A stretch of DNA of 36,623 bases from Basidiobolus meristosporus CBS 931.73 (GCA_002104905.1 MCFE01000781.1:1-36623), one strand, 5' to 3'; shown: positions 1-36,623, counted from the stretch's first letter. Numbers and translations are program-made. The notes: a model not told the origin generated them from the sequence alone.

Positions 1-150
1 CCATGTGAGAGTGGTAACGGCATAGAGTTCATTTTGGGTAGGTAGGTTGGTGTTGTAGTCTTGATAATATTGGTAGTCTTGTTTCAATAAATGGGTAACG
101 GCTCAAATCTTCAGGTAAATCTTGTAGGGTCCTAGGGAGCTTGTATGAAC

Positions 151-168
151 CCCCCACGTTGGGTGCCA
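151..168 (-). mobile_element. Primer-binding site (tRNA-Lys type) of an LTR retroelement whose body runs off the left edge
   Basis: The minus strand reads TGGCACCCAACGTGGGGG, 4 nt (TATT) after the LTR end at 173. It differs from the classic tRNA-Lys PBS TGGCGCCCAACGTGGGG by one G>A at a CpG. Confidence 0.8.
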
Positions 169-172
169 AATA

Positions 173-1251
173 TGTGGTGGTGTATAAGTCCAAAGGGCAA
201 AATACGGCCAACACTTCTCAAGTGTGAATGTGTGTGGGGTGTTCACTGGGTGCAATAACCTCTGGCAAAAGCTTGCTAGGAATACTGGGTCTTTTATCTA
301 ATCTAATGTGATGGGGGATAAAGCCTCAAGCTTGTCAAGGGAAAACTATTGAACTACAATCCCCAACTTAGTTGGCGTCTTAACAAAAGTTTATAATGGC
401 TTCGACGTCCTTTGAGATGACAATGTACTAAAGCTTCCAAAGTCAAAACAACTGTAAACTCCACCAACAGGGACTTGATAAGAATGCAGCTTTGACCAAT
501 AGTTACAAAGACTGAAAAGTATCTTTGCCTGTACAAGAACAAACTTGGGAAAACAAACAATATAATAAAATATACCTACTCTGAGTATTCCTCACAAGTA
601 GTGCCTCCAAGGTCAGTTGGCTGTCAGCGCGGTTTCCTGGGAGTATCGTCAGGTCTGAGTCAGAAAATAGTGGTAATAGGTAGCGGTGATCTCACTAATC
701 AATAAGTTGGAATATTGGAAGAGGGATGATTTATTTTAAGGGATAGCCTCCCTTATATACTTTTTTGCTGCTCAATTTCTTGCTAGAAAATACTTTCCGG
801 AAGTTTCCAGAAGGTAGTAGACAACCAATCATGTCTTTGTGTACTAAAAATAGCGCAAATTCTTGGCGGATTGTTCCATGAGACATAGTAGCACCTAGCC
901 AATCAGGTAGTGGTAACATGAAACCTCTGTGTCATGTGGTTGCCTCTTATGGTAGTGAGATGGGGGGATTATGAAACCAAGATGGTCACGTGACATGGGC
1001 ACTGTTGGGGTACTTGCCTTATAAGGTAACTCTCTTATCTTGGCATCTCGGCAAGGAATAAGAATAGCTTGTGCAATGGGTTAATAGTGACAAATAGTTT
1101 GTCAGGTTGCATAGTAATAATCACATAGACAAAAATAGGAAATATTGCAAATTTGGGATGATAATAATATAGGCGGGGTAAGCCTTTTTAGGGAAGTGAA
1201 CGCATAAGAATGAGCACATCTGCCTGTGGGTGTCACCGTGACCCCACTACA
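173..1251 (-). mobile_element. 5' LTR (family C, about 1.08 kb) of a minus-strand LTR retrotransposon
   Basis: Ends TGTGGTGG...CCACTACA form an imperfect terminal inverted repeat. It abuts the PBS, and its first ~215 bp recur at 13149-13362. The right boundary is inferred from the terminal motif only. Confidence 0.7.
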
Positions 1252-2210
1252 GCGGTATACGGGGCATTTAAAGCTATATGTTCCTTTTGAGATGACAGAG
1301 AAGTTCCCATGAATTGGCAAGATATTGCTGAGTATCTGCTACTAATACTTGGTTGAATGCAATAATCAACTAATTTTCATTGGGAAGATTTTACTTGAGT
1401 AGACTGGGTTTTGGCTGGGTAAAGGCCAATATTTGCACCATTCAATATAGTATTAATACAAACAAGAATCAGAGCATACCTATAACCTTATGGAAATTAT
1501 TGTGATGATCCCATCAAAAGGCCGTCACAGATTCCAAGTCCCATGACTAAGAGGTACTGATCCAATCTGGACACTGTGCAGAGACTGTTAAAAAATAATT
1601 GCACCCCAGATTTCACAAAAAACTTGGTCAAAATTTCTCATCTCAACAATATATTAGTGGCTTTATATTGGTACCCTGCCAATTTGCCCACTTTCTGATC
1701 CCAGATGCTCAATCACCTCCTAAACTTGTGCACATTGATTGGCTATTGCCTCTTTTTCACACTCCTTACTTCCTAACTCAACCATTTCTCTTACCTCTAT
1801 GCATATGAAATGATTTATTTCCATTGAAGCTTCAGTTGTACCTCAATTGCCAATTGTATTGACATATACAAGTCCCTATACCCTACACTAACATTGAGCC
1901 CAACCCCACACTCAACAGGTAGCTACATCAAAATCTACCATTCAATAAGTAATTCTGCTGTAATGCTCTGTTTGCATGACTCCAGTGGGAACCCAACAGC
2001 TTTATACCACTGTTCATTCACTGATTCCCACATGTCCTGGTCTTTGACCAGCACTGCAAGGTCTAGCACCTAATCTGCTAATCTTTGCAATAAACCCTTG
2101 CAATATTCAAGTGAATTTTCTTGAGCACTGCTCTTGAAGAAGTACTGCAACCACTTGGTGTGCCCATTAATGCTCCAAAATTCCAACAAAGCCTTAGCCA
2201 TGGCACCCTT

Positions 2211-2584
2211 TGTGGGTTATTACTGACTGTACTTGGTGAGTGGGAGAGCTTGTAGGTCAAGTCAGTACCACTTGGTTCAGAATAGCTTCCGATAGAAGGT
2301 AGAAAGGTAATAAAGACTTGTGTTTATTTTGTCCCAAATCTCCTTGTTCTCTTGCTTGGTTCAATTGGGTAGATATATATCACTTGGGGGCTTAGATAAT
2401 AGACAATGTGATATAAAATAGGGGTGTGAACACCTTCCTATTATGGTAAGTGTTCTAACTAGATAAGGGCAGGGATAGGAGGGAGGGCACATGGGGGAAT
2501 CATAAGGAGGATACTGGGGGACTTTGGGTAGGACTCTGGGGAGAGCTCTTGGGCAAAGAGTGGGTACTGCATTTAGTACTCACA
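2211..2584 (-). repeat. 3' LTR of the family A element
   Basis: TGTGGG...CTCACA. 10 substitutions in 374 bp against 9391-9764 by manual comparison (7 transitions, 3 transversions). Confidence 0.95.
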
Positions 2585-2884
2585 TATCCCAGGGGTTAAG
2601 AGGGAGCTTTGTCCTTGAAGTTCTTTTGACTAACTCGCTTCTCCAGGGTCAATTTTGTTCACAGAGCATGGGGAGTCACCATAGTACCATTGCTGGTTGT
2701 CACTTGCAAGGGGGTTGCGGGCAAATGCATGATACCATTAGGTGGCAGAGTGGGGTGCGGCTTGCGTAGCTTGAGGGATATTTTCCACAGAGCCAAATAG
2801 TTGGCAAACCATAGGGTTCTGGGTAAGTTCCTTGGGATGGTTGGAGAACAAGAAAAGGTGCAATAGCGCAATAAAGTCTTGCTT

Positions 2885-4605
2885 CTATATCTTGCAAACG
2901 TTGTCAGGGCTTGTCCTTTTTGTGTTCAATATGACGGCAGGGGACCTTTTGAAGAGGGCGTACACTTGGTTGGCAGTCACCCATTGTTGGTAACAAGTTT
3001 TTGCTTCTTCCAAGACGTATTGTAGTTCTTCTGTAGAAGCTGTGGCACAATCAAGGCGTTTTTGTACTTGCCTCATGGTTTCTACAGAGTCCGCGGCGGT
3101 TTCTTTGGCTTCTTGGAGTTGGACTTTGTACTGATTCTTGAGTTGTCCTATGGTAAACCACTGTAATAGTTGTAACACAGCAACTTGGTGGATTGCATGG
3201 GCTAACTGGCCGGTGTATTTAATCTGTTCTTGTATCTTCTCTAAGATGGTTCCTTCTTGGAAATGCGGTTTGAGATGTTTGCAAATTTCTTGGAGGAGTC
3301 CTTTGATTGGGAGTTCTACTACTGGTGCTCTTGCTGCTTGTACCAGGTCTGCATATACCTCAACAACCGTGGTACCTATCAATGGCAAGTATGCAACAAA
3401 ACAGGGGGGCTTTCAAGGTCTTGTGAGGGCGCAACAGTTGATTCCTTGTGTCTTCTGTCTGACTGTGTCCAGTATGGATACGGTGTGGTAGGGTAAACAT
3501 ACCTCCCACAGACAAGTTTATTCACATAGTCATTATGATATACTTATTCATATTTTATCTTATCAGTATTATCCCATTCTTCTTTTGCCCATATTATCAG
3601 TATTATCCCCATATGATGTTTACCCTGATTAGTTATTAGCATTTGTTATCCCAGATGTTATTCAGCTTTGTGATCAGTAGAAGTATTTATATAAGGCAAG
3701 TACCCGTGTCAGTACCTGTGACACATGACCTAGGTCTGTGTTACCATCCCTACCATTTCAATACCATATATGGTATTTCTATGTTGCACAGGTTTCAGAA
3801 CTGATTCCTGATTGGTTGAGAGTGCTGTGCCTTTTAGAACCTTCTAGGACATTCTTGGCATATTTTTAGCTCATAGTGGTGTCATCAAGAATTCCACTGA
3901 TACCTAGAATCTTCTAGAACCCTGTCATTAGTAATCACTTGGCAATCAGGAAAAGTATTTAAGGGAAAGCAATCCCTCATCAATAAATCATCCCTTCTAT
4001 CAGTAACACTTCTACCTTATTGATTAGCAGTTGATCACTGCACCTGCCTTCAACAGTACATCTCAGACCTGCCATCAAGGAGCTTTTCAGGGTAGTGCAC
4101 AAGATACACAGAGGCCTTTGGAGACACTTGGAGCACCTAGGAAGCTAGAGAAGCAGGAGCTTTTACCATAGTGACATATTGACAAAAACACCAGCAGTTT
4201 AGACACAGAGGTTATTGCACCCATCATACACCTCACACACCTTGAGTTGTGTAGCTTCTCCCAGGAGTACCTCTACACCACCACAACGGGAATCAGTGCG
4301 GTGTCCTTCTCCTTAATGATCAAGGAACCTCCTCTTAGGTGGTATATGGTCTTCTCGGGTAGTATCTCCATGCTTTGCATTGGCGTAGGTAACTTGTCTT
4401 GTCCCTCTCTGATTGTGTCTTGTATCAATGTGACTGCTCCAGCAAACGACTCTTCATAGGTGGCTCTTGTTGCACGTAATGCTTGTACCATATCTCTCAA
4501 CACTTGCAGGTTGGTTTCGTTGTTGATATCATCTTGGTTCTTGCTGGTGGGAGGGGTATTGCCAGTTTTGGGTGAACTGTTTCCTTCTGCACTTTCCATT
4601 TGCAT
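2885..4605 (-). pseudogene. Extra ORF(s) downstream of pol in the family A element, interrupted by a solo LTR; coiled-coil-like, function unknown
   Basis: ORF 4605-4273 (MQMESAEG...EKDTALIPV) is cut at the 3484-4285 insertion. ORF 3388-2885 (QLKNQYKVQLQEAKETAADSVETMRQVQKRLD) is on the same strand as gag-pol. Joining them needs one frameshift. Confidence 0.55.
3484..4285 (+). mobile_element. Solo LTR (family B, 802 bp) inserted in the family A element
   Basis: TGTGGTAG...CCACCACA termini, 4-bp TSD ACGG (3480-3483, 4286-4289), TATA-like and AATAAA signals on the + strand, homologous to 11094-12288. Confidence 0.9.
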
Positions 4606-4659
4606 TCTTTTGCTCTCCCCTTTGGGGAAACTTCCTTGCGCATATCATTTGTACCTATA

Positions 4660-5769
4660 TCAGCTAAAATCTCCTCTAATAAACCTTGTAAGTATCCTGT
4701 GTATTCCTCTATCCTTGTCCTGATAATAGTTTGATTGCACTTTGGTTTCAATGATGATCAGTGGATCATCTTGAAACAGTTTCAGATGGGCTGGCGCTAC
4801 GTTGCTGATTGTCTTGTTGTTCAGGGTAATGGTGTACTTTGGCCTGTGGTCCAAGCTAATGACGGTGCAAGGGCCAATCCATTGGGGTGTAAATTGTGGG
4901 CAAAATTTGAGGCCTGCAACGGTTTGATTGTACCACACTTTATTGCCTGGTTTCCACTTTTGTCCCGTTAGTTTCTCATTTTTGGGTGGAGGGGGAAGGT
5001 GCTTGTTGACATTTTTGAATACTTTTATGTATAGGTGGGCAATACAGTGTATCAACCTTTCTACATAGTTGTTATGTGTTGTCAAGGGGACACCTTCCAT
5101 TGTCAATCCAGCTTCTTCACGCCACTTGGGCCTTTGTCAGTACAGAACTTTGTACGGGGAGAAACCTGTTGTTTTATTTGGTATTGTGCGCATTGCTAGG
5201 AGTGTCAGTGGGAGTAGCTAGGCCCATGATTGGGGTAGTTCCCAGTGGTGCTTCTCTAGTATGCAGCAACACGTCTGGTTCATCCTCTTGGTTAATCCAT
5301 TGGTCTAGGGGTGATACGCGGCTGTGAAGACCTGTTTCACACCCATCATTTTGCACAAGTGGGCCATGGTGTTGTTCAGGAAGGAGCCATCATTGTTGGA
5401 CAGGAGTATCTGAGGATATCCGTGCTGGCATATGAGGTGTTCTAGAATGAATTGGGTGGTTGTCTTCTGGTCTTTATTTTGGATGGCTTGGGCTTCTACC
5501 CACTTTGAGAAATAATTGGTAGCAATTATTATGTATTGTTCTCCTTTCTTTGTTTTCATAAAGGGCCCAACAAAGTTGATCCCTACCCAATAGAAGGGTA
5601 GGTCAAGCGGTATTGGTGCGGTTGCCTCTATCTTTTGACTTTGGTTAAATCTTTTGCAGGTGGAGCATCTTTGTAGTGTATTCACAACATTGGTCATCAT
5701 TTTTTTCCAATAAAATGTCTTTCTTAACATCTTGTATGTTGTTAGAGGGTTAGCATGTCCTAATGACAT
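4660..5769 (-). pseudogene. pol: Ty3/gypsy integrase (HHCC, core, GPY/F-type tail; no chromodomain seen)
   Basis: LGHAN...CSTC zinc finger; WVGINFVGP, IATNYFSKW and LLSNNDGSF (catalytic Asp positions read Asn); QWIGPCTVI. Split over two frames. Confidence 0.92.
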
Positions 5770-6090
5770 ATGTCTTTCTTGTATGATTTCTTTGCGGGCA
5801 GTTATTGGGGGTACCTCAACTCTAAACTGTCCTTGGAGGAACCATAATCAGTTTTCTTGTACTTTGTACTGACACCATTTCTTTCAAAAGTCCCTCTTCT
5901 GCTTGTTTGTAATGACGTGTTTGGGATACTTCCCTCCTCTTTTAAAGCAGATTACATCTTTGTAGTCATTGCTGACGTGTACTTGGCAAATGGGATAGCG
6001 ACTGAGGAAGTCTGCGTCTTGGTGTTTCTTGCCAGCGCAATGAATTATTTTGAAGTCATATTCTTGTAGTTGGAGGGCCCAACGTGCTAG

Positions 6091-7217
6091 TCAACCGGTA
6101 AAGTCTTTAGTTTTCATCAGCCAGACCAGTGCACTGTGGTCCGTTACTATCATGAATTGGTGACCATGTATGTATGTGTGGAATTGTTTAATTGAATAAA
6201 CAACAGCCAGACATTCTATCTTGGTAACGGGGTAGTGACATTTGTGTTTGTTTAACAAACAGCTCACGTAACCAATTGGGTGGAATTTGCCAGGTTGGTG
6301 GTATTGTCCCAGTATGGCGCCTATACCAGTGAGACTTCCATCACAGTTAATAAAAAATCTCGCATCCCAATTGGGAAAACATAACACTGGTGGTGACGTC
6401 AGGGAATGTTTCAGCTGATTGAATGCTCACTTTTGAGGCTCCGACCAACAAAACACTGGCCTTTTTGCGTCAATTTGTATAGGGGGGCTGCTATCATCGC
6501 AAAGTTTTTGACAAAGCGGCAATAGTAGCCGGCTAATCCTAGGAATCCCAACACTGCATTAATACCCTTTGGTGTGGGTGTATCTTGAACGGCTTTCAGG
6601 AGTGAAGTAGGTGGGTATATTCCATCTGCCAAGATCTTGTGGCCCAGGAACAACAATTTTGTATACAGGAAATGGCACTTCTTGGGATGTAGTTTGAGTT
6701 GGTTCTTGAGGAGGGCTGTCAGGATACGTTGCACGTTGTGTATATGTTCTTCTACATCGGGGGAATATATTGTGATGTTGTCCAGATACACAAGAGCGCA
6801 TTCCCATTGTAGATTTCCTAGCACCTTCTTGATCATCCTTTGGAACGTAGTGGGGGCATTGCACAAGCCAAAGGGTAGTCAGTTCCATTTGTTTAATCCA
6901 AACAATGTTATAAGAGCGGTGTTGGGTTGATCTTCTGGGGCTACTTCTACTTGCCAATACCCGGAGATTAAGTCAAGAGAGCTAAAATATTTAGCCCCAA
7001 TTAATCTGTCCAACAGGTTGTCTATTTGCGGTAGTGGATACACGTCCTTCTGGGTGACGGCATTTGATTTTTGGTAGTCAATGCAAAAGCCTTGCTTTCC
7101 ATCTTTCTTTGGAACTATCACTACGGGGGAGGCCCATGAAGACTGGCTCTCTGTAATGATATTGTCTTTCAATAAAGTTTCAACCATCTCTTTGATATAG
7201 TCCGTGTCAATTTTCAA
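6091..7217 (-). pseudogene. pol: Ty3/gypsy reverse transcriptase and RNase H
   Basis: SSWASPVVIVPKKDG, FCIDYQK, YPLPQID, SLDLISGYWQV, NAPTTFQR, VYLDNI (YLDD mutated), LGFLGLAGYY, CDGSLTGIGAIL, TDHSAL. Fragmented by stops and frameshifts. Confidence 0.95.
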
Positions 7218-7991
7218 GTTCCTATAGGCTTTTTGCTTGATGGGGTATTTGTCAGTGAGGTCAATTTGGCGATATACCCCAGGTATATGACCAATTACTT
7301 GGCTCTTAGAGAATACTCAGGCAAGCGGGCGTATTCCTTCTAGGAACTTGTCTCATAATGCAGGCGGTAGACCGGGGTCTACATCTAGTTTGGGGAGTTC
7401 TTCTTCTGGTTCCTTGTTTGTAGGTGGTCCTTGGTCGTTTCCGTCAACTTCCTCTAGGTTTAACAATAGTACTCCTCTAGGCAATGTCACCGTGTGTCGC
7501 CCGTTGTTGACCACTAAGCACTTCAGACTTTGCATTTCAAATTTCGGTGGTATCCATACTTTAGGGATTGAGATCCCTTCCAGTTGCTCGGATGCCTTTG
7601 CTGCAGTTATCATTGTTCCGCTCGTCAAATACGCTATTGGTGTCTCTAATGAGATCACCGTCTCACTGGCAGGTGGTATTTATATCACCTTTTGTGTGAT
7701 GATTGGAGACTACAATGGTTTCACTTCTTCAATTGTCACACTGTTGATACACGCCTTGCTCTCATTGGTGATATGAATCAGTGGGATACTCTTGGTATCG
7801 CACCTGAGTTCAGATGCACTGTAAAGTATATCCATCTTATGTTGGATAAACCAAATCTTGCCAATGAGTAAGTTGTTGGCAGTGACGGGTAGAACCACAA
7901 CATCTTGGTGTATTATCAAGTTGCCTAGCCAGATGGGGCAATTAGGCACCACACCTACCATTGTGTCCAGTTGGTCATTTGCTAGCCGTAC

Positions 7992-8351
7992 TCAAATGGT
8001 GTTGTTGGGGACTATGTCTAATTTTAGACGTTTAGCTAATGACTCTGACATGATCAATGTAGAGGACCCTGTGTCAATAAGGGCAAGAATCTCTTTATTC
8101 TCTATACGTACCTTTACGTATGTACCTTTATTTGGTTTTTGCAGGACCGTCTGGTTGACATGAAGGGTTGTTATCTCCTTCAATCCCTCTATCAGTTCCT
8201 TGACTAGAGCCGGGGCAAGTCCCAGTAAATTGGTTATTGGGAGGATTGCCTTGGTTTGCTCTAGTACCTTCATTATGGGGAATAGGCCATGGGAAGACGT
8301 GCCAGCATTCTTTGTTTGTTTTAACACTTCTTCCCAAGGCTCATTCTGCAC
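7992..8351 (-). pseudogene. pol: Retrotransposon aspartic protease
   Basis: ILALIDTGSSTLIMSESLAKRL motif lying between gag and RT. Confidence 0.88.
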
Positions 8352-8578
8352 TTCTTCACCTAATTCCGCGTTCTTTCCTTTTGATGGAACCTCTACTACA
8401 GGTTTCTATGCCTTGTCTCTAGAAGCATCATGTTGACGCTTCTTCTTCCGCACTTTGACTGTCCTGACCAGAGGGCTTAGATTGACTGAGTCCCATTGGC
8501 CTCCTGGCAAGGGACTCTGTCTTTTGATGCCTTCTGCTCTTTTGTGTCCGGTATGGCTTCTTGTCCGTACTGTTTTTC

Positions 8579-9349
8579 ACATTTGTGAGCCCGGTGACCT
8601 ATTTCTCTACACACATAACACAGATACTGTTGTTGCAGTTGTTCCATCTTTTGGGTCAGGGCTTGTACCTGGGTCTTTAGATCTACAACAGCTTCCCAGA
8701 GTTTATCACTTTCTTTGGGGACTTCTTGGTCATTGTTGATTGAGAGTTCTTGGACCGTTTGCTGTAATTCCTCTAGCTCATGGTCTTTTGGGGAGGCAAT
8801 TTTTCCTTTCTTATGGGGGATCCCTGTCCTTCAATCATTTGTATCACTATAGGGTAGCCCCCATAGCAAGATGACCCCTTGCACTTGTTCAACCAGCTCT
8901 TGCAGCGTTTTACATCCCTGTTGTTCTTTGGATGCCCTATGTCTTATTTTGTCGTCTAAGCACATGATGTAATACCTCATGAGCTGTTGTTTGGTGATTT
9001 CATCATTCAAGAGACATAAAACTTGCTGGAGGAACAGTTCAGTGTAGGCTTCATAGCTCACACTGCTTTTCTTCCGTGAGGACAGTAGAAGGGCTTTGTA
9101 GTGGTACCCTTTGGCATATAGAAAGCATGTCTTGTAGGCTTCTTCTAGTGCATCACAGTTGTCTTTAACTGCATCTTCCAACCCATAATGCCATTGCCAT
9201 GCTGACCCTTCCATATGTCTTGCAAACTCCCTTACTTTCTTATTGTTGTCCCATCCTGCATCAACCGTAACTCTCTCAAACTTATCAAACCACTCAAGGG
9301 CTTTCTCTCTCTTTCCCTTGTATGTTTTTAGTTTGATTGTAGTAGTCAT
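8579..9349 (-). pseudogene. gag: Ty3/gypsy gag with CCHC zinc knuckle
   Basis: EWFDKFERV...GWD...MEGSAWQWH capsid-like ORF (8831-9349). Knuckle CYVCREIGHRAHKC at 8579-8620. Confidence 0.88.
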
Positions 9350-9374
9350 TACCTCACTTGTGCTTATTTCCGCA

Positions 9375-9386
9375 GAGACGGCACCA
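9375..9386 (-). mobile_element. Primer-binding site, probably tRNA-His
   Basis: The minus strand reads TGGTGCCGTCTC, 4 nt (TATT) after the 5' LTR. It resembles the complement of the tRNA-His 3' end as I recall it (about TGGTGCCATCTC in yeast). Confidence 0.7.
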
Positions 9387-9390
9387 AATA

Positions 9391-9764
9391 TGTGGGTTAT
9401 TACTGACTGTACTTGGTGAGTGGGAGAGCTTGTAGGTCAAGTCAGTACCACTTGGTTCAGAATAGCTTCCAATAGAAGGTAGCAAGGTAATAAAGACTTG
9501 TGTTTAATTTGTCCTAAATCTCCTTGTTCTCTTGCTTGGTTCAATTGGGTAGATATATATCACTTGGGGGCTTAGATAATAGACAATGTGTTATAAAATA
9601 GGGGTGTGAACACCTTCCTATTATGGTAAGTGTTCTAACTAGATAAGGGCAGGGATAGGAGGGAGGGCGTGTGGGGGAATCATAGGGAGGATACTGGGGG
9701 ACTTTGGGTAGGACTCTGGGGAGAACTCTTGGGCAAAGAGTGGGTACTGCATTTAGTACTCACA
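9391..9764 (-). repeat. 5' LTR of the family A element
   Basis: 374 bp, near-identical to 2211-2584, followed on the minus strand by the PBS and gag. Confidence 0.95.
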
Positions 9765-11093
9765 CCCTTGATCTTCTGCCTTTGATAGTCTCTGCTGTTG
9801 TTGAGTTACTTGGTTAGCATACCAATACTGTTCCAAAATTTATTTGCCTGTTTGAATCCAGGATAATGCTCATGGAGCAAGTCCAGTGCATTATGCTTGT
9901 CCTTGAGTTCTTGATGTTTACATGGTATACCAGCCTTGAGGTGATGGAATGCTAGACTTCAGACAGTCAAATGAATGTTAGCCCACTTTTCATTATGGCA
10001 CACAGTGGCTTCAGATATCTTCAATTTCTTTTGATATTTAGGCTTTGATATAATCACCACATTGTCTCCCTCCTATGCTGTGATAGGTTTTTCTCTGGGT
10101 TTTATATTTGGGTTGTTGTTCTGCTTCAAAGATTGTACAGTGTTTCTCTATTGTTACCTCCAGAAATGGCTGAATTCTTGGCTATGACATTGAGCTACTT
10201 GAGTTCCTTCATTGAAGATAAGATACTGCTTTCTCTACCTGGGTTATTGATTGCCCTTCATGTCTTATCTGCTCATCCTAGTTCTAGAATATTTCCTGAT
10301 TTCTTTGTGCCATCACATCTAATGTATCAGCATCTGCACCTAATTGCTTCATAAATGCTTTGGTACAAGCTGACAACATTCTTGCTAATATGGGTGATGG
10401 TGGTGTCATAGCAGCCACTTACTGGTCATCAACTGATGGTACTGCATTTGTTACACTCTCATCTGCCTGGGCACAACAGTCAGCTTGCAGCTCCACAGAG
10501 GTTCTCAATTGCCTACTTGACTGAGAGCCTGAGGAGTCTGCATTATTACCTTCAGTGGGCACAATGTCAACATTGCCTTTTTTGGATGTAGCCCCACTTA
10601 TTGCACTGAATGTCAAAGCAAGCAGTTGTCCAGCTGTTCTTTGGCTGCTGTCAGCTGTGAGGTTTGGTTGATAACCAGACAACTTTGCTCTATTTTAAAC
10701 CAAAGAGGAAATAGTGTTACTTATACATGGGTATGTGGTACCACAACTTCATTTATAATGCTTAATATAGCAGGTCAGCATTGAATCTTACATTCATGTA
10801 GTTGCAATGTCTCAAATACAAGACTGTCTTATATTTACATGAGCATTGGCCAAAAAGTGATACAATAGCATTATGTTGTTGAAGGTCAAATTGTTTGCCC
10901 CATGGACAAGACTACTTTGACTCAACACTGTAACAGAAGAGAAAAAAGTCCATGTGGCTATTGTAGTAAGCCTCTCAGCCATGAAGCACATAGACAGCAT
11001 AGGAAGTAGTACAAGGATCACGGCCAGTGTTTTGCCACAGAAGTCATATTTGACCATACATCAATTACTACTGTACCAACAATAATTTTTAAG

Positions 11094-12288
11094 TGAGGTA
11101 GTGTAAACATACCTCTTACAGACAGGTTTATCCATATAGCTATTATGATGATATTATCCATATTCTATCTTATCAGTATTGTCCCATTCTTCTTTGCCCA
11201 TAGTATTAGTATTATCCCCATATGATGTTACTCCTTATTAGTTATTGGCATTAGTTATCCCCAATGCTATTTAGCTTTGTGATCAGTATATGTATCTGCA
11301 TTAGGCAAGTACCCATATCAGAACCTGTGACACATGACCTAAATCTGTGTTACCATCCCTATCATTGCAATACCATATATGGCATCTCTATGCTACAAAG
11401 GTTTCAGACTACTGATCCCTGATTGGTTGAATGTGCTGTGCCTTTTAGAACCTTCAAGGACCTTCTTAGAGTATTTTTAGCTCATAGTGATGTCATCAAA
11501 ATTTCCACCAATGCCTGGAATCATCTAGAACCTTGTCATTACTAATCACTTGCAATCTGGAAGAGTATATAAGGGAAGTCAATCCCTCATCAATCAATCA
11601 TCCCTTCTGTCAGTAGCACTACTCCCTTATTGATTAGCAGTTGATCACTGCACCTGCCTTCAACAGTTGCACCTCAGACCAGCCATCAAGGAGCTTTTCA
11701 GGGTAGTGCACAGTGTGGGTTATTACTGACTGTACTTGGTGAGTGGGAGAGCTTGTAGGTCAAGTCAGTACCACTTGGTTCAGAATAGCTTCCAATAGAA
11801 GGTAGCAAGGTAATAAAGACTTCTGTTTATTTCGTCCAAATCTTGTTGTTCTTCCTGGTTCATATGGGTAGATATATATATCACTTGGGGGGGCTTAGAC
11901 AATAGACAATGTGTTATAAAATAGGGGTGTGAACACCTTCCTGTTATGGTAAGTGTTCTAACTAGATAAGGGCAGGGATAGGAGGGGAGGACACGTGGGG
12001 GAATCATAGGGAGGGTACTGGAGGACTTTGGGTAGGACTCTGGAGGGAACTCTTGGGAGAACTCTTGGGCGAAGAGTGGGTACTATATTGAGTACTCACA
12101 CACAGGACACACAGAGGTCTTTGGAGATGCTTTGAGCACCAAGGAAGCTAGAGAAGCAGGAGTTTTTACCATAGTAACATATTGGCAATGACACCAGCAG
12201 TTTAGACCCATAGGTTATTGCACCCATGAGACACCTCACACACCTTGAGTTGTGTAGCTTCTCCTAGGAGTACCTCTGCTCCAGCACA
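11094..12288 (+). mobile_element. Family B LTR copy, split by a family A solo LTR
   Basis: Colinear with 3484-4285 once 11714-12100 and one TSD copy are removed. TGAGGTAG...CAGCACA termini. No matching TSD (TAAG versus CTGG). Confidence 0.85.
11714..12100 (-). mobile_element. Solo LTR of family A
   Basis: Homologous to 2211-2584 (387 bp with a small internal duplication). 5-bp TSD CACAG (11709-11713, 12101-12105). Confidence 0.93.
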
Positions 12289-12552
12289 CTGGCCAGCTGA
12301 TACTTCTATATTGGCACCTGGCTGTCTTTGTAACCTTGCACAATCTGAGTCATGTGGGGTTATGATGCCTTTAGGCTCACCTCAGCCTTCTGAATATGGC
12401 ATGCAGAGTGATGGCTCTGATGAAAAAGGTGCACTGATGGATTGTCAGCCCATCTCTCCTATCAATAGTACCATGCATGAGCCTGGTCAAATCCTAATAT
12501 GCAATGAGACAGCACCAGTTGAAATAAGTGCCAAGACACTCTATGGAGCCAA

Positions 12553-13148
12553 GTGAGCCCAGTAATCCATCTACTGGTGAATGATGTAATGTTGTGGCTA
12601 GAGAAGTGGCACGTTTCCACTAATATCAGTAATGGGGGCTCTAGGGATTTACTACTACTTCTTGCAAAAGCATTCCAGGATGCAACTTGCTATGTTCATG
12701 GTACATGTAGACAACCATCATGCAGCTATCAACATATAACCCAGAGACTGTCCTCATTCAATCATGTGTTAACAGTTGCATGGCATTCACCTCCATGAAT
12801 GCCAACATTGCAAGGTGTCTAAATTGTCAAGAATCAGCTACCATTGAGGGAAAACATTGCTCACACTCTGGATATATTCTGGTAATACCTTGTTGAGAGA
12901 AGCTCATGCTGTCTGACAAATATTGCAAAGCTATAAAGTACCACACTCAGTATTGATCAAGCGCAAGCATATCTGATATATCTGATGGCAAACATTATCA
13001 GTAGATAAGAAGTAAGGGCTAGTTTGAAGGTATATATAACCATGCCTTTGCTTTAGCACTGGATGGATTCTCATAAGACAAGTACTCTACCAGCAAATCC
13101 TGCTGGCCACTGATTCTCATCAACCTGAATCTGATGCCCATCTTACAG
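12553..13148 (+). pseudogene. Degenerate CACTA/EnSpm (Transposase_21-like) transposase fragment
   Basis: Manual + strand translation gives LIQSCVNSCMAF...RCLNC...YILVIP, then SDISDGKHY...ALDGF...SCWPLILINLNL. This follows the C-x-N-x-C / C-x2-C / D-x-x-DG / L-x-x-DG / WP...N-L pattern of EnSpm transposases. Several stops. Confidence 0.75.
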
Positions 13149-13362
13149 TGTGGTGGTGTATAGATCCAAGGGAGAGATACATCCAACACTTCACAAGTGT
13201 TTTTTGTGTGGGGTGTTCACTGCGTGCAATAACCTCTGGCAAAAGCTTGCTATGAATACTTGGGTTCTGTCTCTAACTTAATCTGATGGGGAACAAAGAC
13301 ATAAGCTTGTCAAGGGAAAACTATTGAGCTGCAATCCCCAACTTGGTTGGTGTTTTGACAAA
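13149..13362 (-). repeat. Truncated family C LTR fragment
   Basis: Aligns with 173-~390 (TGTGGTGGTGTAT...AATAACCTCTGGCAAAAGCTTGCTA...GTCAAGGGAAAACTATTGA). It begins where the transposase frame stops. Confidence 0.85.
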
Positions 13363-14729
13363 TGCCATGCAATTATTGCTACAGCACCAATTAAACCCTG
13401 TCAAGTTATTTTACTTTTTTTGGCAGTAAAATTAGCCAGATGCTGTTGTGATCTTGTCATAAAGTTGTTAAGAGTGTCATAAATTTCAAGCTGCTTATAT
13501 TATGAACATCTCCAAACAGGATCCTGATGGCTGATTTGGATTGGATCCACCTGTGGGACCAAATTATTTTTCATAGGAATAAGGGACACTGGAATCCAGC
13601 TAGGAGAAGGAATATACTTGCTCAGCACCACAAAGTATTTGTTGGATATTCAACAGGTGTTCATGGCAAAAGTGGCAGCAACCATGCATATGTCTGCAAG
13701 ATGCATATGCTAACCGCAAAACAAGGTATATGGCAGCTTTGCAAGTATCACACTAAAATGCTGTAAAGTCAAAGTGATTAAAGTTTGTGAGTTACTGCCA
13801 GTGTGCATGTATATAGAGGTTAGCAAGCAGGAGGTGATAGCATTTTGATTTGATCTCTATATGGGATACCCATGGTAGTAGTGGGTAAGCAAATAAACAG
13901 TGGTGATTCTACAGTGGAATACATGAATGGCACAAGGGGAGGTAGTAAAAGGAAATATCCTTTTTCAAGTTGGTATTTAGCACTATACTGTACTAGCTCA
14001 TTGGCATATACATACTTTGACTGGTTTAGTCTGCTTAAATAACATAGACTAGAATATTACCATCAGAATGCCATGCAAATCCTGCAAATGGACCACTAGA
14101 ACACCATCAAGTTGATTGACCTATTTGGTAGTAAAGTTAGCAACATGCCAGCATAATCCAGTCAGGAGATTGCAAAGAGGGATCATAATAGCAACCTGCT
14201 GGTATTATGATGGCCTCATTGTGGAATCTTGATGGCTGATCCAAATTGTATCCTCCTGTGGGATCCAATTATTTTTTGTAAGGTTATTGATTCTTGCTTT
14301 TCTTGATATCTCATCTAGCAGCCTTCCTTGAGCCATATTCAAAGTCAAGTCTTCAACTCTGGACTCTAGGACTGATATGAGATGCTGAATTCCATCTTTC
14401 ATACTATTCCAGAGGGTATATTTCACATCTTTATCAGTGGTATGCATGCTCATTCCATCTCAGCAACCAAGATGGTAGCTATATGAGTCAGATTTTGCAT
14501 TTCTTCACCTGGGAGCATCCTTGCAGCATTTATTTTAATCTAAGACATGATTTCCTATTGCCAAGCTTGACTTGTAAGGGTCTGCTGATGTCTTTCAGGC
14601 ATTCTCTGCCATTTCAGCTCTTAAGTAATCATTTTCAATTTACTGTTAGCATTAAGGCAAATAAGTTTATTGGTCCATCATTCGGTCCTGCAATACTTCA
14701 AGAATTCTTCTCCTAAACCTCTATGAGGG

Positions 14730-15085
14730 CATTCTTCCCTCATAGTATATCCCAATGGCCTTTTTCTAAAGCATCATTTTAGAGGATTTACTGCTACTTC
14801 TTGCCAAAAATCCTCTAAAATGTAACTTATCTTCTACTTAGTACAAATGGACAACTGACATGCAGCTGGCAACATATAACTCCAAGACCATTGTGATAAC
14901 AGCATGTGCTAACAGATGCATGGCATTCATGTCAGAAAATGCCACCATTTCAAGGTATCCAACTAGAGAGGATTCCACTACCATAGGAGGAAAACATTGT
15001 TCATGCTCAGGATATTTCCTGTAATACCCATCTAGAGCAGCTTGTACAGTCCAACAAATATTAAGATGCTATAAAGTACTGCACT
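14730..15085 (+). pseudogene. Second, more decayed CACTA/EnSpm transposase fragment
   Basis: Colinear with ~12600-12950: MQLATYNSKTIVITACANRCMAF versus MQLSTYNPETVLIQSCVNSCMAF, with a shared ...GCTATAAAGTAC end. Confidence 0.65.
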
Positions 15086-15092
15086 TAGTATC

Positions 15093-15661
15093 TGCTGTGG
15101 GAGTCTTGGAGATATTGAATGTGATTAGGCAAACTGGTCAATTGCATACTTCTCACTTGATGATTTATTGAAAGTGAATGTAGTATGTATACTTTACATG
15201 GTTTTGGCAAAGCAGGTATGTAGAGTATGCTTGGGGAGGTCCTAAGAGAATGTGCACAAAGTCTGCAGCTGTCTGGATTGTACTGCAATTTCTGATGCTC
15301 TAGGTGCCTGATTTTGGTTGTAAAAATTTGTAATTTCACCTAAATACTCACATAACTTGGTGACTTAAATCATTACTAGATGATTTTTCAAAACCAGCCA
15401 AGTCTCTAGTTGGATTTACTTGGAATATTCTCACCAAGAACATAGACATCTAGAACATAAGGGCTCTCAAACTTGTCCAAACAGCCCTAAACTTTGCACA
15501 TGTGTTCTTGGAACCTTTCTAAACATAGTGTACATGGGTTTTGTTCCAAGACCATGTAAAAGTACTGCTACTACTTTTACATTCAATGAACAATTATGTG
15601 AAGGCCACATAATCTACTTGCTCTCCCAATCACTTCCAATATCCCCAAAACACTTACAATC
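15093..15661. repeat. Two old Ty1/copia LTR relics back to back (partial minus copy ~15093-15318, plus copy ~15316-15661)
   Basis: Both align with the 349-bp LTR at 32228-32576 (TTGTAAAAATTTGTAAT..., CCACATAATCTACTTG.TCTCCCAATCACTTCCAATATC). Boundaries are approximate. Confidence 0.75.
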
Positions 15662-18600
15662 TTTTTTGTAAAAATATGTTAGTAGATCTTAACAAGGAAT
15701 ATGGTCAGATTTTTCCAGACTTGAAGGCAATGATCAGAGTAACTGAGTTAGCTGAGTTTTCTGGTGTAATTAAACAACTAAAACACCTATTTCTTATGAG
15801 CACTCTGTGTCAGTTTTGGCATTTCTGGATGCCACATCTGTGATCCAAATTGTATCTATATTGCCTCAGGTACCAGCAATCAGAGTCCATACAAGTAGTC
15901 ATATATTTTATCCTGTCTGGCAGCAGATAGAAGTATTTTGAATAAAGAATCACCAGCGTTTGGCACAGGAGACTTGGACATACATAAAATAGCAACAAAG
16001 GCCCTTACACTAAATGTAAATACCTCCAAAGCTTCAGCAGTGATGTACTCATGGCCCTGACAAAAGAATTTAGAAAAGGCCAGCAGGGTACCATCATAAG
16101 ATCAGCTTAATTACAAGTCTCATTAAACATGCAACTCCCAATATCCCAGGTACTAGCTATTTAGTCTGAAAGTAGACATATTCTCCAGCAGGAGACTATG
16201 CCAACTAGCGTTCATACCAGATTTGGTAATCAGCTACTCATTACTTCCACCAAAAATTTGAAGAAAAGCACCAGCTGAATGCCAGCAAAATACCATCAGA
16301 ATATTGGCAGATTATCTGATGAGTTCCAAATTTGAGATTTTTCATAGGGATTATAGTCATGTAAGCAATGCGTTGCATGTGTTCCTTGGCCAGGATTGAC
16401 ACATTTGGGGATTCTGAGGACCCGAATAAATTCGGAAATTAGTGAGAAAGGCAACCCGATCCTTAATTGGGTTAACAACAGTACCTGTGCATGAAATTCT
16501 TGGGGATGATATATTGTGGCTGGCGCTTTACTCATCGCTGGTGTGAAATCCCCCAACGATGCATCATTAGGGGTGTTGAATGGGTAGCTGAGAGGCCACC
16601 ATATCATCAATGCGCTCGTTGTCGGAACGTTATATCGGCTAGTAAGGATTGTGGTATGCCACTTTACTTTGTCATCTTCCAACCCGCAGTGTGTAGACTT
16701 CGCCAAAACTGACCAGGGAAGCACAAGCAATAGCTCCTCAGCACCCGGTTCCAATGGTTGGCCGATTTCGGCTGGATTTGAGATGCCCTCAGCTCGGCTT
16801 CTCGACCGGAGATCAGCTTACGTTTGAGAATTGTTCTGCGCAGGTCGGATGGACCCGTTCACCGGCCGTTCATCCCGAGAAAGTGGAAGCTACAGCGATG
16901 ATAGAAATGCGGGGGTGCTCCACCCAGGCCTTTTCCCAAATGGGGACCTCTCAATGGATACGATTCTGATGTGTGTGGAGTACGCCACCACACACAGAGA
17001 CCCTTTCGGATAGACAGGGCCCCTTAGAGAATGCGCAACTCCAGCAAGTGGCCTGAGTTTCGGGTGATGGTAGACTTAGCCACATTTCGGGCCGACCTTT
17101 GCTGATAGGGTGGCTCCCGCAATGGTGATGATGGGATCCAACTCAGAAACGAGTACCAAGGTGGAGGAGGTTTTGGTCCCCCTTAAAGACTTTCACCCTC
17201 CTGATAGTCCTCCTGTTCGAAAAAGTGGTTCGATCACCAGCTTCATCCCGTTCATGCTGATCTACATCGTACGTGGGCGATGCAATTACACGACCTAGCT
17301 ACTTTGGGAGGAGGATACTGCGGTGACACCCATGTTCGGAGACACCATTTCATTCACCGAGTGATGAAATCCAAGCGCCATACTAAAACCCTGCATGTCG
17401 CAAATACGTGGGGGCGAGCTCTCCACTTGCGAGCCGAAAACTCGAAGTTGTTTTCCGATGTCGCGAACGCGAAAGGCTAGAGATGGAGTCAGTGGTTTAG
17501 ACAACCATCCCTCCTCCTGACCTCGCCGTCACAGATTGTTCTGGTAGTATTATTGATCTATTCCCCCGCATTTATGAGACACTAGGAACGCTAGGCACGA
17601 TAACTGATCTTCATTCGACCCCGATCCATCCTCCTTGACTGCTTGATCATGGATGAAGTGGATAGATCGAAGCTGTAGTAAAGGTGTGCCACCAAAAAGC
17701 CGGCACTCAAGGGGATCGCAGATTGACCGCCATGGAAATCCACCCCGTCTCCCTTGCAATCCAGGTGATGGCTGCATTTGGAAGCGAACTGTTGCGGATA
17801 ATTAATGCGCATATCTCTAGATATCCCAAGCCAGCTAGGTCCGGTTTCTAGTTGGTATTAACAGGCGCGTCTCATAATAATCAACCGGATGGCTGAAGGT
17901 TGCCTCATCTCCCCCCCCCACTTGACTACCAAATTCAACCAATATTTGCTTAACAGGATAGAAGGATATGGAAGCAGGTCAGGTGGCAGTCAGGCAACTA
18001 AGGTTTGAACAGACTTCCCAGAGCGAAACCGGGAAATTTTCAGATTTCGGGCTGGTGTAGGCGAAGAAGAAAGGCGCCTCCCATCGCTGTTGAACTCCCC
18101 CACTCCACTCGGCTTGATCCAGAATGGTCGCTCCACTGGTGCACCCAGTTCGGCCATCTATCTTGACAATACAATTTGGTACATGATATCAGTGTGGAAC
18201 CGGAAGCTGGCTGGAAATCACCACAAGCATACAACCAGTAACCACGCGCATACTGCTCAATTCACTACTCAGTGAATCAGGCATCATGCGGTGGGATAGA
18301 TCTAATGAATCCATCAGTGCCAACAACTTCACCACTTGTAGCATGTCATGCCATCTTGGGATGTATTGACGCTTGGCCAAGGCCCGTGATATCACCTGAA
18401 CGAGGTTCATCCACCCTCATTTGGAAATCATCGAAATCTCCAGGGAGCGACGATTTTTCCAAAGGAAAATGCCGCGATTCAGGTGATATCGGGAATTTCC
18501 ATTGGAACAGGAGGGTGTTGATTGGCGAGCGGAATGGAAATTTCTGACCCGCGCAATTTGACTCGATATGGGAGAACCTTCTGGCTTAAGGTAAATGAGC

Positions 18601-18814
18601 CAGGACGCAAAATGGTCAGGGTGATGTAATCCACCCCTTACGTCATGTCAAGCCATCGTCTTTGGGTGCCCACGGTAGCCTATACGAGGTGAATTGAAGA
18701 AGGCCACGCTGGGCCAGACCTCAAAGCAACGCACCTTCCGCCGGAGAGAAAGTATAAATTGGGTGGGTCGGATGGAGTGCCCCACAAAAGACAATCCATC
18801 CCAACGCAATCCAA

Positions 18815-19027
18815 ATGACCCTTCCTGAGAAAGTCACCTCCGAACAGAACACCCACGACCGCCATGTGTCCCGCAACGGGGCGCCGGTCGATCCGAAATC
18901 CATGAAGAAGCAAGGAGCCGGCCGAGGAAACTGGGGTACCTACGAGGAGGACATCGAAGAGGCCCTTCACGAACAGGCCCCCACCAGCCACCAGGCCCCC
19001 ACGAAAATCAACGTCGCTCCCCAGTGA
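18815..19027 (+). CDS. Small STF2/TMA10-like (HABP4/PAI-RBP1-type motif) hydrophilic protein, 70 aa
   Basis: DRHVSRNG...DPKSMKKQGAGRGNWGTYEEDIEE matches the KKxGxGxGNWG..D motif of fungal STF2/TMA10. TATAAA lies ~60 bp upstream. Confidence 0.8.
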   Translation: MTLPEKVTSEQNTHDRHVSRNGAPVDPKSMKKQGAGRGNWGTYEEDIEEALHEQAPTSHQAPTKINVAPQ

Positions 19028-19898
19028 ATCACTGTTCCTCACTGCAGTAGATCCATGCATTTCATTTTTCCACCTTCCTGTACATCCAGATCATAGCACA
19101 ACTACCAATAAATCCACTTCATGAAATCCATCCCACCACCGAAATCCCCATCGGCATTCGATCTGGAAGCCACGCACTGATAATGCTGGTGAGACTTGGC
19201 ATCTCCTCCACCGATGCAGATGCAGGAGAGCTCACAACATCTGCCTTGTGCCATTCAATTAATTTACCGCGGTCTCAGCCTTGGCTGTGAATCGAAATTG
19301 GTTAGCCTGGTTGAAGAGCAGGTTGGCTTCCGCTTTACCCAAAGTGCGTTCATGCTAGAAGCGACTAGCATGAGTCCACCCTTGCACAAAATAAATGTAG
19401 CTCACCGTGAATGGAGAAACCGACAGCATCTGGGTGTGAATGGCGCATTTGGATACTAGGCTAACGGCCTGGTGTAACCCGGGAAGCAGGATATTTCCAG
19501 TATCCCTTGTTCACCAAGGGACGCCTATAGCTTTTGGCTACCTGATAATGGATATGGGTGTGACATTACCAGAGGGAATTCTCGTCGGTCGTGAGTGGTG
19601 GTTCGCCTGGTGGGTGACACCAAGGCACTTTTCCGGTGACACGGAGTCAATGTTACACCGTCTATCTATATCGCGCATGAGACTTGAACTTTATTGCCTC
19701 CTCGGTTTGGCGGGCGAGGATGCAGAAATTTGCCAAATTGGAGATGGTGCATGGCAGAACCGGTTGGCTTGGGGGAGTGGTGGGTAGGTTTAAAAGGGCG
19801 GCCACCGTGGGGACTCCAACCAGCATCGCATTCCTTAATATCTCCTTATCTCTTGAAGGGATTTCCACTCACCCATCTCTATTCGCCTCATTTCGACA

Positions 19899-20709
19899 AT
19901 GATCGGTATCAAATTAGTTAGCACCGCCATCGCTGCTCTTACAGTCTTGGTCACTGTTTCCGACGCTCATTCCTGGGTGGATTGCATGGACTGGAGGTTC
20001 AAGAATCCATCCAAGCCAAGCTTCGATGACGACGCTGGCAGTTGCTACGGCTTCGCTCGCCGCTTCCCCGCCTCCATGAAGGGTGGCAAATACACCGGCA
20101 AGTACGGATTTGGTACCCTGGACTCCACTGGCGCTAGCCGTCACTACAAGCAAAATGAGCAGAGTCCTGGTAAGTTCGACATTCCATAGGAATCCAGATC
20201 ATAGGGTCGGAGTGATCCTGGCTGCAAGACCAACCAACTAAATTTGATCTTCGAATGCAGACACCTGGCCCGCCTGTTCCACCGGCAAACGTATCGGTGG
20301 TGATGAGGAGGTTGGTACTGACGAGACTCGTGCCAACCCTGTTTCCAAGGCCTACGGCGGAACCTGGGGCCCCATGACAGTCGCCAAGGCTGGACAACAG
20401 TTGTGTGTCCGCTGGCCCGCCAAGAACCACAAGAACGAGCCCAACAACATCGTCTACATCAACATGCCCCCCAGCCCCACTGCCAAGGATCCCACTCAAA
20501 AGCAATTGAACGGCTGGAACATCGCCAAGCTTCAATACGGCAACTGCTTCTCCGGTGGTTCTGACAAGGCTCGTTGTGGTGGCTGCTTCACCATTCCTAA
20601 GGACCGCAAACCTGGAGACTACCTCATCCAATGGAGATGGATGCTCAAGGGCGACGATGGCAAGCCAGAATGGTACACCTCCTGTTCCGACGTCCAAGTC
20701 ACCAAATAA
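19899..20709 (+). CDS. Secreted His-brace (LPMO-like) protein, paralogue 1, short form, 239 aa; exons 19899-20169 and 20261-20709
   Basis: Signal peptide ...VTVSDA|HSWVDC. Phase-1 GTAAGT...GCAG intron (20170-20260) whose removal gives a continuous frame. WPAKNH, GDYLIQWRW, EWYTSCSDV; 8 Cys in the mature protein. The gene model is solid, the function is inferred. Confidence 0.88.
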
Positions 20710-20864
20710 TTCGTGTCGGCGACAATCGCATTATTCAGATTTTGCTATCACATGACCACCCGAATGGGGATTCTATCGATGTTTAATTCATATTCATAAT
20801 AAACCATTGTTCCAGATTTCTATGTTACATGTCTACAGATGTAGTCTAATTCTATTTACGCTCA

Positions 20865-21730
20865 TTATCTGATTGTGATTCGTCGGAGGCGGTTAACTGA
20901 CCTCCGTTGTTTAGATGTGGATTTTTTGGTGGCATTGGCGGCCTTTTCGTTGGTTAAGCGAATGTCCGAGCAGGAGGTGTACCATTCAGCTGCATTATTG
21001 GAGCCATTCAACTTCCATCTCCACTGGATCAAGTAGTCCCCAGGGGCACGGTCCTCTGGAATGGTGAAGCATCCACCGCAGCGAGCCTTGTCGGAACCTC
21101 CCGAGAAGCAGTTACCATAGTCAAGCTTGGCGATGGTCCATTGGTTGAGCTGACGCTGCGTAGGGTCCTTGCTCATCGGGGTGGGTGGCATGTTGATGTA
21201 TACAATATTGTTGGGCTCGTCCTTGTGGTTCTTTGCGGGCCAGCGGACACACAGCTGCTGTCCAGGCTTGGCTACAGTCATGGGCCCCCACTTTCCTTGG
21301 CCGTAAGCGCTGTCAACAGGGCTAGCCAGTGTCTCATCCGACCCGACCTCTTCACCTTCACCACCCTTGTAAGCTTTGCCAGTGGAGCATGCAGGCCAGT
21401 CATCTATACGTTAACCAAGTTAGAAACCTAGTGCTACACGACAGATCATCTAGATATCCTACCTGAGTTCTTGATGGATTGTTTATAGTGACGGCTGGGG
21501 TTAACAGAGTCGAGGGAACCAAATGGATACTTCGCCGTCGCTTTATTGTTACTATAGTTGACTGGGAAACGGCGAGCGTAGCCAGCACAAGAGCCAGCGT
21601 TATCATCAAAACTCTGCTTGTTCCCGTTGAACTTCCAGTCCATGCAATCCACCCAAGAATGCCCTACACTCGAGTTGGTCATGGATAAAGCCAGGACCAA
21701 GGAGGTGAAAAAGAACTGCTTGTGGAACAT
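20865..21730 (-). CDS. Secreted His-brace (LPMO-like) protein, paralogue 2, 268 aa, short basic tail; exons 21730-21463 and 21403-20865
   Basis: ...NSSVG|HSWVDC. 59-nt GTAGG...TAG intron (21462-21404) at the same position and phase. Same motifs, with tail KKSTSKQRRSVNRLRRITIR. Confidence 0.88.
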
Positions 21731-22114
21731 GAAGTATAACGGATAACGGATGGGAGTTCGGATGGTATGTCGCCCTGGATGTCATCAGGTATTTATCACT
21801 TCGGGCAGGGCTATTCAGAGCTGCTCGATGCATTGTTCGAACCGGTCCAAATGCTTTGAGACGAAACACCAGCCCGGTCTCCGACCAATTATCCATTATT
21901 GCACAATGGCGGGCCCACCACCAAGTGATCGAAAATCGAGGGGCCTGACGAGAACACTATATATCCGTTTATTTACTCTAAGGAAGCACTGCTTTATCCT
22001 TTTTTTTCGGAAACCCATGGTTTTTAACAAATCGATATGAACAATGGAACGATCAACTTTGAATACAATGAATGATTTTCGCCCCGTAGAATCGATCTCC
22101 TGGCTGTACGTGGT

Positions 22115-23310
22115 TTAGATCATGCTACGTTTGGCGGTGTATTTGATATTACGGCGAAGGTTGTAGACTGGATAGCTCCCAGACAACGAGCGTCTACCAT
22201 GGTGTCTACGGCCACGCTTATGGTTGTCATCTTCGTCTCGTCTTCGTCTTCGTCTTCATCATCACCTTCGTCTTGGTCCTCATCGTCATTGTTATCACCA
22301 CCCTTGTTTTCTTCATCGTCATCGCCCTCATCATCATCATCTTCATCATCACCATTGTTGGTTGGTGCTGGCTTCTTGTAGTTCGGTGGGTTTGGTGTGG
22401 GCTTGCCTACATTGCCTTTGCCGTTCTTCGAGGTGGTGGTGACTTTGCCACCGCTCTCGGTGCTGCTTGGAGCTGGGTCTACGGTGGCGGTAGGGGCAAC
22501 TCCACCCTTACCGTTTCCGATGCGAACATCTGAGCATGAGGTGTACCACTCGGGGACATTGTCTTCGCCGTTCAACTTCCATCTCCACTGGATCAAGTAG
22601 TCCCCAGGGGCACGGTCTGGAACGGTGAAGCATCCACCACAGCGAGCCTTGTCGGACCCACCAGAGAAGCAGTTGCCATAGTCAAGCTTGGCGATGGTCC
22701 ATTGGTTGAGCTGACGCTGCGTAGGGTCCTTGCTCATCGGGGTGGGTGGCATGTTGATGTATACAACATTGTCGGGCTCGTCCTTGTGGTTCTTTGCGGG
22801 CCAGCGGACACACAGCTGCTGTCCAGGCTTGGCTACAGTCATGGGTCCCCACTTTCCTTGGCCATAAGCGCTGTCAACAGGGCTAGCCAGTGTCTCATCC
22901 GACCCGACCTCTTCACCTTCACCGCCTTTGTATGTTTTGCCAGTGGAGCAAGCAGGCCAGTCATCTAATATCAGCAGGATCAAAAAATCGATCAGTACTT
23001 GCAAAAATGGGACCTCACAGCATATCAACTGATCCTTACCTGGATTCTTTTCTGATTGCTTGTAGTGACGGTTTGGATCAGCACTATCCAAGGACCCGAA
23101 AGCATATCTAGGACTGACTTGGTCTCCGTTGTACTTGACGGGGTAGCGACGAGCATACCCAGCACAATAGCCAGCATTGTCGTCGAAGCTTTGCTTACCG
23201 CCATTGAATCTCCAGTCCATACAGTCAACCCAGGAATGGGCATCACTGAAGGAGGGCATCACCATCAAGGTGGCGGCGACGGAAGCAAGGAAAAACTTGG
23301 TTTGGACCAT
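22115..23310 (-). CDS. Secreted His-brace (LPMO-like) protein, paralogue 3, long form with acidic tail and an apparent 1-nt frameshift near 22238; exons 23310-23040 and 22964-22115
   Basis: ...PSFSDA|HSWVDC. 75-nt GTAAGG...TAG intron (23039-22965). As given, the ORF ends at 22120. Restoring one base in the GAAGAC repeat gives a tail homologous to paralogue 4, ending at TAA 22117-22115. Confidence 0.85.
22226..22357 (-). repeat. Asp/Glu-rich coding low-complexity tract (about 40 codons)
   Basis: GAT/GAC/GAA-rich repeat encoding DDEDDDDEGDDDEENKGGDNNDDEDQDEGDDEDEDEDE. Limits are approximate. Confidence 0.85.
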
Positions 23311-23371
23311 GTTCGTTCAAGGGATAATAAATGGACGGCTTCGTAAGATAGGCTAACTCGATAAGGAACGG

Positions 23372-23386
23372 GGTTGACCAGCGACC
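23372..23386 (-). promoter_or_regulatory. Candidate cis-element GGTCGCTGGTCAACC upstream of paralogue 3
   Basis: An identical 15-mer lies at 24369-24383 upstream of paralogue 4, at a similar distance from the ATG, with diverged flanks. Confidence 0.4.
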
Positions 23387-23441
23387 GCTTTGCAACTTGT
23401 CAAGTGTTGAATGATAAATTATTAAGGATGCTAGGCTAGTA

Positions 23442-23447
23442 TTTATA
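23442..23447 (-). promoter_or_regulatory. Putative TATA box of paralogue 3
   Basis: TATAAA on the minus strand ~130 bp upstream of the ATG. Confidence 0.4.
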
Positions 23448-24306
23448 TCCACTAACCAATCTCACTTTGGTAACCCCAGGCGAGAATTTAAAATCAGTCT
23501 TTGTTGTCCCGTGCCATTAGATGGTTCTCAAGATGGATCCCACCAAACCCACAAAAAAGTACGGCCTATTCCCAAAGTTGGCTATCTAGACCCACCTCTT
23601 TCAAGTCTTTGTATGACCCCACATTACACCAGTTTGTGGTGTCGCTAGAATGGGTAGTTGCATCAGTTAATTCATCTCCAGCAACCCTTGAACCTGTGGT
23701 CAATGACTTCATCTAATAACCAAGAGTTACACGAGGCAAGACCCTTTAAAGCCCAGTGGCTACACCACGTTATCAATCCAAAGAGAGTTGGAATTTTAAG
23801 GATCAGAAACCGGCGAATAATGGGGCCAGTGGAGTACCGGAAATTCCATCTTCATTTACAATAAGGAGGATTTTGGATCGGTCTTAAAATCATTAAATTT
23901 GTGCCATGGTCAGGCCAATGGCTATGAAGGCCTCGAATTCGTGTGGCACTCTAGTATGAAGTCGGTAGTCTCATGAGATTGTTGGTGGTTGGCGAATTTC
24001 ACTCATTTCATCGGATCGGTTAAGCTTAGAGTAGATATGGGATCCTTGGTGAGATGACTTTTGCTTTTTCCAGAGGTTTCAGTGGATTTGCCTGTATGCA
24101 TGGTGCATGATAACAACCCTAAATCCGATGATTTTCTCCACCACAAAAGCAAGACTTTTCATGAAGGCCGGGGTTTTCCCTGTCATTAATCTTGGACGCC
24201 CTCTACTAATTAATGCTTGCTACTGGTGTTACCTCTCGATCAAATTGCTGGTCCTGCGAGTAACGAAACCGTGAAAGACCCCGAACAGTGCGTAACACAG
24301 AAGGGG

Positions 24307-24313
24307 TATAAAA
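24307..24313 (+). promoter_or_regulatory. Putative TATA box of paralogue 4
   Basis: TATAAAA ~135 bp upstream of the ATG, mirroring paralogue 3. Confidence 0.45.
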
Positions 24314-24368
24314 CCAACGATCTTCCCACTCTGGAATGACATTCAACACAACCAACTTCAAAGGATAA

Positions 24369-24383
24369 GGTCGCTGGTCAACC
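24369..24383 (+). promoter_or_regulatory. Candidate cis-element GGTCGCTGGTCAACC upstream of paralogue 4
   Basis: Identical to the reverse complement of 23372-23386. Confidence 0.4.
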
Positions 24384-24447
24384 ACTTTGCATCCTTCATT
24401 ACATTTCTTTTTGAATACTAGCGTATACCCTCAGCTTTACCGTAACC

Positions 24448-25764
24448 ATGGTCTACTCCAAACTCTTCCTCGCTTCCGTGGCCGCTACCATGATGATGAT
24501 GCCCTCCTTCAGTGATGCCCATTCCTGGGTTGACTGTATGGACTGGAGATTCAATGGCGGTAAGCAAAGCTTCGACGACAATGCTGGCTATTGTGCTGGG
24601 TATGCTCGTCGCTACCCCGTCAAGTACAACGGAGACCAAGTCAGTCCTAGATATGCTTTCGGGTCCTTGGATAGTGCTGATCCAAACCGTCACTACAAGC
24701 AATCAGAAAAGAATCCAGGTAAGGATCAGTTGAAATGTTGTGAGGTCCCATTTTTGCAAGTACTGATCGATTTTTTGATCCTGCTGATATTAGATGACTG
24801 GCCTGCTTGCTCCACTGGTAAAACATACAAAGGCGGTGAAGGTGAAGAGGTCGGGTCGGATGAGACACTGGCTAGCCCTGTTGACAGCGCTTATGGCCAA
24901 GGAAAGTGGGGACCCATGACTGTAGCCAAGCCTGGACAGCAGCTGTGTGTCCGCTGGCCCGCCAAGAACCACAAGGACGAGCCCGACAATGTTGTATACA
25001 TCAATATGCCACCCACCCCGATGAGCAAGGACCCTACGCAGCGTCAGCTCAACCAATGGACCATCGCCAAGCTTGACTATGGCAACTGCTTCTCTGGTGG
25101 GTCCGACAAGGCTCGCTGCGGTGGATGCTTCACCGTTCCAGACCGTGCCCCTGGGGACTACTTGATCCAGTGGAGATGGAAGTTGAACGGCGAAGACAAT
25201 GTCCCCGAGTGGTACACCTCATGCTCAGATGTTCGCATCGGAAACGGTAAGGGTGGAGTTGCCCCTACCGCCACCGTAGACCCAGCTCCAAGCAGCACCG
25301 AGAGCGGTGGCAAAGTCACCACCACCTCGAAGAACGGCAAAGGCAATGTAGGCAAGCCCACACCAAACCCACCGAACTACAAGAAGCCAGCACCAACCAA
25401 CAATGGTGATGATGAAGATGATGATGACGATGAAGACAACGATGAGGAAGACGATGAAGACAACGATGAAGACGACGATGAAGACAACGATGAGGAAGAC
25501 GATGAAGACAACGATGAAGATGACGATGAGGACGACGATGATGAAGATGACGATGAGGACGACGATGATGAAGATGACGATGAGGACGACGATGAGGACA
25601 ACGATGAGGACGATGATGAGGACGACGATGAAGACGACGATGAGGATGAAGACGATCATCGTCGCCATGGCCGTCGTGGCCACCATCACCGTCATGACAG
25701 ATCTAAGCGCTCCTACCCCATCTACAACCTCCGTCGTAACATCAAGCGTACCATCAATGCGTAA
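24448..25764 (+). CDS. Secreted His-brace (LPMO-like) protein, paralogue 4, long form, 413 aa; exons 24448-24718 and 24794-25764
   Basis: ...PSFSDA|HSWVDC. 75-nt GTAAGG...TAG intron (24719-24793). The domain is followed by a P/T/S/K linker, an 83-residue D/E/N tract and a His/Arg-rich end. Confidence 0.9.
   Translation: MVYSKLFLASVAATMMMMPSFSDAHSWVDCMDWRFNGGKQSFDDNAGYCAGYARRYPVKYNGDQVSPRYAFGSLDSADPNRHYKQSEKNPGKDQLKCCEVPFLQVLIDFLILLILDDWPACSTGKTYKGGEGEEVGSDETLASPVDSAYGQGKWGPMTVAKPGQQLCVRWPAKNHKDEPDNVVYINMPPTPMSKDPTQRQLNQWTIAKLDYGNCFSGGSDKARCGGCFTVPDRAPGDYLIQWRWKLNGEDNVPEWYTSCSDVRIGNGKGGVAPTATVDPAPSSTESGGKVTTTSKNGKGNVGKPTPNPPNYKKPAPTNNGDDEDDDDDEDNDEEDDEDNDEDDDEDNDEEDDEDNDEDDDEDDDDEDDDEDDDDEDDDEDDDEDNDEDDDEDDDEDDDEDEDDHRRHGRRGHHHRHDRSKRSYPIYNLRRNIKRTINA
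25408..25656 (+). repeat. Coding tandem repeat of 83 consecutive Asp/Glu/Asn codons
   Basis: Imperfect units such as GATGAAGACAACGATGAGGAAGAC and GACGATGAGGAC. Confidence 0.92.
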
Positions 25765-26270
25765 GTCCCGAAAGCCGAATATGTAGCGCCAAATTTTGTA
25801 TCATTTTCTGTCGGCTCAACGGCCACCCAATGTCCCATAAATAAATTCCCTCGAAACCAAACCTAGAACCTGTGGAAGCCCAAATCGCCCGGGGTTTCGT
25901 GGCCTCCCGAAACGCCAATGAGCTGGATCCTTGCCACACTGACACCAAACAAATTGGATCCGTCATTAATGGGCTTAAGCTTGAATTGCCGATGGTGGCA
26001 CGAAATTAATTCCATCTCCCTTGCGATACCGGAGTGCATGCTGGCCAAGACACCTCCGTCGAAGTCGGGCGATATTTCCAAGCCGGGAAAATTCCCCCTC
26101 GTGACGGGAGGGTGGAAATGAGGATGCATCCGTCAAGAATAAACAGGAGCCAGTTTCGGGCAAAATGAAGTGGGTTTATTCCAAAATTAAATTAGATTAA
26201 ATTCAGGATCATTCCTAAATGCTATTCCCTTGTCGGGTAGTCGTAGGGTGGTCAAGGTAAGGTGGTGCGC

Positions 26271-27046
26271 TTATTTCTTGACGCGAACATCGGAGCAGGA
26301 GGTGTACCATTCTGACTTGCCGTCGTCGCCCTTGAGCATCCATCTCCATTGGATGAGGTAGTCTCCGGGCTTACGGTTCTTGGGGACGGTGAAGCAGCCA
26401 CCGCAACGAGCCTTGTCAGAACCACCGGAGAAGCAGTTGCCGTATTGAAGCTTGGCGATGTTCCAGCCGTTCAATTGCTTTTGAGTGGGATCCTTGGAGG
26501 TGGGGCTGGGGGGCATGTTGATGTAGACGATGTTGTTGGGCTCGTTCTTGTGGTTCTTGGCGGGCCAGCGGACACACAACTGTTGTCCAGCCTTGACCTC
26601 AGTCATGGGACCCCATTTACCACCATAGGCTTTGGTGACAGGACTAGCACGAGTCTCGTCAGTACCAACCTCCTCATCACCACCGCGGCGTTTTCCGGTA
26701 GAGCAGGCCGGCCAGCTATCTATAAGGCAATTGTTAGCCAGGGGACTTCGAGGAGAGTCCACCGTTATTGGAGCTTACCGGGGCTTTTCTCGTTTTGCTT
26801 GTAGTGACGGCTAGCGCCAGTGGAATCGAGAGAACCGAAGGCGTATTGGCCAACGTATTGGCCACCCTTCTGCTTCACTGGGAAGCGACGGGCAAATCCC
26901 TTGCACTCTCCGGCATTATCGTCGAAGCTTTTCTTGGATCCCTTGAATCTCCAATCCATGCAGTCCACCCAAGAGTGAGCGTCGGCCAGGGCGACGAACA
27001 CGAGGAGGGCAGCCAGAGCGATGGTTAGCACACGAGTGTTGATCAT
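26271..27046 (-). CDS. Secreted His-brace (LPMO-like) protein, paralogue 5, short form, 238 aa; exons 27046-26779 and 26719-26271
   Basis: MINTRVLTIALAALLVFVALADA|HSWVDC. 59-nt GTAAG...GCTAAC...TAG intron (26778-26720). Closest to paralogue 1. Confidence 0.88.
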
Positions 27047-27800
27047 TCCAAATGAGTAAGGAAGTAAGAAGTGGTTCTCGTCAAGAGAATAAGTGAGGTG
27101 AGAGGAAAATGAATGCCCACCCTCCACGACGGAGGGCCATCTTTTATGCTGGTCAGTCAGTCATCTTGCACCCATCGCTTCCAGGCGCCAAATGGTTTTT
27201 CCTAATGGTGACACGACAATCAAGGTGGATCATTTCGTGAGGAGCTAGATGGACGGGGCTATTCCCGCTCAATTACTGTTGTGTAAAGTGAGGCGAGTGC
27301 ACAAGACCTCCGGATTGGTTTCCCCTTGCGAGAAGCCCATCTAAATCGCCACATTTCGTGTCACCCTGAACGTACATGAATAAATTGTGGGCGTGCAGGA
27401 ATCATCTAATGGCGTTGCGGTTGGCATGGATTTTCGGATGATTTTTGGATCTTCCGCAAATCAAACCGCGCTTACTGAAATTAGTGCATCGGCCTCCCCC
27501 TGGGGCAAGGTTAGGGTAGAGGCGGGGTCAGAGATCACCCCATATCACCCCCCCGTGATGTCATGGAGTTTCGTGACATGTTCCTAGTCGTCATTGAATT
27601 AAAAAAACTTGCTTGCATCAACGATGACGCCCAGGTGAGAGGTGAGCAGAGGGCGCGGCTTACGTATGGAGAGTCTTGGCCAGTTAACTGGTTGCTGAAT
27701 GAGCCATTTCTAACAGTCATCCTCGTCAAGGATTCTGTATTTAAGCTTCACAATCACCACCACCAACTCCATCATCCTCTTCAGCAACAACAACAACAAC

Positions 27801-28103
27801 ATGGATAACGTCAAGAAAGCCTACGATCTTTACAACGCAACCGGCGATAGGGACAACGACGGTATTCCCAATGCGATCGACACCAAGAACAACAACACCG
27901 GTATCTGGAAGGATCAGGATAATGATGGTATCCCTGATATAATCGATTCTACTGACAGTAACACCCAAGGCGCCATGGGGGACAGAGACCACGATGGCAT
28001 CCCCAATGCAGTGGACTTCCAGGACAATCAGCAAAATTCTGGACAAGGTGGGCTTGGTGGGGTCCTGAACAAGGCAAAGGATCTACTTGGAAAGCGTACA
28101 TAA
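27801..28103 (+). CDS. 100-aa protein with three thrombospondin type-3-like DxDxDGIP[ND]xxD repeats
   Basis: DRDNDGIPNAID, DQDNDGIPDIID, DRDHDGIPNAVD. (CAA)5 lies directly before the ATG. No signal peptide. C-terminus GGLGGVLNKAKDLLGKRT. Confidence 0.8.
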   Translation: MDNVKKAYDLYNATGDRDNDGIPNAIDTKNNNTGIWKDQDNDGIPDIIDSTDSNTQGAMGDRDHDGIPNAVDFQDNQQNSGQGGLGGVLNKAKDLLGKRT

Positions 28104-28657
28104 ATGCCTGTATATACTTACGTCCCATTGGTCGTTACTCTCAATAAATTAACACCATCAATGATTGTTCTTCACCTGCTCCTGCACCTGCTCCAGGACC
28201 AACCCATCACAAAAAGTCACTCGTGCGCAAATATTTGGCCCAAGGCGCAGGTAAAAACATAAGCTGCTTGCTCAGATCTTTCCGTAACCGTTCATCATCG
28301 AGGCAACATCCAGGAAAGGCATTGGAGTCACAGTTCTTACCGAATAGGGCTGGCAAACCTCCATGATTGATTCGAGAGAAATTCCATTGCAGTTTGGATA
28401 AAGCTGGGCCTAACCTTAGGGTGTGGAAATTTCGAAATTTCGAAATATCGACCGAATTGGTAGAATGCCAGTGTGATTGTATTAATAGTGTAGCCAGCAG
28501 TGAATCCAACCAACTATCTTGTGGCGCTATAAATACTTCGTTCCGACTGACCTTAACTGCCCTATTCGTATGTGTTTCTACCGTAGAAGGTTCCACGGTA
28601 ATCTTGTTTAAAAGTGGCCCATCCCACTTGATCCACCGACTGCACACTAAATCATCC

Positions 28658-29122
28658 ATGAAGCTCTCTGTATTCTTGCTTGCCCTCGCCAGCAGTTCCT
28701 GCGCCTATGCCGCTGAAAACTTCGCACCAACCCTGCCCGCCAATAGCACTTGCAAGGGCAACTATGCCATAATGTATAATCAGTGCCGCACCAACGCGCT
28801 TAGCGTGGCCTGCCTCCCAACGGACGATTTGTGTAATTGCCGTCAAGCACAGAATCTTGCTCAGTGTATCACCTATTGCTCTATGGATCCCTATGTTTTT
28901 GATAACCTGCCGAGTCAGGAGGTGGTTGTTTCAAAGTGGTGCTCAGGGATCCCATTGTCCATTTTAAACCCGCCGTCAGCCACCTCCAGCCCATCTTCGG
29001 TGCCCACCAGCTCCCCCTCCAGCACTCAAGTTGGAAGCATATTGGATTCCGGCAGCTCTTCTTCGGCCAAGATGACCGGTCTTTCGATTCTGGCGGTAGG
29101 GATGATGATGTTGATAGTATAG
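28658..29122 (+). CDS. Secreted, probably GPI-anchored 8-Cys CFEM-like cell-surface protein, 154 aa
   Basis: Signal peptide MKLSVFLLALASSSCAYA; C-x10-C-x8-C-x2-TD-x2-C-x-C-x8-C-x3-C-x20-C; Ser/Thr/Pro stalk; hydrophobic C-terminus LSILAVGMMMLIV. TATAAAT at ~28526. Confidence 0.8.
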   Translation: MKLSVFLLALASSSCAYAAENFAPTLPANSTCKGNYAIMYNQCRTNALSVACLPTDDLCNCRQAQNLAQCITYCSMDPYVFDNLPSQEVVVSKWCSGIPLSILNPPSATSSPSSVPTSSPSSTQVGSILDSGSSSSAKMTGLSILAVGMMMLIV

Positions 29123-29941
29123 TGACCATATATTATAAATCCCGATTTCTTGGCATTCCTGTAATGTAAATAGCAATATGTTTAGTCCGATTCCATTCTA
29201 CTTCTCGCTAAGAAATCCATTAGTGTACCTGCCATCGATGAATAAATACGCCATGTGAACACAAAGTGGTACAGGGAATACAAATGACGTTCAGCTGCTT
29301 GTCTATGATAGATTCGCTTTTCTTTCCCGGCGAAGTGACACAGGGCAACTGGCTTCTAGCCTACTAACGTAGCAGTAGTTAATTAAACCAGTTCACATCG
29401 TACAGACCGTTTGAGTAACATGCCTTGGGTTGTCCTGTGGTCCTTCAGAAAAGTCCCCTAAGCTTTTCTCCCGAACAACAGGGAGCGCGTTGTTTCAACT
29501 TAACATTGGTAGAAGTCATGGATGGGTGGTAAGTTCTGGCTCGTCCATAAAATTTCCTTGTACCTATTCTTGGTGGTGGTTGATGAAAAAAGCTTAAGAT
29601 TCGTCAATATGGTTAGTCACGATGGTAGCAGAGTGTGGTGAATGGACTAGCTCCATATACCTAGCAGGGCTTGCTGCCGATCTGAAACAATGGATCTAAT
29701 CTCGAAATCCTCGATTTTTACCATCTTGCGGGTATTAATATGATTATTTACCACAGCAACACTAACCGAGCTAATCATTGCCAAGTAAATTTTCCAAAGC
29801 TTGTATTAATTCAAGAACAGCCAGCAAGTGTACTTGCCGTCAGCATCTTACTATTGGCAGCCCTCAAACATCCCAAGTATATAGTGCAAGGGTGGTACCA
29901 ATTTGTTTTATTATCTCTCTTTTTGAGGCACTGGTCTAATG

Positions 29942-29991
29942 TGTTGCAGAAATTTGTAATTACACCTAAGTATTCACCTAACTTCATTACA
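29942..29991 (+). repeat. 5' fragment of a copia LTR
   Basis: TGTTGCAGAAATTTGTAATTACACCTAAGTATTCACCTAACTT matches the start of the 32228 LTR. Confidence 0.7.
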
Positions 29992-29992
29992 G

Positions 29993-30357
29993 GTGGATTC
30001 CTCTACCCCAGTTCCCCAGAATGTCCAGACTCTTTTGAAGGAATATTCACATGTGTTTCCGGATGAACTTATAAACCTACCACCAGTCAGAGCTGTTGAG
30101 CATGCCACTGATGCAGCAGATAGTCCTCCTATGAGCATGATACCTTACACAATGAATCCATTGGAATTGGAAGAGATGAAGAGACAAGTTGATTAGTTAT
30201 TGGAGCAAATATATATTAAGCCAAGCAAGTCACTGTGGAGAGCCCAGTGCTTTTTACAATGAAAAAAGAAGGAACACTTAGGATATGTGTTGACTAAAGT
30301 GCCCTGAACCCAGTAACTGTGAGGAATAATCACCCTATAGCATGGATTGACAGCTTT
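29993..30357 (+). pseudogene. pol: Ty3/gypsy RT N-terminal fragment (different lineage from family A)
   Basis: LLKEYSHVFPDELINLPPVRAVEH...PYTMNPLELEEMKRQVD*LLEQIYIKPSKS...KKEGTLRICVD*SALN. Stops and a frameshift. Confidence 0.82.
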
Positions 30358-30637
30358 TGTTGTAAAAATTTGTAATTCCACCTAACTATTCACCTGACTT
30401 AGTCACTTCGATCATTACAGGATTTACTTAGAATATTTTCACCAAAATACCAGGTACCCAGAACATGAACACTCCCAAAGTTGTCCAAACAGCCCCAAAC
30501 TTTGCACACATGTTCTTGGGACCTTCCTGAGCCAATTCTACAAGTTTGTAGTGCCAAGACCATAGATCATTGAGTGAAAACCACATAATATACTTGTTCT
30601 CCCAATCACTTCCAATATCTCCAAGACTTTTGCAACA
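30358..30637 (+). repeat. Internally deleted copia LTR
   Basis: TGTTGTAAAA...TTGCAACA, homologous to 32228-32576. No matching TSD. Confidence 0.82.
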
Positions 30638-31720
30638 TAATGTGTATCCTTCATATTGCAGTACTAGCAAAGCAGGTTAATGTTGCCTTCAATGGTTCCT
30701 GGCAACCTCCATTGTTTGCAATTATTGCTTATCAAAGCATTTTCTACTTCCTTCTGATTGGTGCTTGATCATCTTAGTTCTTCATCCAGTAGCCTTCCAT
30801 ATACATAATTAAGGTCAATTCTTTAGTTTAGAACTCTAGGGCTGATACAGGCCCTGAAACCTGTCTGTCAGGCTATTCAGGATGGTAACTATCACACCCT
30901 CATCAGCAGTTAGTATGCCTACAAATTCAATCTCATCAGCCAATAGGGTAATTCTGTTAATTGATTTTTCATTTCTTCTCCTGGCAGCATTTTTGTAGTA
31001 GAAAGTTTAGTCCATGTTACATTCACTTAGCAGCTGAACATTACTTGAAGGCATCTTTTAATGTCTTCCAGGTATTCTTTAATGTTCTAGCTCTTAAGCA
31101 TTGAATTAGTGATTTGTCTTTGACATTAAGGCAAATGCAGTTAAAGGCACTTAATTCTTTCTTTTGGCATTTTAGGGATTCCTCTCTTGCATTCTTAGGA
31201 GGGCATTCTTTGCCATGACAATAGCCCATAGGCCTCTTTCCTGTAACAACATCTTCATTGTTACCTTCCACACTTGGTAGTTAAATCTGGTGTAAGAGTC
31301 TTGGAGATATTGGTGGTCATTGGGAGGACAAGTAGATTATGTGGTTTTCACTTAATGATTTATTGAATGTAAAAGTAGTATTTATACTTTTACATGGTCT
31401 TGGCATTACAAACACAAAGAATAGGTTAAGGAAGGTCCCAAGAACATGTGTGCAAAATTTGGAGCTGTTTGAACCACTTTGAGAATTTTCATGTTCTGGG
31501 TACCTGGTATTTTGGTGAAAATATTTTAAGTAAATCCTGACAATGAATTTGGTCAGTATTCTCTAGGATTTGAAGGTAATGATCTAAGTGCCCAAGTTAG
31601 GTCAATACTTAGGTGGAATTACAATTTTTACAACAAAATCTTGTCAACTTTTCAGCAGAAGGAAAAGATAGAGTATTAGTAGTAGTAGGGTCAGAGTTAA
31701 GGCCTCTTTTCTAGCTTGGG
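30638..31720 (-). pseudogene. gag: Old Ty1/copia gag, interrupted by a solo LTR and truncated in the zinc knuckle
   Basis: KKELSAFNCICLNVKDKSLIQC...NTWKTLKD matches the gag at 32609-32922. ALISNN...LC*YCNMKDTH parallels ALISND...ICNYCKRKGHT at the right window end. Confidence 0.78.
31288..31635 (-). mobile_element. Copia solo LTR (348 bp)
   Basis: Reverse-complement copy of the 32228 LTR, with 5-bp TSD AAATC at 31283-31287 and 31636-31640. Removing it restores the gag sequence ...GAAAAGTTGACAAGATTTAACTACCAAGTGTGG. Confidence 0.9.
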
Positions 31721-31779
31721 ACTTATTAATATGGAATAGATAGGAATACACTAAGCTTATACCTTCTTTGATATAGTAA

Positions 31780-32227
31780 TTTGGGCCAGTTCTGATTCAG
31801 TTGGTTATCCTGTCATATGACACTGAAACAATTACTTCTGGGATATTCCTGAGCACCAATTCAAGCTAAGGCACAGTTTTAGAGTCCTCTGGAGTGAGAT
31901 ACTTTTCATTGATTAGCTCTGATTCAATCCTCACTTTAGTGAACTTGAGACTGGATTTTTGTCATCATCTAGAGTCATTTATGGTGATGATATTAAATTT
32001 TCACCAGATAGCACATTCCTAGATTTGATTAGCTTCTTTGCTTTGGTATTGTAGAGGCAGTATGCATTACTCTCACTGTGGTAGTCTCAAAGCATGTACT
32101 CTACCCTTTTTGGCTCCAATTTTGACTGATCTAAAAGCAGTATCTTGGCATTTACTGTGCAACAAAATATTCTGGGGTGCTCTGCACTTGGTCTATATCC
32201 ATACTCAAAAGGAGTAAAGCCACAAAG
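31780..32227 (-). pseudogene. pol: Decayed copia integrase C-terminal fragment
   Basis: Colinear with ~34970-35370 (TPFE..Y.RPSAEH.RIF...SK.EPK...LYNTKAKKLIKSR). Cut at 32227 by a younger LTR. Confidence 0.78.
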
Positions 32228-32922
32228 TGTTGTAAAAATTTGTAATTCCACCTAAGTATTTACCTAACTTAGTCACTTAGATCATCACCTTCAAATCCTA
32301 GAGAATACTGGCCAAATTCCTTGTTGGGATTTACTTATAATATTTTCACCAAAATACCAGGTACCCAGAACATGAAAATTCTCAAAGTTGTCCAAACAGC
32401 CCCAAACTTTGCACACATGTTCTTGGGATCTTCCTTAACCTATTCTACGTGTTTGTAATGCCAAGACCAGGTAAAAGTATAAATACTACTTTTACATTCA
32501 ATAAATCATCAAGTGAAAACCACATAATCTACTTGTTCTCCCAATCACTTCCAATATCTCCAAGACTCTTACAACAGGTTATGAGCCCCAAGCTGTCACT
32601 CTCTGCAATGCCTACTACTGCTATTAATGGAATTTTTCCCTCTGCTGAAAAGTTGGATGGATCTAACTACCAAGTGTGGAAGGTGAAGATGAAGATGCTG
32701 CTACAAGAAAGAGGCCTTTGGGATATTGTCATGGGAGAAGAATGCCCTCCTAAAAACATGGGAGAGGAAGCCTTAAAGTACCAGAAGAAAGAACAAAGTG
32801 CCTTTAACTGCATTTGCCTTAATGTCAAGGACAAATTGCTAATTCAATGCTCAAGAGTTAAAACGGCAAAGAATGCCTGGAAAGCATTAGAGGACACCTA
32901 CCAGTCATGTTCAGCTGCTAAG
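32228..32922 (+). mobile_element. gag: Ty1/copia element, + strand: 5' LTR (32228-32576), PBS (32577-32588) and gag start, truncated by a nested copy
   Basis: TGTTG...CAACA LTR followed by GGTTATGAGCCC (copia-type GGTTATGGGCCC PBS), then gag KLDGSNYQVWKVKMKMLLQERGLWDIV...TAKNAWKALEDTY. Confidence 0.92.
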
Positions 32923-35900
32923 TGTTGTAAGAGTCTTGGAGATATTGGAAGTGATTGGGAGAACAAGTAGATTATGTGGTTTTCACTTAATGATTTATTG
33001 AATGTAAAAGTAGTATTTATACTTTTACCTAGTCATGGCATTTCAAACACAAAGAATAGGTTAAGGAAGGTCCCAAGAGCATGTGTGCAAAGTTTGGGGC
33101 TGTTTGGACAACTTTGAGAATTTTCATGTTCTGGGTACCTGGTATTTTGGTGAAAATATTCTAAGTAAATCCCAACAAGGAATTTGGCCAGTATTCTCTA
33201 GGATTTGAAGGTGATGATCTAAGTGACTAAGTTAGGTGAATATATAGGTGGAAATACAAATTCTTTTACAACACTCCCATTTGGCTAAATGTTCATACTG
33301 ACTAGTCCTAATTTTGACCTAAGATATTTAAACTTGTCTCTAGCTAATGGTTTGGTAAGTATGTCAGCAATCATTTCATCTGTAGAACAGTAAACTAAGC
33401 TAACTAAGTTATTCTCTATAGCTTCACGTATGAAATGATGTCTAATACTATGTGCTTGGTTCTAGCATGAAAAGTTGGATTTCTACCTAATTGTATACAT
33501 CCTTGATTATCTTGAAATAAAGTAATAGGCAATTTTTGACATAGGCCTAAATCTGTAAAGAGCTTTCTTAACCACATTGCTTCTTTTGTAGCTTCACAGG
33601 CTGCCATATACTCTGCCTCTGTAGTAGAAAGTGCTACGGTTGGTTGCTTTCTTGAATTCCATGAAATTGCTCCTTTACAGTAAAGAAAGGTGTATTCTGT
33701 GGTGGATCTTCTGTCTTCCGAATTTTGTCCCCAATCTGCATCAGAGTATCCCACAAGATCCTGTTCTGAATCATTATAAGTGTATCTTAAGCAAATATCA
33801 GCAGTTCCTTTTAGGTATCTAAAAATCCGCTTAACTGCTGCAATATGATCAGATCCATAGTTCTGATTATGTTGGCTGACAACTCCCACTGAATATGAGA
33901 TATCTGGATGTGTTCCAAGCATGATATACATCAGACTGCCAACCATAGATTGATAAGGAAAGTCAGGGCTTTCAGATGGCGCCAAGCTCTCTTGATTTGG
34001 TTGAGTTTTGACCAAGTTAAGGTTTGTCTCCATTGGGGTAGCTGCCGGTTTACAGTCTTCCATTTTGTACTTCTTTAGTATATCTTGAATATACTTGGAT
34101 TGGCTTATGGTAATAGTCTGGGTACTTCTGTCTATGGAGAACATAATCCCTAAGTAGTAACTAAGTTCTCCTAAATCAGACATCTTGAACTCCTTAGATA
34201 GGCTGGATTTAGTCTCTTTCAATGTTTCTAGGTTATTGGCGGCTATAATCAGATCATCCCCATATAGAGCTAATAGAACTGGATTTGCTCTATCTGGCTT
34301 ATAGTATATACTATAGTCAGCATTACTCCTTTTGAAACTCAAAGATTCCAAATAAGAATCTATCTTGCAATTCCAGGCTCTTGGTGATTGTTTGAGACCA
34401 TATAGTGACTTTTTAAGCTTGCAGACCAAATGAGGGTTATCTTGGTCAACAAACCCATCAGGCTGGTTCATATACATGTCCTCATCAAGTTCTCCATTCA
34501 AAAATGCAGTTTTTACATCCATATGATGAATAAAAAACTTATATTTGGCTGCAATAGCCAATATTAATCTGATGGAATTAAACTTGGCTACCAGTGCAAA
34601 GGTCTCAGTGTAGTCAAGTCCTTTTGTTTGAGAGTATCCCTTGGCTACAAGTCTTGCTTTGTATCTTTTGATTGTGCCATCAGCCTTGTATTTTGTCTTG
34701 AAGACCTATCTGCATCCAATTGATTTTTGGTTGATTGGTATTTTGACTAAGTCCCAAGTTTGATTTTCCATCAGGGCCTGATATTCCTTAGTCATTGCAG
34801 ATCTCCAAAACTTTGTCTGAGGGATATTTAGGGCCTCTTTTACAGTCTGGGGTTCATCAATATGGACTGAATAGGCATAGGCTAAGTTTGTACCCTCATT
34901 GATATAGTAATTTGGGCTATTTCTTGTCCAATTGGATCTCCGGGCATTTGATACTGGAATGATCACTTCTGGGATATTCCTGGGCACTAATTCTGGCTGA
35001 ACTACGGTTGTAGAGTTCTCTGGAGTGAAAAAATTTTCATTGTTTTGCTCTGATTCAATCCTCACAATTGGTGGACTTGAGATCAAATTTTCATCATCAT
35101 CTGATGTCATTTTTTGTGAAAATTTTGAATTTTCATCAAACAACACATCCCTGGACTTGATAAGCTTCTTTGCTTTGGTATTGTAGAGTCTGTATGCCTT
35201 ACTCTCATTGCAGTAGCCCAAAAATATGCATTTTACACTTTTTGGCTCAAATTTTGACTGATTTCCGGCCAGTTTTTTGGCATATGCTGTACACCCAAAT
35301 ATTCTTAGATGTTCTGCACTTGGTCTGCATCCATACCATGCTTCAAATGGAGTAGAATCACAAAGTATTCTGTTATAACTCCTATTTTTAAGGTATACAG
35401 CAGTGGCAACTGATTCCGCCCAAAAATCATAGGATAATTTTTGATCATGGATCATAGATCTTGCCATATCAATTATTGATCTGTTAGCTTGTTCTGCTAC
35501 TCCATTTTGCTGTGGGGAGTATGGTACAGTAGTCTCTTGCTTTATCCCATGAATTTTGCAGAAGTGGATGAAGAGTTTTGAGGTATATTCTCCACCATTG
35601 TCAGAGCGTATTTTCTTGATTTTTTCACCAGTTTCTCTCTCCACCGTGGCTTTAAACGCCCTGAACTTAGACAGAGCTTCTTCCTTTCTCTCCATGAAGT
35701 AGACCCATGTGTATCTTGTATAATCATCAATAAAAGTGATTAAATACTTCATCCCGCCTAAGGATAAATTTTGCATAGGTCCACACAGATCTGAGTGAAT
35801 TAGATCTAATTTTTTCTTAGTTTTGATTAACCCAGAGCTCTTGAACGGTTGTCTGGCTTGTTTCACATATATGCAGGCTTCACAGTGCTCAAAATTAGCT

Positions 35901-36623
35901 GGGGGATCAATTTTCACTCCAGAAATTAGCTGATCTTTGATCATATTACGCAAATAATCAAAATTGATGTGTCCAAATCTCCTGTGCCAAAGCATTGGTG
36001 TTTCTTCACTTAAGTTACTTATATTGGCTTCCAGATATGATGGAATATAAGTCAACTTGTATAGATTTTGATCTCTGATGCCCAAAGCAATATGGGCACC
36101 ATTTTGATCAGTGATCCTGCATCCAGAATTGTCAAAACTGAAACTGAGTCCTTCTGCTGTGGCCTTGCTTACAGAGAGTAGGTTCTTGGCTATTTCTGGT
36201 ACATAGAGTACTTCTTTGAAAGTCAGTGTATGGCTTCCTTCACTGCTTTTTAGGCTTACTTGGATAGTTCCTTCTCCCACTGCATCAAGTGTTCTATTCG
36301 TCACCCATGAAAACCTTCTTAATTGGAGTTTCTTGATATTGGGTAAAAAGTTCTTTTTGGTGTGTAAAGTGTTGAGAAGCTCCAGAGTCAATATACCACG
36401 TCTGAGAATCCTTGTTTGTGGTCATATTTAGTGCAGATATGAATAGTCTATCTTCAGTTGTTGCAGCATTTCCATATTCAGGCTTCTTTTGCTGATTATC
36501 TTTCTTTTTGAGACACCGGTCTGATGTGTGTCCTTTCCTTTTGCAGTAGTTGCAAATTATTTTGCTGTTGCCTTTGTAGGGTCTTGGGTTCCTCCTTTGT
36601 TGGTTATCATTGCTTATTAAAGC
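32923..36623 (-). mobile_element. Ty1/copia element, minus strand: gag end, pol, PPT and 3' LTR (32923-33273); 5' part outside the window
   Basis: The 351-bp LTR is about 95% identical to 32228-32576 (manual count). PPT AAATGGGAG abuts the LTR. Order is knuckle-PR-IN-RT-RH. Confidence 0.96.
33285..36623 (-). pseudogene. pol: Copia gag-pol polyprotein with three lesions
   Basis: CNYCKRKGHTSDRC, WYIDSGASQH, WHRRFGH...CEAC, HSDLCGP, RSDNGGEY, QQNGVAE, MDVKTAFLNG, LYGDDL, YSDADW, ARTKHI. +1 frameshift near 36303, TGG>TAG at 34706-34708, and a -1 frameshift near 33445. The natural stop is at 33285-33287. Confidence 0.93.

What the first reader, a model, noticed from the sequence alone, without database searches (positions are those of the whole stretch)
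19899..27046. Five-gene cluster of secreted histidine-brace proteins: a candidate unclassified LPMO-like family
Seen: five paralogues share one phase-1 intron position and 8 mature-chain Cys. Their signal peptides differ, yet all place His at residue +1 (SDA|H in three copies, SVG|H, ADA|H, each followed by SWVDC). All keep QQLCVRWPAKNH, a second invariant RHYKQ, GDYLIQWRW and EWYTSCSD[VI]. Established: LPMOs bind Cu with His1 plus a second His in a loop after a beta-strand, and end in a [Q/E]-x-[Y/F]-x-x-C strand (AA9 QxYxxC, AA11 ExYxNC, AA10 FYxCxDV) preceded by a G-x-Y/H-hydrophobic-W strand. Inference: this is a Cu-binding LPMO fold with axial Tyr and second-sphere Glu (E-W-Y). HSWVDC and WPAKNH match none of the AA9/10/11/13-17 or X325 signatures I recall, so it may be an unclassified family, locally amplified. 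Chitin or another wall polysaccharide is a guess at the substrate.
Basis: partly seen in the sequence, partly recalled or inferred. Interest (0 to 1): 0.93.

Follow-up and report, generated by a model that had tools for sequence, protein, structure and literature searches.

The report
Unclassified LPMO-like copper protein gene cluster
Five neighbouring genes of the fungus Basidiobolus meristosporus encode secreted proteins whose predicted fold and conserved residues match copper-dependent polysaccharide-cleaving enzymes (LPMOs), yet they fit no characterised LPMO family, so they may be a new, widespread, untested family.

Summary
Five intact two-exon genes lie at 19899-27046. All share a phase-1 intron position, a signal-peptide-like leader ending just before HSWVDC, eight core Cys and the quoted motifs. 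dN/dS is 0.09-0.19.

The window is B. meristosporus CBS 931.73, scaffold MCFE01000781.1.

An AlphaFold2 model (pLDDT 87.6) matches only LPMOs at the top of an exhaustive PDB comparison. AA10, AA15, AA13, AA11 and AA9 all score Z 10-11.9 at 9-17% identity. The model's His24 is where the alignment to LPMO chains that start at residue 1 begins.

About 460 clusters at 50% identity belong to the family. They come from Mortierellomycota, dictyostelids, oomycetes, an ichthyosporean and marine protists. Only 12 positions are invariant: His1, the PAKNH His, the EWY Tyr, four Cys and five others.

No Pfam family covers the domain. The only significant sequence link to a solved structure is the last ~40 residues of AA11 (E 1e-4). 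There the EWY Tyr falls on Tyr140 of A. oryzae AA11.

Databases already auto-name members "chitin-binding type-4 domain" or "LPMO". CAZy/dbCAN status, copper-site geometry, copper binding and substrate could not be tested.

Verdict: a probable new LPMO-type family, interesting but unproven. The scan also noted this family on other pieces of this genome.

The parts
19899..20169 (+). g1 exon 1: 23-aa leader (…VSDA) then mature N-terminus HSWVDC; His1 codon 19968-19970
20170..20260 (+). g1 intron, 91 nt, phase 1, GTAAGT…CAG
20261..20709 (+). g1 exon 2: WPACSTG … QQLCVRWPAKNH … GDYLIQWRW … EWYTSCSDV, then stop; product 239 aa
20865..21403 (-). g2 exon 2, with a short basic C-terminal tail
21404..21462 (-). 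g2 intron, 59 nt, phase 1, GTAGG donor
21463..21730 (-). g2 exon 1. The leader MFHKQFFFTSLVLALSMTNSSVG precedes HSW; His1 codon 21659-21661. The deposited model starts at the internal Met (21682) and so lacks the leader.
22120..22964 (-). g3 exon 2: core domain plus a Thr/Pro/Gly linker and an acidic D/E tail
22965..23039 (-). g3 intron, 75 nt, phase 1; it is in frame, so the raw ORF reads through it
23040..23310 (-). g3 exon 1; leader …PSFSDA then HSW; His1 codon 23236-23238
24448..24718 (+). g4 exon 1; leader …PSFSDA then HSW; His1 codon 24520-24522
24719..24793 (+). g4 intron, 75 nt, phase 1
24794..25764 (+). g4 exon 2: core identical in protein to g3, then a linker, a long D/E/N tract encoded by 12-nt tandem repeats (25360-25691) and a His/Arg block. 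The deposited model (344 aa) ends at 25643 and must splice out part of the tail.
26271..26719 (-). g5 exon 2
26720..26778 (-). g5 intron, 59 nt, phase 1
26779..27046 (-). g5 exon 1; leader …VALADA then HSW; His1 codon 26975-26977. The spliced product equals P0002 (238 aa), the protein that was modelled.
22238..25520 (.). Inverted duplication that carries g3 and g4 head to head. Arms are 22238-23311 and 24447-25520, 1074 nt each, 95% complementary. Core dS is 0.03 with no non-synonymous change.

Best explanation
The five genes are paralogues of one family of secreted, disulfide-rich proteins with about 215-residue mature cores and an LPMO-type beta-sandwich fold.

Proposed mechanism (inferred):
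1. Signal-peptide cleavage exposes His as residue 1.
2. Its amino group and imidazole, together with the His of WPAKNH (His146 of g5, mature His123), form a copper histidine brace.
3. The Tyr of EWY (Tyr228) is the axial ligand and the Glu two residues before it is the second-sphere residue, as in AA11.
4. After reduction to Cu(I), the site would use H2O2 or O2 to oxidise C1 or C4 of a polysaccharide chain and break it.

A long, clade-specific insertion between the first strands and the His-bearing strand carries RHYKQ and would shape the substrate face. g3 and g4 add disordered acidic tails.

The family is old and widespread in eukaryotes, and it is separate from every characterised AA family. 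It shares recognisable sequence only with the last two strands of AA11, AA9 and DUF7492.

Shown: gene structure, purifying selection, fold, and family-wide invariance of the three candidate ligands.
Inferred: cleavage site, copper binding, oxidative activity.
The substrate is unknown. Chitin or a beta-glucan are guesses.
For: Gene models and motifs. Purifying selection, dN/dS 0.09-0.19.

Fold:
- The AF2 model has pLDDT 87.6 and pTM 0.84.
- In Foldseek against PDB, 46 of the 50 listed hits are LPMOs or LPMO-type chitin-binding proteins (PmoD and SoxYZ are the exceptions), at E down to 7e-6.
- In the exhaustive VIA-align search of 48,161 chains, ranks 1-25 are LPMO or LPMO-like, apart from the 8s71 'Oxidoreductase B' entry at rank 25, whose LPMO relationship I could not confirm. 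Unrelated Ig-like folds appear only at Z 6.6 or below.
- Scores there: AA10 11.4, AA15 10.8, AA13 10.4, AA11 10.2, AA9 10.1, X325 8.2, AA16 7.5, AA14 7.2. In nearly every LPMO row the model range starts at residue 24 and the chain range at residue 1 or the chain's first residue.

Family:
- 460 representatives at 50% identity match with E<=1e-3.
- In all 48 aligned members a short N-terminal leader, hydrophobic in nearly all and truncated in a few, ends directly before His-Ser (HSW, HSF, or HSE in one).
- Invariant positions are H1, S2, C6, C25, C72, N122, H123, G185, W191, W193, Y205 and C208.

Sequence link: the profile aligns E-x-Y with E138-M-Y140 of AoAA11 (4mah) at E 1.2e-4.

Carbohydrate context: the wider family includes fusions to a GH5 cellulase (P0164), CBM18 (P0207) and CBM1.

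Expression in a relative: its RNA assembly holds high-depth contigs over the conserved core, with mostly third-position differences.
Against: No coordinates were available, so the convergence of His24, His146 and Tyr228 was not measured.

The His-loop motif WPAKNH finds no counterpart in any solved LPMO by sequence.

No RNA run holds this DNA, so expression of these five genes is not shown.

Several LPMO-fold families either lack polysaccharide activity or have disputed activity (X325, AA16, AA14). The fold and a brace therefore do not prove catalysis.

The Glu of E-x-Y is not conserved in parts of the wider family.

The domain fusions point to different substrates, and each was seen in one member only.
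Confidence: 0.6

Rival explanations
1. It is a copper-binding LPMO-fold protein with no polysaccharide-cleaving activity. It would work like X325/Bim1 in copper acquisition or cell-wall copper handling, or like AA16-type proteins that mainly produce H2O2 or assist other oxidases.
For: X325 (6ibh, Z 8.2) and AA16 (7ze9, Z 7.5) share the fold. The His/Arg block and long acidic tails of g3 and g4 could bind metal. No substrate evidence exists. The wider family occurs in organisms with very different diets.
Against: The axial Tyr and the E-x-Y motif are those of catalytic AA11 and AA9. g1 and g5 end a few residues after the domain, with no hydrophobic GPI-type C-terminus. Catalytic families score higher in structure (Z 10-11.9) than X325 or AA16. 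Fusions to GH5, CBM1 and CBM18 in the wider family suggest polysaccharide work.
Confidence: 0.2
2. It is not a new family but a divergent branch already counted as AA11 (or as LPMO_10/AA10-like) by CAZy or dbCAN. The 'AA11 enrichment' reported for Zoopagomycota and Mortierellomycotina secretomes would then be partly these genes.
For: AA11 is the only solved family with a significant sequence hit (E 1.2e-4). dbCAN-based studies report AA11 enriched in Zoopagomycota and Mortierellomycotina secretomes (PMC9391592; PMC9866270). UniProt names members 'Chitin-binding type-4 domain-containing protein'.
Against: The AA11 match covers only about 40 of 191 profile positions. The N-terminal and His-loop regions find no AA11. 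The 7p3u AA11 sequence shown carries an ATHGGGSCQ stretch in this part of the chain; that this holds AA11's second copper His is my recollection. This family has WPAKNH instead. A profile search of 5.8 billion proteins at E<=10 returned family members only, and none of the 101 carried LPMO_10 (PF03067), the Pfam model I believe detects AA11. LPMO_10 hits only 3 of 47 members at E<=0.01 and none of the window proteins. Structural Z to AA11 is no higher than to AA10, AA15, AA13 or AA9.
Confidence: 0.15
3. It is a metal-free secreted binding protein or effector that has only kept the LPMO-like sandwich, as the Magnaporthe NIS1 effector has.
For: NIS1 (8xgl) appears at Z 7.4. Basidiobolus is animal-associated and has expanded secreted families.
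Against: His1, His123 and Tyr205 are invariant across very distant eukaryotes. That is hard to explain without a metal site. The match to NIS1 is much weaker than the matches to catalytic LPMOs.
Confidence: 0.05

Closest known systems
AA11 LPMOs (A. oryzae AoAA11, PDB 4mah/4mai; A. fumigatus AfAA11B, 9exj)
   Same: Beta-sandwich fold (Z 10.2, rmsd 2.8 over 137 residues). N-terminal His. The last two strands, G-x-Y-T-L-x-W-x-W … E-x-Y-x-x-C-A, align at E 1.2e-4, placing Tyr on Tyr140 and Glu on Glu138.
   Different: Only about 40 residues align by sequence. The N-terminus is HSW(V/A)DC rather than the AA11 type. The second His sits in WPAKNH, whereas the 7p3u AA11 sequence carries an ATHGGGSCQ stretch in this part of the chain; that this stretch holds AA11's second copper His is my recollection. 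A long insertion of about 60 residues precedes the His strand. The Cys pattern differs (8 Cys).
AA9 LPMOs (Pfam PF03443)
   Same: Fold (Z up to 10.1). There is a sub-threshold Pfam match over residues 127-237 of g5 to profile positions 54-172. One distant family member, P0299, just reaches the AA9 gathering score (28.1 against 27.8 bits).
   Different: The window proteins score 17.7-20.2 bits against a cut-off of 27.8. Structural identity is 12-17%. The second-sphere residue is Glu rather than Gln (the AA9 Q-x-Y is from my own knowledge).
AA10 / LPMO_10 (PF03067) and AA15
   Same: These are the best structural matches: ScLPMO10C 4oy7 at Z 11.9, AsLPMO10B 7okr at Z 11.4, and TdAA15A 5msz at Z 10.8-11.0. 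UniProt's automatic name for members derives from this domain.
   Different: Identity is 9-17%. No window protein hits LPMO_10 at E<=1. The axial residue is Tyr rather than the Phe typical of AA10 (my own knowledge).
Pfam DUF7492 (PF24320), uncharacterised, mostly Ascomycota
   Same: It is the most frequent Pfam match: 31 of 47 and 23 of 48 members. AlphaFold DB clusters named DUF7492 match the model at TM 0.56-0.63.
   Different: Only profile positions about 176-258 of 265 (the last strands) are matched. g1 and g5 score 18-21 bits against a cut-off of 27. No function is known for DUF7492, and no paper mentions it.
X325 / Bim1-like copper proteins (LaX325, 6ibh)
   Same: LPMO-like fold (Z 8.2), secretion, and an N-terminal His.
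   Different: The structural score is lower. g1 and g5 have no GPI-type C-terminus. The axial Tyr is conserved, whereas X325 uses an Asp ligand (my own knowledge).

Membership tests
LPMO superfamily (histidine-brace copper proteins) | Immunoglobulin/fibronectin-III-like beta-sandwich core | tested here: met
   The AF2 model has pLDDT 87.6. Ranks 1-25 of an exhaustive search of 48,161 PDB chains are LPMO or LPMO-like (rank 25, 8s71, unconfirmed), at Z 6.8-11.4. Unrelated folds score Z 6.6 or below.
LPMO superfamily (histidine-brace copper proteins) | His as residue 1 of the mature protein after signal-peptide cleavage | tested here: met
   Hydrophobic leaders end in small residues at -3 and -1 (SDA, SVG, ADA) directly before His. 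The same arrangement is seen in the 48 aligned wider-family members. Structural alignments start at the model's His24, opposite chain residue 1. No SignalP run or protein N-terminal sequencing was available.
LPMO superfamily (histidine-brace copper proteins) | A second conserved His completing the brace | tested here: inconclusive
   The His of WPAKNH is invariant in 63 sequences at 28% mean column identity and lies in the loop after strand 136-142. The other clade-invariant His (RHYKQ) is lost in the wider family. The distance to His1 could not be measured because no coordinates were available. No sequence counterpart exists in solved LPMOs.
LPMO superfamily (histidine-brace copper proteins) | Axial Tyr or Phe on a C-terminal strand | tested here: met
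   The Tyr of EWY is invariant and aligns with Tyr140 of AoAA11 by counting in the HMM alignment. That Tyr140 is the axial ligand is from my own knowledge (Hemsworth et al. 2014).
LPMO superfamily (histidine-brace copper proteins) | Copper binding and oxidative cleavage of a polysaccharide | not testable with these tools
   Needs protein expression, ICP-MS or EPR, and product analysis.
AA11 | Significant sequence similarity over the whole catalytic domain to a characterised AA11 | tested here: not met
   The family profile against 4mah, 9exj and 7p3u gives E 1.2e-4 to 2e-4, but covers only profile positions 151-190 of 191. The N-terminal and middle parts find nothing.
AA9 (PF03443) | Pfam gathering score of 27.8 bits | tested here: not met
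   g1 exon 2 scores 20.2 bits, g5 exon 2 scores 18.5 and full g5 scores 17.7. Only one distant relative, P0299, reaches 28.1.
AA10 / LPMO_10 (PF03067) | A Pfam LPMO_10 match | tested here: not met
   There is no hit for the window proteins at E<=1 or E<=10. Only 3 of 47 and 2 of 48 family members hit at E<=0.01.
DUF7492 (PF24320) | Pfam gathering score of 27 bits over the domain | tested here: inconclusive
   g1 and g5 score 18.2-20.7 bits. The deposited g4 product P0087 scores 27.6 bits but no single stretch passes. Matches cover only about 60-80 of the profile's 265 positions, within positions 176-258.
X325 / Bim1-like | GPI-anchor signal at the C-terminus and closest structural similarity to X325 | tested here: not met
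   g1 and g5 end 4-5 residues after the last strand, and the other tails are acidic or basic rather than hydrophobic. Z to 6ibh is 8.2, below AA9/10/11/13/15.
AA13, AA14, AA15, AA16 | Sequence similarity to the solved founding member | tested here: not met
   No such chain appears in profile searches of all PDB sequences at E<=10. Only fold-level similarity is seen: Z 10.4 (AA13), 7.2 (AA14), 10.8 (AA15) and 7.5 (AA16) at 9-16% identity.
Any CAZy AA family (dbCAN HMMs) | A hit above threshold to a CAZy family model | not testable with these tools
   No dbCAN or CAZy library is offered. AA18 is the CelOCE family of Santos et al. 2025. That it has a different fold is my own recollection.

The most novel reading that the evidence does not exclude
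These genes belong to a not yet classified, eukaryote-wide family of true LPMOs. It occurs in Basidiobolus, Mortierellomycota, dictyostelids, oomycetes, ichthyosporeans and marine protists. Its signature is HSW-x-x-C … WPAKNH … W-x-W … Y-x-x-C. It would branch as deeply as AA9, AA10, AA11, AA13 and AA15 do from each other. Its long clade-specific surface insertion could give a substrate specificity not seen in known families. That would justify a new CAZy AA family.
Probability: 0.4. Interest if true: 0.8.

Novelty: new variant of a known kind. Interest (0 to 1): 0.62.

Why it matters
Each new LPMO family found so far (AA11, AA13, AA14, AA15, AA16, AA17) has opened a new substrate or a new biological role. 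These include starch, xylan-coated cellulose, arthropod chitin remodelling and pectin in plant infection.

This family has no characterised member, no structure and no Pfam model. Yet it has hundreds of members in lineages that are poorly studied for oxidative carbohydrate chemistry. It is also amplified in Basidiobolus: five copies here and three more at a paralogous locus.

Basidiobolus is a gut-associated fungus and an occasional pathogen of animals and humans. Mortierella species are abundant soil fungi; that they degrade chitin is my own knowledge.

Expressing one short member, g1 or g5, would directly test whether a further branch of copper monooxygenases exists and what it cleaves.

Tried and rejected
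- **Single-sequence PDB search** with the read-through g4 ORF gave mostly low-complexity hits from the acidic tail, plus one weak AA9 hit (E 0.15).
- **Narrow-family profile against PDB** gave only marginal AA11 hits (E 0.1-0.2) and spurious asparaginase hits on PAK(R/N)H.
- **A 53-column profile of the His loop alone** found no LPMO. The second His therefore could not be mapped by sequence.
- **phmmer with P0299**, the one relative that passes the AA9 threshold, again aligned only the AA11 C-terminus.
- **A relaxed profile search (E<=10)** meant to fetch AA11 or AA9 sequences for a profile-profile alignment returned family members only.
- **The model's coordinates are not in /data**, so no distances were measured.
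- **RNA evidence:** no run holds this DNA. A relative's RNA assembly gave only fragmentary support.
- **Literature:** there are no papers on DUF7492 and none describing this family. Searches were on Basidiobolus + LPMO, Dictyostelium + LPMO, Mortierella + LPMO/AA11, AA18, and histidine brace + AlphaFold.
- **The RHYKQ His as the brace partner** was rejected because it is not conserved outside the Basidiobolus/Mortierella clade.
- **AA18** was rejected because that family is CelOCE.

Full report
**1. What is there**

The window is scaffold MCFE01000781.1 (36,623 bp) of Basidiobolus meristosporus CBS 931.73, assembly GCA_002104905.1.

Between 19899 and 27046 lie five genes in the order g1(+), g2(-), g3(-), g4(+), g5(-). 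Each has two exons separated by one short intron of 59-91 nt. The introns have GTAAG or GTAGG donors and AG acceptors. All are phase 1 and sit at the same codon, just before (D/T/S)WPACSTG.

The spliced g5 product is identical to the deposited protein K493DRAFT_412264, here P0002.

- Every product starts with a 23-24-residue hydrophobic leader ending in small residues at -3 and -1: SDA in g1, g3 and g4, SVG in g2, ADA in g5.
- HSWVDC follows the leader in all five.
- All five contain QQLCVRWPAKNH, RHYKQ, GDYLIQWRW and EWYTSCSD(V/I).
- Each core has eight Cys.

Core identities are 71-87% between most pairs. g3 and g4 are 100% identical in the core. They sit head to head in an inverted duplication of 1074 nt at 95% identity.

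Nei-Gojobori estimates give dS of 0.6-2.4 for most pairs and 0.03 for g3/g4. dN/dS is 0.09-0.19 for the nine informative pairs (g3/g4 has no non-synonymous change). All five are therefore maintained by selection, and only the g3/g4 duplication is recent.

g3 and g4 carry long Thr/Pro/Gly linkers and acidic tails. In g4 the D/E/N tract is encoded by 12-nt tandem repeats and ends in a His/Arg block.

**2. Fold**

An AlphaFold2 model of g5 was built on 47 homologues. It has mean pLDDT 87.6 and pTM 0.84.

Foldseek against the PDB returns almost only LPMOs (AA9 and AA10) among its 50 listed hits, with E down to 7e-6.

A second look with VIA-align gives these scores:

| Family | Best Z | Notes |
|---|---|---|
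| AA10 | 11.9 | |
| AA15 | 11.0 | |
| AA11 | 10.2 | rmsd 2.8 A |
| AA9 | 10.1 | |

An exhaustive comparison with 48,161 chains, independent of Foldseek, puts LPMO or LPMO-like proteins at ranks 1-25 (rank 25, 8s71 'Oxidoreductase B', could not be confirmed as LPMO-like). These include AA13 at 10.4, X325 at 8.2, AA16 at 7.5 and AA14 at 7.2. Unrelated Ig-like domains follow only at Z 6.6 or below.

In almost every LPMO row the aligned model range begins at residue 24, the His after the leader. The chain range begins at residue 1 of the LPMO, or at its first residue.

Identities are 9-17%, and no one family stands out. The fold is clearly LPMO, but the protein is about equally far from all the structurally known families.

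**3. The family and its invariant residues**

Word-indexed and exhaustive HMM searches find the family in:
- B. meristosporus and B. ranarum;
- very many Mortierellomycota;
- dictyostelids (Acytostelium, Heterostelium);
- oomycetes (Saprolegnia diclina, Pythium insidiosum);
- the ichthyosporean Chromosphaera perkinsii;
- MMETSP marine protists and many metagenomes.

This comes to 460 clusters at 50% identity with E<=1e-3, of which 210 have E<=1e-10.

In all 48 aligned wider-family sequences, a short N-terminal leader (hydrophobic in nearly all, truncated in a few) ends directly before His-Ser: HSW, HSF, or HSE in one.

A 63-sequence alignment of the domain alone has 28% mean column identity and only 12 invariant positions. 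In mature g5 numbering these are H1, S2, C6, C25, C72, N122, H123, G185, W191, W193, Y205 and C208. H123 is the His of WPAKNH and Y205 is the Tyr of EWY.

The RHYKQ His is invariant only within the Basidiobolus/Mortierella clade, so it is not the brace partner.

The three residues a histidine brace with an axial Tyr needs are therefore exactly the non-Cys, non-structural invariants of an old family. This is strong but indirect evidence for a copper site.

**4. Relation to known families**

Pfam:
- No family covers the domain.
- AA9 is hit below threshold (17.7-20.2 bits against 27.8).
- DUF7492 is hit only over its last ~60-80 profile positions.
- LPMO_10 is not hit at all for the window proteins.

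PDB sequences:
- The wider profile reaches three AA11 structures at E 1.2e-4 to 2e-4, but only for the last ~40 residues.
- In that stretch G-x-Y-T-L-x-W-x-W … E-x-Y-x-x-C aligns column for column.
- Counting in 4mah puts the family's Glu-x-Tyr on Glu138-Met-Tyr140.
- That Tyr140 is the axial ligand of AoAA11 is from my own knowledge of Hemsworth et al. 2014.
- The N-terminal part and the His loop find no solved LPMO.

AA18, the newest LPMO-labelled CAZy family, is CelOCE (Santos et al. 2025). From recollection it is unrelated in fold.

By every membership test I could run, this is not AA9, AA10, AA11, AA13-16 or X325. It works like them at the level of fold and candidate ligands.

Two caveats on novelty:
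1. UniProt already names many members 'Chitin-binding type-4 domain-containing protein', and an ESM Atlas cluster is auto-named 'Lytic polysaccharide monooxygenase'. The LPMO likeness is therefore not unseen by machines.
2. dbCAN-based surveys report 'AA11' enriched in Zoopagomycota and Mortierellomycotina secretomes (PMC9391592; PMC9866270). I could not run dbCAN to see whether those counts include this family.

I found no paper that describes or characterises the family.

**5. Function**

The most likely mechanism is that of an LPMO:
1. The protein is secreted.
2. Leader cleavage frees the His1 amino group.
3. Cu is held by His1 (NH2 and Nδ1) and His123.
4. Tyr205 is axial and Glu203 is in the second sphere.
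5. Cu is reduced to Cu(I), and H2O2 or O2 then drives hydrogen abstraction at C1 or C4 of a polysaccharide.

Four predicted disulfides fit an extracellular protein.

The region between residues ~60 and ~125 of the precursor contains little regular secondary structure, is the most variable part of the family, and holds the clade-specific RHYKQ. By analogy with the L2 region of other LPMOs (inference), it would form part of the substrate face.

Domain fusions in distant members give mixed hints, one member each:
- an N-terminal HSW domain followed by a GH5 cellulase (P0164);
- a CBM18 chitin-binding module (P0207);
- a CBM1.

These support carbohydrate work but do not fix the substrate.

A relative's RNA assembly contains high-depth contigs over the conserved core, with mainly third-codon-position differences. 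No RNA run holds this exact DNA.

**6. Rivals**

- A non-catalytic copper protein like X325, or an AA16-like H2O2 producer, has about 0.2 probability. Fold and brace do not prove catalysis, and the tails could bind metal. The AA11-type E-x-Y, the absence of a GPI signal, and the higher structural similarity to catalytic families argue against it.
- A divergent branch already filed as AA11 by CAZy has about 0.15 probability. This is a classification rival only.
- A metal-free effector with an LPMO-like fold has about 0.05 probability. The invariance of the three ligand candidates speaks against it.

**7. Verdict**

Its interpretation is supported as far as computation allows.

What remains unproven is the geometry of the site, copper binding, activity, substrate and formal CAZy status.

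I rate it as a new variant of a known kind: a probable new LPMO-type family. It is of real interest to LPMO and early-diverging-fungus specialists. It is not categorically new, and its LPMO likeness is already hinted at in automatic annotation.

Noticed in passing
L002 (MCFE01000007.1, 220638-241427), genes at 8563-8778, 10001-10790, 11694-12854 and 15363-16334: There is a second cluster of this family in the same genome. A small HABP4_PAI-RBP1-like gene is followed by three HSW genes: K493DRAFT_332704, 332705 and 332706 (239, 362 and 304 aa). The window has the same HABP4-like gene just upstream of g1 (about 18645-19027). The two loci therefore look like products of a segmental or whole-genome duplication that came after the tandem amplification.
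   Followed up: partly
window 25360-25691 (g4 tail) and 22199-22442 (g3 tail): The acidic D/E/N tract of g4 is encoded by about 19 overlapping copies of a 12-nt (sometimes 9-nt) tandem unit and is followed by a His/Arg-rich block. g3 has a shorter, different tail. The deposited g4 model (344 aa, ending at 25643) must remove part of the tail by a second intron. No RNA data could decide between the models.
   Followed up: partly
window 21682-21730: The deposited g2 model (252 aa) starts at an internal Met and so lacks a signal peptide. The in-frame ATG at 21730 adds 16 residues and restores a normal hydrophobic leader before HSW.
   Followed up: partly
window 27801-28103 (+): This ORF has repeated D-x-D-x-DG-IP-(N/D)-x-(I/V)-D units (DRDNDGIPNAIDT, DQDNDGIPDIIDS, DRDHDGIPNAVDF). 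They resemble thrombospondin type-3 calcium-binding repeats. It lies just beside the cluster.
   Followed up: no
window 17000-28000 against the flanks: The stretch that holds the cluster has 49-53% G+C (45-48% across the g3-g4 spacer at 23-25 kb). The rest of the scaffold is mostly 36-45%.
   Followed up: no
distant family members P0140, P0157, P0148 and P0182 (C-termini): Five of 48 distant members of the family carry a C-terminal WW domain (E down to 5e-12) after a long low-complexity linker. This is an unusual partner for a secreted LPMO-like domain.
   Followed up: no
P0299 and P0300 (metagenomic members): These members begin HSMMQC and have WYARNH in place of WPAKNH. P0299 just reaches the Pfam AA9 gathering score (28.1 against 27.8 bits) and also carries precomputed PF27624, which is not in the local Pfam copy. 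They may be a sequence bridge between this family and AA9.
   Followed up: partly
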